The notes beneath the pieces are model-generated. The model searched no databases, was not told where the DNA came from, and worked only from the letters and a program-made list of their open reading frames with translations. Position numbers and translations under genes: made by a program. Below are positions 1 through 64,000 of a DNA stretch of 64,000 nucleotides, one piece after another. Source of the DNA: an uncultured Verrucomicrobiota bacterium (GTDB lineage: Bacteria; Verrucomicrobiota; Verrucomicrobiia; Palsa-1439; CAYGDP01); NCBI GenBank assembly GCA_964348665.1, contig CAYGDP010000005.1, positions 29,131 through 93,130 on the forward strand. The letters are read 5' to 3'. Every line of letters begins with the position of its first letter. Position 1 is the first letter of the stretch.

Positions 1-326
1 ATGCGACGGTAGGCTTCGCTCTTGTCGGGCTTGCCCGCGACAATCGGGATTCCGTGTTCGTGTTGGGCGGTAGCGTCTTCGCGAACATCCATTTGGAGTT
101 TTGCTTTACGTTTGTTGGCGTCGGGCCCGTGGCACTTGAAACAGGTGTTGGATAGAATGGGCCGGATATCGCGGTTGAAATTGATTTTGTCGGGCAAAGC
201 CTCGGCTGCTTGCGCGGCAAACTCCAAACTCCAAATTCCAAGCACCAAAGAAACTCCAAGCCCAAGAGGCCGAAATCTCGCCCCGAGTCGGAGACACACG
301 AGGCGGGCAAACATCAAGCTCCACAT
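1..326 (-). CDS. PSCyt1 (planctomycete cytochrome c) domain protein, N-terminal part only; the gene runs off the left edge
   Basis: Own minus-strand translation; absent from the ORF track because there is no stop in the window. It reads MWSLMFARLVCLRLGARFRPLGLGVSLVLGIWSLEFAAQAAEALPDKINFNRDIRPILSNTCFKCHGPDANKRKAKLQMDVRED... A signal-peptide-like N-terminus is followed by a CxxCH motif typical of PSCyt1/DUF1549/DUF1553 proteins. The start could be the ATG at 326 or 314. Confidence 0.7.
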   Translation of the reverse strand, partial: MWSLMFARLVCLRLGARFRPLGLGVSLVLGIWSLEFAAQAAEALPDKINFNRDIRPILSNTCFKCHGPDANKRKAKLQMDVREDATAQHEHGIPIVAGKPDKSEAYRR

Positions 327-335
327 GCTCCATAT

Positions 336-426
336 TGTCATGCTGAGTCCCGCTACGCGGGACGAAGCATCTCTTCTGTCTGCGCGCCCGAGACGGATGA
401 GATTCTTCGCTGCGCTCAGAATGACA
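336..426. repeat. REP-like palindromic element (TGTCATKCTGAG ... CTCAGAATGACA)
   Basis: Terminal inverted repeat tgtcatgctgag (336-347) / ctcagaatgaca (415-426) with 1 mismatch. It lies in the short gap between two minus-strand genes. A second copy is at 24527-24606. Confidence 0.7.
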
Positions 427-463
427 ATCAGTACGGATTGGTTTTGGAGTTTTTCTTCCAGTT

Positions 464-1927
464 TCATGCGAGAATCTCCTTTACCACCTTCCCCGCCACG
501 TCCGTGAGGCGGAAATTGCGGCCGTTGTAGAGATACGTCAGCTTTTCGTGGTCGAGTCCGAGCAAGTGGAGGATCGTGGCGTGCAAATCGTTCACCGTCA
601 GCTTGTTTGTAACAGCTTTGTGGCCGATTTCGTCGGTCTCGCCGTAATGGACACCGCCTTTGACGCCGCCACCCGCCATCCAAATCGTGTTGGCGTGCGG
701 ATTATGGTCGCGACCGGGTTTGGGATTGTCAATCTGTCCGATGGGCAAGCGGCCAAATTCGCCGCCCCAGATAATTAAGGTGTCTTTGAGCAGGCCGCGT
801 TGTTCCATGTCCGTCAGCAGGGCGGCGATCGGTTTGTCGGTTTCGGCGGCGAACCCGCTGTGGTTGCCGATGATATCCGCATGACCGTCCCAACTCAATT
901 GATTCTCCATGCCACCGCTGTAAATCTGCACGTACCGCACGCCGCGCTCGACCAGCCGCCGCGAAATGAGAACTTGCTTGGCGAAATGCGCGCACCGCGG
1001 GTCATCCAACCCGTACAGTTTCTTGATGGATTCGGGTTCTTTATTGAGATCAAAAACATCGGGCGCGCTGATCTGCATCCGATACGCCAGCTCGAAGCTT
1101 TCGATGCGCGCGTTCATCTCGGCGTCGTCGGGTGCGCTCTTGAGTCGTTCGCGGTTCAGTTTCGCAAGCAAATCCAACTGCGCGCGCTGTTCGACGTCAG
1201 TTTGTTCCGGGGGACGCTTCAGATTTTCGATCGGGTCGCCTTTGGGTCGCAGATAGGTACCTTGATACACGCCGGGCAGGAAACCCGCGCCCCAATTTTG
1301 CGCGTGGCCTTTCGGCAGGCCGCGGTCTTTCGGGTCGGCCATCACCACGAACGCAGGCAGGTCTTTGTTCTCCGTGCCGAGTCCGTAAGTGACCCACGAA
1401 CCGACGCACGGGAAACCCATGCGCGGTAAACCCGTGTTGATGGCGAACAACGCAGGGCTGTGATTGTTCGATTCACCGTGGAGCGAATGGAGAAACGCCA
1501 TTTTATCCACTTGCTTGGCCAATTCGGGAAAGAGCGAGCTAACCCACGAACCGCTCTGGCCATGCTGCGCCCACTGAAACGGCGACTTCATCAGCGGCCC
1601 GACGGCATTTGCGAAAAAACCTGTGTGCTTGTCGAATCCTTCGAGTTTCTGGCCGTCCCGTTTTTGCAGTTCAGGTTTGTAATCCCACGTGTCCACCTGT
1701 GACGGTCCGCCGTTCATGAAAAGCCAAATCACCGATTTCGCTTTCCCCGTGAAATGCGGCGATTTTGGCGCGAGCGGATTGATCGGAGCCGCCGCTGCGG
1801 ACGGCGCGAGCAATCCGTCCATCCGCAGCAAATCCGAGAGCGCCAGCAAACCAAAGCCCGCTCCCGCACGTTTCAGCGCGTCGCGCCGCGACATGCCGCA
1901 GACCGAACAACCGTGTTGAGGTATCAT
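464..1927 (-). CDS. DUF1501 domain protein (sulfatase-like, Tat-exported)
   Basis: 487-aa ORF with a twin-arginine signal (SRRDALKRAGAGFGLLAL) and a GRDHNPHANTIWMAGGG block typical of DUF1501. It sits directly downstream of a DUF1553 gene, the canonical pairing. Confidence 0.9.
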   Translation of the reverse strand: MIPQHGCSVCGMSRRDALKRAGAGFGLLALSDLLRMDGLLAPSAAAAPINPLAPKSPHFTGKAKSVIWLFMNGGPSQVDTWDYKPELQKRDGQKLEGFDKHTGFFANAVGPLMKSPFQWAQHGQSGSWVSSLFPELAKQVDKMAFLHSLHGESNNHSPALFAINTGLPRMGFPCVGSWVTYGLGTENKDLPAFVVMADPKDRGLPKGHAQNWGAGFLPGVYQGTYLRPKGDPIENLKRPPEQTDVEQRAQLDLLAKLNRERLKSAPDDAEMNARIESFELAYRMQISAPDVFDLNKEPESIKKLYGLDDPRCAHFAKQVLISRRLVERGVRYVQIYSGGMENQLSWDGHADIIGNHSGFAAETDKPIAALLTDMEQRGLLKDTLIIWGGEFGRLPIGQIDNPKPGRDHNPHANTIWMAGGGVKGGVHYGETDEIGHKAVTNKLTVNDLHATILHLLGLDHEKLTYLYNGRNFRLTDVAGKVVKEILA

Positions 1928-1936
1928 TATGGCCTC

Positions 1937-4900
1937 TTATTCGACATAGATAAACTCGTTCATGCTCAGAAGGACTTGGCAGAAATCGGTGAGCGCCAGC
2001 ATGGCAGCGTCGTTCTTTTTATCGGCAGTATAGGCCGCGGTTTGAGTTTGGTGAAACGCGACGGCGGTTTCCATCTCAGTCGTGGTTGCCGGCCGGCTAA
2101 GGGCGAGAGTGTAGGCGTGGCTGATTGGTAATCGGTAATCGGTAATCGGTGATCGGTTATTTCCAGTCACCCGCGCTGCGAAACTGCGCGCATAGCCGCG
2201 CACGTGGGGGCTGTTCATCAGCGTGAGCGCTTGGGGGGCGATGGTGGTGTTGACGCGCGCGCCGATGCTCACCGTCGTTTCGGGCGCGTCAAAAAGTTGC
2301 ATGACCGGGATCAGTTGGCTGCGTTTTTGGAAAAAATAAATGCTGCGACGTTTCATCCCTTGATCCAATGTGCCGGGGCCAAACATCGTTGCGTCGAGCT
2401 GGCCGCTCACGGCGAGCATGGCGTCGCGGATGGCTTCAGCTTCGAGTCGACGGCGGGGAAAATGTTGGAGTAATGGAGCATTGGAGTCTTGCGCTCCATC
2501 ACTCCTCTGCATGTATGCCGCACTGGTAACGATGAGTTTATGGATGCGTTTGAGCGACCATCCGTGCGTTTTCAATTCGGTGGCGAGCCAATCCAGAAGT
2601 TCGGGGTGCGTCGGTCGCTCGCCAGCCAGCCCGAAGTCGTTCGGTGTGCCCACGATGCCGCGTCCGAAATGATGATGCCAGAGGCGGTTGACGATGTTGC
2701 GTGCCAGCAAATCGCCCGCGCCGTATTGCGTGTCGGTGATCCAATTGGCAAGCGACCGGCGTCGGTAGCTGGTGCGCGATCCGGGCGGTGTGGCTTCAAA
2801 CCAGCGGTTTTCGGTTGCCGGCGCTCGATTGAGGATTTGCAAGAAACCGGGTGACGCTTCCTCAACTTTCTGCTTCGGATCGCCGCGTTTGAGGACGTAC
2901 GTTTTCGGATAAAAATGCGGAAAGCCGCGGTCGTCGGCATGATGTTTCATTGGCTTGAACCCTTCGCTGGTGACCATGACCTTTTTCTTTTCCGATCTCG
3001 GTTCATTCTTGTCGTGGGAGACGACGGCCTCGTTCAGTTTTTGCCATTCTGGATCAATGCCACGATACCAGACCAATAAGTTCGCGCGCTGCACAGCGGT
3101 GAGTTGCCCGGAGTTTCCGCCCGCAACCAACTGAATCGCTTCAATGGTTGCCTGTGGAACCGCATCGCCCTTCGGTCGTAGAGGCGGTTCTTCCGTGCTC
3201 ACGGAGAGACGCGGCCGACCGATGTTGTGGCGTGTATTCCCTTGAAAATCGAGAGTGACGACGAGTTTCGTGCCGCCCTCGTAACCCGCGAGAGGCGTCT
3301 CCAATTCGAACGATGCGGCGTGGTCTTTGCCAAACTGCGGGTCGAGTGCCCAGCCGCTTTTTTTGTCGGCATCAATCGCCAGTTCGATGGAGAGGTTTTT
3401 TCCCTGATTAAACGTGGCTCTCGGATTCTTGAATTTCAACGAGACGGCTTCGCCCTTTCCATCGGCCGGCGCAGCGGTTACGTGGAAATCGGTCAGGTCA
3501 ATGTTCCCGTTGTCAGCGCGACCCGGACCGCTTTTGACGAACGACGGATGCGCGAGCGCCTCGACGCGGACGCCGGTGATGTTTTTGAGGGACGTGTGCG
3601 CGACGACAGTGTAGGTATCGAAATCCGGATTCTTCCCAGTTGCCAGCAACGAGAGATCGTTTTGTTTGATCAACGTTGCGCCTCCCCCTGATTTTGCTTC
3701 CATGACATCAAGCAACACCCATCTTGGCTCTGGCAAATCTTCCTTTCGTGGTGCTTTGAGCCACTGGTCGAATCGAGAAGCGAGTTGCTCGCGCTCGAAT
3801 TTTTCCCGTGCTGCCACGAGCGATGATCGCTCGGATTCCCACTTGGCTCTTGCCACTTTGGATTTTTCCGGGTCAAAATCCAAATCAATCTCGCTCCGGA
3901 TCGTTGTCGTGAACGCCGCCGCCAGCCCATAATATTCCTTGTTGCTGATTGGGTCGTATTTGTGGTCGTGGCAGCGCGCGCAGCCAATTGTCAATCCGAG
4001 CATGGCAACACCGGTCGTCTTGGCCATGTCATCCAGCTCATCATATCGCGCAGGTTCAAACTCCGCCTCGGTAAGCTGCGTAGGGAACACGCACGCGCCG
4101 AGGAATCCTGTTGCCGCCATCGCCCACGGGTCATTTGGCGCAAATTCGTCCCCCGCGAGATTCCATTTGACGAACTGATCGTAAGGCATGTCGGCGTTGA
4201 ACGCGCGGATGACAAAGTCGCGATACCAGTACGCGTTGGGACGGTCGTAATCCTGCTCGAATCCGTGGCTCTCGCCGAATCGCGCCGCATCGAGCCAATG
4301 CCGCGCCCAACGCTCGCCGAACTGCGGCGAGGCGAGCAAACGATCCACAAGTTTCTCGTATGCGTCGGGGGATTTATCAGCAACGAATGCCTCGATTTCC
4401 TCCGGCGCTGGCGGCAGGCCGATGAGGTCAAACGTAACGCGCCGGATCAACACACGACGGTCGGCGATCGGGCTGGGTTGAAGTTTTTTCTCGGCTAGTT
4501 TGGCGAGGATGAAACGATCGATGTCGTTGCGCGCCCATTTCGCATCGCGCGCTTTCGGCGTCGAGACGCGTTGGATGGGTTGGAAAGCCCAATGCCTGCT
4601 CGGATCGGCCGCGACAGCGACCGAATCGGGCCAGACCGCACCTTGGTCAATCCACGCGCGGAGCTTGGCGATTTTTTCGGTAGCCAACGGCGGCGCCTCG
4701 GCGGGCATCCGGTCGTCGGCATCGGTGGTAACGAGCCGCTGGTACAGCGGGCTTTTTTCCGCGTTACCCGGGATGATGACGGGGCCTTCCTTGCTGCCTT
4801 TCAGCGCGTCCGTTTTTGAATCCAAGCGGAGTCCGGCCTTCTGTTTTTTCGCGCCGTGACACTCATAACAAGAATCGCGCAGGATTGGCTGGATCTCGTG

Positions 4901-5005
4901 AATAAAATCCATTTTTTTCCCCAAAGCCGGTTCGGCTCCAATTGCCATCGCACCGAGCAAGATGAGGAAGACGATCGAAAATGACTTTTGATACCGGTGA
5001 TTCAT
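1937..5005 (-). CDS. PSCyt1 / DUF1549 / DUF1553 domain protein
   Basis: 1022-aa ORF with a signal peptide and a heme-binding-like motif (IQPILRDSCYECHG). It has a DUF1549-like block (DRFILAKLAEKKLQPSP...FDLIGLPP) and a DUF1553-like C-terminus (NRLWHHHFGRGIVGTPNDFG ... SMNEFIYVE). Confidence 0.92.
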   Translation of the reverse strand: MNHRYQKSFSIVFLILLGAMAIGAEPALGKKMDFIHEIQPILRDSCYECHGAKKQKAGLRLDSKTDALKGSKEGPVIIPGNAEKSPLYQRLVTTDADDRMPAEAPPLATEKIAKLRAWIDQGAVWPDSVAVAADPSRHWAFQPIQRVSTPKARDAKWARNDIDRFILAKLAEKKLQPSPIADRRVLIRRVTFDLIGLPPAPEEIEAFVADKSPDAYEKLVDRLLASPQFGERWARHWLDAARFGESHGFEQDYDRPNAYWYRDFVIRAFNADMPYDQFVKWNLAGDEFAPNDPWAMAATGFLGACVFPTQLTEAEFEPARYDELDDMAKTTGVAMLGLTIGCARCHDHKYDPISNKEYYGLAAAFTTTIRSEIDLDFDPEKSKVARAKWESERSSLVAAREKFEREQLASRFDQWLKAPRKEDLPEPRWVLLDVMEAKSGGGATLIKQNDLSLLATGKNPDFDTYTVVAHTSLKNITGVRVEALAHPSFVKSGPGRADNGNIDLTDFHVTAAPADGKGEAVSLKFKNPRATFNQGKNLSIELAIDADKKSGWALDPQFGKDHAASFELETPLAGYEGGTKLVVTLDFQGNTRHNIGRPRLSVSTEEPPLRPKGDAVPQATIEAIQLVAGGNSGQLTAVQRANLLVWYRGIDPEWQKLNEAVVSHDKNEPRSEKKKVMVTSEGFKPMKHHADDRGFPHFYPKTYVLKRGDPKQKVEEASPGFLQILNRAPATENRWFEATPPGSRTSYRRRSLANWITDTQYGAGDLLARNIVNRLWHHHFGRGIVGTPNDFGLAGERPTHPELLDWLATELKTHGWSLKRIHKLIVTSAAYMQRSDGAQDSNAPLLQHFPRRRLEAEAIRDAMLAVSGQLDATMFGPGTLDQGMKRRSIYFFQKRSQLIPVMQLFDAPETTVSIGARVNTTIAPQALTLMNSPHVRGYARSFAARVTGNNRSPITDYRLPISHAYTLALSRPATTTEMETAVAFHQTQTAAYTADKKNDAAMLALTDFCQVLLSMNEFIYVE
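2127..2161. repeat. Heptanucleotide tandem array (GGTAATC-like, about 5 units) inside the DUF1553 coding sequence
   Basis: ggtaatc ggtaatc ggtaatc ggtgatc ggttatt on the + strand. On the minus strand it encodes SPITDYRLPIS, in frame. Confidence 0.8.
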
Positions 5006-5014
5006 TGGGATGGT

Positions 5015-5719
5015 TCAGTTTTCTTCAACTAACTTGCCGTTGACGTAAAGAGAAATCGTGCCGGTGTTTTTCACAGTGACAGCTAGGTGAATCCATTTTT
5101 CGGTGTCGAGATCGGTTTGGTAAGTGATGATTTCTGACCCGACAATGACGCGGAGTGTATTGGCCGGGTAAATATCCAGAAGAAACCCGTCCGTGCCACC
5201 AGGAGTAATCTTGTCTACTATTCGGCAAGTAGCGATCCCCGTTTCCGGGCGCACCCAAACATCTACGGTGAAACCTTTGGAAAAATCAAGGGTTTCGCTG
5301 TCATCCACAGTTAGATACCCGCCCGAAAATTCCCCGCAGGGAACACCACCTTCATTGTTTTCTTCGACATCGCCTTCCACTGCTGCGGGGAGTTTGCCGG
5401 CGTTGGCGGGACAAGAATCTTTTTTAACCTGGCCGAGCAGCCATTCGTGGTCGGGGGTAGGTGATTCGGCTTTGTCAAAGGGCTTGCGTTGAGCGAGGAA
5501 GGCGACTTCATCCTTTTTGATGGCGCGCTTGTAGAGACGAACGGATGCGATCCGGCCTTTATAGGTGTTGCCACCACTTTGGTCGGCTCCGATGCGGAAG
5601 GGTAGGTGATTGTCGGGGAATTGTGCTAGCCCAGTGAACGGCAGCAACGCGGTCGCAAGCGCGGTGAGGGCTATTCCGGTTGCACTATGAGAATTGATTG
5701 GTGTAGTCCGATTCATCAT
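5015..5719 (-). CDS. LamG / concanavalin-A-like lectin domain protein, secreted
   Basis: 234-aa ORF with a signal peptide. Beta-rich with LamG-like blocks (FTVDVWVRP, WIHLAVTV, SLYVNGKL). 10-bp gap to the downstream gene. Confidence 0.75.
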   Translation of the reverse strand: MMNRTTPINSHSATGIALTALATALLPFTGLAQFPDNHLPFRIGADQSGGNTYKGRIASVRLYKRAIKKDEVAFLAQRKPFDKAESPTPDHEWLLGQVKKDSCPANAGKLPAAVEGDVEENNEGGVPCGEFSGGYLTVDDSETLDFSKGFTVDVWVRPETGIATCRIVDKITPGGTDGFLLDIYPANTLRVIVGSEIITYQTDLDTEKWIHLAVTVKNTGTISLYVNGKLVEEN

Positions 5720-5735
5720 TTGGATAAAATATTCA

Positions 5736-6452
5736 TCATCTCGGGTTTGACGTCAATACTTGATAACCTCGGCTTACGGTTTCTTCAGCCGTCTTGCTTG
5801 GTTCGCGTCCACCAGCGCCTTCGCGGCGCGGGACAAACGCGACTGTGATCCAGCCCGCTTTTACCCAATCTTCGGCGTAATTTGCTGGCAGCCCGGTAGC
5901 GACAATTTTTGGCAACGTCGCGCCTGCTTGGCGCACGTCATCGAAGAGAGTCATTTGGATGGGCAGAAAATTGATGATTAATTGCGCATTCGGGTTGTCG
6001 TTCATCGCCGTTTGCAAGTCGCTCCAGATGAGCATTCCATTGCCCATCGAGATCGAGGGGCGCGCGGCATCAAAAAGCCTTGTCGTAATGTTTGGTGAGA
6101 GTCCTTTCTGGAGTCCCTCCAACTGTGCTTCCTTGATTATTTTTTCTCGGGGACTATTATCCGTAATGCTTTTCGACCAGGTAAATACGAGCACGTCTCC
6201 GCCTTGCGGTAACAACTGACTGGCGCGTTGTCCCATGACCTCGCCGAGCGCTCTGACCCATTCGCGGTAGCTGGTGTCCTCGGCTTCCGGCGTGGGTCGG
6301 GACGGGAAAATCCAGGAGAGGATTACCGCTATGGTGAGAAGTGTGGCAGATGCCTGTACAGGAAGTTCCCCCTGTCCGCGCGACTTTTTATAATTCCAAA
6401 AAGATACGCACGTCAGAATTGTGAAGATGAGAATGAAAAAATACCAAATCAC
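5736..6452 (-). CDS. Hypothetical membrane-anchored protein
   Basis: 238-aa ORF with one N-terminal TM helix (IWYFFILIFTILTCVSFW). No family recognised. Tightly packed in the operon, 3 bp from the upstream gene. Confidence 0.7.
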   Translation of the reverse strand: MIWYFFILIFTILTCVSFWNYKKSRGQGELPVQASATLLTIAVILSWIFPSRPTPEAEDTSYREWVRALGEVMGQRASQLLPQGGDVLVFTWSKSITDNSPREKIIKEAQLEGLQKGLSPNITTRLFDAARPSISMGNGMLIWSDLQTAMNDNPNAQLIINFLPIQMTLFDDVRQAGATLPKIVATGLPANYAEDWVKAGWITVAFVPRREGAGGREPSKTAEETVSRGYQVLTSNPR

Positions 6453-6454
6453 GG

Positions 6455-7156
6455 CTAAAAATCGTACCAGTTTGCTCTAATATCGCCAAATGTGCGATAT
6501 GCTACGTGGCCATCGGCAAACGCCCAATTTGCAAATCGCTTAAAAGGATCAGTTACCGTAGGGGAATGGTTTTGTCCCCATTCGACGTCCCATGGGCAGT
6601 TGCAAGCGTTCCACGCCTGGTTTTGGCAAGTACATCCTGCCGCCGCGCGTGGTCCAGTGCTGGCCGTGCGATATTTCCACTCGTCAATCAGCACGGCTTC
6701 GGAGGAGCGTTTCACAACGCCGGTGGGTTTTCCTGCCGCTTGACCGTTATACCAATAGTTACTGTCCGCGGTCGGGGTAGGATTATAGCCGCCTCCTCCA
6801 GAGTATTCGATGGCGAGAGGACACTGGAACACGCTAAGGTTCGCGTCTTTCGTCTTGAACATATAACGCTTGATTTCGTTGATCCAGCAGGGATTGATTG
6901 TGTCATAAGGGACGGAGTCGCCGCCTTGGGATGGGTACACCTTAAAATCGTTTGTGTAAACGATACAGGCCAGAGCGAGCTGATGCATGTTGCTGGCACA
7001 GGTAACGTTGGCAGCACGGCGCTTGGCTGCCTCCATGACAGGGAATAACATCCGCGCTAGCAGCAGGATTACTGCAATGACGACCAGCAACTCGACCAGC
7101 GTAAAACTATTCTCTTGGCGCTGACATCTTGGCGGAATGGCCATGACTACCTCCAT
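6455..7156 (-). CDS. Prepilin-type N-terminal cleavage/methylation domain protein (DUF1559-like pseudopilin)
   Basis: 233 aa with a pilin-like leader/helix (FTLVELLVVIAVILLLA) and a C-terminal FADGHVAY (H-X9-DG-type) motif. Confidence 0.88.
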   Translation of the reverse strand: MEVVMAIPPRCQRQENSFTLVELLVVIAVILLLARMLFPVMEAAKRRAANVTCASNMHQLALACIVYTNDFKVYPSQGGDSVPYDTINPCWINEIKRYMFKTKDANLSVFQCPLAIEYSGGGGYNPTPTADSNYWYNGQAAGKPTGVVKRSSEAVLIDEWKYRTASTGPRAAAGCTCQNQAWNACNCPWDVEWGQNHSPTVTDPFKRFANWAFADGHVAYRTFGDIRANWYDF

Positions 7157-7677
7157 CCTTTCCTTCGCGGCGATTCCACCCGAACGCCAAATAGTTGTTC
7201 GTTATTGACAGAACCCACTGCCTTGAGATCGAAATTTGAGCGTGAACTTCGCACCGTTTTACCAAAGCAACTCGTTAACATGCTGCAAAAACCGAACAAT
7301 TTAGCCTTCATCGGTGTTTCGATTCCTTTCTATTCTCGCTTCCTTACATCCAAAACACGATGATGTGAATGGATAATCCTGCAAAAAATAATGTACAATC
7401 CTCTCATGTAATTCGCTGGCAAATATTCGTGGTGGGAGCACTTAACTGTGGTTTTGTACAACAGTTCGCGCCACTTAGAGTCAGGAATAAAAGGCACGCA
7501 ATAATCACGATAAGTGTAATGACACCCTGTTATTTGACTTAATGTAATCGAAAAGCCGCTTGGGTGGAGAGGTTTTTTACTTGTGGTTTTTCCCGTTTCT
7601 TTCATGTCGAATTCACTATATCGTTTTCTGCTTGTATACTCGACGAGTTACTTCTATCATCTATTCGGAAAAAGCAA

Positions 7678-8550
7678 ATGTCCAAATCCGTAAAAGTTGT
7701 GTCTTTTTCAGCAAAACGCCGTCGGAAGACCCGACAACCGCCAAGAAATTACTTCACCAATCTTAGCGGCATCGCGTTTCCACGTCTCGTAATCCACTCG
7801 GTCGGTTACCTGCCTCGGTGCCGTGATTGGAATTACGACCGCGTTATTAGTCCGTTCTGGCGGATGTATTACAACTCATGCGCCGGCAATTATGTCCTAT
7901 CGGGAGGCAAACGATACGATATGGACGATTGTCGCGTGCTGATGATTCCTGAGAACGTTGAGTTCACCACGCGAAGCAACCCGCACGCGCCGCATCTCTA
8001 CAGCCATTTTTCCATGCTGCCCTCACGATCATGGTCGCCAACACAGCCCTATTGGATTTCCGTGGATCCATCGTTGCAGGAAGCCTTGGGACAACTTCGT
8101 TCCTTTGCTTTGCAGACTTCGTCCCCGGAACAACCCCAGCGGCTCTTTCATGCCGCGTCGGTCGTCTTGCACATGTGTCAGTTGCGCGCGCCGCTGGGGC
8201 GAAAGAAGGTATGGCCGGAAAAACTAGTGGGCCTGATCGAAGCCATCGAAGGATCGCCGGCGGCCGAGTGGTATTGTGCCACGATGGCGCGACAAGTTGG
8301 GATGAGTGCGGACAACTTCGCCCGCTGGTTCAAACACAATGTCGGAGTGACTCCAGCACGCTACGTGGTTCATAGTCGCGTACGACGAGCCTCGCAATTG
8401 TTGACAGACACGAATCGGAAGCTGGACGATATCGCCGCTGAAGTGGGATTTCCGAACCGGTATTATTTTACGCGCGTGTTTACCAACCTCATGCAACGTG
8501 CGCCGGCGCGATATCGAGGGGCGTACCGGGAAATTTTCAGGCGGCGATAG
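7678..8550 (+). CDS. AraC family transcriptional regulator
   Basis: C-terminal double HTH (MSADNFARWFKHNVGVTPARYVVHSRVRRASQLL...IAAEVGFPNRYYFTRVFTNLMQRAP). The ATG at 7678 is preferred over the ORF-track start at 7564. Divergent from the 7156-464 operon across a 520-bp AT-rich region. Confidence 0.9.
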   Translation: MSKSVKVVSFSAKRRRKTRQPPRNYFTNLSGIAFPRLVIHSVGYLPRCRDWNYDRVISPFWRMYYNSCAGNYVLSGGKRYDMDDCRVLMIPENVEFTTRSNPHAPHLYSHFSMLPSRSWSPTQPYWISVDPSLQEALGQLRSFALQTSSPEQPQRLFHAASVVLHMCQLRAPLGRKKVWPEKLVGLIEAIEGSPAAEWYCATMARQVGMSADNFARWFKHNVGVTPARYVVHSRVRRASQLLTDTNRKLDDIAAEVGFPNRYYFTRVFTNLMQRAPARYRGAYREIFRRR

Positions 8551-8558
8551 CGATGATT

Positions 8559-10052
8559 TTATCGCAACGCCATCGGATCACCGGCGCGGATGGCTTCCAA
8601 AATCGCTTGTGGCGTCTCTGCTTCACGAAGTCGTTCCGCCATGAATTCGCTGGTCATCAACCCCGCGATTCGCGCTAGCAACCGCACCTGTGTCCTTGGA
8701 AAACTGGCGGGCGTGAGCAGGATGAAAATCAAGTGTACCTTTTCGGTTTGACCGGAGATGGCAATCCCAGAATCAGATCGGGCAAAAATCAACAAGGCCT
8801 TTTCGATCTCCAACCGGGCATGAGGCGTCGCGAGTCCATGGCCCAGATAAGTGCTCATGGCCGACTCGCGTTCCAAGACTGCCTTGGCGATTTTCTCTGC
8901 GGGCAGGGGTAATTCTCCGGGTGGTATCCTTGCGAGGATTTGTGGGATGGCGTCGGTTAAGGAAGCTGCTTGCACGTCAAGCGCGATCCTTTTTTCATTC
9001 AATACATCCGCCAGAAACAACGGCGAGTCCGCCGCAAATTCATCCTCGATTGCCCCGACAATTTCTTCGATCACGTCCTCCAACGAAATGACCCCCGTCC
9101 ATTTGCCCTCCTTGTTGAGCACGACAGCGAGGTGGGCGCGCCGATGTTGCAACTCGGGCAAGAGCGCTTCCAACGGCGCGTCCTCGGTGGTCGTGACCAC
9201 GCGCCGACCCAACGATTTCAAATCCACTGCCACCATGTTCTCCAGGCCAATATCAAGAAAATCCTTGATGTGAACCACGCCGACGGGCAACTCGGTGTTC
9301 GGTTCGACGACAGGGAAGCGTGAGAAATGACTTTCCCGGATCGTCCGCAGGTTCTCCTCCCACGGCGCGTCGGTGCGAAGCACTTTTGCCGCACTGCGAC
9401 CGCGCATCGCGTCGCGCACCTTTAAATCGCCGAGGTCGAAGATGTTTTCCAGCAACAGCAATCGACGAAACGACATCATCCCCGTCGTTTGCGATTGCTC
9501 CAGCAGGATCCGAAGTTCTTGCTCGGTGTGGGCGGGTTCGTGCAATTTTGCTCGAATGCCAAGCAACCAAAGGACGGCGTTGGTGGATTGGTTGAGCGTT
9601 TTGAGCGGCACAAAAAAGAGGATGCGGAAAAACTCCAGCGGACGTGCCATCCAAAGCGCCGCGCGTTCCGGCCGGTAGATCGCCACCATCTTCGCCACTT
9701 GTTCGCCAATGACGACGTGCAGGAAGGAAATGACGACGTAGGCAATCCCGATGGCGAAGCCGTGCGCGATCACCTTGGAGCCGACGGCGACCTCGATCAG
9801 CCGTGCGATGGCTGGTTCGCCCAGAAACCCTAGTGCGATGCTGCAAAGGGTGATCCCGACTTGGCAGACGGCGAGGTATTCGTCGAGATGTTTCTGGATG
9901 TGTTTGACCAGCTTCGCGCGCGCATCTCCAGAATCAACCAGTTCCTCGACGCGGCTGGGGCGGATTTTGACTGCCGCGAATTCCGCCAGTACGAAAAAGG
10001 CGTTGAGCAGCAGCAAAACCAGCGTCGCCAGCAATAAGATCAGGATCGTCAT
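8559..10052 (-). CDS. CNNM/DUF21 - CBS pair - PTS EIIA(Ntr)-type domain fusion protein
   Basis: 497 aa. The N-terminal DUF21 membrane domain reads LNAFFVLAEFAAVKIRPSRVEEL, followed by a CBS-pair region. The C-terminus matches the PTS_EIIA_2 pattern (LERESAMSTYLGHGLATPHARL ... VHLIFILLTP) instead of the usual CorC_HlyC domain. Confidence 0.8.
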   Translation of the reverse strand: MTILILLLATLVLLLLNAFFVLAEFAAVKIRPSRVEELVDSGDARAKLVKHIQKHLDEYLAVCQVGITLCSIALGFLGEPAIARLIEVAVGSKVIAHGFAIGIAYVVISFLHVVIGEQVAKMVAIYRPERAALWMARPLEFFRILFFVPLKTLNQSTNAVLWLLGIRAKLHEPAHTEQELRILLEQSQTTGMMSFRRLLLLENIFDLGDLKVRDAMRGRSAAKVLRTDAPWEENLRTIRESHFSRFPVVEPNTELPVGVVHIKDFLDIGLENMVAVDLKSLGRRVVTTTEDAPLEALLPELQHRRAHLAVVLNKEGKWTGVISLEDVIEEIVGAIEDEFAADSPLFLADVLNEKRIALDVQAASLTDAIPQILARIPPGELPLPAEKIAKAVLERESAMSTYLGHGLATPHARLEIEKALLIFARSDSGIAISGQTEKVHLIFILLTPASFPRTQVRLLARIAGLMTSEFMAERLREAETPQAILEAIRAGDPMALR

Positions 10053-10140
10053 CGCGCTGGCTTATACCGCATCGGAACAACCTCTGCACGACATTTGAGA
10101 CTTGCGAATAGGGGCGTTCGGAAATAGTCTAACAACCCTG

Positions 10141-11205
10141 ATGAAGCAAATCCTCTTTGGACTGGCGTTTTGTGTCGCAGTTGTCTTGTCCCTCGCGGAT
10201 GAAAAATCCGAGTGGGAGACGTTGCAGGCGCAATTGCAGGCAGCCGGCGATGTGGGAAATCTCGACGGCGACAAGGCGCTGGCAAAGCTGATGGAGAATT
10301 TCATGGCGGTCGTATCGGCGGCGGAGGAGTTCTCACGAAAATATCCCAAGAATCCGCAGGCATTGGACGCGAAGTTTATCGCGGCCATGGCGTACTGGCA
10401 GTTGGCGCAGCAAGCTGTCGAGTCTGGAAAACCGCCCGCTGCGGCCCTCAACGAAATCACGAGGATTACCGGAGAAATTCTCGCGGCGAAACCGTCCAAC
10501 GAGCTCGCGGCGCGAACGATGCTCTTTCGGATCATCTCGTTCGGTCAGCAGGGGTCGGCTTCTCTGGCAATTGACGAGGCAGAAGCGTTCTTGAAGCGAT
10601 TTCCAAAACACGAGCGCGCGGCGGAGACCCAGTTGTTCATCGCCGAAGCAACATTTCGGGATGGCCTGTTCGACCGCGCTCGCGCCGCGGCAAAAGCGGT
10701 GGCGAAAAATTATCCGTCCGCGCCAGAATCGGCTGTGGCCAAGGCGATGCTGACACGGCTTGATCTGCTGGGAAAACCGCTGGAGGACTTGCAGTTCACG
10801 GCGCTTGACGGTCGGCGGGTGGATATCAAAGACCATCGCGGGAAAGTGGTGCTGGTGGATTTTTGGGCTAGCTGGTGCGGGCCTTGCATGGCGGAAATGC
10901 CCTTGCTTCGGCAGCTTTACGAAGAATATCACCCGCGCGGCATGGAAATCATCGGAATTTCGCTCGACGACAGCCGCGTGGCATTGTCGGCAACGTTGAC
11001 CGAGTTCAAGATTCTCTGGCCGCAATCGTTTGAGGGAAAGTCGTTCGAGAAAAATCCGTTCACACAACGGTTTGGCATCGTGGCGCTGCCGAGCAATTAT
11101 CTGGTGGACCAGAAAGGCAACGTAGCGAAAATCGATTTACGCGGCAAATCGTTGGCCAAGGCCATCGAAGAATTGCTGCCAACGCCGAAAGGAGAGAAGA
11201 AATGA
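10141..11205 (+). CDS. TlpA-family thiol:disulfide oxidoreductase with an N-terminal helical/TPR-like domain
   Basis: Signal peptide from the ATG at 10141. Thioredoxin-fold motif VVLVDFWASWCGPCMAEMP. The stop overlaps the next start (ATGA). Confidence 0.88.
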   Translation: MKQILFGLAFCVAVVLSLADEKSEWETLQAQLQAAGDVGNLDGDKALAKLMENFMAVVSAAEEFSRKYPKNPQALDAKFIAAMAYWQLAQQAVESGKPPAAALNEITRITGEILAAKPSNELAARTMLFRIISFGQQGSASLAIDEAEAFLKRFPKHERAAETQLFIAEATFRDGLFDRARAAAKAVAKNYPSAPESAVAKAMLTRLDLLGKPLEDLQFTALDGRRVDIKDHRGKVVLVDFWASWCGPCMAEMPLLRQLYEEYHPRGMEIIGISLDDSRVALSATLTEFKILWPQSFEGKSFEKNPFTQRFGIVALPSNYLVDQKGNVAKIDLRGKSLAKAIEELLPTPKGEKK

Positions 11206-12137
11206 GAAAATCCAAAATCCAAAAAAACTTCCAGCCCCAAACCGCAATTTTCAGACCGGGCCACTGCAAGTCGCTTCTTGGCAATTATATCGTTGGAATT
11301 TGGAGTTTGAAATTTGGAGTTTGGAGTTTCCTCTTTTTAGCCATCCTCTCCTCCTCTTTCGCTCAACAGAAACCATCCTCCGAACCGAAGAACCTCATCC
11401 TCAACGGAGATTTTGAGATTGGCAAAAACAACAGTCCGGCTGGTTGGCAACCGGTGGATGGTTTGGCAACGTTCTGGGTGAAAGACCCCGATCCCGCCGG
11501 GAAAAATGGGAAGGTGATCATGATCGATTCCGACATCTATGCCGACCAGGCGCGCGATTGGTGGAAACGATTTATGACTGGCAGCGTGAGCGCCAGCGCG
11601 GCGCCGAAGAAACGCATCACCAGCGGCAACAAATACGACACGATTGCCGGCCTGGAAGGCGTTCATTTTTACACGGATTTTTTTCCGATTGATCCCGAAA
11701 AGAGTTACCGGTTGAGCGTGGATTTTCGCGGAAAATGGGCGGACGGCGCTATTGCCTTCGTTCCAAAACTCTGGCTGCGTTGTTACAAGGAGAAAGTTGC
11801 CAACGACCCCTTCGGCGTCAAGGATATGGGCGACGAAAACGCAGCGATCCGCAAGCCGAACAGCGGCGTGCAATCTTCTCCCGGTATCAGCGGCGGCAGC
11901 AGTTCCAAGGCGGCCGTTGCCAAGCCCTACGATTACCAATACGACCTCGTTTGTCGCGGCGAGAACCAGGACTCCGGCTGGAGTCATATCACTCGGGAAC
12001 TAAAACCGATGGCCAGCAAGCGAGTGACCTTTAAAAACCTCAAATGGGCGCGGCTTTGCCTGTACGCCTACTGGCCGCCCGGCGTGTATTATTTCGACAA
12101 TGTGAAGCTGGTGGAAATCTCCACGACGGGGAAATGA
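11202..12137 (+). CDS. Hypothetical secreted protein (jelly-roll/CBM-like N-terminus)
   Basis: 311-aa ORF. Its hydrophobic signal region (GIWSLKFGVWSFLFLAILSSSFAQ) is partly encoded by a heptamer array. LILNGDFEIGKNNSPAGWQP resembles CBM-type starts. The true start is uncertain. Confidence 0.7.
   Translation: MRKSKIQKNFQPQTAIFRPGHCKSLLGNYIVGIWSLKFGVWSFLFLAILSSSFAQQKPSSEPKNLILNGDFEIGKNNSPAGWQPVDGLATFWVKDPDPAGKNGKVIMIDSDIYADQARDWWKRFMTGSVSASAAPKKRITSGNKYDTIAGLEGVHFYTDFFPIDPEKSYRLSVDFRGKWADGAIAFVPKLWLRCYKEKVANDPFGVKDMGDENAAIRKPNSGVQSSPGISGGSSSKAAVAKPYDYQYDLVCRGENQDSGWSHITRELKPMASKRVTFKNLKWARLCLYAYWPPGVYYFDNVKLVEISTTGK
11295..11329. repeat. Heptanucleotide tandem array (GGAGTTT-like, 5 units)
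   Basis: ggaattt ggagttt gaaattt ggagttt ggagttt. Confidence 0.85.
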
Positions 12138-12153
12138 ACGCCTCTGTGGAAAA

Positions 12154-12275
12154 TTCAAGCTTCAAACTCCAAACTTCAGGGAAACTTCAAGTGCCAAGCC
12201 TCGACCGGCAAGCAATGCAATCGGACGTAATTTTTGGAGTTTGAGGCTTCCCTGAAAGTTGATTCTTGAAGTTTC
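12154..12275. repeat. Pair of imperfect inverted heptamer arrays between convergent genes
   Basis: Left arm: ttcaagc ttcaaac tccaaac ttcaggg aaacttc (12154 onward). Right arm: tttggag tttgagg cttccct gaaagtt (12233 onward), which is its approximate reverse complement. Confidence 0.7.
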
Positions 12276-14391
12276 ATTTCTGCTCCACCGCTTCCTGCTC
12301 GCGCAACGCTTTCTGGAATTCGTTCTCACTCTTCCACTCGATCTGACCGCTCACAAAGAGAACGTTCCGCCCCATACTGCCACGGCCGTCGCTGTGCTGC
12401 GGGTCGGCGTCGTACGCTAGAATCATTTTCGGGTCCGCGCTTGCCGTGAGCCCTTTCACATACACATACGTCACGGCTCCCTCCGGAGAAGGGGATGCCG
12501 GACAGATAAAGGTTTGTTTGGCGGAGACGTGTTTTGGGTTCAGTTCCATGAGTTTTGGCGGGAACTTGCCGTTGTTTTCCTTCGCATATGCCACAATACC
12601 TTCGTTGATTTTGGTCAGATTCGATTCGCAACCGCTCCTCATGGCTTGCTGCGCTTGCTGACGCGCGCCTTGCACAGCCGGCAACGCCGCAGCGGCTATA
12701 ATGCCGCTCAACGGAGCGATATTGCTCAAGTCCATTCCCAGCGGCGAATAGCCGTGGATATGGACACCTTTGTCGTCCACCGAAATCACGTTTACCGCGC
12801 CGAACAGTTTTCCTTGGACATTCGCGATGGGTGGCATTTTGCTCAAGTCCAGCGGCGAGTCGGGTTGATTGACCAACGTCGCGCCCGCCAGCCCGATGGC
12901 GCTGTAGATGCCGGCGATGGATTGACGCGTGTCTTCGTACGTGAGCGCCACAATTTTCTCAGGCAACGTCTTGCGCGATTTTTGAAAGTCCTCGTTGTCG
13001 AGCAACGACGACTGCGGATTTTCCGTCTGCGCGATGGCGGCGTTGAGTCCCATCGCGGACGCGGAAATGTAGAGATAATTCCCTTTTACCGTCCACGCTG
13101 GCGCGAACATTGGTACGCCGGTCACGGAGTACACGCGGCCGCCGCTGTCGTTTTGCGTGGTTTTGATCGTGAACTGCCCCGCTTGTTGCTGCGAAATGAT
13201 CATTCGCGCCGTATCGGTCAGTTGATCCACGGCGACCCCGAATCGTTTGGCGTCCTTGAGCGACACGACGAACGTCATTTCCCCAAGCTGCATGATGCCG
13301 GGGGATGCTTTTGAGTAAAACACCATTGTATCACCCAGAGTTTCCACGAGATCTTCCTTGAACATGATTTGCAACTGCGCCTCCACCGCCGCGATGCCGG
13401 CCTGCAAATTCTGGACGTCCTGATCCGTACCCACGGCGTTGATCGCGTTCATCACACTGTTCCAAATCGCTGGCGCGTTGATGCGCGAAGCCGACGCTGC
13501 CGCCACGTTTTTCGGGATCAACTTCAGGATTTTCTCGTCGAGCGGTGCCGCCGTGCTGAACCATTGAAATAAACCCGACGCCGGCTTGGTCAGCGCCGCG
13601 CGTCCCGTGGAGCGAATGGCTGCGCCGTCAAACGACGCCGCCAATTCCGCCTCTCCAATCGCGTCCAGGCCAAGAATCTTCATTACTGCGTCCAGCTTGT
13701 CGGCATCAGCCGGGTTCGGTATTTCCACACGAAGGCGTTTCACGACCGCGGGCGCGTTGAGCCATGCCCAGCCGATCGGTTGACCGGATGTGACGGTAAC
13801 GGGTTTCCTCGATTTTTCCGGTGGCGTCTTGCCATCGAGCCGGGCTAAAACGTTGTCGGTCATTGTCGCACTGGAAATCACGAGCGTGTCTTTGGTGACA
13901 ACGAACTCCGAGTGATCGGTTGGATCGACTTTGATCGTGTATGCGCCCGATTGTCGCTCGATGATCCGCGTATCCGTGGCGGCGAGCGCATAGAACGCCT
14001 TGCGCGCCTCGTCTGCGTCTTTGCCGACGCGGGTCAACCAGACCAGCGCGCCCGCGCCTTCGGGGTAGAACGCGACGACTGTCTCCTTCGCACTTGCCCA
14101 GCCAATCAATTTTCTAAGCGTATCAGCGTTGGGTGTGTTCGGTTGCGCGGCGACCTGTTGATAAATCCAATCTTTCGGCTTTTTCAGGAACGCCTGCATC
14201 TGCAGGTCGTTGAAGATTTGGCCCAGCGCCGATTTTTCGTAGGCAGGCGACAGTTTTTCGCCGCCGGCATAATGAATGATCGCCACCGCATTCGGGGGCA
14301 AAAACTGGGTCAAGTCCGTGTCTTCCCCGTGACAGACCGTCGTGAGCAGAAGGGCTGTCGTCAGACTGAATGTCGCTGTAGTAAGTTTCAT
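12274..14391 (-). CDS. Hypothetical secreted protein (DUF3352-like) with a C-terminal pseudopilin-like module
   Basis: 705-aa ORF with a signal peptide. The C-terminal part (LPAVQGARQQAQQAMRSGCESNLTKINEGIVAYAKENNGKFPP) resembles the helix/core that follows the leader in DUF1559 pseudopilins. Confidence 0.75.
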   Translation of the reverse strand: MKLTTATFSLTTALLLTTVCHGEDTDLTQFLPPNAVAIIHYAGGEKLSPAYEKSALGQIFNDLQMQAFLKKPKDWIYQQVAAQPNTPNADTLRKLIGWASAKETVVAFYPEGAGALVWLTRVGKDADEARKAFYALAATDTRIIERQSGAYTIKVDPTDHSEFVVTKDTLVISSATMTDNVLARLDGKTPPEKSRKPVTVTSGQPIGWAWLNAPAVVKRLRVEIPNPADADKLDAVMKILGLDAIGEAELAASFDGAAIRSTGRAALTKPASGLFQWFSTAAPLDEKILKLIPKNVAAASASRINAPAIWNSVMNAINAVGTDQDVQNLQAGIAAVEAQLQIMFKEDLVETLGDTMVFYSKASPGIMQLGEMTFVVSLKDAKRFGVAVDQLTDTARMIISQQQAGQFTIKTTQNDSGGRVYSVTGVPMFAPAWTVKGNYLYISASAMGLNAAIAQTENPQSSLLDNEDFQKSRKTLPEKIVALTYEDTRQSIAGIYSAIGLAGATLVNQPDSPLDLSKMPPIANVQGKLFGAVNVISVDDKGVHIHGYSPLGMDLSNIAPLSGIIAAAALPAVQGARQQAQQAMRSGCESNLTKINEGIVAYAKENNGKFPPKLMELNPKHVSAKQTFICPASPSPEGAVTYVYVKGLTASADPKMILAYDADPQHSDGRGSMGRNVLFVSGQIEWKSENEFQKALREQEAVEQK

Positions 14392-14548
14392 GGTTTCCTT
14401 CTTTCATCCATTGTCGTCAGCGAAAACCGAAACAGCTAGTAGCCAAGCAGAATTGTAGCAGCGAATCCGATTTGCGGCAGGAATCGTTCGAAAAACGGCT
14501 TGCCACAAAGGGGTTTCGCGGCTGGAACAATTCTTCATTTTCTCTCCA

Positions 14549-15706
14549 TTACGGTTTTCTCACCTTCGGCAACGCGCTCAAACCTTTAGCTTTCGGGTGC
14601 CAGAGACGCGTTAGATACGCCTCGAGCAGCGCGGTGCCGCCGTTGAGGTCGGGGTGTTCGACACAGGCGGCGACGTATTCATGATCCACATCATCGCACA
14701 TTTCCATGAGCACTCGCATCCGGTCGAAGTTGTTGATGAGCGCCTGGCGAATCGGCATGCGTTCGGGGTTGATGTCAATGCCATAGTAGCCAGTGTAGGC
14801 GTGCATTTTCATGACATAAAGGCCGCTGAGGACCACGTCGGGATTGAGCGCGCCGACGTTGAGGTCTTGGTCGTAGTTGCCGAGCGGTTGATTGTTCCAA
14901 TGGGTGTGCGCGAGGCGTCCCAGCCGCAGGATGCGGGCGAGGGAGTAGGGGAAGTCCTCGAAACCCATGAGCACGTGGCCGAGTTCAGGGTTCATGCAAA
15001 CGAGTTTCGTGCCAGAAGCGAGAAGTTTTTTGTTCGCTGGATTTTTTAGTTTTGCCTCGACGTCGGCGCACATGATCAAACCATCGGCCGTGTTGCGCCA
15101 GATATTGTTGCCGCGCGGTTCGTAGGGTTTGGGTTCGATGGCGATACGGACGCCGGGTACTTCGTCCATTGCCTCGGCAAGTCCATCCTCGAAGAGCGAC
15201 CACATCCAGTCGAAATTGATGCCGAAGTTGACCTCGTACCCGTCGCCGCCGGGCCAGACGACTGCGAAATCGGTTTTGTGGTCGCGATTCATTTTGAGGG
15301 TGGCGATCACGCGGTCAATGGCTTTGCGGCGCGCAGTTTTTTCAGGTGACGACAATGAGCCGTACCGAAAATCGGCGTCCCAGAACAGGTTGGGGATGAT
15401 CGTGATCAGGCGCACGCCCGCTTCGCGTTCGAGGCGTTTGTAAAGACCTATGTTTTCCTCGTTCACCTCGTTGGGGTAGTGCGCCTCAATGCCACGCAAG
15501 CCATATTTGGCCATCTCGGCGGCGATTTCGATGCGTTGGGGGATGGTGAGTGGTTTGTGGTAAGCGGCATGAAACCGGATCGCGCCCGGCGCGAAATACC
15601 AGATGCCCGCCGTAAATTTCGGTTCGAGGCGGAATTGTTTGAGGTGTTTGATGAGGGCATCCCCGCGGCGAGTCGTGGCTTGTGGTTTCAGGTTGGTAAG
15701 AGGCAT
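14549..15706 (-). CDS. Xylose-isomerase-like TIM-barrel protein (divergent sugar isomerase)
   Basis: 385 aa. WPGGDGYEV and IAIEPKPYEPRG blocks resemble the XylA-type WGGREG / EPKPxEP motifs. Confidence 0.75.
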   Translation of the reverse strand: MPLTNLKPQATTRRGDALIKHLKQFRLEPKFTAGIWYFAPGAIRFHAAYHKPLTIPQRIEIAAEMAKYGLRGIEAHYPNEVNEENIGLYKRLEREAGVRLITIIPNLFWDADFRYGSLSSPEKTARRKAIDRVIATLKMNRDHKTDFAVVWPGGDGYEVNFGINFDWMWSLFEDGLAEAMDEVPGVRIAIEPKPYEPRGNNIWRNTADGLIMCADVEAKLKNPANKKLLASGTKLVCMNPELGHVLMGFEDFPYSLARILRLGRLAHTHWNNQPLGNYDQDLNVGALNPDVVLSGLYVMKMHAYTGYYGIDINPERMPIRQALINNFDRMRVLMEMCDDVDHEYVAACVEHPDLNGGTALLEAYLTRLWHPKAKGLSALPKVRKP

Positions 15707-15816
15707 GAATTCTCCTTTTAGGTTTTACGCACCCTAGCAAGCCCGAGCGTGCATTGTCAAAACCGAAAAATGCTCGCGCCGCTGCGGAAATAGGAGTAGG
15801 TTTTCCTGTGTGTAAG

Positions 15817-18012
15817 GTGCGAACCATTTGCCTCGGGGTGTCGCTGCTGACGCTGGCGGCTTTTGCCCAAGAAAAACCGATGAACCCGAAATTTACGAAT
15901 CGTCTTGCGAAGGAAAAAAGCCCTTACCTGCTTCAGCACGCGAATAACCCCGTGGACTGGTATCCGTGGGGCGAGGAAGCGTTCGCCAAGGCGCGGAAGG
16001 AAAACAAGCCCATCTTCCTCTCCATCGGTTACTCGACCTGCCATTGGTGTCACGTCTTCGAGCACGAGTCGTTCGAGAATGAGGCCATCGCCAAATTGCT
16101 CAACGATAATTTTGTCTCCATCAAGGTGGACCGCGAGGAGCGTCCCGACATTGACCGCGTCTATATGACTTTCGTGCAGGCGACCACCGGTCACGGCGGT
16201 TGGCCGTTGAGCGCGTTTCTCACCGCTGACCTCAAGCCCTTTTATGGCGGCACGTATTATCCCCGCGACCAGTTCGCGCAGATTCTCAACCGCCTCATGG
16301 AGGTTTGGAAGAACGATCGCGATCGTATCAATACGTCCGCCGACGAAATGACGAAGGCATTGCAGCAGCTCAATCTTGGACGGCGCTCTGGCGCGGAGAA
16401 ACTTGAAGTGTCGTTGCTCGACGAAGGTTATCTCGAACTGAAATCCATTTACGAATCGCGTTATGGCGGCTTTGGCGGCGCGCCGAAATTTCCGCGCGCA
16501 TCCAACTTCAATTTCATGCTACGCCATTTCGCCCGAGCCGGTAAAGCTGACGCTCGCGACATGGTGTTGCTCACGCTCAATAAAATGGCCGATGGCGGTA
16601 TCCACGACCATATCGGTGGCGGCTTTGCCCGCTACTCGGTGGATGGACAATGGCACGTGCCGCATTTCGAGAAAATGCTCTACGACCAGGCGCAACTCGC
16701 CATCAGCTATCTCGAAGCGTATCAGATTACCCGCGAATCGTTTTACGCCGATACCGCCCGTGATATCCTCGAATACGTTCTGCGTGATATGACCGGAAAA
16801 GACGGCCAGTTTTACAGCGCGGAAGACGCGGACAGCCCTAAACCTGAAAATCCAAAGGAAAAATCCGAAGGCGCGTTTTACATTTGGGAGAAAAAAGAAA
16901 TCATCGCCGCCATCGGCAAGGACACTGCCGAAGTCTTTTGCGACTATTACGGAGTCAGCGACCACGGCAATGCGCCGAACGACCCACACGGAGAATTCGA
17001 AAACAAAAACATCCTCATCGTGCGCAGCAGCCTCGATGAAGTTGCCAAACGCGCCGGCAAGACATCAGACCAAGTCAGCGCCATCCTTGCTGACGCGCAC
17101 AAGAAACTCTTTGAGATCCGCAGCAAGCGTCCGCGTCCACATCTGGACGACAAGACGCTGACGTCCTGGAACGCGATGATGATTTCCGCCTTTGCGCGCG
17201 CCCATCAAGCAATCGAAATCGGTGGCACGAGCGTTCCTGCCCGTGAATTTTCAACCAAATACCTTTCCGCCGCCCGACGCGCCGCGGCGTTTATCGAGAA
17301 AAATCTTTATCGCGACGGCAAACTCCTGCGCCGTTATCGCGACGGCGAATCCGCGCTGGATGGGTATCTGGACGATTACGCATCATTTATCCAAGCGTTG
17401 CTCGACCTTTATGAAGCCAGTTTTGACGTGAAATATCTCACGTGGGCGATCGCGCTGCAAAAAACACAGGACGAACTTTTCTGGGACGATAAAGACGGCG
17501 GCTACTTCAATACTTCCGCAGGCTCAAAAGATGTGCTCGTGCGTCTCAAGGAAGATTACGACGGGGCGGAACCGTCTGCCAACTCCATCGCCGCTCTCAA
17601 TCTGCTCCGTCTCGCGCAGATGACCGACAACAAAGACCTTCGCGCGCGGGCCGAGAAGACAATGGCCTACTTTGCGGCGCGGTTGGGTCAGCACGCCAGC
17701 ACCATGCCGCAGATGCTCGTCGCCTTCGACTTCTCGCTGTCAAAACCAAAACAAATAATCATCGCGGGCAAATCCGATGCCACCGACACGAGGGCATTGC
17801 TTCGCGAGGTTCACAGCCGATTTATCCCGAATAAAATCATTTTGCTCGCCGACGGTGGTGACAGCCAGCGTGAGCTGTCGAAAAATCTGAAATTTCTCGA
17901 ATCAGTGAAGCCCGTGGATGGCAAAGCCACCGCCTACATTTGCCAGGATTACACTTGCCAGTTGCCAACGAATGATCCAGCGGTGATAGTGAAGCAATTG
18001 ACTAAGCCATGA
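15817..18012 (+). CDS. Thioredoxin-domain protein, DUF255 / YyaL-like (N-acylglucosamine-2-epimerase-fold C-terminus)
   Basis: [29 protein letters not shown]...[18 protein letters not shown]. The start is uncertain: GTG at 15817 gives a signal peptide ([19 protein letters not shown]), ATG at 15880 gives the classical cytosolic N-terminus, and the ORF-track start is 15754. Confidence 0.88.
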
Positions 18013-18163
18013 AACATGACTTTTGGGAAACCTGACGACCAACGTCCTTCAACGCGGTACACCACCAATACTTTGATCTCGAAGGCTATATTGTAGGTTG
18101 TGTGCTCCCGTGCGGCGATAATTTCGTATAATTCGACAAGAAGTGTGATCGGAAGATTTTCCT

Positions 18164-19891
18164 GTGGCCGCGCTCGACGCGGGCGGTTACAATTCGCGTG
18201 TGAGTAATTCATCCTCCGCGCGAAAACCTGACGCCTATTTTCTACTGGGCGCGGTTTGTTTTTTGGCGGCGGTGATTTGGTGTGGACGCTCCGCGATGAT
18301 GCGCGGACTTGAGTATGACGAGGTGTATACAATGCTGCATTATGCCGCGGCGGATTCGTGGCGGGGCATTTTTAACGATCTCGCCATTCCCAACAATCAT
18401 CCGCTTCACAGTTTGCTGGTGCGATGGTCGGTCGAACTGACCGGCGCGGGAGAGTTGGCGGTGCGGTTGCCCGCGCTGATCGCGATGGCCGCGACTTGGC
18501 TACTCGTGCCGCTGCTGGCGTTTCACCTGACGAACGACCGGGTGATCGCATTTTTAGCGACGGTCTGGGCGCTCACCAGTGCACCACTCTTGCATTACGC
18601 GGAAGCTTCGCGCGGGTACGCATTGCAGACGTTCCTAGTCGTTCTCTTCGCGTGGTTCGTGCTGCGCGCTAATCGAGGGGATTCCATTCAAGGACGACGA
18701 CTCGGCTGGGCGGTAATCGTTGGATTGGCGGCAATCCTGACCTTGCCGACGAGCGTAATTTTTATCGCGCCGATTGGGCTATATGATTTGACCCGCCGAT
18801 ACTTGGACTGGCGAAAAGTGGATTTGCCGACAAAGTTTTTTTCAGCGGAACGTCGTGCGCTTGTGGCGTATGCCATCTTAGCGTTAATGGGAGGCATGTG
18901 GCTATGGCGTGGCGCGAGCCAGTTCGCGCAAGGACGGCAGACGTTTGGCACGCCCATTGAATCCTTCGATACGTGGACGACGTTTGTCGGCGAAGTTACG
19001 TCTCAAATCTGGGGTTGGCCATTGGTGGTGTTGATCGCCGCGGGTTTGTTGATGACGCGAGACTGGCGATTGAGTTTGTTCCTAGTCTTAACATTGATTT
19101 TTCCTTTCCTAGTTGCTCCTTTGACTCGCGGCGGTGGCGCCCGAGTGTATCTTGCGCTCGCGCCATTTGGATTTATCGCGGCGGCGATCGCGGTATCGCG
19201 GGCAATGGAAGTCTTGGTGTCGAATCTGAAACTGCGCAGCGCAATTGTCGTATTGCTGGCATTAGTGCCGCTCCTGTGGATGCCACGCTCGCTGAAGCAT
19301 TGGACGTCGCCTGATTGGCGCGCTGCAGCCAAGGAAATTTGCCGAGTCGCCCCCGCCGATGGCTATATAGTCTATCCCGCAACGGATGGATTAGTACTCC
19401 AGTTTTACGGTCGCAAGGAGTATCAAAGCGACGTGGTTAACCGTGTTCCGCTCGGAGACGAGTTTACCCTCGTCATTGCGGGCAACAATGGGCGATTGAG
19501 CGGGATCGTTCCGAAAACGATGCAGTCAGACGACGTTGAACTAACCAAGACGGGTGCCACCTCGCGAGTTTTGGGCGTGCCATTGTGGACGGTTAGGGCG
19601 CGTCGAGTAACCGAGCGAAATCCAAATGACAACGTGGTATTTGTGGCGATCGGTCCTGACCGGCGCGACGCTGTTAGGGCGCGCATCAAGGAAATGCTTA
19701 CTGCGAATTCGTCCGCCCAGTGGGTCGTATTGAATGGGCTCTTGAGCGACGCACTGATGGATTTTCCACAAGTAGATGATAAGACCGCAGTGCTGTTAGT
19801 CGGGTGGCCGGGTAAGCTGGCCGATGGTGATTGGAAGAAACTTGCCGCACATAGCGGCACCCCAATTCGCTTTTACTCGAGTCAGCCCTGA
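18164..19891 (+). CDS. GT-C fold glycosyltransferase (ArnT / PMT_2, GT39-like) membrane protein
   Basis: 575 aa with many TM helices in the first 370 aa and a DE-containing first loop (GLEYDEVYT). The C-terminal part is a soluble domain. GTG start. Confidence 0.7.
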   Translation: MAALDAGGYNSRVSNSSSARKPDAYFLLGAVCFLAAVIWCGRSAMMRGLEYDEVYTMLHYAAADSWRGIFNDLAIPNNHPLHSLLVRWSVELTGAGELAVRLPALIAMAATWLLVPLLAFHLTNDRVIAFLATVWALTSAPLLHYAEASRGYALQTFLVVLFAWFVLRANRGDSIQGRRLGWAVIVGLAAILTLPTSVIFIAPIGLYDLTRRYLDWRKVDLPTKFFSAERRALVAYAILALMGGMWLWRGASQFAQGRQTFGTPIESFDTWTTFVGEVTSQIWGWPLVVLIAAGLLMTRDWRLSLFLVLTLIFPFLVAPLTRGGGARVYLALAPFGFIAAAIAVSRAMEVLVSNLKLRSAIVVLLALVPLLWMPRSLKHWTSPDWRAAAKEICRVAPADGYIVYPATDGLVLQFYGRKEYQSDVVNRVPLGDEFTLVIAGNNGRLSGIVPKTMQSDDVELTKTGATSRVLGVPLWTVRARRVTERNPNDNVVFVAIGPDRRDAVRARIKEMLTANSSAQWVVLNGLLSDALMDFPQVDDKTAVLLVGWPGKLADGDWKKLAAHSGTPIRFYSSQP

Positions 19892-19895
19892 CGGC

Positions 19896-20900
19896 TTACG
19901 GAGCGCTTAGCCAGCGGACGAAGAGAGCCAGCCAAAGTGGAATACTAATCAGCGCCGCCAGATAGGAGACCAGGAGGATGGCGCTGACCAATTGTGGGTG
20001 GGAATCGTACCGTCGCGCAATCACGGCGAGATTCGTCGCGGGCGGCATCGTGCCTTGCAGCAACAGGATGAACAACATGAGTGGGTCATCCGGCTTTCCA
20101 AATTGTTTCACGGCTAGCACGATCAATCCGAATACCACTAACGGCATCACAATGCTACGCGCTATGACCACACTCGCGATGGCGTTGATTCGTACGTGGC
20201 CATTCCAATGAATCTCCGCCAGGGTGCCGCCTAAAACCAGCATGACCAATGGCGTTGCTGTTGTTCCCAGCATATACAACCCTTCTTGCAGCCAACCCAA
20301 GGGTGCGTTGATTCCCACCAATAGGTTTTGCAGTGGACTCGACCCGATCGCGACGCCGATCAGCACTGCCACGAACGGTGGACTGATCGCCTGCCACCAC
20401 TTTCGTTCTCCGTCCGCTTTTGCGCGAAACATATTGACGCCCAAACTCCACATCAACGGTGTCCACAAGAACAGGAACATCGCGACATAAATCAGTCCGC
20501 GGGTTTTCGCGGCTTCGGTTTCGCCAAACAAGTCCGTTGCCGCAACCAACGCGGGCACGATGCCGATGGGAATGTAGCCGGCATTTGCAAATCCGATGCA
20601 CGCCGTCACCGCGCGCCGTTGATTGGATTCGATTCGCATCATTCGCGCCAGTGCCCAGCCAAGCGCTAATCCGCCAAACGTATAGAGGGGTGACGCCAAC
20701 AGCAGAATCAGCCCATTTTTCCAGTCGAGCGTGGCAATGCCGGCGACGACGCCAGTGAAAAGAAAGCATGGCAGGAGAAAATTGATAAGCAGTTTGCTCA
20801 AATCCTCGAGTGCCGCATCGTGCAGCAGTCGGCGCCTGGCCAATACGTAGCCGCACAAGACAGGCACCAGGATTGTCAGGACGGTTCGTAGCGTCGTCAC
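19896..20900 (-). CDS. AEC (auxin efflux carrier) family transporter
   Basis: 334 aa, about 10 TM helices, typical two-half AEC organisation. Confidence 0.8.
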   Translation of the reverse strand: MTTLRTVLTILVPVLCGYVLARRRLLHDAALEDLSKLLINFLLPCFLFTGVVAGIATLDWKNGLILLLASPLYTFGGLALGWALARMMRIESNQRRAVTACIGFANAGYIPIGIVPALVAATDLFGETEAAKTRGLIYVAMFLFLWTPLMWSLGVNMFRAKADGERKWWQAISPPFVAVLIGVAIGSSPLQNLLVGINAPLGWLQEGLYMLGTTATPLVMLVLGGTLAEIHWNGHVRINAIASVVIARSIVMPLVVFGLIVLAVKQFGKPDDPLMLFILLLQGTMPPATNLAVIARRYDSHPQLVSAILLVSYLAALISIPLWLALFVRWLSAP

Positions 20901-21000
20901 ATCGTCTTTCTATCGCGTTGACTCAACCGCCCGCAACGCTATAATCGCGGGAAACGAAATCAACACCCAACAATCAACTCTAAACGTCTAAGTGAGTTTA

Positions 21001-21042
21001 TTGAATGTTGAATGTTCAATGTTGAGCGTTGAATGTTAAAGG
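21001..21042. repeat. Heptanucleotide tandem array (TTGAATG-like, 5-6 units) abutting the pepA RBS
   Basis: ttgaatg ttgaatg ttcaatg ttgagcg ttgaatg ttaaagg, running into aaaggag-N6-ATG. Confidence 0.85.
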
Positions 21043-21050
21043 AGTTAACC

Positions 21051-22517
21051 ATGAAAATTTCTGTCGTCGCGGCCACCGCCGCCAATCAACCCGTCGCTGG
21101 CGCCGCCATTTTTCTCGCCGAAGGAGCGAAACCGGACGGCCAGCCCGTCGCGCTCGCGAACATGATCTCCATCGTCCAGAAGCGCAAACAGTTTGTCGGC
21201 AAAGCCGGTCAATCCCTCGTCCTGCAAACCTGGGGCAAGACGCGCGCCGAACAAATCGCGCTGGTCGGCCTCGGCAAAACAGACAAAATCACCGGTCCTA
21301 GACTCTCCCGCGCCGCCGCCACCGCCGTACGCGTTCTTCGCAAAGCGCGCGCCGATAAAATCACTCTGCAATTACCAAACGGGGATGTCGCTCAAGCATT
21401 TGCCGAAGGCGCATTGCTCGGTCTCTATTCGTTCGACGAATTCAAGACCGGTGACAACGCGAAAAAAACGACCGTGAAAGAGATTGTACTTTGTGTTGCC
21501 GACAAAAAATCTCTCGAACCAGCACAAAAAGCCGCTGCACGCGGTCGCATCATTGCCGAAGCAACCAATTACACCCGCAACATCGCCAACCAACCCGGCA
21601 ATGTGATTTATCCCGAAACGCTTGCTGCCGAAGCACAGAAACTAGCGGATGAACTCGGACTCAAATGCACCGTCTTCGACGAGAAGGAATTGGCGGAGCG
21701 CAAGATGAACGCCATTCTCGCCGTGGGGCAGGGGAGCATTCGCCCGCCACGGATGATCACGCTCGAATATACTCCATCCATTCCCATCACTCCTCTCCCT
21801 GCTCCCTTCATCGTAGTTGGAAAGGCCATCACCTTCGACAGTGGCGGCATTTCTCTCAAGCCAGGCGATCGCATGGACGAAATGAAGTGGGACAAGTGCG
21901 GCGGCTGCGCCACGCTCGGCATCATGCGCGCCGTCGCGAAACTCAAAGTGCCTTTTCCCGTCATTGGGATCATCGGCAGCGCGGAGAATATGCCCAGTGC
22001 CACGAGCTATCGCCCGGGTGATGTCATCCGCGCATTTTCGGGCAAAACGATTGAAGTGCTCAACACGGATGCTGAAGGACGCGTAGTGCTGGCCGATGCG
22101 CTTGCGTGGGCGAACACGTTCAAGCCGCGTGCCATCGTGGATTTCGCTACGCTCACTGGCGCCTGCGTCGTCGCTCTCGGCAGCGCTAACTGCGGTCTCT
22201 TCGGAAACAACGACGATCTCATTGCCAAACTCAAAGCCGCCGGGGATTCGAGCGGTGATTCCGTCTGGCCGATGCCACTCACCGACGACGACCGCGACAA
22301 AATCAAAGGCAGCTACGGTGACATTATCAACACCGGCGGACGCGAAGCCGGCGCCGCCAAAGGCGCGGCCTTTCTCGAACATTTTGTCGGCAAAACCCCA
22401 TGGGCACATCTCGATATCGCTGGTACCGCTTGGGCCACGGACGAAAAACCCTATCGTGCCAAAGGCGCCACCGGCATCGGCGTGCGATTGATTGCGGAAT
22501 TGTTTGGGAAAATGTAG
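21051..22517 (+). CDS. pepA: Leucyl aminopeptidase (M17)
   Basis: VGKAITFDSGGISLKP and NTDAEGRVVLADAL motifs. The ATG at 21051 has an AAAGGAG RBS; the ORF-track start is 21033. Confidence 0.93.
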   Translation: MKISVVAATAANQPVAGAAIFLAEGAKPDGQPVALANMISIVQKRKQFVGKAGQSLVLQTWGKTRAEQIALVGLGKTDKITGPRLSRAAATAVRVLRKARADKITLQLPNGDVAQAFAEGALLGLYSFDEFKTGDNAKKTTVKEIVLCVADKKSLEPAQKAAARGRIIAEATNYTRNIANQPGNVIYPETLAAEAQKLADELGLKCTVFDEKELAERKMNAILAVGQGSIRPPRMITLEYTPSIPITPLPAPFIVVGKAITFDSGGISLKPGDRMDEMKWDKCGGCATLGIMRAVAKLKVPFPVIGIIGSAENMPSATSYRPGDVIRAFSGKTIEVLNTDAEGRVVLADALAWANTFKPRAIVDFATLTGACVVALGSANCGLFGNNDDLIAKLKAAGDSSGDSVWPMPLTDDDRDKIKGSYGDIINTGGREAGAAKGAAFLEHFVGKTPWAHLDIAGTAWATDEKPYRAKGATGIGVRLIAELFGKM

Positions 22518-22544
22518 CCGAGGAATCCTTCAACAAGTTGTTGG

Positions 22545-22736
22545 CAGGGACACACGGCCTCGTGCGTCCTACGAGAGCCGAGTAGGACAAGGCAATCTGT
22601 ATGTAGCGGCGGTCTATGACCGCCGATAGCATGAATCAATAATCCAAATCGGCGCTCGCAGAGCGCCGCTACAATGTAATTTACTCTCGAAGGCCTGAAA
22701 AGCCGAAATAAAATAGCCTAGGGCGTCAGCCCTAGG
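22545..22736. repeat. Cluster of hairpin/REP-like elements between convergent pepA and nnr
   Basis: Hairpin gtcctac/gtaggac (22566-22588). Nested hairpin gtagcggcg ... cgccgctac (22603-22672) with inner stems ggcggtc/gaccgcc and ggcgct/agcgcc. Palindrome cctagggc-gtca-gccctagg (22717-22736). Confidence 0.7.
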
Positions 22737-22783
22737 AACAAGGAAATAAAAAAGTGAAGCCCTGTAAGGGCGAAAGAGCCGAT

Positions 22784-24343
22784 TCATGCGATTGTGGCAA
22801 ACGCCGCATTCAAGTGCTCAATGAGATCACTGGCCAGAATGGCGCGTCCGCCAAGTTTTTCATGGGCGAGATTGCCCGCGAGACCGTGGAGGTAAACTCC
22901 CGCGCGCGCGGCATCGAACGGTTTCAATCCTTGCGCCAGCAAACCCGTGAGTATGCCCGTCAACGCGTCACCAACTCCCCCCGATGCCATCGCCGGATTC
23001 CCCGTCACATTGATCCAAAGTTCGTTGCCGTCGGTAACCACCGTGCGCGCGCCTTTGAGGACGACGATGCACTTGTGCTCGCGCGCAAAAGTTTTCGCGA
23101 TATTCCAGCGGTCGGCGTTTACGGCTGTGGCGGTTTTCCCGGTGAGCCTAGCCATCTCGCTCGGATGCGGTGTGATGATGACAGGCGCTTTGGCTTGGAG
23201 TAAAATCTTTGGGTTCGCTGCGATGTTGTTCAGAGCATCGGCGTCCAGAACCATCGGCGAAGGCCAGCGACGAATCAGATTTTCGACGAGCTTCTTTGCT
23301 TCGGGCGATTGGCCGAGGCCACAGCCACACCCCAAGGAGGCATATCGAGACGCGAAGGATTCAATTGTAGCATCCGAGATTGGTTGCACCATTACCTCGG
23401 GTGGACACGCCGCGGCGAGAATTGGATAAACATTTTCAGGCACGCAAAGCGTTGTCAGCCCCGCTCCTGTGCGAGCGCACGCCGTCGCACAGAGGTTCGC
23501 CGCCCCCGTCAATCCCTGCGAGCCAGCGACGATAAGCGCATGACCGAAATCGCCTTTGTGGGAGGAGAATTTCCGGCGTGGCAGCATCAGGCGCACATCA
23601 TCTTCGTGAATCATGTTCACGTCAGTTTTGATTTGCTCGATGAGTTCGGGCGGATAGGGCAACTTGGCGACGACCAGTTTGCCGACATAATCAATCGCCG
23701 CCTCTTTCAGCAATCCGATCTTCGGCAACCCCATCGTCACCGTCACGTCGGCGCGAATCGCGATGCCTCCCATCGGCTCACCTGTGTTGGCATTGAGGCC
23801 GGAGGAGATGTCTACTGCCACGACCCGGGCGCCCGATGCATTCACGCGTCGAACGACTTCGTCGAAGGGCCACGATAACGGCCGTTTCAGCCCTGTGCCG
23901 AAGAGTCCGTCAATAATAATTCCCGCGTCTTGTGGCTTGGCTTTTTCTTCGAGAGCGGACTCGTGGACTATATGGACTATCTCAATCGGCGGCTCTCCGT
24001 TCCCGTGGCGCCTGACTTCGAGTTCTATACTGGACTTAAGCTTCCGGTAATGCCAAGCGGTATCTCCCTTGAGTTCACGTGCAGCACAAAAAATGGCCGT
24101 CTGCACTACACCCGCGTTTTCCAGGTGTTGGCGTGCAGCTGCTAACGCGTCACCACCATTATTGCCTTTGTAGGCGAGTACCAAACAGTGAAAACAAGGC
24201 CACCGTTTTCTTGGAAGGTCGAGCTTGTAACTTGCTAAATGGACCGCCAGACCTGCCGCCTCCATGAGGACGCGTCCGCTGACACCCGCCGCAATGGCGC
24301 GTTGGTCCAGCTCGCGGATTTGGTCGGCGGTGACGGCTTTCAT
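22784..24343 (-). CDS. nnr: Bifunctional NAD(P)H-hydrate repair enzyme (epimerase / ADP-dependent dehydratase)
   Basis: YjeF_N block YKGNNGGDALAAAR and C-terminal kinase-fold block GNPAMASGGVGDALTG. The ATG at 24343 (MKAVTADQIRELD) is preferred over the ORF-track start at 24439. Confidence 0.9.
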   Translation of the reverse strand: MKAVTADQIRELDQRAIAAGVSGRVLMEAAGLAVHLASYKLDLPRKRWPCFHCLVLAYKGNNGGDALAAARQHLENAGVVQTAIFCAARELKGDTAWHYRKLKSSIELEVRRHGNGEPPIEIVHIVHESALEEKAKPQDAGIIIDGLFGTGLKRPLSWPFDEVVRRVNASGARVVAVDISSGLNANTGEPMGGIAIRADVTVTMGLPKIGLLKEAAIDYVGKLVVAKLPYPPELIEQIKTDVNMIHEDDVRLMLPRRKFSSHKGDFGHALIVAGSQGLTGAANLCATACARTGAGLTTLCVPENVYPILAAACPPEVMVQPISDATIESFASRYASLGCGCGLGQSPEAKKLVENLIRRWPSPMVLDADALNNIAANPKILLQAKAPVIITPHPSEMARLTGKTATAVNADRWNIAKTFAREHKCIVVLKGARTVVTDGNELWINVTGNPAMASGGVGDALTGILTGLLAQGLKPFDAARAGVYLHGLAGNLAHEKLGGRAILASDLIEHLNAAFATIA

Positions 24344-24526
24344 CGCGACTGAATTTACGCCCCGCGCGGCTTGGCGTCGAGTGGGAATTATCGGATGATT
24401 TGCCCGCCGCCCCACGGCAGGGCGAGGCCTCGTCCTCAAATGAGGAGGTCGAAAGGCGCGAAAAGTTTTCGTGTGTTTTATGGCTTGATGAAATCAAGCT
24501 TGAGTTGACGTGCATCCGCGCTCATG

Positions 24527-24606
24527 CTGTCACCCTGAGCGAAGTCGAAGGGTCTCTGCTGTGCGACGAAACAGAAGAGATTCTTCGCTGTCGCTCAGAA
24601 TGACAG
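24527..24606. repeat. REP-like palindromic element, second copy
   Basis: ctgtcaccctgagcga (24527-24542) / tcgctcagaatgacag (24591-24606) with 2 mismatches. Shares gagattcttcgctg.cgctcagaatgaca with the copy at 336-426. Ends 7 bp before the ATG at 24614. Confidence 0.75.
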
Positions 24607-24613
24607 AGAAAAA

Positions 24614-27058
24614 ATGCGCGCTCCGATGCAATTCCATCAGCGGTTCTTGGCAGTTGTGGCGCTATTTCTTGTCATGGAATTGGCTGGTGTTTCCGCCGAG
24701 CCGCCCACACAAGACATCATCACCGTCCGCGTATTTAACCTTCCCAAAAAACGCGGCGGATCTCCCAAAGAGATCGCCGATTATCGCGTGCTGGAGCGGT
24801 TTCTCGAAACGCATCCGCAGATTCGACTCGAAGCGGCGACGCCCATCCAGATTCAGGGCAGTACGATGGATGCCGCGCCATTGATGGCGATTGCGGGCGG
24901 CACGTCCCCCGACATCATTTACGTCAATTTCCGGCAATCCGATACGTATATCCGCAACGGTTTTTTGTATCCGCTCGACGAATACATCGCGCAGCTTCCA
25001 TCGGAAGAGCGCGACTCGCGCATCCCGAAACCGCTCGTGCCCGTTGTCCATCGCGCGGGCGCAGACGGGCAGAAACATTATTGGGCGATGCCCTATGGCC
25101 CCGTCGCAATGGTACTGCAATACCGGCGCGATTTCTTTGCCGCCGCAGGACTCGACCCCGATCGTCCGCCGCAAAACTGGGATGAGTTGAAAGAATATGC
25201 GAAACGCGTGAGTGATCCGTCCCGCGGCATCTACGGGATTGGATTTTTCAGCGGCCCGCAAGCGTCATGGTTGATGTATCACTACTTATGCAGTGCGGGC
25301 GCGCACGCAGTCGAGGAAGTTTCCCCGGGTGAATGGCGCGCAACATTTGATACACCCGCGGCGGTGGACGCGTTCGAATTCGTTCGCGAATTGCAGACCG
25401 AGAAAGTCACCAAAGGCGGCAAGACAGGAGAGATTGCCTATCGCGGACTGGATGTTATACAGAAATGGGGTGACGGAAAAATCGCAATGACGTTCTACTA
25501 CCTCGAAGCCGGTCAGCTGGGCGAATTCAATCCACAACTGGTCGGTGTCGGACCGATTCCCCGAGGGCCGACGGGAATCTCGAGCGCGGAGATCAACTCG
25601 CGGATGTTTGGGATTTTCGCCGGACAAACGGACAAGCGCATCCGGGACGCCGCGTGGGAATACATCCGATTCGTGGACGGATCCGAAGCACGAGGAATCT
25701 TTACCGCGGCAATGGTCGAGCAAGGCGCGTGGCGGATGGTGATGCCGACGTGGCTGCGGCAGTTTGGATTTCCCGAACTGGCCAAGCTGGCGCCTCCCGG
25801 TCTCGAAGAAACATACCTCACCGCGCTGGAACGCGGAACTCCCGAACCGTACGGCAAGAATTGCCAATACGTTTACACGTATCTGACCAAGCCGATGGAC
25901 GAGATTTACTTTTACGATTTTGGCAAAATGACGCGGGAGCAGAAACGAGCGAAAATTCAGGAATTTCTCAAGGCCGCCGTCGCCGAGACGAATGAGAAAA
26001 TGATCGGGATAATTCCCGAAGGCGAGCGCAAGAAACGCAATGCCGTCGCGTGGGTCGTGGCGGGGCTTATCGCGGTGAGTTTTGTGGTGATGATTCGAAA
26101 GATTTTTGGATGGATGAGCAGAAATGTGGGGCAAGCATCCTTGCTTGCCAATGATTCGCAAGCTAGAAGCTTGCGCCACGATTACAAAACCCGCCTTGCT
26201 CTCCTACTTCTTTTGCCCGCATTGGCGCTGATTCTTTGGTGGCAATATTTCCCGCTGGCGCGCGGGTCGGTAATGGCGTTTCAGAACTATCGCATTGTCG
26301 GCGAATCGGGCTGGGTCGGCATCAATAATTTCGCTGATGTGCTTTTCGATGAACGCTTCTGGCTGGCTTTGAAGAATGCGTTCTACTTTTGCGCGCTTTG
26401 GATGACGCTGGGATTCCTGCCACCCGTCGCGCTGGCGGTGATGTTGCAGGAAATCCCACGTGGCAAAGTTCTGTTTCGCGTCCTCTTCTATTTGCCCGCG
26501 GTTGTGTCGGGCATTGTGATTTTGTTCATGTGGCGGCAGATTTACGATCCGTCGCCCGACGGAATCCTTAACAAAATCATCGGTCTCCTTGGCATTTCTG
26601 CGCAGCGATGGCTCGATGATCCCTCGATGGCGATGCTTTGCCTTGTCTTCCCGCTGGCATGGGGACATCTTGGGGCGGCCAGTCTCATTTACCTCGCCGC
26701 TCTCAAGGGAATCCCCGATGAACTCTACGAGGCTGCTGACATGGATGGCGCGTCGTTTTACGGCAAACTCCGTCACATCGTCCTTCCGTACATGAAACCG
26801 TTGCTGGTCATCAACGCGGTCGGCGCGACCATCTTCGGATTCAAAAGCGCCGACGCGGTGCTGGCGATGACGGGAGGCGGCCCGAAACTGGCCACGCACG
26901 TCGTCGGCTACGAAATCTGGGAGCGCAGCTTCATGTTCCAGCAATTCGGCCGCGGCACGGCGATGGCGTGGATTCTCGGCATGTTGTTGCTAGCCTTCAC
27001 CGCCTATCAGTTGAAGATTCTAAACCGAGTCGAATTCCGAACGACGGGAGGGAAGTGA
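24614..27058 (+). CDS. Fusion of ABC sugar-type solute-binding protein and MalF-like permease
   Basis: 814 aa. A signal peptide and SBP_bac_1-like region cover about 470 aa. A TM region follows with the EAA loop (AALKGIPDELYEAADMDGASFYGKLRHIVLPYMKP). Confidence 0.85.
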   Translation: MRAPMQFHQRFLAVVALFLVMELAGVSAEPPTQDIITVRVFNLPKKRGGSPKEIADYRVLERFLETHPQIRLEAATPIQIQGSTMDAAPLMAIAGGTSPDIIYVNFRQSDTYIRNGFLYPLDEYIAQLPSEERDSRIPKPLVPVVHRAGADGQKHYWAMPYGPVAMVLQYRRDFFAAAGLDPDRPPQNWDELKEYAKRVSDPSRGIYGIGFFSGPQASWLMYHYLCSAGAHAVEEVSPGEWRATFDTPAAVDAFEFVRELQTEKVTKGGKTGEIAYRGLDVIQKWGDGKIAMTFYYLEAGQLGEFNPQLVGVGPIPRGPTGISSAEINSRMFGIFAGQTDKRIRDAAWEYIRFVDGSEARGIFTAAMVEQGAWRMVMPTWLRQFGFPELAKLAPPGLEETYLTALERGTPEPYGKNCQYVYTYLTKPMDEIYFYDFGKMTREQKRAKIQEFLKAAVAETNEKMIGIIPEGERKKRNAVAWVVAGLIAVSFVVMIRKIFGWMSRNVGQASLLANDSQARSLRHDYKTRLALLLLLPALALILWWQYFPLARGSVMAFQNYRIVGESGWVGINNFADVLFDERFWLALKNAFYFCALWMTLGFLPPVALAVMLQEIPRGKVLFRVLFYLPAVVSGIVILFMWRQIYDPSPDGILNKIIGLLGISAQRWLDDPSMAMLCLVFPLAWGHLGAASLIYLAALKGIPDELYEAADMDGASFYGKLRHIVLPYMKPLLVINAVGATIFGFKSADAVLAMTGGGPKLATHVVGYEIWERSFMFQQFGRGTAMAWILGMLLLAFTAYQLKILNRVEFRTTGGK

Positions 27059-27063
27059 GATGA

Positions 27064-27335
27064 AAATCCGAAATCCGAAACTCGAACCTCGAAACAAATT
27101 TGAAAATGTTGAATTGTTGAAGCTAAATAGCTGGTTTAATTACTCGCCGCGCGGGGGCGCGCGGCCTACAAAAACAAAGAATTCCGAGGGGAAGGTTGTA
27201 GGCCGCGCGCCCCCGCGCGGCGAAATCGGGATGTTTCAACAGGCTGCTAAGGCAATTTCGTATAATTGTTTTGGTCTTTTTGCCATTTCGCCATTCGGAT
27301 TTATTTCTGAATTCGAATTTCGTGCTTCGAGCTTT
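27064..27335. repeat. Composite palindromic intergenic structure: heptamer array, perfect 26-bp inverted repeat, inverted heptamer array
   Basis: aaatccg aaatccg aaactcg aacctcg (27064-27091). cgccgcgcgggggcgcgcggcctaca (27145-27170) is the exact reverse complement of 27197-27222. ttcggat ttatttc tgaattc gaatttc gtgcttc (27294-27328). Confidence 0.85.
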
Positions 27336-27348
27336 TAGAATATTGATT

Positions 27349-29250
27349 ATGCCCATCCTCTCTTCCATCCATCGTCGGTCACCGCGCGGGCGGATGCTCG
27401 TGGCGACGATGTATGCGCTGCTGGTCGTGGGCGCTGTATGGATGGTCTATCCGTTCCTGCTGATGCTGAGCGGCTCGACTAAGAGCGACGTGGACATTCG
27501 GCAGTTCGATATCGTGCCACGATTTTTCCACGACGACACGATGTTGTTTCGTAAGTTCGAGGAACAGCGCTATGGCGGGTCGCTTGATGCGTTCACAGCG
27601 GCAACCCGCTATCGCAACGCAGAGGGACGACCGCTCTATTCGTTCGAGTTCCTCGAACCGCCGCAGCCTGTCGCGCCTGCGGTGATCGCGGACTGGCGAG
27701 AGTTTTTGGCGACGAGTCGGGATTCGTCCATCGCGGTAGAAAATCCACCGTGGTTTTTTACGCTGGGTCATAATGGCGGATTCAAAACCGTGCCGGAATT
27801 GGCGTTTGAGTATCAACGGCGGCTCTGGCGGGCATATCCGAATCTGTCACGGAAGGACGTGTACGAGGTGCTCCGACCGGAGGAATGGGTGTTGCGCAGA
27901 TTTCAACAGGTGCGCGGCCCCTACGCGCAAATTTATAGCGATTACCGTGCCAGTCTTGCGCCGCGCTATTTCTTTCCGACGAGTGTCGAGGGAAACTTCA
28001 TCATGACGCAACTTCAGCCGCGCTTCGGGACGGGACGGGACGCGGTTGAGAGGCTAAATCGCGAGTGGGGAACGAACTACAAAAATCTATACGACGTGTC
28101 GATTCTGCCGACGCCGCCCACCCAAACGATTCAGCGCGAGGTGTGGTGGACGTACGTGAGGGACAATCTTTCTGTGCGGTTCATTCGATTCGACGCCTCG
28201 CTTTCGCTCGAGTTCCGTTCGTTCTTGCAAAAGAAATACGGTGCTATCGCCAAATTGAACGAGATTTACGGCGTGAAGCTCGAGGGTTTCGATGCCGTTT
28301 CGTTCCCCGATCAACGATCTCCCATCGCCGCTTTCAGTGATGTGGAAAGCTTCCTACAAACCCTCAAATCGCCCGATGGCATCTCACTCGACTCTGCCGA
28401 CTTTCGCTGGCGCGAATTTCTACGGGCGAAATACAAGAGCGCTTCGACTCCTCTCAGCGCAGGCCTCGACGCGCTCAACAGCGCGCATGGCGCGAGCTAC
28501 GCGTCGTTCGATGAAGTCACGATGCCAACTTTGGCGCACGATTGGCAAACGATGCAGGAGAACAAACGAGCGATCGTCCGCGAGATGGCCACTCGCAATT
28601 ATCGGATTGTTTTCAATGAACTGGCGTTGCGTGGTCATGCGTTCAAGAACACACTGATCTTCTGTTTGTTGAACGTCGTTACCGCGCTCATCATCAACCC
28701 GCTCGCTGCGTACGCGCTTTCACGTTTCCAGCCGCGCTGGGGCACGAAGGCGCTCTTTCTCTTGATGGCGACGATGGCGTTTCCGGCCGAGGTAACGCAG
28801 ATTCCCGCGTTTCTGATGTTGCGCGAGATGGGCTGGCTCAATACGTTCGCCGCGTTGGTGATCCCGGCCGCGGCCAACGGCTTTTCGATTTTTCTGCTGA
28901 AAGGTTTTTTTGATAGCTTGCCGAAGGAACTTTACGAGTCTGCGACGCTCGATGGCGCGAGCGAGCTGCGGATTTTTTGCAATATTACGATGCCGCTCTC
29001 CGCGCCGATTCTCGCGGTCATCGCTCTTGGCGCGTTCACGGCGGCGTATGGGGCGTTCATGTTCGCCTTGCTGGTTTGTCAGCACGAAAGCATGTGGACG
29101 CTGATGGTATATCTGTATCAATTACAGCAGGATTATGGGACGCCGGTGATCTTTGCCGGGCTGGCGTTGGCCGCCATCCCGACACTGCTGGTCTTCGTTT
29201 TCTGCCAAAACATCATCCTGCGCGGGATTGTTGTGCCCGTGGAGAAATGA
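27349..29250 (+). CDS. MalG-like ABC permease with a large extracytoplasmic insertion after TM1
   Basis: EAA loop LPKELYESATLDGASELRIFCNITMPLSAPIL. TM1 (MLVATMYALLVVGAVWMVYPFLLML) is followed by about 400 non-membrane residues. The ATG at 27349 is preferred over the ORF-track start at 27271. Confidence 0.85.
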   Translation: MPILSSIHRRSPRGRMLVATMYALLVVGAVWMVYPFLLMLSGSTKSDVDIRQFDIVPRFFHDDTMLFRKFEEQRYGGSLDAFTAATRYRNAEGRPLYSFEFLEPPQPVAPAVIADWREFLATSRDSSIAVENPPWFFTLGHNGGFKTVPELAFEYQRRLWRAYPNLSRKDVYEVLRPEEWVLRRFQQVRGPYAQIYSDYRASLAPRYFFPTSVEGNFIMTQLQPRFGTGRDAVERLNREWGTNYKNLYDVSILPTPPTQTIQREVWWTYVRDNLSVRFIRFDASLSLEFRSFLQKKYGAIAKLNEIYGVKLEGFDAVSFPDQRSPIAAFSDVESFLQTLKSPDGISLDSADFRWREFLRAKYKSASTPLSAGLDALNSAHGASYASFDEVTMPTLAHDWQTMQENKRAIVREMATRNYRIVFNELALRGHAFKNTLIFCLLNVVTALIINPLAAYALSRFQPRWGTKALFLLMATMAFPAEVTQIPAFLMLREMGWLNTFAALVIPAAANGFSIFLLKGFFDSLPKELYESATLDGASELRIFCNITMPLSAPILAVIALGAFTAAYGAFMFALLVCQHESMWTLMVYLYQLQQDYGTPVIFAGLALAAIPTLLVFVFCQNIILRGIVVPVEK

Positions 29251-29316
29251 TTACGGAGAAATGACGGCGATTGTTTGAGCGACGAATCCGTCGGCTGACG
29301 GAGAAGGGCGGGCATC

Positions 29317-30024
29317 TCACCGGTGTTTTATTGCCCAGGCCGGCAAGCGAAGAATCGCTTTTCGCAGCTTCTCCACTACTGCTTCCGCCTCTTCTTTCCG
29401 ACCTGCGGTGAGTTTGCCGGGCAACTCGCGGATGCGCTGTATTTCGGTAATCAGGAGTTCGATGGCGGCAATCAACGACTGTACGAACGCCTCCCGGTTG
29501 CTCCGATCCAGCGGCGGCTGCGAAATCCCGGGCACCGACGGTGTCACGGATCGGTGGCGACGACGGCCTTCGAAGAGATCGAGCGCCGCATCGAAGTCCC
29601 GCGTATTCATGTTGGCCAAGGGTATTGGCGCGCCGCCCGGCGTGATCGGCAGCGGCGTGTCCGGCGAGAGCTGACGGAGTTTTTCCGGGCGCACGCGCGC
29701 CAGGCGATAAAGACGAGTAACATCGAGCGAGTTGAAATGCTGAAGCGATTCAGCATTTGCGTCGTATGCCTCGGCAACATTCGAGATGTTTTCTGCCGTT
29801 CCACGATGGGTTCCCAAATCCTTTTGCACCCAATTTAACCACTGGCCGTGTTTGAGCTTCTTTTTGACGGCAATCAGTTCGCGTCCCATGGCGACGAGGT
29901 GATCAAGGGTGCACTTGCTCAGATCTCGCTGTAGTGAGAGGAATCGTTTCGTCGAGCGGGCAACCTCCGCTCCGTATCGTTTTTTCACGTCCGCGACAAC
30001 TTCTTGTTCCAATTGGATCAGCAT
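29317..30024 (-). CDS. Hypothetical protein, DUF3102-like (family common on phages/plasmids)
   Basis: 235 aa. The ATG is preceded by GGAGG (cggaggtaaacc-ATG). The block GRELIAVKKKLKHGQWLNWVQKDLGTHRGTAENISNV resembles the DUF3102 core. Divergent from res. Confidence 0.6.
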   Translation of the reverse strand: MLIQLEQEVVADVKKRYGAEVARSTKRFLSLQRDLSKCTLDHLVAMGRELIAVKKKLKHGQWLNWVQKDLGTHRGTAENISNVAEAYDANAESLQHFNSLDVTRLYRLARVRPEKLRQLSPDTPLPITPGGAPIPLANMNTRDFDAALDLFEGRRRHRSVTPSVPGISQPPLDRSNREAFVQSLIAAIELLITEIQRIRELPGKLTAGRKEEAEAVVEKLRKAILRLPAWAIKHR

Positions 30025-30350
30025 GGTTTACCTCCGTTTTGTCCTGACTGGCAGAAGCGCCACCACGAGGCAAGAAAAATCCATGGCGGAAACTTACGAG
30101 AATGTTCTGATCAGAGACATTCAGCGTTCAACCGTGGTCACGATTCGCTCCTAATCGCTGGCGCGGGATCGTTGTTCCCGTGGAGAAATGAGGCCACGAG
30201 CCTGACAGCACTGTGCCGATTTGATATTGCCACGTGCCTGCGCCCTGCTACACTCCACAACCAATAGGAGGAAAGAGACGACCATTAGAAACTAACAAAC
30301 AATTTCGCGTAGCTATGGCTACGGTCTCGTCTGAAAACTGCGAATTTTCT

Positions 30351-30410
30351 GTGGAGAGACCCAGCCCAAGCACGCGCCCACACGGGCGCGGCTTGGCGCA
30401 TTCTCTCCAC
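30351..30410 (+). ncRNA. Long interrupted hairpin (22 bp paired) in the res leader; candidate structured RNA / leader element
   Basis: gtggagaga(30351-59)/tctctccac(30402-10), ccaagc(30366-71)/gcttgg(30391-96) and cgcgccc(30373-79)/gggcgcg(30384-90), with loop ACAC. Confidence 0.45.
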
Positions 30411-30435
30411 GGGCGCTTCGCAGTGCCTCAGACGG

Positions 30436-30463
30436 GGATGCGTTGAGACCGCGTCCTTTTTTT
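30436..30463 (+). terminator. Rho-independent-terminator-like hairpin plus T7 tract just upstream of res
   Basis: ggatgcg-ttgagac-cgcgtcc (one G.U pair) followed by ttttttt. It ends 32 nt before the res ATG at 30495. Confidence 0.5.
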
Positions 30464-30494
30464 GTGCCGTCGTCGAGGCTTCGCCAAGCGCACT

Positions 30495-33140
30495 ATGCCC
30501 AACGACGCAACCACCCTAGTTACACCGCCGACGCTTTATCAGCAGCTTGCCCGCCTTGTCGAGGAGTGGCGGAGCAAACGGTATTGCGCAAGCGAATACA
30601 CCACCATTGCGGAGATTCTCGATTGGGCAAGAGAACCAGAGGGCAGCGGGTTTCGGTTGCGTCCGCCACAATTGCGCGCACTCGAAACATATTGGTATTT
30701 GCGGATCGTCGAGGAAACACCGCACATTCTCGACCTCTACAAAAAGTATTTTCTGCCTGACGACGATCCCGCCGCTTTTCTGAAAGCCCTCAGCATCCCC
30801 GATGAAGCATTCAAGCGGAGCAAATACACCGTCAAGAAGCTGCTGAAGCTCATTGAAGGTGATGATGCATTCGTGCGCGAGTTCGATTTGGAAGCTCTGC
30901 GCGAAACGCTCACGCTCGAATATCCGAGTTACATCTTGGCTCTAGCGATGGGTGCTGGTAAAACGGCGCTCATCGGCGCGATCATCGCCACCGAGTTTAC
31001 AATGGCGCTGGATTATCCCGACGCCGACTTCGTGCAAAACGCGCTCGTGTTCGCACCTGGGAAAACCATCATCGAATCGCTGCGCGAGTTGGCAGAAATC
31101 CCTTACGGTCGCATCTTGCCGCCACGTCTCTACAAACGCTTTGCCGCATCTGTGAAACTTACCTTCACCCGCGACGGCGAGAAAGACATCCCCGTAATTC
31201 GCGGCAGTGTGTTCAACGTCGTCGTCACCAATACTGAAAAAATCCGCATTCAAAAAGAGACGATCCGCAAATCCGACATCGGCAACTTGTTCAAGCCCGA
31301 AAAGGCGGACGAAGCCCGCGCCGAAGTTGCGAACCTTCGCCTTCAATCCATCGCCAGCCTTCCGCACCTTGCCGTTTTCTCGGACGAAGCCCACCACACC
31401 TACGGCCAAGCTCTCGGTGAGGAACTGAAAAAAGTCCGCAAGACCGTGGACTACCTCGCCGCCAACACGAATGTCCTGTGTGTCGTCAACACGACTGGCA
31501 CGCCCTACTACCGCCGCCAGCCGTTGCGCGACGTGGTGATCTGGTATGGGCTGGCGCAAGGCATCCGCGACGGCATCCTCAAAGAAGTCGCGGGCAACAT
31601 TCACGGCTTCCGCTTCGGCGACGAGGATACCGACCAATTCGTCGCGCATGTGATCGCGGACTTTTTCCAAGACTACGGCAACGTAAAACTCCCCAACGGC
31701 TCGCCCTCCAAACTCGCGCTCTACTTTCCGCAGACTGACGATCTCGAAAAACTCCGCCCCGTCGTCGAAATCGCGCTGGCAAAAGTCGGTCAATCCACTG
31801 CGATTTGCTTGCGAAATACCACAGACTCTCCACAAGCCGAAGTGGACGCTTTCAACCGTCTCAACGATCCCGCCTCGCCTCACCGCGTCATACTGCTTGT
31901 CAACAAAGGCACGGAAGGTTGGAACTGCCCCAGCCTATTCGCGTGCGCGCTGGCGCGTCGGCTGCGAAGCAGCAACAACTTCGTGCTACAAGCCGCGTCA
32001 CGGTGTCTGCGCCAAGTGCCGAGCAACGCCGAAAAAGCGCGCATCTATCTCTCGATGGACAACTACAACACCCTCGACCGCGAGTTGCAAGAAACCTACG
32101 GCGAGACCATCGAAGACCTTAGACGCACTCAAGCCAATAGCCGTAGCGCGAAAATCGAACTGCGGAAGCTCCGTCTTCCGCCGCTTGTCATAAAACAAGT
32201 CGTGCGGACGGTGGTTCGCAAAGACTCGACAACTGGAAAACTCTCGTTGACCAAGCCGACATCAGCGCATCCCGCAACGCTCGAAAAGTTGACCTTCGCC
32301 ATAGCGCAGCAAGCCGCCACACGCAGCGTCCTCAAACAAATCGCCGACACCGTAAAAATCGAAACGACTCCGCAAGCTACTGACCTCTACTCCGCAGCGG
32401 TGGAGCTTGCCGCAGTTTATCGGCTCGACGTTTGGGTGATCTACGACGAACTCAAACGGCTCTACGACAACGAAGGCGACATTCCCCTCGCGCATCTTGC
32501 CGACATCGCGCAGCAAATCGAAAAGCTGACCTGCAACTACGCCGTGCGCGAGGAGGCAATCGAAAAGGCGCTTGCCCTCGTCAAACTTGACGGCTTCGAG
32601 AAGGAAATTTCCGCCGACGGCGCGGAGATTTACACCGCCGAGATTTTGTATCCCATTGCCCGTCAAGCGTTGCTCCTCAAATGGGAGCAAATGAAGGATC
32701 GCAACAAGCACAACCTCGGCTTTCACTACACCGCCTACAACTTCGACTCGAATCCCGAAAAAAGTTTTTTCGAGCAACTGCTCGATCACCTCAACCTCCA
32801 TCCCAGCGAAGTCGAGGACATTTACTTTACGGGTGCGATTACCGACCCGCGCAAGACCGATTTTTTTGTGGAATACGTCGGCGAAGATGGCGAATGGCAT
32901 CGCTACACGCCCGACTTCGTGATCCGTCGCAAGGATGGTAAGTGTTTGATCCTCGAAATAAAAGATGAGGGCGAGCGGTCGCATTCGATAGACGGCGAAA
33001 ACGGACGCAAAGCCGTGGCGACGCGCAAATGGGCAGGGCTGAATCCCGACCGCCTCAAATACCAACTCATTTTCACCAGCGGCAACACAGTTGCCTACAA
33101 CGACACTCAGAAAGCCCGCGAGTTCGTGGAGACAAAATGA
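30495..33140 (+). CDS. res: Type III restriction enzyme Res subunit (SF2 helicase plus C-terminal PD-ExK nuclease)
   Basis: Motif I LAMGAGKTALIG, motif II VFSDEAHHTYG (DEAH), motif VI LQAASRCLR, and a nuclease-like YTPDF...LILEIKD. ATG at 30495; the ORF-track TTG start is 30462. Confidence 0.88.
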   Translation: MPNDATTLVTPPTLYQQLARLVEEWRSKRYCASEYTTIAEILDWAREPEGSGFRLRPPQLRALETYWYLRIVEETPHILDLYKKYFLPDDDPAAFLKALSIPDEAFKRSKYTVKKLLKLIEGDDAFVREFDLEALRETLTLEYPSYILALAMGAGKTALIGAIIATEFTMALDYPDADFVQNALVFAPGKTIIESLRELAEIPYGRILPPRLYKRFAASVKLTFTRDGEKDIPVIRGSVFNVVVTNTEKIRIQKETIRKSDIGNLFKPEKADEARAEVANLRLQSIASLPHLAVFSDEAHHTYGQALGEELKKVRKTVDYLAANTNVLCVVNTTGTPYYRRQPLRDVVIWYGLAQGIRDGILKEVAGNIHGFRFGDEDTDQFVAHVIADFFQDYGNVKLPNGSPSKLALYFPQTDDLEKLRPVVEIALAKVGQSTAICLRNTTDSPQAEVDAFNRLNDPASPHRVILLVNKGTEGWNCPSLFACALARRLRSSNNFVLQAASRCLRQVPSNAEKARIYLSMDNYNTLDRELQETYGETIEDLRRTQANSRSAKIELRKLRLPPLVIKQVVRTVVRKDSTTGKLSLTKPTSAHPATLEKLTFAIAQQAATRSVLKQIADTVKIETTPQATDLYSAAVELAAVYRLDVWVIYDELKRLYDNEGDIPLAHLADIAQQIEKLTCNYAVREEAIEKALALVKLDGFEKEISADGAEIYTAEILYPIARQALLLKWEQMKDRNKHNLGFHYTAYNFDSNPEKSFFEQLLDHLNLHPSEVEDIYFTGAITDPRKTDFFVEYVGEDGEWHRYTPDFVIRRKDGKCLILEIKDEGERSHSIDGENGRKAVATRKWAGLNPDRLKYQLIFTSGNTVAYNDTQKAREFVETK

Positions 33141-34999
33141 GCAAGCCAAAGACCAAACAACTCGAAATCAAACCCGCCAAAGGCCGCCCGATGCTCTCAT
33201 GGGTGGGCAAACGTCCGCTGCGTCACGTCACCGCCTTTCCCGCACAGCACACCGAGACATTCGATCCGACAGGTGACACCGCCAAGCGCAAAGGCGCAGA
33301 GTGGCAAGAATGGCCGAAGGACTATCCCAAAGGCGGCTTGCTATTTCACGGCGATAACAAAGAGGTGCTCGCCCATCTGCTCGCCAACGGCTTTCGCGGC
33401 AAGGTCAACCTCATCTACATTGATCCGCCTTTCGATAGCGGCGCGGATTATGTGAGGAAGATCAACTTGCGCGGCGTAAAAGGAGAAACCAAGATTGAGG
33501 GCGATAGCTACACTCTGGGCGAGCAAGTCCAATACACCGACATCTGGGCAAACGATAACTACCTGCAATTCATGTATGAGCGATTGCTCCTGCTCAAAGA
33601 ATTATTGGCGGCCAATGGAAGCATCTATGTTCACATGAATGACTTCCGCGTCGCTCCCGTGCGGCTTCTCATGGACGAGGTATTCGGTGCAGAGTCGTTC
33701 CGCAACATTGTGGTCTGGTATTTCACCAACAAAATCCCCGACTCCCGCAAGAAGTTGTTCACCAACTCAACCGAGTTCGTTCTCTTTTATACCAAAGGTG
33801 ATGGCTCAACGTTTCACACGTTGGAAACACAGCGGGAAAAGCCGATCAAAGTCTCGAAGATGGAAAAAGTGGAGGGTAAGAAAATCTATACAAAAGACGA
33901 ATCTGGCAAGGGAATCTACGTTGAGCGCACAACTCGGATCATGGACAACGTTTGGAACATTGCCCTGCTACATGCTCAACCTGAGCGAGAGGATTATCCA
34001 ACCCAGAAACCCGAAGACCTGCTCAGGCGCGTTATCATGGCTTCCTCTGACCCAAGCGACATTGTTTTGGATTGCTTCGTCGGCAGCGGCACGACGTCGG
34101 CGGTCGCGCAACGACTAGGCCGCCGCTGGATTGGGTGCGACATCAACAAGGGTGCGATTCAGACGACGAGCAAACGGCTGCAAACCATCATCGCGGAGCA
34201 AGTCGAAGCTGCAAAGCAGAGAAGCCGACAAGGGAAATTGATTGAGACGGAAACCAACGAAGCGCCGCCGCCCGCGCAACTTTCCTTCGCCACGTATCGC
34301 GTCAATGACTACGATTTGCAAATCCAGCACAACGAGGCCGTGAACCTCGCGTGCGAGCATATCGGCGTCACGCGCACCCGCACCGACTCGTATTTCGACG
34401 GCACGCTCGGCAAGCGGCTGGTGAAAATCGCGCCGTTCACGCACCCGCTCTCTTTGCTCGACATGGAGGAACTGAAAAAGGAACTCGCCGCCCGCCCCGA
34501 CGAGGAGCGCGACGTGACGGTGGTTTGCCTCGGCAAAGAAACCGCCGTGGACGGCTGGCTCGAAGACTGGAATCGTCTCCGCAAGAAAGGCGATGTGCCG
34601 AACAAAATCGAGGTGATCGAGCTTCGCACCGATCCGACCTACGGCAAGTTTTTCGTTCACCAACCCGCCCGCGCAAAGGTGGAGATCAAACGCACGAAGG
34701 ATAAAATCCTCATCGTCATCGAGGACTTCATTTCGCCGACCATCATCGAGCGGCTCACAGAGCAAGCAGGCATCCTCAAACCGAAGATAGACAACTGGCG
34801 GGCGATGGTGGACTGCGTGAGCATTGACGCAGCCTACGACGGCAAGGTTTTCAACGTCGCGCTCTCCGATGTCCCTGAAAAGAAAACCAAACTCGTGACG
34901 GGCAAATACGAACTTCCTGCGCCAAGAACCAAAACCACCGTCGCCGTCAAAATCGTGGATATGCTCGGCGAGGAAGTGCTGGTCACGAAGGCTTTGTAG
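33137..34999 (+). CDS. mod: Type III-like DNA methyltransferase Mod subunit (beta-class N6A/N4C) with a long C-terminal extension
   Basis: Motif IV NLIYIDPPFDSGADY lies upstream of motif I VLDCFVGSGTTSAVAQRLGRRWIGCD. The N-terminus MLSWVGKRP is typical. Its ATG overlaps the res stop (ATGA at 33137-33140). Confidence 0.9.
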   Translation: MSKPKTKQLEIKPAKGRPMLSWVGKRPLRHVTAFPAQHTETFDPTGDTAKRKGAEWQEWPKDYPKGGLLFHGDNKEVLAHLLANGFRGKVNLIYIDPPFDSGADYVRKINLRGVKGETKIEGDSYTLGEQVQYTDIWANDNYLQFMYERLLLLKELLAANGSIYVHMNDFRVAPVRLLMDEVFGAESFRNIVVWYFTNKIPDSRKKLFTNSTEFVLFYTKGDGSTFHTLETQREKPIKVSKMEKVEGKKIYTKDESGKGIYVERTTRIMDNVWNIALLHAQPEREDYPTQKPEDLLRRVIMASSDPSDIVLDCFVGSGTTSAVAQRLGRRWIGCDINKGAIQTTSKRLQTIIAEQVEAAKQRSRQGKLIETETNEAPPPAQLSFATYRVNDYDLQIQHNEAVNLACEHIGVTRTRTDSYFDGTLGKRLVKIAPFTHPLSLLDMEELKKELAARPDEERDVTVVCLGKETAVDGWLEDWNRLRKKGDVPNKIEVIELRTDPTYGKFFVHQPARAKVEIKRTKDKILIVIEDFISPTIIERLTEQAGILKPKIDNWRAMVDCVSIDAAYDGKVFNVALSDVPEKKTKLVTGKYELPAPRTKTTVAVKIVDMLGEEVLVTKAL

Positions 35000-35191
35000 T
35001 GTTGGCACAATCGCCGCCCTTACCCGCCCGATCTGCGACAATCTCATCGGTAAAACCAAAGGCGCATTGGCACTTTAACTTTTGACACCTGTGATAGTGA
35101 GGCACTACGGATTGAGTGCGGAGGAATTGGATTTTATTCCTTTCGCTGCGTCCAGGACAGGCTTCCCCACCAAAGCTATCGTCGGGTCGAG

Positions 35192-38100
35192 CTATTTCGC
35201 GGGAGCGTCCAACAGCAGGGCTGCCAGCGCAGCGTCCTTTTCTGGACCTTTGAGGAAGTCGAACGCGCGGAAGTATCGGGGACGTTCGGTATCGGAGGTG
35301 TTGGGGTCTTTGATGATTTTGGCGAGCAGATCGGGGGCTTTATTGCTTCGCGAACGCCAGATGATATCGCGGCCGGCGGGCGTGTTCCATTTGTCGCCGA
35401 CGGATTCGAGCCAGGCGCCGAAGTAGGCGTTCTCGTTTTTATCGGCGCCGATGCCAAGCGCCTCGAGATACCAACGATCCTTGCCGTTATGTTGGTTGGC
35501 AAGTTGTGCCCAGAGCTTTGGGGCTTCAGGCGATTGGCTGTGCCGCAACGAAATGGCGCATTCACGGCGGACGGCGGGAGACTTGTCGCTGGCAAGTTTT
35601 TTCACCAGTGGGATGATGTCCAGTTTCTCGGCACGGGCGATCCGCAGAGCGATGAGGCGAATGTCAGAATTCTTGTCCGCCATTGCCAAGTCGAGATATT
35701 TTGCGCCCTTGCCTTTGATGCGCGCCAAGAGGTGAAGCGCCCGTGCTTGGATGCGTGGGTTGGTGTGTTTCCAGAGTTTTACCAGTTCCGATTCTGCCTT
35801 GTCCTGCATCTCGTTCAGTTTTGACCAGGCCAGATACCGCGTGGCCAGATTGGGAGATTGCAACGCGGCCACGCAACCCGTGGCGGTATTCAGATCGAGT
35901 TTCGGCACGACCGGTTTATGGCCGGACGGTGCAACACGATAGACGCGCCCGCGCATCGTTTCTATAACATTGTCGCCCGCGGCGTGGCCACCGACGCCAG
36001 GGTCGTTCCAGTCGGCGACGTAGAGCGCACCGTCGGGGCCGACGCAAACGTCGGAGGGACGAAACCATGAATCGCTGCTTTTGAGGACATTGACGGTTTC
36101 CGCTTTGTAGCCAGCGCCATCGGGCATGGCGGGATAGGCGCGGACGACATTAGGGCCGGCGTCGCAGTGAATCACTTGATTGCGGAAAACTGCGGGCAAC
36201 AGATCACCTTCATAAATCAGGATGCCAGTCGGGGAACCGCCGCCGGTAACGAGGTAGTTGGGGACGACGCCGGGGTCGTTCTGATGCCAGTGCCGCTGGG
36301 GGATTTCCGTTTCGAGATTGGTTCGTTTGGAGCTCCAACCCGCGCCGGTCATTTCGTCTTGGAACCCAAAATTGCCGAAATCCATGACGTAATTGATGCG
36401 GACGCCTTTATTGCCGTCGTCGTCGTTGTCGGACTGCCACATCGTTCCGAAGGAATCTACGTTGACTTCGTAGTTGTTGCGGAAATTCCATCCGAGGGTT
36501 TCGAGGTCGCTGCCATCGAGGTTGCAACGGAAAACCAGTCCTTGACGGTACGGCTTGCCGTTCGTCTGGGTTTCGTTGCCCGCGCGGTCCAAGATGAATT
36601 TGCTGGCGTCGGCGGTCTTGAGTTGGCCGCCGCTATTGCCGATGTTGAAATACAACTTGCCGTCGGGGCCGAACACGAACGCGTGCGCGCCGTGGTCGTG
36701 CTGGGTGCCGCCGATGCCGGAAAAGAGCGTCTCTTTCTTGTCGGCCTTGTCATCGCCGTCGGTATCGGTCAAGACAAACATGTTCGGCGAGCAGGAGACG
36801 ATGACTTTATTGCCGAGCACGCAGATGCCAAGCGCGGCATTGATGCTTGGGTCTTGATAAAATGTTTTCGCCTTGTCGGCCTTGCCGTCGCCATTGGTGT
36901 CTTCGAGGATCACGATACGGTCGCCTTCGGGACGCGTATCTTTCCATTTACGATAGTTGGCGCCTTCGGTGATCCAGACTCGTCCACGCGCATCAATGTC
37001 CATGTTGGTCGGGTTGAGCATCATCGGTTCGGAGGCGAAGACGGTGACTGCCAAGCCATCGGCTACGGTGAATTTTGCGAGGGATTCCTCTGCCGCGTCC
37101 GGGCCGGATCCGCGCACGGTGGCAGCCGCCGCCGCGCCTGTTGAGCCGACCATGGCTAGCAATTCGGCAGCTTCTTTATCGGTGAACACCAGAAATTCCA
37201 CCGTCGAGCCGCAGCCCTGATCCGTGCCGCCGTTGTCCACGCCCGCTGAAGCCTGAAACTTCGTATATCCCTGTCCTGAGATGTCGAAGATGATCACGGA
37301 GGGCGCGTGTGTGCCGATGCCATAGGGGACGAGTTTACCACCAATCTTGAGCGGATTGCCGCCGGAGTTTTTATCGATGTTTACCGTGCCATGCCCCGTG
37401 GAAGCGGTTTTCCATTTCAAATCCGTCAATTTCGTCACCGAGCCATCGGCTTTGATCAGCCGCGGCTCGACCCAGTCCGCCCAATCACAACCAAATCCGT
37501 CGCCGCTATCGGTGACCATCAGGCCAAGCGTCTTTGCGCCGGTAATATCCGCATCCACAGGAACAGAACCTTGGTTGACCAATTTGCTTCGAAACTTAAA
37601 GCCTTCCAGCTTTGCGGATTTTGGCGCGGCAGGTTTTGGGCCGCCTTTGGGGTCGAGATTTTGTTGTAGATCTTCGGTGGTGATGGAGCTTTCGACGCCG
37701 GTGGTCGGAACTTCCATCTTAGCGACCCATAGCAGGGCATTGAGGACAGTCTTGCGAAAATTATCATCGCCCCAGTTTTTATGTTTGTGACCGCCGGTAA
37801 ATCCAAAGCCGCGTCCGCCATCCGGTCGTTCGTAGGACCACGCGACGTGCTCGGCCATTCCTTTTCTGGCGAACACCGCGGGGTTGCCGCCATGAGAACT
37901 GCTGGCGCCTTCTTTGCCGCGTGTGCCGTCCGGCGGAGTTGCTGTCAGAATGGGGGTGACACCTTTCATCCCTTCCACGAACCGCATGTGGTAATACCAT
38001 TCGTCGTTGATCTTAAACGGCTTCACTCCGCGAGCGATGGGGTGATTGGGAAATTCTTTGAACTCGGCATCCCAGTGTGGGTTGACCGACCAGAACGCCT

Positions 38101-38548
38101 CAAAATAGCCGCCGATCCAGCGCAGAAATTCCGGGCCGCCTTTGTCCTTGGGCACTTCCACGGCATAGTGCGCGCAAGCGAGTCCCACTCCCTTTTGCAT
38201 CAATCCGTCGAGAAATTTGAGTCGTTCGCCTTGAATCGCAGGATGACCGCCGCCGCCGTCCGAGTAGATGAGAATTGCATCTGCACCGTCAAAAATCGCG
38301 TTGTCTTTGGGCCATCCGTTGAGATGGGTCACGACCGTCACGTTCGGTACTTTGTCCAGGCACTTCTTGAGGAGTTGTACGCCCGCGTTAAATTCGTGGT
38401 CGCCCGATCCGTGGCTTGCCGAGCCGGCGATCAGGACGATTTTTTTCTTGGCTTGGGCTTGGGCTACCGCGGGCGTCGGGAAGAAGTTCACGGCGAGAAT
38501 CACCGCGGCGAAGAGGATCGTGAAAAATGCTGGTTTGGATATTTTCAT
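35192..38548 (-). CDS. ThuA - NPCBM-like - membrane-bound-dehydrogenase (beta-propeller) - HEAT repeat multidomain protein
   Basis: 1118 aa with a signal peptide. It has a ThuA-like N-terminus (KKIVLIAGSASHGSGDHEF) and an NPCBM-like segment (GCDWADWVEPRL). A PVC-type dehydrogenase block (FASEPMMLNPTNMDIDARGRVWITEG) and a HEAT-like C-terminus follow. Confidence 0.85.
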   Translation of the reverse strand: MKISKPAFFTILFAAVILAVNFFPTPAVAQAQAKKKIVLIAGSASHGSGDHEFNAGVQLLKKCLDKVPNVTVVTHLNGWPKDNAIFDGADAILIYSDGGGGHPAIQGERLKFLDGLMQKGVGLACAHYAVEVPKDKGGPEFLRWIGGYFEAFWSVNPHWDAEFKEFPNHPIARGVKPFKINDEWYYHMRFVEGMKGVTPILTATPPDGTRGKEGASSSHGGNPAVFARKGMAEHVAWSYERPDGGRGFGFTGGHKHKNWGDDNFRKTVLNALLWVAKMEVPTTGVESSITTEDLQQNLDPKGGPKPAAPKSAKLEGFKFRSKLVNQGSVPVDADITGAKTLGLMVTDSGDGFGCDWADWVEPRLIKADGSVTKLTDLKWKTASTGHGTVNIDKNSGGNPLKIGGKLVPYGIGTHAPSVIIFDISGQGYTKFQASAGVDNGGTDQGCGSTVEFLVFTDKEAAELLAMVGSTGAAAAATVRGSGPDAAEESLAKFTVADGLAVTVFASEPMMLNPTNMDIDARGRVWITEGANYRKWKDTRPEGDRIVILEDTNGDGKADKAKTFYQDPSINAALGICVLGNKVIVSCSPNMFVLTDTDGDDKADKKETLFSGIGGTQHDHGAHAFVFGPDGKLYFNIGNSGGQLKTADASKFILDRAGNETQTNGKPYRQGLVFRCNLDGSDLETLGWNFRNNYEVNVDSFGTMWQSDNDDDGNKGVRINYVMDFGNFGFQDEMTGAGWSSKRTNLETEIPQRHWHQNDPGVVPNYLVTGGGSPTGILIYEGDLLPAVFRNQVIHCDAGPNVVRAYPAMPDGAGYKAETVNVLKSSDSWFRPSDVCVGPDGALYVADWNDPGVGGHAAGDNVIETMRGRVYRVAPSGHKPVVPKLDLNTATGCVAALQSPNLATRYLAWSKLNEMQDKAESELVKLWKHTNPRIQARALHLLARIKGKGAKYLDLAMADKNSDIRLIALRIARAEKLDIIPLVKKLASDKSPAVRRECAISLRHSQSPEAPKLWAQLANQHNGKDRWYLEALGIGADKNENAYFGAWLESVGDKWNTPAGRDIIWRSRSNKAPDLLAKIIKDPNTSDTERPRYFRAFDFLKGPEKDAALAALLLDAPAK

Positions 38549-38591
38549 GCTGGTTCCTTATCTGTTTGGTACTGCTTTTAGACCGAATGAC

Positions 38592-39734
38592 TCATTTCGC
38601 GTTCGGTTTTTTGAGCGACGCGAGGTAGTCGAGCAAATCCGCCAAATCCTGCGCTGTCATCGTTTGCTGCAGGCCCACGGGCATCAGCGAGAGCTTTTGT
38701 TTTTGCCGCTCGATCACATCGCGTTTTTTGAAGCGCGACATCGCCCCTGCGCTGTCTTTTACCACAAGTTCCTCCTCCGTTTCACTGACAATCAAGCCGT
38801 AAATTTCGTCGTCGGACTTGAGACGGATCGTAAAGGCTTCGAATCCAAAGGAGATTCCCGCGCTGGGATCCAGGATCGACGCCAGCATTGCCTCTTTGCC
38901 GAGTTTGCTGCCGATCTCCGAAAGATCGGGGCCGACCGCTCGTCCTTTGCCATGAACGGTGTGGCAAGCACTGCAAGCACTCTCTTTGCGGGCGAATATC
39001 TCCGCACCCCGGCTTGCGTCACCCTTGATCGCCAACAGTTCGCCTACGGGAGGCAACGTCTGTGCGTTCGCCGCCTGGGGCAGCGGAAGTAATTGCGAGG
39101 CTTCCGCTTTGATTTGCGGCCACGGCGCGGCGTTAAGCTCCAGGCAGGCGGTCAATTTGAGGTCAGCGGGCAATTCGCCGTCTGCGGCGAGCTTGAGTAG
39201 TTTGGTTGCTCCATCGGCGGTTTTCGTCAGTGACCGAACCGTTTGCTGACGGAGCGCAGGATCGCGCTTCATATCGGTAACGAGCGGCAGCAGTAACGCC
39301 ACTCCGCGTTTGTCTTTTGCGTTGCCGAGCGCTTCGGCAAGTTTCATCGCCCGCGCGATGTCGCCGGTGAGGGTCTTTTGCAACAGCTCGTTTGCCTCAA
39401 AGTCGAGCAGCAATCGCGTGGCATCGGTGCCGGCGATCTCGGCGGACGACTGAATCGCGATTTCCAATAACGCATCGTCTTGGCCTTTGATTTGAAACTT
39501 GCGAACGATCTCGACGAATTCAGAGCGACCGCGCACCGCGTCGAGAACTTTCATCACGGCCGCTTCGAGTTGTGGATTGGCGTGAATGTCCACGCCTTCG
39601 AGTCGCCGCAAGGCTTCGACCCGGACGGTCGTTTGCGGGTCCAAAGCGGTTTCTTCCGCAGAAGCAATCCCCGCGAAGAGCAGCGTAAGCAACGCGATCC
39701 GTTTCATTGTGATTTTCGACGCAAAAAAAGTCAT
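38592..39734 (-). CDS. HEAT-repeat protein with a C-terminal PVC-type c-type heme-binding domain
   Basis: 380 aa with a signal peptide and a CxxCH motif (ESACSACHTVHGKGRAVGPDLSEIGSK). The C-terminal tail is typical of the Pirellula/Verrucomicrobium heme-binding domain. Confidence 0.85.
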   Translation of the reverse strand: MTFFASKITMKRIALLTLLFAGIASAEETALDPQTTVRVEALRRLEGVDIHANPQLEAAVMKVLDAVRGRSEFVEIVRKFQIKGQDDALLEIAIQSSAEIAGTDATRLLLDFEANELLQKTLTGDIARAMKLAEALGNAKDKRGVALLLPLVTDMKRDPALRQQTVRSLTKTADGATKLLKLAADGELPADLKLTACLELNAAPWPQIKAEASQLLPLPQAANAQTLPPVGELLAIKGDASRGAEIFARKESACSACHTVHGKGRAVGPDLSEIGSKLGKEAMLASILDPSAGISFGFEAFTIRLKSDDEIYGLIVSETEEELVVKDSAGAMSRFKKRDVIERQKQKLSLMPVGLQQTMTAQDLADLLDYLASLKKPNAK

Positions 39735-39739
39735 TTTCT

Positions 39740-40137
39740 TCAGTTCACGTCCATTCCTGCACAGACAAATGTGCTGACTACGAAGATGCTGGCAGCGATA
39801 GCATTAGTAGGCTTTTGGGGCTGTTGAGAAAATTCGCGGCCATGAACGCGCCGTGTTCGGTGAAGGCGTAGGGGAAATAGCGCATTCCTCCGCGACCTTC
39901 GTTTGAGGTGCCAAATTGGCACCTCAAAGATTCGGCTTCGGTGCGAGTGAGCTGAAAGACAAAATCATCGGCAAACCGCATGCGATTTCGTTTCACGGCA
40001 CGATTGAGTGCTTTGGTCTCGACGCCATAAAGCTGCGCTAGGCAGCTGTCCAAGACAACTTTCTGGCCACGGATCGTGTGGATTAAAGGTTGAATGCGAA
40101 CGATGGACAAGGCTTTGGAATATTTATAATCCGCCAT
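39740..40137 (-). pseudogene. ORF6N (KilA-N-like) domain gene, apparently frameshifted and truncated
   Basis: The ORF at 39778-40137 has the ORF6N core (IRGQKVVLDSCLAQLYGVETKALNRAVKRNRMRFADDFVFQLT...RYFPYAFTEHGAFMAANFLNSP). The expected continuation (AIAASIFVVSTFV, compare the usual AVxxSIxVVRAFV) appears only in the +1 frame (ORF 39740-39922) and stops early. Confidence 0.5.
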
Positions 40138-40149
40138 CGAGACCTTAAT

Positions 40150-41736
40150 TCAGAGCTTTGCCAGCTTGATCGAGTAGATGTCTTTATCGCGCAGGATGTC
40201 CTTGATCGTTTTCTCGTCGGGCAGACTGTCGAGGTTGAGGATCGTCAGCGCGCGCCCGCCGCGCTTATCGCGGCCAAGGCTCATGCTGGCGATGTTGATT
40301 TTGTGTTTGCCCATGAGTGTGCCGATGTAACCGACCACGCCGGGGCGGTCGCGATTTTCCATGATGAAAAGCACGCCGCTCGGGACGGCCTCGACGTGAG
40401 TATCGTTGATGCGCACGATGCGCGGGTTGAGGTGCGAGCCGTAAAATGTGCCCGCCACGCTGGTTTGTTGACCATCGGCCTGGACGCGCAGCTCAATCAG
40501 CTCGGTGAAATCCGCTGGCGCAGTGACTTTTACTTCTTCGACTTTGATTCCGAGATTCGAGGCGACCATCGGCGCGTTGACGACATTAACGTCTTTGCCG
40601 GCGACGTGCTGCAGGAGACCGCGCAGCGCGGCGCGCGTGATGGGATTGGTATCCAGCTCGCTGACAGGTCCACAGTAATTCGCTGTGAAACGTTCGATGC
40701 GGCGCGGCGCGAGCTGCGCGAGCAGCCGACCGAGTTTTTCGGCCAGCTCGAAATAAGGTCGCACCAGTTCGAGTGTTTTGGCGTCTATGTTAGGCATGTT
40801 CACGGCATTGCGGATGATTCCACCCATGAGCGCGTCCACGACGGATTGCGCGATTTCCACGCCGACAAGTTCCTGCGCTTCTGCGGTGGCAGCGCCGAGA
40901 TGCGGGGTGGTGATGATTTGTGGCACTGCTCGTAGCGGCGAGTTGGCGGGGAGCGGTTCTTCCTCGAACACATCCAACGCTGCGCCAGCCACTTTGCCCG
41001 CTTTGATTGCCTCGACGAGCGCTTGTTCGTCCACAATTCCGCCGCGCGCGGCATTGACGATGCGAACGCCAGGTTTCATCTGGGCGATGGAGTGTTTGCC
41101 GATCAACCCTTTTGTCTCGTCGGTGAGCGGCACATGAATGGTGATGAAATCGGCGCGCCGGTAGAGTTCCGGCAACTCAACCAGTTCGACCTGTAAAGTT
41201 TTGGCGCGGCTGGGCGCAAGGAAGGGATCGTAGGCGATCACCCGCAAGCCAAACGCGATGGCGCGCCGACACACTTCCGTGCCGATGCGCCCCATGCCGA
41301 TGATCCCGAGAGTTTTACCGCAAATTTCAGCGCCCTGAAACGCTTTGCGATTCCATTCGCCGGCCTTCACGGACGCGTGCGCCTGCGGAATGTTGCGCGC
41401 GACGGATAGCAACAGGGAGAACGCGTGCTCCGCTGTCGAATTGGTGTTGCCGTCAGGGCTGTTCATCACGATGATGCCGCGCGTGGTCGCGGCTTCGGCG
41501 TCAATATTGTCCACCCCAACACCCGCGCGGCCGACGACCTTGAGTTTCTTCGCCGCGGCAATCACGTCGGCCGTGACTTTCGTCTCGCTGCGCACGATGA
41601 GGGCGTCGGCGTCGGCGATGAGCGTTTTCAATTCGTCGAGTGGCAGCTTGGTTTTCTCCACGACGGTCACGCCCTTTGTCTCGCGCAACAGCGCCACGCC
41701 TTTCGGCGAAATCGGATCGGTCACTAGGACTTTCAT
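40150..41736 (-). CDS. serA: D-3-phosphoglycerate dehydrogenase
   Basis: 528 aa with NAD-binding GIIGMGRIGTEV and the 2-hydroxyacid dehydrogenase core. The C-terminal ACT domain reads RDRPGVVGYIGTLMGKHKINIASMSLGR. Confidence 0.93.
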   Translation of the reverse strand: MKVLVTDPISPKGVALLRETKGVTVVEKTKLPLDELKTLIADADALIVRSETKVTADVIAAAKKLKVVGRAGVGVDNIDAEAATTRGIIVMNSPDGNTNSTAEHAFSLLLSVARNIPQAHASVKAGEWNRKAFQGAEICGKTLGIIGMGRIGTEVCRRAIAFGLRVIAYDPFLAPSRAKTLQVELVELPELYRRADFITIHVPLTDETKGLIGKHSIAQMKPGVRIVNAARGGIVDEQALVEAIKAGKVAGAALDVFEEEPLPANSPLRAVPQIITTPHLGAATAEAQELVGVEIAQSVVDALMGGIIRNAVNMPNIDAKTLELVRPYFELAEKLGRLLAQLAPRRIERFTANYCGPVSELDTNPITRAALRGLLQHVAGKDVNVVNAPMVASNLGIKVEEVKVTAPADFTELIELRVQADGQQTSVAGTFYGSHLNPRIVRINDTHVEAVPSGVLFIMENRDRPGVVGYIGTLMGKHKINIASMSLGRDKRGGRALTILNLDSLPDEKTIKDILRDKDIYSIKLAKL

Positions 41737-41803
41737 GAGGCGGCGACAATAGCCTAATTATTTCCTTGCCGCAAGCGGAAGACTCGATTATCTTGCGCGC
41801 CCT

Positions 41804-42064
41804 ATGTCAAGAATCTGTGAAATTTGTGGCAAGAAACCCGTGTACGGTAATGTCATCAGTCGGCGCGGTATCCGCAAGAAAAGCGGCGGTATCGGTTTGC
41901 ACGTTACCGCCATCAATCGGCGGCTCTTCCTGCCCAACCTGCAAACCGTCCGCGCGCTCGTGAACGGCGGCGTCCGCCGCGTCAAAGTCTGCGCCTCCTG
42001 CATTCGCGCCGGCAAAATTACCAAAGCTCCCGTGCGACAGAAGACTGCTACTGCTGGAAAATAG
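41804..42064 (+). CDS. rpmB: 50S ribosomal protein L28
   Basis: MSRICEICGKKPVYGNVISRRGIRKKSGGIGLHVTAINRRLFLPNLQ... Confidence 0.93.
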   Translation: MSRICEICGKKPVYGNVISRRGIRKKSGGIGLHVTAINRRLFLPNLQTVRALVNGGVRRVKVCASCIRAGKITKAPVRQKTATAGK

Positions 42065-42070
42065 GGTTGT

Positions 42071-42667
42071 GTGATGAATAGAGGATTCCTCGCAATCGCT
42101 TTTTATGCCCTCTTTTATGCTTTAATTCAGTGTCCGACGGTGCAGGGAGCGGAAGACGCAGTAACCCAAATGTCGGTAGCCCACAAACTTCGAGGTGAAG
42201 GGAAGCGCGCCGAAGCTCTTGCTGCTTATTCGAAAGTTCTGGAAAATCCGACCTCTCATCCTCACGACAAGGGTGGTGCTCAATTATGGATTGGCCACTT
42301 ATTGCGTGAAGAGGGTAAGCAAAGCGAGGCGCTGGCCTCTTATTCAAAAGTTGTGGGAATTAAGGAAGCTCATCCCCACGACCGGGGTGGGGCGCAAATG
42401 TGGATTGCCCATATTTTGCGGGAAGACAATAAGATCGCGGAAGCATTGAAAGCCTATGGCACGGTGGTTGAATGGCACGATGCGCATCCTCACGATCGGG
42501 GAGGTTCACAGAGATGGATAGGCGTGCTCTATTTCGAAGCCAAAGATTGGGTCAAAGCGCGGCAAGCGTTCGATACGGTTTTAAAAATGAAAGGTTGTCA
42601 CCCTGACGATTTGAAATTGGCCAAAGAATACCTTCAGAAAATCAATGAAGTGGATACCAATCGATAG
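42071..42667 (+). CDS. TPR-like repeat protein with a repeated HPHD(K/R)GG(A/S)QxWI motif
   Basis: 198 aa with a signal-like N-terminus. It carries 3.5 repeats of about 38 aa (SHPHDKGGAQLWIGHLLRE / AHPHDRGGAQMWIAHILRE / AHPHDRGGSQRWIGVLYFE / CHPDD). Confidence 0.8.
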   Translation: MMNRGFLAIAFYALFYALIQCPTVQGAEDAVTQMSVAHKLRGEGKRAEALAAYSKVLENPTSHPHDKGGAQLWIGHLLREEGKQSEALASYSKVVGIKEAHPHDRGGAQMWIAHILREDNKIAEALKAYGTVVEWHDAHPHDRGGSQRWIGVLYFEAKDWVKARQAFDTVLKMKGCHPDDLKLAKEYLQKINEVDTNR

Positions 42668-42699
42668 CCCATTTGTCAGAAGCGTATGCTATAGTAATT

Positions 42700-42780
42700 T
42701 GCGTTTCTTGCATCCGCGCCGGCAAAATTGCCAAAGCGCGCGAGCAGCAAACGATTACCGTTACCGCTGCGAAGAGGTAA
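42700..42780 (+). pseudogene. Duplicated fragment of the rpmB 3' end (L28 C-terminal codons) downstream of the TPR-like gene
   Basis: 42700-42737 (tgcgtttcttgcatccgcgccggcaaaattgccaaagc) matches 41990-42027 at 33/38 nt. In frame it reads CVSCIRAGKIAKAREQQTITVTAAKR-stop (taa at 42778-42780). Confidence 0.55.
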
Positions 42781-42841
42781 ATTTGGGTTTAGCCCAATTT
42801 GCATGAATTTGTTCTAAAGCTAGTCTATCCGCCGCATTTTT

Positions 42842-44002
42842 ATGATCAGGATGATAATCTTCGGATATCTGCTGGTAAATGAGATCGCGATTCTCATAGT
42901 CCCTCCGTGCGCCACGGCTCAGGTAGACCGAGTTTGGCTGACGCACAAATCGAACGCGACCGAGAGGATCGTGATCAACTGGGAATCGGCGACGCCCGGG
43001 GATTCCGTGGTTCGATACGGGGCGACGGAGAAACTTGGTAACGAGGTGAGAGTGGACGAAAACGTCACCTTGCACCATGTCGAAATTCCTCTCCGCGACG
43101 AGGTTAGCGTCTATCACTACCGTGTGTCCACGGGTGACTATCAATCGCCCGATTACACGTTTCGCGCATACCCGAAGGACGAACTTCGGGTCGCGGTGGT
43201 CGCGAATTGGCACGCCAAGCCGAAACTCGACGCGATTCGCGGAGACGATGTTCATCTCTTGCTGACGGCGGGTGATAATATTTCCGACCTGCATTCGCAG
43301 TGCGGGAAGGGCGTCAAGGATTGTGTGAAACCTTACAGTAAACTGATTGACGCGTATCCGGAAATTTTTCGTTCCACTCCGTTCCTGGCTGTGTTGGGAA
43401 ACCACGACCGCGAGATACGTCCGCGCGGCGACAAGCCTCCTGCCGAGCCGGTCTATGATGTTGATGCCACGGCATTCCGCCGGTTCTTTGCGTTGCCCGA
43501 CGACGGATGGAAGTGGCACTTCGACGTGCCGGAATTTGATGTCCGCTTCATCGCGCTCGACCTTAACCACATCCAGGATCAGGGGACGACTTGGCGGACC
43601 TGTCATCCCTTTCAGAAAGGCTCGGAACAGTTCGAGTGGTATCGTTCGTTGATGGCCGGCAAAGATCGTGGATTTGTCATCACTCTTCACAACGAAAAGA
43701 GCGACAAAATGAGACGACAAGAATCGGGAGAGTGGCATCGGCTCTTTCGGCAAGGGACGGCGGTCATTACGGGATTTGGGTATTTTGCGGAAAGGGCGGA
43801 GCAAGACGGCTTGCCGTATTTCAATACGTCCTTGAGCGGAAAGGGAGACAAATATCCCGACGCACAATCAAAGTTCCTCGAAAGTCAGGATAATTACATC
43901 CTGATGACGTTTTCCCGGAACGCGGCAGCGATGCGAGTCGAACTGAAAAATCTCGACGGGAAAGTTCTCGAACGAACGGAATTGCCCAGGAATTTCCGGT
44001 GA
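42842..44002 (+). CDS. Metallophosphoesterase (purple-acid-phosphatase-like)
   Basis: N-terminal FN3-like VINWESATPGDSVVRYG; LLLTAGDNISD and AVLGNHD motifs. The overlapping minus ORF 42761-43867 is rejected. Confidence 0.85.
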   Translation: MIRMIIFGYLLVNEIAILIVPPCATAQVDRVWLTHKSNATERIVINWESATPGDSVVRYGATEKLGNEVRVDENVTLHHVEIPLRDEVSVYHYRVSTGDYQSPDYTFRAYPKDELRVAVVANWHAKPKLDAIRGDDVHLLLTAGDNISDLHSQCGKGVKDCVKPYSKLIDAYPEIFRSTPFLAVLGNHDREIRPRGDKPPAEPVYDVDATAFRRFFALPDDGWKWHFDVPEFDVRFIALDLNHIQDQGTTWRTCHPFQKGSEQFEWYRSLMAGKDRGFVITLHNEKSDKMRRQESGEWHRLFRQGTAVITGFGYFAERAEQDGLPYFNTSLSGKGDKYPDAQSKFLESQDNYILMTFSRNAAAMRVELKNLDGKVLERTELPRNFR

Positions 44003-44158
44003 GCTTCGTCAGACATCTGATCTTCGCACATCCTTCAGGTTCAGTTGAATCTCGAGTGCCCTTCGAACTAATTTCACTCGGCGGGAAAGACGATGTTATT
44101 TCCCATGACCGGTGGAGTGAGATTGCATTTGAGATCGAAATGCGATAAGGTCTGGCGC

Positions 44159-44377
44159 ATGGCCATCACATTACCATTGAAAGAAATGACGGTGCGGGAG
44201 AAGCTGGCGGCGATGGAGGCGCTTTGGGAGGATTTGTCTCGCTCGCCGGAATCGGTCGTGTCGCCTGCATGGCATAAAACGGTGCTGGACGCTCGACGCA
44301 AACGCGTTGCCGCGGGCAAAGCGCGGTTTCGAGATTGGGAGACTGCGAAAGCGGAGATTCGGAAAAAGGCGTCGTGA
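44159..44377 (+). CDS. Addiction-module antitoxin (TIGR02574-like component)
   Basis: MAITLPLKEMTVREKLAAMEALWEDLSRSPESVVSPAWHKTVLDARRKRVAAGKARFRDWETAKAEIRK. The stop overlaps the toxin GTG (GTGA). Confidence 0.8.
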   Translation: MAITLPLKEMTVREKLAAMEALWEDLSRSPESVVSPAWHKTVLDARRKRVAAGKARFRDWETAKAEIRKKAS

Positions 44378-44682
44378 TAATCAAGCTCCTCGACGAGGCA
44401 GAGGAGGATTTGTTGGCGGGCAGTCGTTTCTACGATGACCAAGAGCCGGGGATCGGGTCGTATTTTTTGGATTGCTTGTTCTCCGACATTGATTCGTTGC
44501 AGCTCTACGCAGGTATTCACCAAGTTGTACATGGCTACCACCGATGCTTGTCGAAGCGTTTTCCGTTCGCGATCTATTATCTCGTCAAAGGCGATGTGGT
44601 TCGTGTATGCGCCGTTTTGGACTGCCGAAGGAATCCATCGTGGATTAAGGAGCGGTTGAAACCCGCACATCCTTCAGATTAA
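44374..44682 (+). CDS. RelE/ParE family toxin
   Basis: VIIKLLDEAEEDLLAGSRFYDDQEPGIGSYF...RCLSKRFPFAIYYLVKGDVVRVCAVLDCRRNPSWIKERL. GTG start at 44374. Confidence 0.8.
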   Translation: MIIKLLDEAEEDLLAGSRFYDDQEPGIGSYFLDCLFSDIDSLQLYAGIHQVVHGYHRCLSKRFPFAIYYLVKGDVVRVCAVLDCRRNPSWIKERLKPAHPSD

Positions 44683-46435
44683 GCTGAATCTCCCTTCGGC
44701 CTTGGAACTCGTTCCAGTCAGCGGTGAAGACGACATCGACACCGAGGGTCGAGGATGGTGGGTTGAGGATGGTATTTTTCAACGACCCAAGGCCGAAGCC
44801 GATGGCGGACAAAGTTACTTCGCTATCGCTCAGTCGCAGTCGCAAATGTTTGCCGTCCGCTCCGACGGTGCTGGCGTTTTTGACTTCGAGATTGCGAGCG
44901 CAGAAAAGTGGTGTTGGATTATCGCACCCGAATGGTTCGAGTTCCTCCAACTCGGCGAGCATTTCTTCGGTCACATCGGCGAGAGAAACTTCGGCGTCAA
45001 TTTCCAAGCGCGGTTGGAGATCTTCCGGTTTTAGCTGTTCCGCCGCGATGGCGTTGAGTTTCTTGCGAAGTTTTTCAACGAACTCGGAGCGCACGGAAAG
45101 ACCGGCGGCAGCGGTATGACCACCGAAGCGGTCAAGAAGTCCGGAACATTTGCCAAGGGCAGCGGTGATGTCGAACCCGTGAATGCTCCGGCAGGAACCA
45201 CGGCCCATGCCGTCGGAGCCTGCCCTGAGCGAAGTCGAAGGGTCAATGCCGATGATACAAGTGGGGCGATAGAATTCTCGGACGATGCGGGCGGCGACGA
45301 TGCCGACCACGCCGATGTGCCAGCCTTCTTTGGCTAGGACGATTGCCCGTTCCTTGCTTGCATCGAAATCGCTCAACATTCCCATCGCTTCCTCCAAGAC
45401 GCGTTTCTCGGTTTGCTGACGTTCACGGTTATTGATGTCGAGAAAGGAGGCGAGTTTTTCGGCGCGATGTTCGTCTTCGGTGAGCAGCAGTTCGAGCGCG
45501 GCTTGGGCGTCGCCGAGCCGTCCGGCGGCATTGAGTCGCGGGCCGAGTCGGAAGCCGACATGGGACGGCTCAATCGTCTTCCCGTGGGGAACGTCGGCTT
45601 TTTCCATCAACTTTTTCAGCCCGATTTTTTCGGTCTGGCCGATCTGGGCGAGCCCAGCGCGCGCGAGGATACGGTTTTCGCCGGTGAGCGGCACGATATC
45701 GGCGATAGTGCCGAGAGCGACTAGGTCAAGATGGGATTTAAGATTGGAGATTTGACCCGCCTTGGCGGGCAGGGATTTGAGATTGGCTGATTTCAGAAGC
45801 GCGTGGGCGAACTTGAAGGCGATACCCGCGCTGCACAAATCCTTCCACAGTGGATTTTCGGAGAGACGCTTTGGATTGACGACAGGACAATCCGGCAATC
45901 CGTTGGCTGGTGGAGTATGATGATCCAGGACGATCACGTCCACGCCGCTTTGTTTGACGCCAGCAATCTGGTCTCGGGAACTTGTGCCACAGTCCACGGC
46001 AATGAGAAGTCTCGGCGAATGTTCGGAGAGACAGCGATCCAAGCCGTCCGTGGTGAGTCCGTAGCCTTCGTCGATGCGATTGGGAAGGAAAAAGGCAATA
46101 TCCGCGCCGAGTGACCGGAGGACGCGCACCAAGAGTGCTGTCGCGGTGACGCCATCCACGTCGTAGTCGCCGTAGATGACGATTTTTTCTTTTTGTTCGA
46201 TGGCGTCCATCAGCCGGCGGATCGCGACAGTCATGTCAGGAAGCAATGATGGGTCAGTTAGATTGGCGAGCCGAGGATTCAGGAAAGCGCGTGCCGCGTC
46301 GGGCGTTGTTTGTCCGCGGCTGGAGAGGATTTGAGCGAGGGTGGGGGAAATATGAAGAGCGGTGGCGATAGAAGAAGAGTGCGGAGAGGGAGGGGAAAGG
46401 AGCCAGCGTTTTTGCATAGGTTGTATGGAGTTCAC
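44645..46435 (-). CDS. recJ: Single-stranded-DNA-specific exonuclease RecJ
   Basis: DHH-family motifs IYGDYDVDGVTA, AVDCGTSS, VIVLDHH and GGHTAAAG. Confidence 0.93.
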   Translation of the reverse strand: MNSIQPMQKRWLLSPPSPHSSSIATALHISPTLAQILSSRGQTTPDAARAFLNPRLANLTDPSLLPDMTVAIRRLMDAIEQKEKIVIYGDYDVDGVTATALLVRVLRSLGADIAFFLPNRIDEGYGLTTDGLDRCLSEHSPRLLIAVDCGTSSRDQIAGVKQSGVDVIVLDHHTPPANGLPDCPVVNPKRLSENPLWKDLCSAGIAFKFAHALLKSANLKSLPAKAGQISNLKSHLDLVALGTIADIVPLTGENRILARAGLAQIGQTEKIGLKKLMEKADVPHGKTIEPSHVGFRLGPRLNAAGRLGDAQAALELLLTEDEHRAEKLASFLDINNRERQQTEKRVLEEAMGMLSDFDASKERAIVLAKEGWHIGVVGIVAARIVREFYRPTCIIGIDPSTSLRAGSDGMGRGSCRSIHGFDITAALGKCSGLLDRFGGHTAAAGLSVRSEFVEKLRKKLNAIAAEQLKPEDLQPRLEIDAEVSLADVTEEMLAELEELEPFGCDNPTPLFCARNLEVKNASTVGADGKHLRLRLSDSEVTLSAIGFGLGSLKNTILNPPSSTLGVDVVFTADWNEFQGRREIQLNLKDVRVSTAP

Positions 46436-46490
46436 GCTTTAGCGTGGGGGAGGAAGCTTTAAGATTCAAGCTAAAGCTTGAACTCCAAAC
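46433..46490. repeat. Intergenic repeat: small hairpin plus the 24-nt unit caagctaaagcttgaactccaaac
   Basis: cacgc-ttta-gcgtg (46433-46446). The 24-mer at 46467-46490 is identical to 61122-61145. Confidence 0.8.
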
Positions 46491-46493
46491 AGA

Positions 46494-49100
46494 TTACATC
46501 GGTTTCGCCGCCATTGTGTCGCCGACGTGGAGATTGCCTTTGCGTTGGCCCCAGAGCAAGACGATCGGGCTGGCGATAAAGATCGAGGAATAAGTCCCGA
46601 CGAGGACGCCGATGAGAATGGCGAGGGTGAAATCCTGGATGGAACTACCTCCGAAAAATAGAATGGCCAGCAGCGTGAGAATGGTCGAGCCGCCTGTGAG
46701 GAGGGTGCGAGAGAGGGTTTCGTTGATGCTAGTGTTCATGATTTGATCGAGAGGAATGCCAGTGTCAGCTTTGAGCTTCAGGCCTTCGCGGATGCGGTCG
46801 AAGATGACGATGGTATCGTTGATGGAATACCCAGCGATCGTAAGCAGCGCGCCAATCATTGGCAGATTCATTTGGTAACCGAGCATGACCATAATCACGA
46901 TCGTGATGATTACGTCGTGAAAGAGTGCAACAATGGCGCCGATGGCGAAGGAGAACTCGAATCGGATGGACACATACATGAGGATGCCGAGCAAGCCCAG
47001 CGCAAGGCCAATCGCAGAATTAAACGCGAACTCAAAGCCGAGCGAGGGACCGACCTTATCCACTCTCCCGAGCATCACGAATTTTGCGTCGGGAAATCCT
47101 GTCTGGAGTGCTTTGACCGTTGCGTCTCCTTTCTCGAATGGGGTTTTCATAGACAAGATTTCCGAGCCGCCGGCTTGCAGTTGAGTTTGGTATTGAAGCG
47201 CGACATCATGCACGCCTGCCTTGGCTAGCGCGGCAGACATTTCCTCGGTGTCGATGCGCTTCTCGAATTTCAAGGAGATCGAGTCGCCGCCCAGAAAATC
47301 CACGCCATACATTTTATCTCCGCGCGCGAAACAAACCGCCAACCCGATGACGATGATGGTCGCGGAAGCCCCGATGGTCCACCATTTCCAACGAAGAAAA
47401 TCAAAGTTTGCGCTCTTGATCAGATGAAACATTTTTATGGAAGTCGTTTTCCCGCGCAGGACAAGCCCGTCAAAATAGATTCGGCTTATCACGAGTGCCG
47501 CGAATATGCTGGTGATAATCCCTGCGGTAAGAACCACGGCAAATCCAAGCACGGGACCGCTTCCGAACTTGATGAGCGCGATCGCCGTGATGATCGTTGT
47601 GAGGTTGGAATCCCAAATTGTCCAAAAAGTCCGCCCGAACGCAGCGGGCACGGCAGCCGCGAGCTTTTTTCCAGAGGCTTGCTCTTCCCGCAGACGTTCG
47701 TAAATCAGCACGTTGGCGTCCACCGCCATGCCAACCGTCAGGATGAGTCCGGCGATGCCGGGCAACGTCAGCGTGAAACCCAACTGGGCGAGGACGCCGA
47801 CCAGAAGGATCAGATTGAGAATCTGGCAGATGTTTGCCGCAATTCCTGCCGTCAGGTAGTAACCTGCCATGAACAGAAACACGGCGATGATTCCGATCGC
47901 GCCCGCGATGAAGCCCGCTTTTACCGATTCCGAGCCGAGCGTGGCTGAGACGGAGCGCTCTTCCTCAATGCTCAACGGATGTTCGAGCGGATTCTGCAAC
48001 GTGGTGGCCAGATATTTGGCTTCGTCGTAGGTGAAGCTGCCAGAGATTTCACCGTCGCCATAGATTGCCCCGTTGATGACAGGAGCAGATTTGAGTTGCC
48101 CGTCAAGGATGATGGCAAGTCGCCTGCCAATGTTCTCGCTGGTGATTTTTCCAAAGATGTCCGCGCCTTTCGCGTTGAACGTGAATGCCACGGAGTTGTT
48201 GTTTGCTTGATCCTGCCGTGGTCTGGCGCTCGTAATATATTGTCCGGTAAGACCGAGCTCGGCGCGATTGCTAACCAAAAGTTTTTCGGTGACCCACTTG
48301 TACTTCTTAAGTTTGGTGTCATATCGGCGGCTCCGTTCTTCCTTAATTTCATACCCAACGGGAATCTCACCGGTAGCTAGGAACTGTTCCATGCGCTCTT
48401 CGTCAGGATAAACGAGTCGAAATTCGAGGACACTGACTCGTTTCAAAGTTTCCACCGCTTCGGCACGTTGCTCGTCGGTAAGCGCGCCGGGAATTTGCAC
48501 CATGATCCGGTCGGGTCCAACGGGTTGAATCAGTGGCTCGGCTACTCCGAGAGCATCCACGCGTTTGCGAATGATTTCAACAACCTGTTCTTGGGCGACT
48601 TGCTGCTCCTGCGCCGTTGGACGCAGTTGATCGTCTTTCTTGCTAAAGTCAATTTTTAACAGGAACGAGCTGCCGCCCCGCAGGTCGAGGCCGAGGGTGA
48701 TTTTGCCGGCGGCTTGTTTGAGCAGTTTACGGAGAATAAGGCGATTCGCCTGGGTGACAGTATCCGCGCTTGCCTTTTCATCGTGCTTGGCGGCGTTCAG
48801 ATAGTCGTAGAGCGTTTCGTCGTGATCTTCTTTCGCGAGCCGGTCGGTGGAAAAATACCGTTTCAACGGGAGCGACTGCTCTTTGACAGCGTCACGGACG
48901 GCTTCGTATTCGCCGATCTTGGCTTCGACGCCCTTCGTTCGGGCGCTGGCGAGAACTTTGGAAAAATCGGCATCCTTGTTGCGCGCCTGCTGTTCGAAGG
49001 TGCGGAGAAAACTTTGATCGTGCGGTGGCCAGAAACTTACCCACGCGTAAATCGTGAGAGCCGCCACGAGCGCCAATCGCCAAAGGATGGACTTGACCAT
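46494..49100 (-). CDS. secDF: Protein translocase subunit SecDF (fused)
   Basis: 868 aa with a large first periplasmic domain and two 6-TM SecD/SecF halves. Follows yajC as in the classical tgt-yajC-secDF cluster. Confidence 0.93.
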   Translation of the reverse strand: MVKSILWRLALVAALTIYAWVSFWPPHDQSFLRTFEQQARNKDADFSKVLASARTKGVEAKIGEYEAVRDAVKEQSLPLKRYFSTDRLAKEDHDETLYDYLNAAKHDEKASADTVTQANRLILRKLLKQAAGKITLGLDLRGGSSFLLKIDFSKKDDQLRPTAQEQQVAQEQVVEIIRKRVDALGVAEPLIQPVGPDRIMVQIPGALTDEQRAEAVETLKRVSVLEFRLVYPDEERMEQFLATGEIPVGYEIKEERSRRYDTKLKKYKWVTEKLLVSNRAELGLTGQYITSARPRQDQANNNSVAFTFNAKGADIFGKITSENIGRRLAIILDGQLKSAPVINGAIYGDGEISGSFTYDEAKYLATTLQNPLEHPLSIEEERSVSATLGSESVKAGFIAGAIGIIAVFLFMAGYYLTAGIAANICQILNLILLVGVLAQLGFTLTLPGIAGLILTVGMAVDANVLIYERLREEQASGKKLAAAVPAAFGRTFWTIWDSNLTTIITAIALIKFGSGPVLGFAVVLTAGIITSIFAALVISRIYFDGLVLRGKTTSIKMFHLIKSANFDFLRWKWWTIGASATIIVIGLAVCFARGDKMYGVDFLGGDSISLKFEKRIDTEEMSAALAKAGVHDVALQYQTQLQAGGSEILSMKTPFEKGDATVKALQTGFPDAKFVMLGRVDKVGPSLGFEFAFNSAIGLALGLLGILMYVSIRFEFSFAIGAIVALFHDVIITIVIMVMLGYQMNLPMIGALLTIAGYSINDTIVIFDRIREGLKLKADTGIPLDQIMNTSINETLSRTLLTGGSTILTLLAILFFGGSSIQDFTLAILIGVLVGTYSSIFIASPIVLLWGQRKGNLHVGDTMAAKPM

Positions 49101-49115
49101 GGGTGTAAGAGTGGA

Positions 49116-50725
<1,610 letters not shown>

Positions 50726-52483
50726 CTAACGCCTGGACTCCAAACCGGATTTTACCCGCGCGGCGATTTCCTTTGCGGCGTCGGCGACGGGCAGCAGCGC
50801 GTTTTCTCCATTCGATCGCACGCGCAATTCGATCTCGCTCTTCGCCAGCGATTTTGCGCCGATGGTGACACGGAGCGGGATGCCGATGAGTTCGGCGTCG
50901 TTGAATTTTACGCCGGGACGTTCATCGCGGTCGTCGAGCAGAACGTCAACGCCTGCCGCTTCGAGTTTGTCATGCAACTCGGTGGCGACTTCGAGCGGTT
51001 TGCCCTTGTCCAGCGCGCAAATGAGAACGTGGAATGGAGCGACGGTCATCGGCCATTGAATTCCTTTCGCATCATTGAAGACTTCGACGATGGCCTGTAA
51101 CGTGCGTGTGACGCCGATTCCGTAACAGCCCATTACGCAAGGATGTTGCTGGCCTTTCTCGTCGAGAAACTGCGCGCCAAGTTTTTCCGCGTATTTCGTG
51201 CCGAGGATGAAGATGTGACCCAGCTCGATGGCAGGCTGTACGGCGAGCGGCTTGTCGCATTGTGGACAACCTTCGCCTGCTGCAGCGAGTCGCAGGTCGG
51301 CCCAAGTAGGCTTTGGAATGTCGCGGTCAAAGTTTACATTGCGAAGATGAAAGCTATCTTGGTTAGCTCCTGTGATCATATTGCTGCTTCCACGCAGGAT
51401 TTCATCTGCGATTACTGGAAGAGAAGTTTGCGTTGTACTGACAACAGCACCGAGAGATCCAACATGGACGCCAAGAATGTTAAATACTTCTTGCTGATTT
51501 GCCGGTCGAAATGGCTTTCCTCCAAGTAGTGCGGTAAGCTTAACTTCGTTAAGCTGGTGATCGCCGCGAAGTAAAACCAGATGCGGTTTGTCTTCGACGA
51601 AATAGACGAGCGTCTTGATCTGGCGATTCGCAGGGACGTTAAAGGGCGGTTTGGTCAAATCCTCGATGGTTTTGACGTTGGGTGTGGGGAATGTTTCCAC
51701 AGGCAGAGACGCCTGTACCGCTATTTCAGAAGATTCAACCTTCGACGTCGCTTTCTCCAGATTCGCGCCGTAACCGCAAGATTGGCAAAGGGCCATCTCG
51801 CATTCACCGACTTCGGCAGGCACAAGAAATTCCTGTGAATGACTGCCGCCCATGACCCCGGTGTCAGCCAGCACGCAGCGGAGTTTTTCCTTTGGGAATC
51901 CGCAGCGCTCAAAGATTCGCTGATACGCGTCGCGCATCGCTTCGTAACTTTTTAAAGCGGTCGCGTCGTCCACGTCGAAAGAGTAGGCATCCTTCATCAC
52001 GAACTCTTTGGCGCGCATGAGGCCGAACCGCGGGCGGATTTCGTTCCGAAACTTCGTTTGAACCTGATAGAAATTCTTCGGCAAATCCCGATAGCTTCGG
52101 AGATGATCGGCGACAAGCGACGTAATTACTTCCTCGTGGGTCGGACCAAAGACTAATTCGCTTCCGGTGGATGGTTTTGAGCCATTGGCGGGAACGACAG
52201 CGAACATGACGTTTTGCGCGGCGTCCCAGCGCGGACCTCGTTGCCACAGCTCCTTCGGACTGAGCGCAGGCATCAATATCTCGATCGCACCCGCGCGATT
52301 CATTTCTTCGCGGACGATTTGGGCGACTTTATTGAGCGCGCGCAGCCCGAGTGGCAGGAACGTGTAGACTCCGCCGGAGAGTTTGCGGATGAGACCCGCT
52401 CGAAGAAGGAGTTGATGACTGACGATCTCCGCGTCTTTCGGCGGTTCTTTCAGCGTCGGTATGAACGTTTGAGACCAGCGCAC
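50726..52483 (-). CDS. proS: Proline--tRNA ligase (bacterial type with INS editing domain)
   Basis: 585 aa with class II motifs (FRNEIRPRFGLMRAKEFVMKDAYSF) and a C-terminal anticodon-binding domain. Confidence 0.94.
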   Translation of the reverse strand: MRWSQTFIPTLKEPPKDAEIVSHQLLLRAGLIRKLSGGVYTFLPLGLRALNKVAQIVREEMNRAGAIEILMPALSPKELWQRGPRWDAAQNVMFAVVPANGSKPSTGSELVFGPTHEEVITSLVADHLRSYRDLPKNFYQVQTKFRNEIRPRFGLMRAKEFVMKDAYSFDVDDATALKSYEAMRDAYQRIFERCGFPKEKLRCVLADTGVMGGSHSQEFLVPAEVGECEMALCQSCGYGANLEKATSKVESSEIAVQASLPVETFPTPNVKTIEDLTKPPFNVPANRQIKTLVYFVEDKPHLVLLRGDHQLNEVKLTALLGGKPFRPANQQEVFNILGVHVGSLGAVVSTTQTSLPVIADEILRGSSNMITGANQDSFHLRNVNFDRDIPKPTWADLRLAAAGEGCPQCDKPLAVQPAIELGHIFILGTKYAEKLGAQFLDEKGQQHPCVMGCYGIGVTRTLQAIVEVFNDAKGIQWPMTVAPFHVLICALDKGKPLEVATELHDKLEAAGVDVLLDDRDERPGVKFNDAELIGIPLRVTIGAKSLAKSEIELRVRSNGENALLPVADAAKEIAARVKSGLESRR

Positions 52484-52541
52484 GCGGGGATATTAGCGGC
52501 ATGTGCGGCGCAGACAAGAATAAACCGCTAAGATGCAGCGG

Positions 52542-53042
52542 CTATTCGTTCAACAAATCCTGCGGGAATCCGTCGCGCGGGTCGGTGAGGCCGGCCAGCA
52601 TCGCCAACTCGCGAAACATCTTGCGCAATGCGCCCGTTTCGGTTTTGGATATTCCGTCCGTGGGGATCAAATGAAGTTGCCAGGTTTGACGGTCGAGAGC
52701 GACGCTGACAACGATACCGTCCCAAACGGTGTTTCCCGTGGGTTCGCACGAAATTGTGGGGGATTGGCCGTTAGGAGCAAATGCTTTAATGCTTTCGACG
52801 AGACGATCAACGGCTTCCGGGGATACATCGAGTCGTTTGGCAGTCCAATCGGGTTCGATGTTCCCCTTCACATCATTCCATCGTTTGGTGAGCAGCTCCA
52901 GTTTTGCGGGGCGATCATGAAATCCAAAGGCTTCGAGACGGCCAACAAGCTGGAGGTCACCGCCGCTGATTTCGTGATGGCTTGTTACGATGAAAAGCAT
53001 CTCGAGATGAATGAAATTTCGTATTGGTTCGCTCATTTGCAT
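52542..53042 (-). CDS. Hypothetical protein (no family recognised)
   Basis: 166-aa ORF with a globular-looking composition. Preferred over the antisense ORF 52533-53096. Ends 59 bp upstream of proS and is divergent from the first SLATT-like gene. Confidence 0.55.
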   Translation of the reverse strand: MQMSEPIRNFIHLEMLFIVTSHHEISGGDLQLVGRLEAFGFHDRPAKLELLTKRWNDVKGNIEPDWTAKRLDVSPEAVDRLVESIKAFAPNGQSPTISCEPTGNTVWDGIVVSVALDRQTWQLHLIPTDGISKTETGALRKMFRELAMLAGLTDPRDGFPQDLLNE

Positions 53043-53117
53043 GCAAGCGTAGCATGGCTTAGAAACGAGTCAATCACCCGTTTTGTGCGGGCTTGACACG
53101 GGCTAGTGCGCGGCTTT

Positions 53118-54176
53118 ATGGGTGGAGCGATGGATGTGTTGCAATTGAGCGTTATTTTTGTACGGACGGCTGTGGAATCTGGCACAGAGTCCGATGAATC
53201 GAGCTGGCCGGCGTTGCGCAACCACGTCCGGCGTGCGCAAAAAGAGGAGGATGAGAAAGCTAAAAAAATGCAATCGAGCCGGAATTGGATTGCCCGCGGG
53301 TTGGTCTGGCTCGGCCCTCTGGCGGTGGCAGTTTTAGCATTGGATATTACATTCTCGCCGGACAACCGATTCGAACTATGGCTTTGGTTTATCGAGTTTG
53401 CCATTTTAATCACGATGTTGGTTTTAACAGCGCGAGGGCTCGGAAAAAAAACTCACGAGGAGTGGGTGATGACTCGATTGCGAGCGGAGTTGTTGCGACG
53501 GGAAGAGTATTTGTTTCGCACGCGGCTCGGCCCGTACTTGAGCGACGCCTCTCGGGAGTGGGTTCATCAGCGCGTCTCCGGGATTCAGACCAGCGACGAG
53601 TTGTTGCGATTTACAGCGATGCAGGGCGAACGGCGGGCCAATTGGCATGATGAGTTGGCGGACGCGTGTTTCGAGAATTCGCAAGCAGTCGTGACGATTG
53701 AGCCGGGGTTTGTCGAGTCGTATTTGGATGAACGGCTGGACGATCAAATCAAATATTTTGAAGGACGCAAGTCCTTCAGCAGAATTCAAGAGTGGCGATT
53801 TGAGTTGATCTTGCAATTGGCGCTCATCGCCGCGTTGGTGCTATCCGTGTTGCGGATGATTCCAGATCACGGTGAGCCGCTTTACCGAACGATCAGCTTG
53901 GTTGGCTTGTGTTTACCCGCATTGTGCAGCGGCATCGTCGCTTGGCACGCAGCGTTTGAATATCGGCGAAATCACCGGGCGAGTGAGCAGAAACTTATCG
54001 AATTGCGCCAATTGAAATCCGATTTGGAAGCGCTGCACAAGGAAAATGCGGAGAAAACGGCGGGAGGCGTCTTGCGCATCAAACGCAAGGTTTTGGACAC
54101 GGAAGCAGTCTTGTCGCAGGAACTCTATGAGTGGTGGCTGATCATTGACGCGGCGGAACCCAAAGCCGGAATGTAA
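53118..54176 (+). CDS. 4-TM protein made of two SLATT/DUF4231-like 2-TM modules (paralog A)
   Basis: The first TM hairpin (LVWLGPLAVAVLAL / WLWFIEFAILITMLVLTA) is followed by HEEWVMTRLRAELLRREEYLFRTRLGPYL. The second module is DDQIKYFEGRKS plus a TM hairpin (LILQLALIAALVLSVL / ISLVGLCLPALCSGIVAW) plus a helix. The start is uncertain (GTG 53106, ATG 53118 or 53130). Confidence 0.7.
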   Translation: MGGAMDVLQLSVIFVRTAVESGTESDESSWPALRNHVRRAQKEEDEKAKKMQSSRNWIARGLVWLGPLAVAVLALDITFSPDNRFELWLWFIEFAILITMLVLTARGLGKKTHEEWVMTRLRAELLRREEYLFRTRLGPYLSDASREWVHQRVSGIQTSDELLRFTAMQGERRANWHDELADACFENSQAVVTIEPGFVESYLDERLDDQIKYFEGRKSFSRIQEWRFELILQLALIAALVLSVLRMIPDHGEPLYRTISLVGLCLPALCSGIVAWHAAFEYRRNHRASEQKLIELRQLKSDLEALHKENAEKTAGGVLRIKRKVLDTEAVLSQELYEWWLIIDAAEPKAGM

Positions 54177-54212
54177 GCGCAACCATCGGGGGTCTTGACA
54201 AGGACGGCGCGG

Positions 54213-55250
54213 ATGTGGATTCTCCGAGTGGCGATGTCCGAGCCCCAAAACAATTCCGCAACTTCATGCGACCCGAATTTTGACGCGCTGGAACGCGCTC
54301 GCGCGGCGCAGGATGGCATTGCCCGGAAGCATCAGAGCCGGCGGAAAGGATTGGCTTTGGTATTGCTGGCGTTGAGTGTGATCGCTGTCCTCTGCGGCGC
54401 GATGCAAGGTGCTTGGTTTCCGTTGGAGGGACATACGGAATCGCAGAAATTCATCGCGGTCGGCCTGATTCTCGTCGAGATGTTGGTGTTGGCGGGAATG
54501 TTAGTGTTGGACCGCGTGAAATACGCCGAGGCGAAACATCAGGAGTGGGTTGGGGCGCGGTTGCGCGCGGAGTTGTTGCGTCGCGAAGGGTTCCTCTACC
54601 GGGCGCGGGTCGGACCCTATCTCGCGCGGAGCGACTTGGGACAACGCGTTGCGGACCGCATCTCCCAGATTTCCACGTCAAAAGATTTGTTGTCTCACCT
54701 GTCGTTGCGCGGCGAACACGCGACCTGGCAGGATGAATTGGAAGACGAACGTCATCGAGGCGAGGAAACGCAGCCGCCGGTGGGCGCCGATCTGAATCAA
54801 TCTTTCTCATTCTATCGACAACAGCGCATTGCGGACCAGCAGGGATATTTTGACGCCAAGGCGCGCCAGTTTCAACGGCTGGATTTTCGGCTCAAGGTCG
54901 TTGCCAAGACGGTTGTGACGCTGGCGTTATTGATGAGCACGGCCCACTTTTCGCTGCTTTGGGCGGAGCAGCAACTCGCGCCACTGGCGTTTCTCGCGCA
55001 TTTTCTTCCCGCGTTGAGCGGCGCGATGATCGCGTGGCGGGAAACAGTCCAGAGCAAACGCCTCAAGATGACGTACCGCCGAAAGAGCTCGCAACTGGAA
55101 GAATTACAACGGGATTTTCGTCGACTGACCGAAAACCCGTCGCCATTTTTTTTCAAGCGATTGGTCTTGCGAACCGAAACGGTTCTCTCCCAAGACCTGT
55201 ACGAATGGTGGTTGGTGATGAACCCCGTGACGCCGGAAGGCGATCATTAG
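54213..55250 (+). CDS. 4-TM protein made of two SLATT/DUF4231-like 2-TM modules (paralog B)
   Basis: Same layout as paralog A, with HQEWVGARLRAELLRREGFLYRARVGPYL, ADQQGYFDAKAR and C-terminal VLSQDLYEWWLV (A has VLSQELYEWWLI). The ATG at 54213 has AAGGA 8 nt upstream; alternative starts are 54195 (TTG) and 54234. Confidence 0.7.
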   Translation: MWILRVAMSEPQNNSATSCDPNFDALERARAAQDGIARKHQSRRKGLALVLLALSVIAVLCGAMQGAWFPLEGHTESQKFIAVGLILVEMLVLAGMLVLDRVKYAEAKHQEWVGARLRAELLRREGFLYRARVGPYLARSDLGQRVADRISQISTSKDLLSHLSLRGEHATWQDELEDERHRGEETQPPVGADLNQSFSFYRQQRIADQQGYFDAKARQFQRLDFRLKVVAKTVVTLALLMSTAHFSLLWAEQQLAPLAFLAHFLPALSGAMIAWRETVQSKRLKMTYRRKSSQLEELQRDFRRLTENPSPFFFKRLVLRTETVLSQDLYEWWLVMNPVTPEGDH

Positions 55251-55831
55251 CGGCGGCGTGGCAATCCTTCGACGAGGACGCGGCCTTGTTCGCGGCCGAG
55301 TGACGTTGGTTCTAGGGTGCCCGGCTTGCGATTTCCCGCGAGGACAATGACGATTGGTTTGTGACGAGCGCGCGCTTCCGCAATGACCTCTGAAGTTCCA
55401 CCACGGCCTTGGGCGGGCAGGTTGTCGGACACAGCCAACAACACATCACACCTCGCCACCATCCATGTCCCAGCACGGGCGTAACTTTCCTCGCGTGACT
55501 CGGCAGCGGATAGGATTACAGTCTTTTTTGCCCGAGCCAACAAAGCATCGAAATGAATCCACGATGGCGATCCCTCCGGGCCGAAATCTTTTACATATTC
55601 CCTTCGCGGCATAGGCAACAGCGCGAGCATCTCGGCCCCGGGCAACAGTAGAATCATTTCCGCACAAACTCGATCCGCGCCCTCGGCCAATTGCGAGATG
55701 ACACGAATCTGTCGCCGCGGAAAGGCACTTCGAATCGAGGCAACCGCCTTCTCGATTCCCGAGCGCAAACGCTCCAGGTCAGCGAGTATCCGATGGCCAG
55801 TAACGGCGATGGTTAACGGGCGCGTTTCCAT
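55247..55831 (-). CDS. Stand-alone SLOG-superfamily protein (YpsA/DUF1273-like Rossmannoid)
   Basis: 194 aa. The strand-motif order matches YpsA: LTIAVTGHRIL, VISQLAEGADRVCAEM, LALLPMP, DVLLAVSDNLPAQGRGGTSEVI, PIVIV. Its start overlaps the TIR gene end by 19 bp, and its stop overlaps the paralog B stop by 4 bp. Confidence 0.65.
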   Translation of the reverse strand: METRPLTIAVTGHRILADLERLRSGIEKAVASIRSAFPRRQIRVISQLAEGADRVCAEMILLLPGAEMLALLPMPRREYVKDFGPEGSPSWIHFDALLARAKKTVILSAAESREESYARAGTWMVARCDVLLAVSDNLPAQGRGGTSEVIAEARARHKPIVIVLAGNRKPGTLEPTSLGREQGRVLVEGLPRRR

Positions 55832-57018
55832 AGAACGGGTTTTGATCCTTTTTGAGTCCCGGTGTAAGAATTATTGTCCAAGAACTGATACTTTCCCTCG
55901 GTTACCACGCCCGACTTGGAGATAATTTGAAAATTTCCATCCTTGGCGGTATAGCGGCCAGTGTCTTCGCAGACGGCAACAAACCGATACGGTCCCTGGG
56001 GGCTGGTGAACAAATTCAGCTTCCAAGTCTGACCGCTGATCACCAAATCCAAATCCCATCGGGCATCAAAACCGCTCTGGGCGATCTGATTGTATTTCCA
56101 TACGTCACCGTTGGGGTCGATCGGGGGCGGCGAGCCGTACCCAGCCGTCAAAAATATCCAAAACGCGGGTGGAATGGCATTGACCACGCGCATGGTATCT
56201 TTGCCGAGTTGGCCGGCAACGATTCGCGCTGCTTTGCCATCGGGGATGTAGTAGCAGATTTTATTGGCATCGAAATGAATCCGACCAGTTTCTTCAATGG
56301 TGCATACCCCTCGATATTTCATATCATTGTCTATGCGCGTGGTCATCTTTACCGTGATGGAGTCCGCTGCTTGCGGCGACATTTCCCATGCGCCAACGAA
56401 TTTTTGCTCATCCGATTCCGCGGGTGCGACGACGACCGATGGTTTGCCGTCCTGTGTTTGAGGTGGGGTTACAATCACGGTTGGCGGTGGGCGAGTGTTC
56501 CACCACCAAATTGCTCCGCCGAGAATGACAGCGGCAACGGCCATTGCGCCTGCTTTCGTCAGCTCGCGTTTTCGCTGCAACCGCGTGTTCGAGCGCAGCA
56601 TTTTCACGACCCGTTCAATGGCGGAATCGCTGTGTTCGTGGGAATAGGTCACGCAATTGTGGCCGGACAAATGGGAAATGGCCGATGGCAATTGATCGGG
56701 GGTGGGGATGGCAAAATCCTCGGTGCGCAACAGCACCACGTTGCGCTTGGTGGCAAACGCGTGAACGATTTCCTGCAGCACCCAGTCGTCCTCGTTCTTG
56801 CACCGCTCCAGTGAGTTGGCGGTCAGCAACAGCAAAAAATCCGGGGTGGATTCGATGGTTTTTTTGAGTGCTTCGTCAAATCGTCCCGACCGAAGCTCGC
56901 GCACATCGAGGAACACGTTGTAGCCATGGGCCGTCAGGGAGTTGCGAATCACCTGTGCCAAGGCCGATCCGCCATCGCGACGATAGCTGATGAACACATC
57001 ATACGGTTTTTCGCTCAT
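55813..57018 (-). CDS. TIR domain - single TM - extracytoplasmic beta-rich domain protein
   Basis: From the ATG at 57018: MSEKPYDVFISYRRDGGSALAQVIRNSLTAHGYNVFLD...NEDDWVLQEIVHA, a TIR with a candidate catalytic Glu. Then a KR-rich linker, a TM helix (AGAMAVAAVILGGAIWWW), a Pro-rich linker and about 230 aa of unknown fold. The ORF-track extension to 57462 is rejected. Confidence 0.85.
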   Translation of the reverse strand: MSEKPYDVFISYRRDGGSALAQVIRNSLTAHGYNVFLDVRELRSGRFDEALKKTIESTPDFLLLLTANSLERCKNEDDWVLQEIVHAFATKRNVVLLRTEDFAIPTPDQLPSAISHLSGHNCVTYSHEHSDSAIERVVKMLRSNTRLQRKRELTKAGAMAVAAVILGGAIWWWNTRPPPTVIVTPPQTQDGKPSVVVAPAESDEQKFVGAWEMSPQAADSITVKMTTRIDNDMKYRGVCTIEETGRIHFDANKICYYIPDGKAARIVAGQLGKDTMRVVNAIPPAFWIFLTAGYGSPPPIDPNGDVWKYNQIAQSGFDARWDLDLVISGQTWKLNLFTSPQGPYRFVAVCEDTGRYTAKDGNFQIISKSGVVTEGKYQFLDNNSYTGTQKGSKPVLWKRAR

Positions 57019-57133
57019 CCGGCCGATTCTAGCGGGGGTATTGGCGCAAACAAGAGCAAATCGAAAAAATCGCCGAGTCCAGCGGTTCCGATCCCGCTTG
57101 CCGAGACCGACCCCAACTCCCCGTTCAAAAAAG

Positions 57134-57169
57134 TGACATAAATTGTAACGATCGTTACAAATTATGTCA
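57134..57169. promoter_or_regulatory. 36-bp near-perfect palindrome (operator-like) in the divergent intergenic region
   Basis: TGACATAAATTGTAACGA|TCGTTACAAATTATGTCA with one mismatch; the core TTGTAACGATCGTTACAA is perfect. It lies about 115 bp from the TIR ATG and about 105 bp from the isomerase ATG. Confidence 0.6.
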
Positions 57170-57273
57170 TGGTTATTGAGGGAGGATTTACTTTGTGAAG
57201 GCTGGTAAATCATCATTGAGTTGCCGGGCGGTTTTTGCCAATCTGTGCCGTTCAACCGGAAAGGAGATCGTTT

Positions 57274-58023
57274 ATGCCACCGCCCATTGCGTTGCAGCTT
57301 TATTCCGTGAGAGATATTTTGCCGAAAGATCCAAAGGGTGTGATCCGCAAAATCGCCGAGATGGGCTACATTGGTGTCGAAACTGCCGGTTTGCCAGGAA
57401 TGTCGCTCGCCGAATCTGCCAAGTTTTACAAAGAGGTCGGGTTGATGGTGAGCAGCGCGCATTCATCGCCGCCCATTGGCGATAAAAAGAACGAGGTCCT
57501 CGATTTTGCCAAAACGCTCGGCATCAAACGTCTCGTCGGTGGACGTGGTCCTGACGATTTCAAGACGGTGGAAAAAATCAGGGCGACCTGCGAAGGATTT
57601 AATGTGGCAAGCCGGGCGTGTCGCGAGAACGGCCTGGAATATGCGATTCATAATCATTGGTGGGAGTTCATCACGCTCGATGGGAAGCCAGTTTACAAGT
57701 ATATGCTCGAATATCTCGAACCCCATGTCCAGTTTCAGATTGATGTCTATTGGGTGCAAACCGGCGGCTGCAATCCCGCGGCGGTGTTGAAAGAAGTGGG
57801 CAAACGCGCGACCTTACTACACATCAAAGACGGACCATGCGAGCGTGAGAAGGTGATGACCGCTGTGGGCGACGGCAAAGTGGACATGGGGGCCATCTCC
57901 AAGGTTGCGCAGGCGGATTGGTGGATCGTCGAACTGGACCGGTGCGATACCGATATGATGGAGGCCGTACACAAGAGCTACAAGTTTTTAACATCGAAGG
58001 GATATACGCGGGGGAAGCGATGA
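57274..58023 (+). CDS. Sugar phosphate isomerase/epimerase (xylose-isomerase-like TIM barrel)
   Basis: MPPPIALQLYSVRDILPKDPKGVIRKIAEMGYIGVETAG. AAGGAG RBS lies 6 nt upstream of the ATG at 57274. Confidence 0.88.
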   Translation: MPPPIALQLYSVRDILPKDPKGVIRKIAEMGYIGVETAGLPGMSLAESAKFYKEVGLMVSSAHSSPPIGDKKNEVLDFAKTLGIKRLVGGRGPDDFKTVEKIRATCEGFNVASRACRENGLEYAIHNHWWEFITLDGKPVYKYMLEYLEPHVQFQIDVYWVQTGGCNPAAVLKEVGKRATLLHIKDGPCEREKVMTAVGDGKVDMGAISKVAQADWWIVELDRCDTDMMEAVHKSYKFLTSKGYTRGKR

Positions 58024-58934
58024 AAAGCTCCAAACCCCAAACCCCAAACTCCAAAGAACCTTCTAGCACCAATCTTCAAGCGGCAAAGATGGCTTTCTTC
58101 TATCATCCGAGTTTGAGGTTTCCGGTGTTGATCTTTCTGATTGTCACGAGTGTAGTACCCTCGTCTGCGCAAGATGGTACGATCGTTCTCGACCCGACCA
58201 AGCCGAACGCGCCGCGTATCGTCCGCGAGGCGATTACCAATCAGCCCATCCACGATTACCGGCTCGATGGGCGTCTGGAATTGACCTCCGCCGATGGCGC
58301 AAAGAAAAAGCTGGGTATCATTATCCTCGGTCGGCCTGTCAAAGATTATTCGAATGTGAAAACCATCATCCGAGTCACGTCGCCATCCGACGTGGCGGGC
58401 GCGACACTGATGGTGTGGCAGACCGATCATTCGCCAAACCAGATTTTTTATCGCGGCTCGGGAGCTTCGGAGCCAATCGAAATCCAAGCCGAGAAAAATC
58501 GGGAGCGATTTTTGGACACCGATTTTTCCTACGAAGACGTAAACTTTTCCTTCCTCCGTTGGGCGAAACAGGAAACATTCAAGCCGGACGAGAAACGCGT
58601 AGCACGCTGGTGTCATGTCGTCAAAAGCACGCCCACGTCGTCCGATGGCAGCCAATATGCCTATGTGATCTCGTGGATTGATCGCGAGGCGCTCGCGCCA
58701 TTGGTCGCCGAAGGCTACGACGCGCAAGGCAAGCTTTTGAAGAAACTGACCGTAAAGGGGTTTCGCCGGGACGGTGGCGGTTGGTCGGTCAGCGAAATGA
58801 CGGTCGAGGATTTACTCCGCGGCCATCGCACGAAACTTGTCATTGAAAAAGGCGATTTTCACATCGAGCATCCCGACGAGTTGTTTACCCGGGAAAAATT
58901 CTTCCTGGAATTGCCTCGCGCGAAAAAAGGCTGA
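58020..58934 (+). CDS. Outer-membrane lipoprotein-sorting (LolA-like) family protein
   Basis: Signal region FPVLIFLIVTSVVPSSAQ and a FLDTDFSYEDVNF block typical of LolA-like sorting proteins. The start is uncertain: 58020 overlaps the upstream stop, and the downstream MAFFYH is an alternative. Confidence 0.75.
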   Translation: MKSSKPQTPNSKEPSSTNLQAAKMAFFYHPSLRFPVLIFLIVTSVVPSSAQDGTIVLDPTKPNAPRIVREAITNQPIHDYRLDGRLELTSADGAKKKLGIIILGRPVKDYSNVKTIIRVTSPSDVAGATLMVWQTDHSPNQIFYRGSGASEPIEIQAEKNRERFLDTDFSYEDVNFSFLRWAKQETFKPDEKRVARWCHVVKSTPTSSDGSQYAYVISWIDREALAPLVAEGYDAQGKLLKKLTVKGFRRDGGGWSVSEMTVEDLLRGHRTKLVIEKGDFHIEHPDELFTREKFFLELPRAKKG

Positions 58935-59585
58935 TTACGTTTTCGAGTCGGTCGGTGTCGGGCCGGCCACGCTGCCTCCGCTGATGACCAGTTTGATGGC
59001 GTCGGCGACGGAGATGTTGAGCGGCGTGGTTTTTTTGCGCGGGAGCAGCAGGAGAAAACCGCTGGTGGGGTTGGGCGTGGTCGGCACGAAGACCGTTACC
59101 AGCGGCTCGGTCTGATTGGATACCTTGTCGGTGACTTCCCCGGTGACAAAGGCGATGGCATATGTTCCGGGGGAGGGGAACTCCACCAGCACCGCCTCAC
59201 GGAACGCTGATTGACGGCCGGGTTGAAAAGCGCTGATGATTTCCTTGACGGTCGGATAGATTTTGCTCAACAACGGCGTGTTGCCGATGAGTTTTTCGAG
59301 ATAGACCAACAAATCCTTGCCCAGCGCGCGTCGAGTAAGCGAGCCAACTAACACAAAGAACAACGCAACCAGGACCAGTGTCAGGAGCCGCCCCAGAATG
59401 GTCGGCTCGTTGTTGTGTTGAAAAACTTGCTGCGCTTCTTTGGGCAACACCTCCAGCAAAATGCTTGTCGCGCCGGTGGCGATTCCAAAGAGCCAGAGAA
59501 TCAACCAAACCGAGAGCAGGATCGGCAGCATGACAAACAGCCCGGCAAAAAAATTGCGGCGAAGATTTTGCATGGAATCAGCCAT
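58935..59585 (-). CDS. DUF502 family membrane protein
   Basis: LRRNFFAGLFVMLPILLSVWLILWLF plus the DUF502-like core TGEV...FVPTTPNPTSGFLL. Confidence 0.85.
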   Translation of the reverse strand: MADSMQNLRRNFFAGLFVMLPILLSVWLILWLFGIATGATSILLEVLPKEAQQVFQHNNEPTILGRLLTLVLVALFFVLVGSLTRRALGKDLLVYLEKLIGNTPLLSKIYPTVKEIISAFQPGRQSAFREAVLVEFPSPGTYAIAFVTGEVTDKVSNQTEPLVTVFVPTTPNPTSGFLLLLPRKKTTPLNISVADAIKLVISGGSVAGPTPTDSKT

Positions 59586-60024
59586 GACGGTTTCCTTTCG
59601 GTCGAGACGATCGTAGCAATTCGTTTTCTGCGATGCGCATCTCTCGTCGCTGCGCCGGTGTTTTGTCGTCGTACCCGGCCAAATGCAATAAGCCGTGAAT
59701 CACATAACGCGACAATTCCTCGGCCAGCGGACGACGATGGCGTCGCGCCTGCACTTGCGCGGTCTCGGCGCTGATAATGATTTCTCCCATCTTCCCATGG
59801 CCGTTCGAATAATCGAACGTAATTACGTCCGTTGGCCCCCGGTGACGCAGAAATTGCCAATTCACCCGTGCGATCTCGGTGTCGTCCACGATGGCGATAG
59901 AGAGCGTATCGAGTGTGAGTGCGTCGGAGCGTGCGAGCTTGGAGGAGATCGACCGGGCGACCTGACGAACGGGTGAGAGGGGGGCGAGAACGGCCGATTG
60001 AAGATTTGAGATTTGAATCTTCAC
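59578..60024 (-). CDS. ybeY: rRNA maturation RNase YbeY
   Basis: HGLLHLAGYDD zinc motif. The GTG start at 60024 overlaps the phoH stop (GTGA). The ORF-track extension to 60219 is rejected. Confidence 0.88.
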   Translation of the reverse strand: MKIQISNLQSAVLAPLSPVRQVARSISSKLARSDALTLDTLSIAIVDDTEIARVNWQFLRHRGPTDVITFDYSNGHGKMGEIIISAETAQVQARRHRRPLAEELSRYVIHGLLHLAGYDDKTPAQRREMRIAENELLRSSRPKGNRHG

Positions 60025-60983
60025 GCGGATTTCTTTTTGCGGGCCTGTTGATAGACGGCGATGATTTTTTGGACTAGCTCGTGGCGGACGATGTCTTTTT
60101 CGCTCATCCGGACGATGGCGATGCCGGGGATGTCGCCGAGAAGTTCCTCCGCCTCGATGAGGCCGGATTTTTTCGACGAGGGCAAGTCCACCTGCGTGGT
60201 GTCGCCGGTGATGACGCATTTGGAGTCGAACCCGAGCCGTGTGAGAAACATGAACATTTGTTCGGGGGTGGTGTTTTGCGCTTCGTCGAGAATCACAAAG
60301 CTGTTGTTGAGAGTGCGTCCGCGCATGTAGGCGAGGGGAGCGACCTCGATGATGCGGCGTTCGGTGAGGCGGATGGTTTCGTCGGGATCGAGCATGTCGT
60401 AGAGGGCGTCGTAGAGTGGGCGCAGATAGGGCGCGACTTTTTCGTCGAGCGTGCCGGGAAGAAATCCGAGCGCCTCGCCGGCCTCGACAGCGGGGCGGGT
60501 GAGGATAATACGGGCGACTTTTTCCTCTTTAAGTTCACTCACAGCCATTGCCATGGCGAGGTAGGTCTTGCCCGTGCCGGCGGGACCGATGCCAAAGACA
60601 ATGTCGTTTTTTCGGATCGCGTCAACATAGGCATTTTGGCCAAACGTGCGCGGCGCGACGGGACGTTTGCGCGGGCTGACGGGGATTTTCTGCGCGAAAA
60701 ATCCGGCAATTTCCGAGCGTTGTCCGCCGGTGATGGCGTTGAGGGCGAGGGAAAATTCCTGGCGACGGATTTGCGCGCCACGAGTGCGGGCGTCTTTCAA
60801 TTCGTCGAAGAGAGCGGTGGCGGTGGCGATCGCGTCGGGTTTTCCCTCGATTTTGAGCCAGCCTTCGCGGGTGACAGTTTTGATGTCGAGAGCGGCTTCG
60901 AGTTGTTTGAGGTTTTTGAGGTCGCCGCCGCAAAGCGCGAGCAGTTCGCGTCCGTCATCGAATTGTAGAGTTTCGGTGGCCAT
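60021..60983 (-). CDS. phoH: PhoH family ATPase
   Basis: Walker A GIGPAGTGKTYLAMAMAV, the PhoH core, and the classical phoH-ybeY pair. Confidence 0.93.
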   Translation of the reverse strand: MATETLQFDDGRELLALCGGDLKNLKQLEAALDIKTVTREGWLKIEGKPDAIATATALFDELKDARTRGAQIRRQEFSLALNAITGGQRSEIAGFFAQKIPVSPRKRPVAPRTFGQNAYVDAIRKNDIVFGIGPAGTGKTYLAMAMAVSELKEEKVARIILTRPAVEAGEALGFLPGTLDEKVAPYLRPLYDALYDMLDPDETIRLTERRIIEVAPLAYMRGRTLNNSFVILDEAQNTTPEQMFMFLTRLGFDSKCVITGDTTQVDLPSSKKSGLIEAEELLGDIPGIAIVRMSEKDIVRHELVQKIIAVYQQARKKKSA

Positions 60984-61104
60984 TGGGTTTGGGTATTCCG
61001 CTGGACGAACCTAAACCAGAGACGAACGAAGGGCAAGCTTGGAGAAACGAGGACAGAAATTCCCCGTTTGTACTCAAAGGCGGAAAATCTCTGGGTTCGG
61101 AGTA

Positions 61105-61145
61105 CACGCTTCAGCGTGCTCCAAGCTAAAGCTTGAACTCCAAAC
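61105..61145. repeat. Second copy of the hairpin plus 24-nt caagctaaagcttgaactccaaac repeat
   Basis: cacgc-ttca-gcgtg (61105-61118). The 24-mer at 61122-61145 is identical to 46467-46490. Confidence 0.8.
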
Positions 61146-61252
61146 GATCTATTCAGAATTTCGGTAACAAACGTGGAATTTCTGAAACGAGGATGATGAG
61201 ATTCTTTAATGATTTTTGTCAAAGTAGCAGGTCATCGATTAGCTGCCTGTTG

Positions 61253-61281
61253 AATTACTCGCCGTGCGGGGACGCGCGGCG
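61253..61281. repeat. GC-rich self-complementary hairpin repeat (aattactcgccgYgcggggRcgcgcggc)
   Basis: Matches 27138-27166 at 27/29 nt. Confidence 0.7.
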
Positions 61282-61404
61282 GAATTGGGATCCTTCAATA
61301 GTCATTTTGGCTGATAGAAGGCTTTTCGAGATTCGAGGACGAGGACGATTTCCGAGCCGGCAAAGCGTGGGTTGGAGAGCTGTAATGTTGTTACAACGGT
61401 ATCG

Positions 61405-61983
61405 TCACTTCGGTTTCTGCGCGAAGTCGGCAAGCTTGGGGGATTCGAGTTTGACGAAGTCGGCGTAGGAGATTTTGAGCGAGTCGGTGTAGGTGCCGGC
61501 GGCGAATGCGATCTCGGTGTTCTGTGCCAGCAGTTTATCGGCGAAGAGTGGTAGATTGTAGAGACTGCCAAAGGGCGGCAAGGCGCCCAGTTCGCAATCG
61601 GGGAAGAGAGTTTTGAGGGCGGCTTCTTTGGCGAGCGAGCAGGATTTGCCGACCACGGCGCTAAGTTTTTTGAAATCCACGCGCGCCGCCGCGGGCAACG
61701 CGGCCAGCACAAACGTGGCGCCGGTTTGGGCGACGACGACTTTGACGTGTTTTTTGCCGCTGATATGTTCGGCAGCGGCGACTTCCTGGGCAGTGTAGGC
61801 TTTCGGGTGGCGGATCAGCTCGTACCGAACTTTCCGGTCGGTCAGATAATCTTCGATGTGGGAGAGCGCTTTGCCTTTTTTGCCGGGAGCGGATTTTTTT
61901 GCCGGCGCAGATTTCTTCGGCACAGCCTTCGCGTGGGCGGGTTTCGCCGCGACTTTTTTCTTGGCAGGTTTCTTTGACTTCAT
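61405..61983 (-). CDS. YbaK/aminoacyl-tRNA-deacylase-like protein with a lysine/alanine-rich N-terminal tail
   Basis: The N-terminal 40 aa read MKSKKPAKKKVAAKPAHAKAVPKKSAPAKKSAPGKKGK. A YbaK-like core follows (YELIRHPKAYTAQEVAAAEHISG...CELGALPPFGSLYNLPLFAD). Confidence 0.75.
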   Translation of the reverse strand: MKSKKPAKKKVAAKPAHAKAVPKKSAPAKKSAPGKKGKALSHIEDYLTDRKVRYELIRHPKAYTAQEVAAAEHISGKKHVKVVVAQTGATFVLAALPAAARVDFKKLSAVVGKSCSLAKEAALKTLFPDCELGALPPFGSLYNLPLFADKLLAQNTEIAFAAGTYTDSLKISYADFVKLESPKLADFAQKPK

Positions 61984-62040
61984 AAAAACCCCGGCAATTG
62001 GGATAATTAAAATCGTCTTGGCAAAGATTGCAAGAGATTT

Positions 62041-63186
62041 TTACTGGCGCGGATTATGACGGTCGAATCGCAGGGCGCGGATGGGGCGCGGCTGAAAGGC
62101 GTAGAGCGGAAGTTGATCGTCCGCAGGCCAACGTCCCGGGATCGCCGCTTTGCATTGTGGACAACGTCCCGCGCGTAAATTGTATTCCAAAATTTGGTAG
62201 CCGTGCCGTTTGACCAACAGCGTGGAGCAGCCGGGGCAATAGGTGTTTTCCCAATGCCCGACCCGACCGGGGCGATTGCCCGCGTAAACAAATCGCAAAC
62301 CCGCGTCCCGACCGAAATTGCAGGCGCGCAGGAGGATGTCTGCGCCGGTATGACCGCGGTCGGTCATTTTGTAATCGGGATGAAACGCCGTGACGTGCCA
62401 GGGAATATCGCGGCTGACGCCAGCCAGAAATCGCGCGATGGACTTCATCTCGTCGTCAGAGTCATTGAAACCGGGGATGACGAGAGTGACGATTTCGAGC
62501 CAGATTCCTCGCTGGTGCAACTGTTGGATGGTTTGGAGGACGCTATCGAGTTTGCCGCCGAGCTGGCGGTAATTTTTGTCGTTGAAACTTTTTAAGTCCA
62601 CTTTGTAAAGCTCCAGCCACGGCTGGAGATAGTCGAGCGCTTCCGGGGTCGCGTTTCCGTTGCTGACGAATGCGGTATGCAGTCCGCGTGCGCGGGCGAG
62701 CTTGAAAATTTCGACTGCCCACTCTGCGGTGATGAGCGGCTCGTTGTAGGTGCTGGTGACGGTGCTGCATTGTGTTCGCAGCGCGGCGTCCACCAATTGC
62801 TCGGCGGTCATCCGTTTTGGATTGACCCCGGCGGAGCGGTCGCGGAGAGTTTGAGAGGTGACCCAGTTTTGGCAATACGCGCAGTGAAAATCACAGCCGA
62901 GCATGCCAAAGCTGAACGCGTTGGTGCCGGGGTAGGCGTGGAAGAACGGTTTTTTTTCGATCGGATCAAACTGCAACACACCTGCATATCCGTTTGGCAC
63001 GCGAAGGATGCCGCCCTCATTGTACCGAACGCCGCAGACGCCACTATGTCCATCAAGCACCAGACACCGGTGACCGCAGGCAAAGCAGCGCACGCGGCTA
63101 TCGGGCAGTTTTTCGTACAGATCGCCCGGACGCGTCAACTCTCGCAACTCTTGTTCGAGCGGGAGAGGTTCGGTCGAAGTTGTCAT
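62041..63186 (-). CDS. amrS: AmmeMemoRadiSam system radical SAM enzyme
   Basis: CDFHCAYCQNW (CX3CX2C) and the pyruvate-formate-lyase-activase-like core. The ATG at 63186 is preferred over the TTG at 63198. Confidence 0.88.
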   Translation of the reverse strand: MTTSTEPLPLEQELRELTRPGDLYEKLPDSRVRCFACGHRCLVLDGHSGVCGVRYNEGGILRVPNGYAGVLQFDPIEKKPFFHAYPGTNAFSFGMLGCDFHCAYCQNWVTSQTLRDRSAGVNPKRMTAEQLVDAALRTQCSTVTSTYNEPLITAEWAVEIFKLARARGLHTAFVSNGNATPEALDYLQPWLELYKVDLKSFNDKNYRQLGGKLDSVLQTIQQLHQRGIWLEIVTLVIPGFNDSDDEMKSIARFLAGVSRDIPWHVTAFHPDYKMTDRGHTGADILLRACNFGRDAGLRFVYAGNRPGRVGHWENTYCPGCSTLLVKRHGYQILEYNLRAGRCPQCKAAIPGRWPADDQLPLYAFQPRPIRALRFDRHNPRQ

Positions 63187-63226
63187 ACCGATTAACAATG
63201 GCTGAACCGGCGGCGAATTGCAACCG

Positions 63227-64000
63227 TTAGCGGGACGTGGGGGTGTTCATCCGACGACCCGCTTCTTCGAGTATCTTTCGCTCGCGCGGCGAAAGACTGG
63301 CCATCCCTTGTTTTGCGATTTTATCGAGGATGGGATTGACCTCGCGCTCGATGAATTCTTCCTTGCTCAAGGGTGAATCGGTTGCTGCCGGCGGATTTTT
63401 TTTGCGCCAGAAAACAAACAGTTTGCGCGGTTTTGACGGTTTGGTTTCGGTTTCCACGCGATAGGGATGATTGTATGCCACACCGGGACGAGACGAATCA
63501 TGGGCCGACCATTCATCATCCACGTGCCGTTGTCCGGAAGGCAACCGCCGCTGAATCGCGGCCATCCATCCCGGCATTTCTCCGTAGCCAAGCCACTTGA
63601 TATAGAGATAGCCGACGACAATACCGCCAAGGTGTGCAAGATCTGCAACCGACGAACTTGAAAACATAAGGCTACTGTATGCTACTAATCCGACCGTTAC
63701 CCACGCCCACCATTTTGCCTTCATTGTTAGTGGGAAGATAAAAAGAATGAGCATCGTGATTGGACGTTCCGGGTATAGCGTTGCATAGGCAATACAAACT
63801 GCCAGCACCGCGCCGGAAGCACCCAGGACGAAGGCAGTCGATCCAAAATTAAATGCCAACCAAAGCAGTCCGCCTATAATTCCACCCCAAAAATAAAGTC
63901 GGAGAAATTGACGTGGTCCCAGGTCGGATTCAACATCGCGACCGAAAATCCAAAGCGCGAGCATATTGAAGAGGATGTGAAAAATTGAGCTCGGCTGGTG
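63227..64000 (-). CDS. Rhomboid family intramembrane serine protease with a C-terminal cytosolic extension; the 5' end lies beyond the window
   Basis: GASGAV (catalytic Ser) and AHLGGIVVGY (catalytic His). The reading frame stays open to position 64000. Confidence 0.85.
   Translation of the reverse strand, partial: HQPSSIFHILFNMLALWIFGRDVESDLGPRQFLRLYFWGGIIGGLLWLAFNFGSTAFVLGASGAVLAVCIAYATLYPERPITMLILFIFPLTMKAKWWAWVTVGLVAYSSLMFSSSSVADLAHLGGIVVGYLYIKWLGYGEMPGWMAAIQRRLPSGQRHVDDEWSAHDSSRPGVAYNHPYRVETETKPSKPRKLFVFWRKKNPPAATDSPLSKEEFIEREVNPILDKIAKQGMASLSPRERKILEEAGRRMNTPTSR

Follow-up and report, generated by a model that had tools for sequence, protein, structure and literature searches.

A five-gene TIR–SLOG–double-SLATT cassette in a verrucomicrobial genome and its likeness to type VII Thoeris

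Gene content and layout of the cassette

An unannotated, compact cassette of five genes lies in a verrucomicrobial genome. Its products are a TIR protein, a stand-alone SLOG protein, a pair of pore-type membrane proteins and the small protein X166. The features below are numbered by position in the window, the whole 64,000-nucleotide stretch of DNA that was analysed.

52542–53042, minus strand: X166, a 166-aa soluble protein, the conserved fifth gene of the module
53106–54176, plus strand: SLATT_A (ORF of 356 aa), double-SLATT protein with four transmembrane helices (4-TM), DUF4231 N-terminal and SLATT_1 C-terminal (Pfam, NCBIfam, transmembrane scan)
54195–55250, plus strand: SLATT_B (ORF of 351 aa), paralogue of SLATT_A with the same architecture (Pfam), likely start ATG at 54213
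55247–55831, minus strand: stand-alone SLOG-fold protein of 194 aa, YpsA-like (AF2 fold and Foldseek)
55813–57018, minus strand: TIR protein of 401 aa, with a SARM1-like TIR domain, one transmembrane (TM) helix and a predicted extracytoplasmic β-domain
56614–56997, minus strand: TIR domain, residues 8–135, best Foldseek matches SARM1 TIR structures (34–38% identity)
56770–56772, minus strand: predicted catalytic Glu83 (WVLQE), aligned with the Glu of WVHKE in TIR-1/SARM1
56494–56562, minus strand: single TM helix, about residues 153–175 (hydropathy scan)
55816–56412, minus strand: all-β C-terminal domain, residues 203–401 (pLDDT about 90), predicted extracytoplasmic, candidate sensor
57142–57170, minus strand: weak promoter-like site upstream of the TIR–SLOG pair (ATGACA-17-TACAAT, 10/12)

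The initial annotation described a four-gene cluster, leaving out X166, with no intergenic space. Its four ORFs and both overlaps are present in the sequence: the SLOG gene starts (ATG at 55831; ...CTATGGAAACGCGCCCGTTAA) within the last 19 nt of the TIR ORF, and the convergent SLATT_B and SLOG ORFs have CATTAG/TTA in common at 55247–55250, a 4-bp stop-to-stop overlap. The packing is almost as tight as first described, the two SLATT genes lying 18–36 bp apart depending on the choice of SLATT_B start codon. The SLATT_B start proposed near 54213 agrees with a database copy (P0104, 345 aa) that begins there; SLATT_A is likely to start at the ATG at 53118 or 53130, and the TIR protein at the ATG at 57018 within a minus-strand ORF of 55813–57462. 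Promoter-like sites are not enriched in the region (three found, 2.8 expected in shuffled sequence). Pfam profiles and a check of the flanking ORFs found no SIR2, Macro, CD-NTase or cyclase in the cluster, as originally stated. The flanks are housekeeping genes (SecDF, Tgt and ProRS on one side; AP_endonuc_2, LolA-like and YbeY on the other), with no defence island, and none of the ORFs examined from 40 to 60 kb was recognized as a defence gene.

Domain identities of the encoded proteins

The TIR protein scores 49.2 bits against TIR_2, well above the Pfam cut-off of 28, which bears out the original TIR call, and phmmer against the PDB returns Caenorhabditis elegans TIR-1 and human SARM1 at E = 1.7e-26. 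Glu83 is invariant in alignment A2, and on these sequence comparisons we class the domain as SARM1-like. This affinity was absent from the initial annotation, as were the TM helix and the extracytoplasmic domain. The AF2 model (pLDDT 79.8) has a long helix over residues 131–175, and the basic stretch RLQRKRELTK preceding the TM helix predicts an N-in/C-out topology. The β-domain gives a weak Foldseek match to the periplasmic lipocalin-like domain of ToxS (E = 2–3e-3); its carriers form 44 representative clusters, in which it stands behind TIR and TM segments, behind a Ser/Thr kinase and TM segment, or in signal-peptide or lipoprotein forms.

Both 4-TM proteins exceed the Pfam cut-offs for SLATT_1 (26.3 bits) and DUF4231 (24.7 bits), in agreement with the assignment first made: SLATT_A scores 39.3 and 29.1 bits and SLATT_B 45.4 and 31.5 bits, respectively, and NCBIfam SLATT_1 gives 71.5 bits for SLATT_A. 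Each has four hydrophobic helices in a 2+2 arrangement (residues 61–79, 91–109, 234–252 and 262–280 in SLATT_A), the third of SLATT_B falling just below the threshold used in the hydrophobic-helix scan. The two proteins are indeed paralogues, 31% identical over about 348 aa (E = 2e-41). They are full-length, distant homologues of ThsH: an HMM of the window-family SLATTs matches ThsH end to end (E = 5e-24), and SLATT_B is collinear with it in BLASTP (E = 4e-5) at an identity of only about 20%.

The 194-aa protein is without any Pfam or NCBIfam model, and PADLOC 2.0 covers neither it nor the SLATT proteins of the window. Its AF2 model (pLDDT 94.6, pTM 0.91) best matches YpsA (2nx2, E = 7e-8) in Foldseek, followed by ShosA, DprA, TRPM5, the MoCo carrier protein, LOG and, at rank 30, the SLOG domain of ThsA; the modelled fold upholds the SLOG assignment and indicates a YpsA-like member. 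A family search gave 103 homologues. Residues A49, G51, D53, Y117, D136, G142, G145, T146 and G183 are invariant in the alignment of homologues, and the polar residues H13, R14, E50, D53, R54, D136, Q141 and T146 are invariant or nearly so. The catalytic signature of LOG, PGGxGTxxE, is not kept, the consensus being QGxGGTGxIV. A C-terminal tail, AGNRKPGTxEPTxLGxEQG, occurs in 35 of 110 stand-alone forms and in none of 65 fused forms.

X166 has no match in Pfam, NCBIfam, PADLOC, PHROGs, PDB sequences or phage genomes. Its homologues occur only in three loci having exactly this module. One, in locus L003, is 39% identical and lies directly upstream of the TIR gene, overlapping its start; in locus L168 the gene is degraded and lies on the side that it occupies in the window.

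Recurrence of the module and its known relatives

L168 carries the same four genes, convergent as in the window, with identities of 71% (TIR), 57% (SLOG), 49% (SLATT_B) and 47% (the SLATT_A orthologue). In L003/L004 the order is the X166-like gene, TIR (57%) and SLOG (57%), convergent with a single SLATT gene (45%) of which SLATT_B is the orthologue; the TIR protein has the same C-terminal domain, the 19-bp TIR/SLOG overlap recurs and the flanks are unrelated to those of the window. TIR, SLOG and one SLATT gene are co-directional in L097. Of 167 loci retrieved through the SLOG protein, 68 have a TIR ORF, as against none of 80 controls retrieved through ProRS (Fisher p = 1e-14). Given this enrichment and the same gene set in other genomes, the TIR/SLOG/SLATT arrangement is not due to chance.

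The division of functions onto separate polypeptides emphasized in the initial annotation holds, as one arrangement within a widespread family whose members are more commonly fused. In 60 of 164 non-redundant related loci (Pfam-checked), a single protein carries SLOG at the N-terminal side of the same double-SLATT module. Among the 31 fused loci with at least 2.5 kb of sequence on both flanks, 16 have a TIR gene within 2.5 kb. For stand-alone SLOG loci the share with a TIR gene that close is only about a quarter, and many stand-alone SLOGs pair instead with AAA+RyR or TrkA_N+RyR proteins. Approached independently, from the C-terminal domain alone, TIR–TM–β-domain proteins adjoin SLOG–SLATT genes in four of six distinct contexts (L300/301, L302/303, L305 and L306).

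The claim that the layout is new was overstated, because links among SLOG, SLATT and TIR were predicted in 2015 and TIR with SLATT was validated in 2025. Pfam expands SLATT as 'SMODS and SLOG-associating 2TM effector domain', a name given for its association with SLOG; the SLOG–SLATT fusion is that association, and SLATT was predicted to be a membrane effector regulated by ADPr derivatives, with TIR–SLATT neighbourhoods noted (Burroughs et al. 2015, as cited in PMC9503650 and PMC7159879). Type VII Thoeris pairs the TIR protein ThsB with the SLATT effector ThsH and signals through canonical cADPR (Yirmiya et al., bioRxiv preprint, December 2025; 10.64898/2025.12.03.692087). As in the window, a TIR gene lies beside a 4-TM protein with SLATT_3/DUF4231 and SLATT_1, and the ThsH to which the window SLATTs are related is the validated one from Pseudohongiella. 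Type VII, however, consists of two genes in an operon, and its TIR is small and soluble (144 aa in L254), whereas the window adds a stand-alone SLOG, a second SLATT paralogue and the 166-aa protein, and its SARM1-type TIR is membrane-anchored with an extracytoplasmic domain.

The fused SLOG–double-SLATT proteins (about 540 aa) share the SLOG family and double-SLATT module of the window and often lie beside TIR genes, TIR–TM–β-domain genes included. By contrast, SLOG and SLATT are separate, convergently transcribed genes in the window, its SLOG has the tail specific to stand-alone forms, and the split SLATTs form their own clade (28–49% identity to SLATT_A/SLATT_B, against 21–27% for fused forms). 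Type I Thoeris (ThsB with the SIR2–SLOG protein ThsA) likewise combines a TIR generator with a SLOG domain, which in ThsA binds a cADPR isomer; the window differs in having no SIR2, a membrane protein rather than an NADase as effector, and a SLOG nearer YpsA than ThsA. A predicted 'SLOG and 4TM' Thoeris configuration also places a TIR gene beside a SLOG-plus-four-TM effector, and two such operons gave no defence in Escherichia coli (Table S2 of 10.64898/2025.12.03.692087). The Candidatus Nitrospira nitrosa example has a relative in L251, and it is from this homologous locus, rather than the IMG record itself, that the likely effector was identified: a 373-aa LOG-like SLOG + 4TM protein with no detectable similarity to the window SLOG or SLATT families; judged from this relative of one operon, these operons represent a different protein family. 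Parallels with animals lie in the match to SARM1/TIR-1, with its aligned catalytic Glu, and in ADPR-gated TRPM2-type channels, where a SLOG-like N-terminal domain is coupled to a membrane-permeability device, as in the window; the SLOG model matches the N-terminal domain of TRPM4/5. The membrane domains are unrelated, making this an analogy of logic and not orthology of system.

A signalling model and its alternatives

We favour, at a probability of roughly 0.55, a Thoeris-like, TIR-based nucleotide-signalling conflict system of five genes that would cause abortive infection or growth arrest. ADPR and cADPR are known products of SARM1-type TIRs. In the proposed sequence, an infection- or envelope-associated cue would lead the TIR domains of the membrane-anchored generator, cytoplasmic SARM1-type NADase domains joined to the extracytoplasmic β-domain, to assemble and convert NAD+ to a signal derived from ADPR, with canonical cADPR or a close isomer as the likeliest product. 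The free YpsA-like SLOG would bind this nucleotide and then engage the cytoplasmic face of the two ThsH-like double-SLATT proteins, which would assemble, probably into a hetero-oligomer that breaches the inner membrane. X166 may be an accessory specific to this lineage, perhaps acting as a regulator or chaperone. The generator, sensor and effector roles first suggested are consistent with the SLOG–SLATT fusions and the co-occurrence with TIR; the housekeeping surroundings, the function of ThsH in type VII without a SLOG, so that a SLOG sensor is not strictly needed, the low share of stand-alone SLOG loci with a nearby TIR gene, many having RyR-domain partners, and the failure of the two 'SLOG and 4TM' operons to defend E. 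coli, although these seem to be of another protein family, weigh against this reading.

It is rather unlikely that the ThsH-like SLATTs sense the TIR product directly, as in two-gene type VII Thoeris, and that the free SLOG is not the sensor but a component that processes or buffers the signal by converting, degrading or sequestering it, so as to set a threshold or prevent autoimmunity. ThsH works without a SLOG, and ligand pockets are predicted between SLATT protomers (10.64898/2025.12.03.692087); SLOG clades contain enzymes such as LOG; and both roles, cADPr sensor and enzyme cutting the 1'-ribosyl-adenine bond, have been suggested for YpsA-like SLOGs (PMC9503650). The conserved polar residues would suit such a role, as would the pairing of unrelated RyR-domain partners with the same stand-alone SLOG clade and the presence in L251, beside one TIR gene, of a stand-alone YpsA-like SLOG in addition to the SLOG + 4TM protein. 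Against this, the N-terminal fusions argue that SLOG and SLATT are directly and physically coupled, as sensor and effector typically are, and the LOG signature is not conserved.

A role outside phage defence (physiological transmembrane signalling, an envelope-stress pathway, programmed cell death or inter-bacterial conflict, in which a nucleotide made by TIR would carry an extracytoplasmic cue to membrane channels) seems improbable. It would fit the housekeeping flanks, the sharing of the β-domain with a Ser/Thr kinase receptor and lipoproteins, and the apparent vertical retention of the cluster, which in a related genome again adjoins this AP_endonuc_2 gene. The distribution is patchy, however (the cluster is in 0 of 36 Verrucomicrobial-type ProRS loci checked), the L003 context is unrelated, and the cluster genes (47–71% identity to L168) are less conserved than the single neighbour compared, AP_endonuc_2 (81%); the closest characterized relatives, ThsH and ThsB-like TIRs, are defence proteins. 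We likewise doubt that the TIR protein is itself the effector, activated from outside to deplete NAD+ as SARM1 does, with SLOG and SLATT secondary or independent: its domain is closest to the self-contained executioner SARM1/TIR-1, many bacterial TIRs deplete NAD+ in CBASS, Pycsar and SPARTA (10.64898/2025.12.03.692087) and the cluster has no other signal-generating enzyme, but TIR, SLOG and SLATT are co-inherited, with TIR/SLOG translational overlap in two lineages, and the recurrence of TIR–TM–β-domain proteins beside SLOG–SLATT genes would be unexpected if the TIR protein sufficed alone.

The concept of TIR-based signalling to SLATT effectors is thus already known, and the window holds a split form of it with extra genes: most likely, the cassette is a split variant of TIR-based, Thoeris type VII-like anti-phage signalling systems.

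Domain architecture and setting of the cassette

The initial annotation described four tightly packed genes, and all four open reading frames (ORFs) are present in the ORF list with both of the overlaps it reported. Read from the sequence, the start of the SLOG gene lies 19 nt within the end of the TIR gene, and the stop codon TAG of SLATT_B (55248-55250) overlaps the SLOG stop codon TAA on the complement of 55247-55249. A fifth conserved gene, encoding the 166-aa protein X166, lies alongside.

Genes of the cassette, in window positions
53106-54176, + strand: SLATT_A (356 aa, ORF list), double-SLATT protein with four predicted transmembrane (TM) helices
54195-55250, + strand: SLATT_B (351 aa, ORF list), paralogue of SLATT_A; the database copy P0104 begins at 54213
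55247-55831, - strand: stand-alone SLOG protein (194 aa, ORF list)
55813 (ORF end) to 57018 (ATG), - strand: TIR protein (401 aa)
52542-53042, - strand: X166 (166 aa), no detectable family

SLATT_A and SLATT_B share 31% identity over their full length (E = 2e-41), and each contains two pairs of hydrophobic helices in a 2+2 TM arrangement. Both score above the Pfam cut-offs for DUF4231 (PF14015) at the N-terminal hairpin and for SLATT_1 (PF18181, the Pfam name of SLATT being 'SMODS and SLOG-associating 2TM effector domain') at the C-terminal hairpin, and both pass the NCBIfam SLATT_1 threshold. Paired hairpins and scores above the gathering score in both proteins thus bear out their reading as SLATT proteins.

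The TIR protein scores 49.2 bits against Pfam TIR_2 (cut-off of 28), and its TIR domain is closest among PDB sequences to those of Caenorhabditis elegans TIR-1 and human SARM1 (E = 1.7e-26). In agreement with that search, Foldseek with the AF2 model returned SARM1 as the best matches. Glu83, within the motif WVLQE, aligns with the glutamate of WVHKE in SARM1 and TIR-1 and is invariant in our alignment A2; the TIR assignment therefore holds, with Glu83 as the catalytic residue predicted from SARM1 and TIR-1. Behind the TIR domain, a basic stretch leads into one TM helix (approximately residues 153-175), which a linker joins to an all-β domain (residues 203-401; AF2 pLDDT of about 90). A word-indexed search with this C-terminal domain gave no match, and its only structural matches in Foldseek were weak ones to the periplasmic lipocalin-like domain of ToxS. 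An exhaustive HMMER search placed the domain in 44 representative clusters. In the majority it follows TIR_2 and a TM segment in proteins of about 390-440 aa; one cluster has a Ser/Thr kinase in place of TIR_2, and several are signal-peptide or lipoprotein forms. Given the TM helix and these kinase–TM, signal-peptide and lipoprotein contexts, the predicted topology puts the TIR domain in the cytoplasm and the β-domain on the far side of the cytoplasmic membrane. In individual proteins (P0133, P0127, P0140 and P0144), the β-domain follows a Ser/Thr kinase and a TM helix or occurs in lipoprotein-like secreted proteins, sometimes as tandem repeats.

The SLOG protein scored above threshold with no Pfam, NCBIfam or PADLOC model, and it belongs to none of the curated families represented by the Pfam YpsA/DUF1273, YAcAr, LD-cluster or SLOG-cluster models. 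Its assignment comes from the fold: the AF2 model (pLDDT of 94.6, 48 homologues in the alignment) matches YpsA in Foldseek (E = 7e-8), followed by ShosA, DprA, TRPM5, MoCo carrier protein and LOG, with the ThsA SLOG domain bound to 3'cADPR at rank 30. Sub-threshold Pfam matches across the family agree; the protein itself reaches YAcAr at E = 0.026, and among 49 family members nine match YAcAr, eight Nuc_deoxyrib_tr and one YpsA, all below the cut-off. The modelled structure identifies it as a YpsA-like protein with the SLOG fold.

X166 is conserved in the three loci that carry the exact module and was found nowhere else. Its position varies: in locus L003 it is directly upstream of the TIR gene, overlapping it. 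It had no match in Pfam, NCBIfam, PADLOC, PHROGs, PDB sequences or phage genomes. In locus L168, the X166 homologue (6132-6628) is split into shorter frames, indicating a pseudogene or an assembly error.

The window is verrucomicrobial by sequence identity of its ProRS (66-68%) to Verrucomicrobiia metagenome-assembled genomes. Among the flanking ORFs scanned, the cluster is bordered by housekeeping genes, and in none of 36 ProRS-relative loci checked does the cluster lie beside ProRS. We found no direct repeats marking an insertion at its flanks and no GC anomaly across it, and promoter and terminator scans of the cluster region did no better than on shuffled sequence. Elsewhere in the window (mean GC of about 0.55), GC content dips to 0.47 at 7001-8000 and to 0.50 at 42001-43000, the latter containing a TPR-repeat ORF (42071-42667), and an Rfam Acido-Lenti-1 sRNA motif (RF01687) lies at 22691-22736 on the - strand (56.4 bits, gathering score of 37). 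A 36-bp near-perfect palindrome (TGACATAAATTGTAACGA/TCGTTACAAATTATGTCA, 57134-57169) sits between the divergent TIR and AP_endonuc_2-like genes and shares sequence with a promoter-like site of the - strand; its core resembles a LacI/GalR-type operator. The palindrome has no conserved counterpart ahead of the TIR gene in L168 or L003, and may belong with the neighbouring sugar-isomerase-like gene.

Recurrence of the cassette across genomes

With the SLOG family as query we collected 160 loci: 80 came from at least 494 stretches with SLOG relatives in GTDB species genomes and 80 from at least 376 such stretches in metagenomes. A further seven came from exact-protein look-ups, and all were annotated with HMMs grown from the window proteins. 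TIR ORFs occurred in 68 of these 167 loci, among the matches listed, and in none of 80 control loci fetched with ProRS (832 kb), in which the sole match was ProRS itself (Fisher p = 1e-14). The module itself recurs in several arrangements. L168, from a related organism (its neighbouring AP_endonuc_2 gene is 81% identical), has a TIR gene (71%) and then a SLOG gene (57%), convergent with two SLATT genes (49% identical to SLATT_B and 47% to SLATT_A). In L003/L004, with unrelated flanks, the TIR gene (57%, β-domain included) is followed by a SLOG gene (57%) that keeps the 19-bp overlap and is convergent with one SLATT gene (45% to SLATT_B and 31% to SLATT_A), and in L097 the TIR, SLOG and SLATT genes are all co-directional. 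Approached through the β-domain alone, TIR–TM–β-domain proteins fall into six distinct contexts, and in four of these SLOG–SLATT genes are their neighbours. The initial annotation's view that these genes form a unit is thus matched by neighbouring homologues in other genomes: the cassette is real, coherent and recurrent.

In 60 of 164 non-redundant loci, among the matches listed, the SLOG domain is fused N-terminally to the same double-SLATT module as in the window, in a single Pfam-confirmed protein of about 510-660 aa. A TIR gene lies within 2.5 kb in 16 of the 31 fused loci, again among the matches listed, that have at least 2.5 kb on both flanks. The stand-alone SLATTs found beside stand-alone SLOGs form a separate clade, which argues that the split form is an established lineage and not an assembly artefact. 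The window SLOG ends in a conserved C-terminal tail that is present in 35 of 110 stand-alone forms versus 0 of 65 fused forms. A 707-aa neighbour in L001, considered as a fusion of two SLATT genes (356 + 351 aa), proved to be a P-loop ATPase.

The closest stand-alone SLOGs are often paired with AAA+RyR (about 880 aa) and TrkA_N+RyR (about 610 aa) proteins. Genes for AAA-ATPase+RyR and TrkA_N+RyR proteins are the commonest flanking genes of stand-alone SLOGs, and TIR genes are frequently near (L010, L013 at 5296-8001 and 8556-10370, L016, L027, L030, L021, L169 and many others); we found no description of this recurrent neighbourhood in the literature examined. In four further loci, a fused SLOG–SLATT gene and a separate stand-alone SLOG gene lie a few hundred bases apart (L007 5435-8555, L059 5466-8549, L112 5427-7607 and L131 2975-5275). 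Plasmid collections yielded only weak SLOG matches, one of which coincided with a gene whose annotation reads DUF1273 domain-containing protein, and no copy of the module was found in plasmid and phage collections.

Relation to Thoeris and other systems

As known from the genes alone (gene order, overlaps and co-occurrence), the cassette follows the generic Thoeris plan of a TIR gene and a putative sensor/effector in one cluster. Its SLATT proteins also resemble, in sequence, ThsH, the SLATT effector of type VII Thoeris: ThsH of the validated Pseudohongiella system (L254 2533-3417) carries SLATT_3/DUF4231 and SLATT_1, aligns end to end with the SLATT HMM of the window family (E = 5e-24) and matches SLATT_B by BLASTP (E = 4e-5). 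However, type VII is a two-gene operon of TIR and ThsH only, whereas the window adds SLOG, a second SLATT and the 166-aa gene. The other layouts differ further. As the initial annotation had it, none of SIR2, Macro, CD-NTase/SMODS or cyclase domains was found in the cluster proteins, which sets the cassette apart from type I Thoeris (ThsA with SIR2 and SLOG) and type II (a Macro-domain TM effector). CBASS and Pycsar are likewise unlike it, with no CD-NTase/SMODS or pyrimidine cyclase in the cluster or in the flanking ORFs scanned (40-60 kb). Type III Thoeris combines several TIRs with a type III SLOG effector, but the window has a single TIR gene, which scores 47.8 bits against NCBIfam ThcB4 of type III (cut-off of 220), and the window SLOG does not match the NCBIfam type III SLOG effector equivalog. 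In PADLOC-DB 2.0, the TIR protein alone matched, to generic TIR models; SLATT_A, SLATT_B, SLOG and X166 had no match at E ≤ 1, and no single system was complete.

The domain interpretation of the initial annotation was right, but it overstated the novelty, since TIR plus SLATT has already been validated as type VII Thoeris with canonical cADPR as the signal (Yirmiya et al., December 2025, 10.64898/2025.12.03.692087). Passages of later Aravind-group papers restate the 2015 predictions and already mention TIR–SLATT neighbourhoods (PMC9503650, PMC7159879), and a passage of one describes YpsA-like SLOGs as cADPr sensors or processors (PMC9503650). Yirmiya et al. also list a 'SLOG and 4TM' class, without a positive defence result (10.64898/2025.12.03.692087). 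We rejected identity of the window with the Candidatus Nitrospira nitrosa-type example of that class: in L251, the relative of that example on which the comparison rests, the likely effector belongs to a different, 373-aa family. L251 (3892-6969) encodes a 373-aa LOG-like SLOG+4TM protein, then TIR, then a 179-aa YpsA-like stand-alone SLOG, placing one TIR gene between two different SLOG proteins. Four features distinguish the cassette: the SLOG stands alone, the ThsH-like effector is duplicated, the SARM1-like TIR is anchored by a TM helix and carries a predicted extracytoplasmic domain, and there is a fifth gene.

A proposed signalling relay

The best-supported reading is a Thoeris-like relay, in which the membrane TIR protein would make an ADPR-derived nucleotide, SLOG would bind it and the ThsH-like SLATT proteins would permeabilize the membrane. 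The SARM1-type TIR, together with the canonical cADPR of the validated TIR and SLATT systems, suggests by analogy that the signal is cADPR or a close isomer, and we argue from the SLOG–SLATT fusions that the two proteins work in physical association. The main rival gives SLOG another part: the SLATT proteins would be the sensors, as ThsH appears to be, while SLOG processes or buffers the signal.

The relay could also start outside the cell, in a pathway with Toll-like-receptor topology that we regard as unlikely: a lipocalin-like sensor, a SARM1-type TIR, a free SLOG adaptor and a ThsH-like pore. The extracytoplasmic lipocalin-like domain would detect a cue at the envelope or outside the cell, such as phage adsorption, DNA injection or a small ligand, and relay it through the single TM helix, activating the cytoplasmic TIR. 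The cADPR-type product would then be read by the free, exchangeable SLOG adaptor, whose conserved tail would be the docking point for a ThsH-like hetero-oligomeric pore. If this is true, the SLOG adaptor clade would also feed AAA+RyR or TrkA_N+RyR outputs, and SLOG would serve in trans as a modular receptor for second messengers. Less likely than the main rival are a role for the TIR protein alone as an NAD+-depleting effector, and a function of the cassette, with its predicted extracytoplasmic domain, in envelope signalling outside defence.

TIR-based signalling is common to bacterial, plant and animal immunity. To this the cassette adds a three-tier layout, in which the generator, the putative free SLOG receptor and the ThsH-like membrane effectors each have genes of their own, so that sensor and effector can be studied separately, unlike in fused proteins. 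Relatives of the SLOG protein are widespread among environmental phyla, and with no curated model for the family, such loci probably escape current defence-system finders. A SARM1-type TIR together with a SLOG-coupled permeability device would parallel the logic of animal SARM1 and TRPM2, and a SARM1-like TIR tethered to the membrane suggests that some bacterial TIR systems may sense envelope events rather than cytoplasmic ones.

What the first reader, a model, noticed from the sequence alone, without database searches (positions are those of the whole stretch)
55813..57018. TIR protein with Toll-like-receptor-style topology (cytosolic TIR, one TM, extracytoplasmic domain)
- Residues 1-140 form a TIR domain (YDVFISYRRDGG ... 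DWVLQEIVHA).
- A Lys/Arg-rich stretch (RSNTRLQRKRELTK) precedes a single hydrophobic helix (AGAMAVAAVILGGAIWWW). By the positive-inside rule this places the TIR in the cytoplasm.
- After the helix come a proline-rich linker (RPPPTVIVTPPQTQ) and about 230 residues of beta-rich sequence with no motif I recognise.

Most characterised defence TIR proteins are soluble and sense events inside the cell. A TIR wired to a periplasm-facing domain suggests sensing at the envelope. The input could be phage adsorption or injection, envelope damage or a secreted cue.
Basis: partly seen in the sequence, partly recalled or inferred. Interest (0 to 1): 0.7.

Follow-up and report, generated by a model that had tools for sequence, protein, structure and literature searches.

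The report
Membrane-anchored SARM1-like TIR sensor cassette
This gene encodes a membrane protein with a SARM1-type NAD-cleaving TIR domain inside the cell and a new beta-barrel sensor-like domain outside, and it belongs to a conserved cassette with a nucleotide-binding SLOG protein and SLATT pore proteins, so it looks like a Thoeris-type suicide or immunity switch that may be triggered from outside the cell.

Summary
The gene lies on the minus strand at 55813-57018 and encodes 401 aa.

- **TIR domain:** SARM1-type (E 1.7e-27 to TIR-1/SARM1). The catalytic Glu (E83 = SARM1 E642) and the pocket residues are conserved.
- **Topology:** one TM helix (aa 153-173) follows the positive-inside rule, also family-wide (79 vs 26 K+R).
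- **C-terminal 212 aa:** a confident all-beta tandem of two ~85-100 aa modules ('X2'; pLDDT 93.8) with no Pfam or PDB relative. Elsewhere X2 follows signal peptides or lipoboxes, or a Ser/Thr kinase plus TM, so it is extracytoplasmic.

The TIR gene overlaps a YpsA-like SLOG gene (Foldseek E 6e-8) and faces two SLATT 4TM genes. The cassette is conserved in both orthologous loci. In about 40 of 87 related loci SLOG and SLATT are fused in one protein. About half of the loci have a TIR within 4 kb, often TIR-TM-variable ectodomain.

The likely mechanism is Thoeris-like: an outside cue activates the TIR, an NAD-derived signal (probably cADPR) is made, SLOG senses it, and SLATT forms a pore. TIR+SLATT is type VII Thoeris, and 'TIR + 4TM SLOG' is already predicted (Yirmiya 2025). 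This is therefore a new variant, with a membrane-anchored TIR and a new ectodomain.

The parts
55813..57018 (-). TIR-TM-X2 gene (401 aa plus stop): predicted sensor and signal generator of the cassette
   Evidence: ORF and translation. The same 401-aa gene call is made in L087. Only two full-length orthologues exist in 5.8 billion proteins (P0002 71%, P0003 57%).
56578..57018 (-). Cytoplasmic SARM1-type TIR domain (aa 1-147)
   Evidence: Pfam TIR_2 E 9e-13. phmmer vs PDB: C. elegans TIR-1 E 1.7e-27 and human SARM1 E 4e-26, aligned end to end. Identity is 41.3% to TIR-1 and 36.6% to human SARM1.
56770..56772 (-). Codon of the predicted catalytic Glu, E83, in the motif DWVLQE
   Evidence: Aligns with SARM1 E642 in DWVHKE. 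W638->W79, F603->F47, G601->G45, D594->D38 and R569/R570->R13/R14 are also conserved.
56500..56562 (-). Single transmembrane helix (aa 153-173), preceded by a Lys/Arg-rich stretch
   Evidence: KD19 peak 1.63, with 6 K/R before and 1 after. The family-wide bias is 79 vs 26 K+R.
56452..56499 (-). Pro-rich linker (aa 174-189)
   Evidence: Read directly from the sequence. It lies upstream of the modelled folded region.
56119..56412 (-). X2 module 1 (about aa 203-300): VGAW strand, seven strands and one helix, with a ~30-aa insert specific to this orthologue group
   Evidence: Alignment A3, AF2 secondary structure, and repeat mapping by phmmer.
55816..56118 (-). X2 module 2 (about aa 301-401): eight strands, ending in the conserved VLWKR
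   Evidence: This module matches twice in most relatives. Conserved G354, Y377, W397 and R399. AF2 model.
55247..55831 (-). SLOG-fold protein of the YpsA/YAcAr-like clade (194 aa). Its start overlaps the TIR gene's 3' end by 19 nt. Predicted receptor, or possibly processor, of the TIR product.
   Evidence: AF2 pLDDT 95.7. Foldseek: YpsA 2nx2 E 6e-8 (TM 0.60/0.65), ShosA E 7e-6, then LOGs, TRPM4/5 and ThsA SLOG with 3'cADPR. Invariant GxTGHR, AEGADR and QGxGGTG motifs. Weak Pfam YAcAr hit; the relative in L069 passes the YAcAr cut-off.
54195..55250 (+). SLATT protein B (DUF4231/SLATT_3-like plus SLATT_1, four TM helices; the likely start is ATG 54213, giving 345 aa). Predicted pore-forming effector.
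   Evidence: Pfam SLATT_1 E 1e-11 and DUF4231 E 2.5e-7. NCBIfam SLATT_1 E 3e-18. TM peaks. Gene call in L087.
53106..54176 (+). SLATT protein A, a paralogue of B (31% identity; the likely start is ATG 53130, giving 348 aa)
   Evidence: Pfam SLATT_1 E 7.7e-10 and DUF4231 E 1.4e-6. NCBIfam SLATT_1 E 6e-20. BLASTP between A and B E 2e-41.
55247..55250 (.). Convergent overlap of the SLOG and SLATT-B stop codons (TTAG: TAA on the minus strand, TAG on the plus strand)
   Evidence: Sequence. The same 4-nt overlap occurs in L001 and a 10-nt overlap in L002/L003.
57142..57170 (-). Promoter-like site (ATGACA-17-TACAAT, 10 of 12 matches) about 125 nt upstream of the TIR start. This is weak evidence only.
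   Evidence: The number of such sites in the region is no higher than in shuffled sequence.

Best explanation
The ORF encodes a single-pass inner-membrane protein with its N-terminus inside the cell. It has a cytoplasmic SARM1-type TIR NAD+ glycohydrolase/cyclase domain (catalytic E83), one TM helix, a Pro-rich linker, and an extracytoplasmic tandem beta-barrel-like module (X2). It is the signal-generating, and probably the sensing, subunit of a four-gene Thoeris-like cassette. The other genes are a stand-alone YpsA-like SLOG protein, whose gene overlaps the TIR gene's 3' end by 19 nt, and two convergent 4TM SLATT proteins.

Proposed mechanism:
1. A cue at the envelope changes the state or oligomerisation of X2. 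The cue could be a ligand, envelope damage or phage contact.
2. The cytoplasmic TIR domains are brought together and become active.
3. NAD+ is converted to an ADP-ribose-derived messenger. Canonical cADPR is the best guess, by analogy with SARM1 and type VII Thoeris.
4. SLOG binds the messenger.
5. The SLATT proteins open or assemble a pore, causing depolarisation, growth arrest or death.

Shown here: domain identities, conservation of the catalytic residues, fold models, the predicted topology, conservation of the gene cluster, and SLOG-SLATT fusions in relatives.

Inferred: enzymatic activity, the identity of the messenger, SLOG acting as receptor, SLATT acting as pore, the nature of the trigger, and an anti-phage role.
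For: **TIR domain.** E 1.7e-27 to SARM1/TIR-1, with E642 and the pocket residues conserved.

**Topology.**
- Hydropathy and positive-inside bias in the protein and across the family.
- X2 occurs directly after signal peptides or lipoboxes, and after Pkinase plus TM.
- The nearest structural analogue is the periplasmic sensor domain of ToxS (prob 1.0, TM 0.51-0.56 over the target).

**Cassette.**
- TIR-TM-X2, then SLOG, then convergent SLATT is kept in L001 (71% identity) and in L002/L003 (57% identity, different outer flanks).
- Two distant TIR-TM-X2 proteins from another TIR clade (P0224, P0228) also sit beside SLOG-SLATT fusions.

**SLOG.** Foldseek gives YpsA at E 6e-8, and the hit list includes the ThsA SLOG domain bound to 3'cADPR.

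**SLOG-SLATT link.** 37-40 of 87 loci encode both in one 510-660 aa protein, confirmed by Pfam for L038, L066 and L069.

**TIR link.** A TIR gene lies within 4 kb in 43 of 87 loci. Of about 20 directly adjacent partners, 12 are TIR-1TM-variable C-terminus proteins carrying CARDB, TPR or repeat domains.

**Literature.**
- TIR+SLATT is type VII Thoeris, which signals with cADPR.
- 'TIR + 4TM SLOG' is listed as a putative Thoeris type (10.64898/2025.12.03.692087).
- SLATT is predicted to be an ADPr-derivative-gated pore, and the YpsA-clade SLOG to be a cADPr sensor (PMC9503650, PMC7159879).
Against: - Nothing here is experimental.
- The window's TM helix is only moderately hydrophobic (KD 1.63; 1.54 in P0002).
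- The cassette sits among housekeeping genes (proS, tgt, AP-endonuclease-like, LolA-like), not in an obvious defence island, and its GC content equals that of the window.
- PADLOC recognises neither the SLOG nor the SLATT proteins.
- The two '4TM SLOG' systems tested in E. coli gave no phage defence.
- Two of three other SARM1-like TIR-1TM proteins examined have no SLOG or SLATT neighbour.
- Known Thoeris TIRs sense phage inside the cell.
- The SLOG family is essentially absent from viral contigs.
- X2 has no characterised relative, so its ligand is unknown.
Confidence: 0.6

Rival explanations
1. The cassette is the same, but the ectodomain is an anchor or localiser, not the sensor. X2 and the TM helix only hold the TIR at the membrane next to the SLATT effector, or tether it to an envelope structure. 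The TIR itself is triggered in the cytoplasm by a phage component, as in canonical Thoeris.
For: Characterised ThsB TIRs are activated intracellularly by phage infection (10.64898/2025.12.03.692087). About 8 of 20 TIR partners directly adjacent to SLOG(-SLATT) genes lack a TM helix, yet presumably feed the same effector.
Against: The ectodomains vary widely (X2, CARDB, TPR, Ig-like repeats) on a conserved TIR-TM chassis. X2 is also reused behind a Ser/Thr kinase plus TM. Both are typical of input modules, not anchors. The best structural analogue, ToxS, is itself a periplasmic sensor domain.
Confidence: 0.17
2. This is not immunity. It is a physiological outside-in signalling or regulated cell-death device, in which an environmental or envelope-stress ligand bound by the lipocalin-like X2 controls a cADPR/ADPR second messenger that gates a SLATT channel.
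For: The neighbourhood is housekeeping, with no mobile-element or compositional signature. The cassette is adjacent to the same AP-endonuclease-like gene in the 71%-identity relative L001, which suggests vertical inheritance. Tested '4TM SLOG' systems gave no phage defence. X2 is shared with a receptor-type Ser/Thr kinase. The SLOG family is nearly absent from viral contigs.
Against: TIR+SLATT systems are validated anti-phage systems. Other members of this SLOG family lie in dense conflict-type islands with TIR-NB-ARC, NUDIX, a deaminase and NACHT/WD40. Distribution is patchy: only two orthologues in 5.8 billion proteins.
Confidence: 0.15
3. The roles are reversed or different. The TIR is the terminal NAD+-depleting effector, or the SLOG is an enzyme that makes or trims the signal (LOG-like N-glycosidase activity) and not a receptor.
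For: SARM1 kills by NAD+ depletion. Many bacterial TIRs are effectors. SLOG domains include enzymes, and the family keeps a LOG-like GGT-x-E motif.
Against: Fusion of this SLOG family directly to SLATT in about 40 loci fits a ligand-sensing head on a pore better than it fits a free enzyme. A cassette with a dedicated pore effector does not need a second killing module.
Confidence: 0.06
4. The hydrophobic segment is not a membrane span, and the whole protein is soluble and cytoplasmic.
For: The hydropathy score is borderline (1.63; 1.54 in P0002) and the helix is Ala/Gly-rich.
Against: All 20 TIR-TM-X2 proteins have a hydrophobic segment at the same position, most with KD above 2. The charge bias is strong. 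X2 occurs behind signal peptides in at least six other proteins.
Confidence: 0.02

Closest known systems
Type VII Thoeris (ThsB TIR + SLATT effector ThsH; Yirmiya et al. 2025 preprint)
   Same: A TIR gene is paired with a SLATT-domain membrane effector. The expected logic is a TIR-made NAD-derived messenger that opens a membrane-breaching SLATT assembly. The messenger there is canonical cADPR, the product of SARM1, which is the closest solved relative of this TIR.
   Different: Here a separate SLOG protein sits between the TIR and SLATT genes. There are two SLATT paralogues, each with a double 2TM unit. The genes form convergent units rather than a two-gene operon. The TIR is membrane-anchored with an external domain. 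The passages I searched in that preprint mention TM helices only for effectors.
Putative Thoeris type 'TIR + SLOG and 4TM' (Yirmiya et al. 2025, Tables S1/S2; not validated)
   Same: A TIR next to a protein with a SLOG domain and four TM helices matches the SLOG-double-SLATT fusions I found in about 40 loci related to this cassette.
   Different: In the window SLOG and the 4TM part are separate genes. Equivalence of the families is inferred from architecture only: the published TIR sequences are just 25-32% identical to TIRs in my loci. The two systems tested gave no defence in E. coli.
Animal SARM1 / C. elegans TIR-1 TIR domain
   Same: 36.6-41.3% identity over the whole domain. The catalytic Glu, W638, F603, G601, D594 and R569/R570 are all conserved.
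   Different: There are no ARM or SAM domains. The TIR is N-terminal and followed by a TM helix and an ectodomain. The gene is prokaryotic and part of a cassette.
Type I Thoeris (ThsB TIR + ThsA SIR2-SLOG)
   Same: A TIR signal generator plus a SLOG-fold protein. The ThsA SLOG domain bound to 3'cADPR is among the structural matches of the window's SLOG.
   Different: There is no SIR2 domain. The effector is a SLATT membrane protein. The SLOG belongs to the YpsA/YAcAr-like clade and is closest to YpsA and ShosA.
Toll-like receptors
   Same: Same topology in principle: a sensor domain outside, one TM helix, and a TIR in the cytosol.
   Different: The domain order is reversed (TIR N-terminal). 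There is no LRR ectodomain. The TIR is of the enzymatic SARM1 type, not an adaptor type. Nothing suggests common descent of the whole architecture.
Vibrio ToxS periplasmic domain / lipocalin-like barrels
   Same: It is the best structural analogue of X2 (prob 1.0, TM 0.51-0.56 over the target). X2 modules begin with a lipocalin-style GxW strand and have about eight antiparallel strands.
   Different: No Foldseek match reaches E 0.001, and TM scores to lipocalins are only about 0.15. There is no sequence similarity. X2 is a tandem of two small modules.

Membership tests
TIR domain superfamily (Pfam TIR_2) | Profile match above the curated cut-off | tested here: met
   49.2 bits against a cut-off of 28, E 9e-13, aa 8-135.
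Enzymatic (NADase) TIR of the SARM1 type | Catalytic Glu on the alpha-C helix (SARM1 E642) and conserved NAD-pocket residues | tested here: met
   E83 aligns with E642. W79, F47, G45, D38 and R13/R14 align with W638, F603, G601, D594 and R569/R570.
Enzymatic (NADase) TIR of the SARM1 type | Demonstrated NAD+ cleavage or cyclisation | not testable with these tools
   This needs a biochemical assay of aa 1-150 with and without E83A.
SARM1 orthologue | ARM-SAM-SAM-TIR architecture | tested here: not met
   Only TIR, TM and X2 are present. There are no ARM or SAM hits.
Type VII Thoeris | TIR gene adjacent to a SLATT-domain effector gene | tested here: met
   SLATT_1 proteins at 53106-54176 and 54195-55250 lie one gene away from the TIR gene. 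The arrangement is conserved in L001-L003.
Type VII Thoeris | Two-gene TIR + SLATT operon in which the SLATT protein itself receives the signal (no SLOG) | tested here: not met
   A conserved SLOG gene lies between them, and the SLATT genes are convergent to the TIR-SLOG pair.
Type VII Thoeris | cADPR as messenger, and anti-phage protection | not testable with these tools
   This needs LC-MS of the TIR products and phage challenge.
Putative Thoeris 'TIR + SLOG and 4TM' | SLOG domain and four TM helices in one effector protein next to a TIR | tested here: not met
   The window has the split form (SLOG 194 aa; SLATT 345 and 348 aa). The fused form is found in 37-40 related loci, including beside the distant TIR-TM-X2 proteins.
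SLOG superfamily (YpsA/YAcAr-like clade), neighbour gene 55247-55831 | Rossmannoid SLOG fold with a Gly-rich loop after strand 1 and a GGxGT-like motif | tested here: met
   Foldseek: YpsA E 6e-8 (TM 0.60/0.65), ShosA, LOGs, TRPM and ThsA SLOG. Invariant GxTGHR and QGxGGTG motifs. The window protein's Pfam YAcAr score is only 14.8 bits (cut-off 28.2), but the relative in L069 scores 29.4 bits.
SLATT (neighbour genes) | Pfam/NCBIfam SLATT profile above the cut-off, and 2TM hairpins | tested here: met
   Pfam SLATT_1 at 39.3 and 45.4 bits (cut-off 26.3). NCBIfam at 71.5 and 66 bits (cut-off 41). Four hydrophobic peaks in each protein.
Toll-like receptor | N-terminal LRR ectodomain, TM helix, C-terminal TIR | tested here: not met
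   The order is reversed, there are no LRRs, and the ectodomain is the X2 beta module.
Lipocalin/calycin or ToxS-like fold (X2 domain) | Eight-stranded antiparallel barrel that superposes on known members | tested here: inconclusive
   No Foldseek match reaches E 0.001. ToxS gives TM 0.51-0.56 over the target, and lipocalins give TM about 0.15. The PDB profile search found nothing. Model coordinates could not be inspected.
Extracytoplasmic location of X2 | Module found behind export signals and behind the TM of receptor-type proteins; positive-inside bias | tested here: met
   Signal peptide or lipobox-X2 proteins P0225, P0231, P0242, P0247, P0255 and P0258. Pkinase-TM-X2 protein P0248. K+R 79 vs 26. 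Experimental topology was not tested.

The most novel reading that the evidence does not exclude
This is a true bacterial outside-in TIR receptor. An extracytoplasmic cue bound by the lipocalin/ToxS-like X2 domain switches on a cytoplasmic SARM1-type TIR. The cue could be a phage at the surface, an envelope-damage product or a secreted molecule. The cADPR-type product is read by SLOG and opens a SLATT pore. Membrane-anchored TIRs with interchangeable ectodomains (X2, CARDB, TPR, Ig-like) would then be a family of prokaryotic surface immune or death receptors, functionally parallel to Toll-like receptors. Their TIR clade would be among the closest bacterial relatives of animal SARM1.
Probability: 0.35. 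Interest if true: 0.85.

Novelty: new variant of a known kind. Interest (0 to 1): 0.62.

Why it matters
How Thoeris-type TIR proteins perceive infection is still poorly understood, and the characterised examples act inside the cell. A TIR whose only extra parts are a TM helix and a swappable external domain gives a direct experimental handle on activation, through ectodomain swaps, forced dimerisation and ligand screens.

It would also extend bacterial nucleotide-messenger immunity, or regulated cell death, to sensing at the cell surface.

The pairing with SLOG-SLATT could help explain an orphan predicted class ('TIR + 4TM SLOG') that failed in E. coli tests, possibly because the trigger is extracytoplasmic or host-specific.

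The X2 module is a new, confidently folded, unannotated extracytoplasmic domain family that is shared with Ser/Thr kinases and lipoproteins.

The strong similarity to SARM1 bears on the bacterial origin of the animal axon-death enzyme.

Tried and rejected
- **Profile census of X2 (A3) in the 5.8-billion-protein database:** no hits. This is probably a word-index limitation, because the single-sequence exhaustive search found 44.
- **The search for related loci with A3:** I used the SLOG alignment instead.
- **Sequence searches of the PDB:** nothing meaningful with the X2 profile or the SLOG profile.
- **Foldseek of X2 against viral structures:** nothing significant.
- **PADLOC:** only partial TIR-domain matches to other systems, and nothing for SLOG or SLATT. 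The NCBIfam 'Thoeris type III ThcB4' hit is a TIR-domain-only match (47.8 bits against a cut-off of 220), so I rejected membership.
- **First iterated SLATT HMM:** it drifted into SLOG sequence because of fusion proteins. I discarded it and rebuilt it from envelope-trimmed domains.
- **Burroughs et al. 2015 (the original SLOG/SLATT paper):** not held. I cite its claims only through later Aravind-lab papers.
- **Comparison of the preprint's '4TM SLOG' partner TIRs with TIRs in my loci:** only 25-32% identity, so it does not prove the families are the same.
- **Viral-contig scan for the SLOG family:** one locus only.
- **The 166-aa ORF at 52542-53042 as a fifth component:** no hits, and it is not conserved in L001-L003 or L088, so I rejected it.
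- **The long 549-aa ORF version of the TIR gene:** rejected, because the orthologues and the TIR-1TM family all start at the TIR.
- **Taxonomy of the window:** not determined. The only hint is an Acido-Lenti-1 RNA.
Full report
**1. Observation**

The feature is a real gene on the minus strand, 55813-57018, encoding 401 aa. An independent gene call on the same sequence in a public assembly gives the same 401-aa product (L087). Both orthologues begin at the equivalent Met. The longer in-frame ORF reaching 57462 overlaps the divergent AP-endonuclease-like gene and is not supported.

**2. The three parts of the protein**

(a) *TIR domain, aa 1-147.*
- Pfam TIR_2 scores 49 bits against a cut-off of 28.
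- The domain is of the SARM1 type. phmmer against all PDB chains gives E 1.7e-27 to C. elegans TIR-1 and about 4e-26 to human SARM1, aligned end to end. The next family, plant Roq1, is at E 0.004.
- Identity is 41.3% to TIR-1 and 36.6% to human SARM1.
- E83 in DWVLQE aligns with the catalytic E642. W638, F603, G601, D594 and R569/R570 are also conserved.

(b) *TM helix, aa 153-173.*
- It is the only hydrophobic segment (KD19 1.63), with 6 K/R before it and 1 after.
- The score is modest, but all 20 TIR-TM-X2 proteins have a hydrophobic segment at the same place, most with KD 2.0-2.9.
- The summed K+R count is 79 on the TIR side and 26 on the far side, with the TIR side higher in 19 of 20 proteins. 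In 51 other SARM1-like TIR-1TM proteins the counts are 225 vs 119, with the TIR side higher in 47 of 51.

(c) *C-terminal region, aa 190-401.*
- It has no hit in Pfam, NCBIfam or PADLOC.
- An exhaustive phmmer search of 1.84 billion representative proteins found 44 relatives.
- Mapping these showed that the region is a tandem of two modules of about 85-100 aa, which I call X2. Each follows the pattern VGxW...G.Y...(D/E).G...G.W...S...G.Y...D.D...G..VWKR.
- With that alignment AlphaFold2 gives a confident all-beta model: pLDDT 93.8, pTM 0.87, about eight strands per module, and a short helix before the GxW strand.
- Foldseek finds no solved structure at E 0.001 or better. The best analogues are the periplasmic sensor domain of Vibrio ToxS (prob 1.0, TM 0.51-0.56 over the target) and lipocalins (poor TM scores).
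- Sequence profiles find nothing in the PDB, and the viral structure library finds nothing.

**3. Where X2 sits**

The architectures of the 44 relatives settle the predicted location.
- About 20 are TIR-TM-X2 proteins, but with a different TIR clade.
- At least six have X2 directly after a signal peptide or lipobox. An example is P0242, MNRLWVVCFLLLLVGCSNASATDPALVGTWE. Some of these also carry TPR repeats.
- One is Ser/Thr kinase-TM-X2 (P0248), the classic receptor-kinase layout.
- One combines X2 with a caspase domain.

X2 is therefore an extracytoplasmic module and the TIR is cytoplasmic. That fits with the TIR's substrate, NAD+, being cytoplasmic (established knowledge).

**4.

- The TIR gene's last 19 nt overlap the start of a 194-aa gene (55247-55831, minus strand).
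- That gene's stop codon overlaps, convergently, the stop codon of the second of two paralogous genes on the plus strand (53106-54176 and 54195-55250; TTAG at 55247-55250).
- The two plus-strand proteins are SLATT proteins. Each has a DUF4231/SLATT_3-like 2TM unit plus a SLATT_1 2TM unit, so four TM helices in all. They pass the Pfam and NCBIfam cut-offs and are 31% identical to each other.
- The 194-aa protein has no Pfam family above the cut-off, only a weak YAcAr hit. It belongs to an unannotated family of about 100 clusters with invariant GxTGHR, AEGADR, WDG and QGxGGTG motifs.
- Its AlphaFold2 model (pLDDT 95.7) matches B. subtilis YpsA (E 6e-8, TM 0.60/0.65) and ShosA of the Shosta defence system. 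Further down the list are LOG enzymes, the TRPM4/5 N-terminal domains, and the ThsA SLOG domain bound to 3'cADPR. It is a SLOG-fold protein of the YpsA/YAcAr-like clade.

**5. Is the cassette a unit?**

- Only two full-length orthologues of the TIR protein exist in 5.8 billion proteins: P0002 (71% identity) and P0003 (57%).
- Both loci keep the order TIR-TM-X2, SLOG, convergent SLATT. L001 has two SLATT genes and L002/L003 have one.
- The outer flanks of L002/L003 are unrelated to those of the window.
- Two distant TIR-TM-X2 proteins from the other TIR clade (P0224, P0228; about 32-34% identity in X2) also lie next to a protein with SLOG (E 1e-37) and SLATT (E 1e-62) regions. In L091 that protein is cut by the contig end, and its SLATT region scores E 1.5e-59.

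**6. The wider family**

Using the SLOG alignment as anchor, at least 494 loci were confirmed in GTDB species genomes across many phyla, and 80 were fetched. I then ran a local census with HMMs built here, correcting an initial profile drift.
- 37-40 of 87 loci encode SLOG fused N-terminally to a double-SLATT region of about 300 aa, in one protein of 510-660 aa.
- 12 loci have separate SLOG and SLATT genes.
- 38 loci have SLOG alone.
- Pfam confirms SLATT_3/DUF4231 plus SLATT_1 in the fusions, and YAcAr (29.4 bits against a cut-off of 28.2) in one of them.

The fusions are Rosetta-stone evidence that this SLOG works with SLATT.

A TIR gene lies within 4 kb in 43 of 87 loci. This is a lower bound, and it is far above what chance would give for a gene family that occurs about once per genome (inference). 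Of roughly 20 directly adjacent TIR partners, 12 again have the layout TIR, one TM helix, variable C-terminus: CARDB x2 in L038, TPR in L052 and L066, and triple repeats in L054.

The association is not universal. Of three other SARM1-like TIR-1TM proteins examined, one has a SLATT-type protein in its gene string and two have neither partner. Overall, 53 of the 120 best TIR hits share the TIR-1TM-C-terminal-domain layout, so the architecture itself is common in metagenomes.

**7. Mechanism**

The best-supported reading is a Thoeris-like relay.
1. A membrane-anchored TIR makes an NAD-derived messenger when it is activated.
2. SLOG receives the messenger.
3. SLATT forms or opens a pore.

The literature supports each link by analogy.
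- The ThsA SLOG domain binds 3'cADPR.
- SLATT is a predicted ADPr-derivative-gated pore (PMC9503650, PMC7159879).
- TIR+SLATT is the experimentally validated type VII Thoeris, which uses canonical cADPR. The same preprint lists 'TIR + 4TM SLOG' as a putative type whose two tested examples did not protect E. coli (10.64898/2025.12.03.692087).
- Because SARM1 makes cADPR (stated in that preprint), cADPR is my best guess for the messenger.

The idea that the ectodomain is the input is inferred from three things: its location, its variability on a constant TIR-TM chassis, and its reuse on a receptor kinase.

I rate the whole chain at about 0.6. Identity of the cassette I rate at about 0.85, and outside-in activation at about 0.4-0.5. 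The rivals are:
- the ectodomain is an anchor only;
- the system has a non-immune physiological signalling or cell-death role, favoured by the housekeeping neighbourhood and the lack of any mobile-element signal;
- the TIR is the effector, or the SLOG is an enzyme;
- the helix is not a membrane span, which I consider very unlikely.

**8. Comparison and novelty**

The system works like Thoeris and is closest to type VII and to the predicted 'SLOG and 4TM' type. It fails defining features of each as a strict member: a SLOG gene intervenes, and SLOG and SLATT are split. It is not a SARM1 orthologue (no ARM or SAM domains), and it is not a TLR (reversed order, no LRRs).

In the held literature I found no description of membrane-anchored bacterial TIRs with extracytoplasmic domains paired with SLOG-SLATT. 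The original 2015 paper was not available, so prior mention there cannot be excluded.

I class the finding as a new variant of a known kind. Three elements appear new: the X2 domain family, the membrane-anchored sensor-TIR theme, and the split SLOG/SLATT form.

**9. Verdict**

Interest is 0.62.

Noticed in passing
window 22691-22736 (-): An Acido-Lenti-1 RNA motif (RF01687, 56.4 bits against a gathering score of 37) is the only Rfam hit in the window. There are no tRNA genes in 64 kb. It hints at an Acidobacteriota- or Lentisphaerota-like host.
   Followed up: no
window 55247-55250; L001 3986-3989; L002 9715-9724: The stop codons of the SLOG gene and the convergent SLATT gene overlap (TTAG encodes TAA on one strand and TAG on the other). 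The overlap is conserved in the orthologous loci and leaves no room for terminators. This might mean transcriptional interference or antisense coupling between the sensor and effector units.
   Followed up: partly
window 56578-57018 (-): This bacterial TIR is 36.6% identical to human SARM1 and 41.3% identical to C. elegans TIR-1 over the whole domain (E about 1e-27). A 2020 TIR survey (PMC7075850) reported finding no bacterial SARM1 homologues. PDB scores to SARM1/TIR-1 (94-99 bits) are similar to the scores of most of its bacterial relatives (about 96-124 bits).
   Followed up: partly
L006 389-10290: Another member of the SLOG family sits in a dense nucleotide-signalling island. The island has TIR-NB-ARC-TPR, a deaminase, RelA_SpoT-LSDAT_prok-RyR, SLOG, a 661-aa PFK-like protein, a second TIR and NUDIX.
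   Followed up: no
P0248, P0266, P0242, P0247, P0255, P0258, P0265 (relatives of window 55816-56451): The X2 module also occurs behind a Ser/Thr kinase plus TM, together with a caspase domain, and in exported or lipoprotein-type proteins with TPR repeats. It is an unannotated extracytoplasmic domain family, and only two members weakly hit Pfam DUF5640.
   Followed up: partly
alignment A1; window 55250-55340 (-) (SLOG C-terminus): Stand-alone SLOG proteins share a nearly invariant C-terminal motif, AGNRKPGTxEPTSLGxEQGRV. The SLOG-SLATT fusions lack it (their matches stop near aa 163). It could be a docking element for the separate SLATT or another partner.
   Followed up: no
L051 7893-10469: An 858-aa protein carries two tandem SLOG domains followed by the double-SLATT region.
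   Followed up: no
window 52542-53042 (-) / 52533-53096 (+); L088 5583-6178: A 166-aa ORF with no database hit lies between proS and the SLATT genes, and a 187-aa ORF covers it on the opposite strand. A gene caller calls it in L087. In the near-identical variant L088 the region holds different small ORFs, so it is probably not part of the cassette.
   Followed up: partly
L094 5001-9769: A SARM1-like TIR-1TM gene is followed by a Flp-type pilin, a prepilin peptidase (A24) and a 976-aa TIR-HD_3 protein, with no SLOG or SLATT. This is a different partner set for a membrane-anchored TIR.
   Followed up: no
L004 6001-12325: In an Actinobacteria MAG the stand-alone SLOG is followed by an unannotated 707-aa protein, a ClpB-like double-AAA protein and a TIR_2 protein. 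This may be another SLOG-TIR system with a different effector.
   Followed up: no
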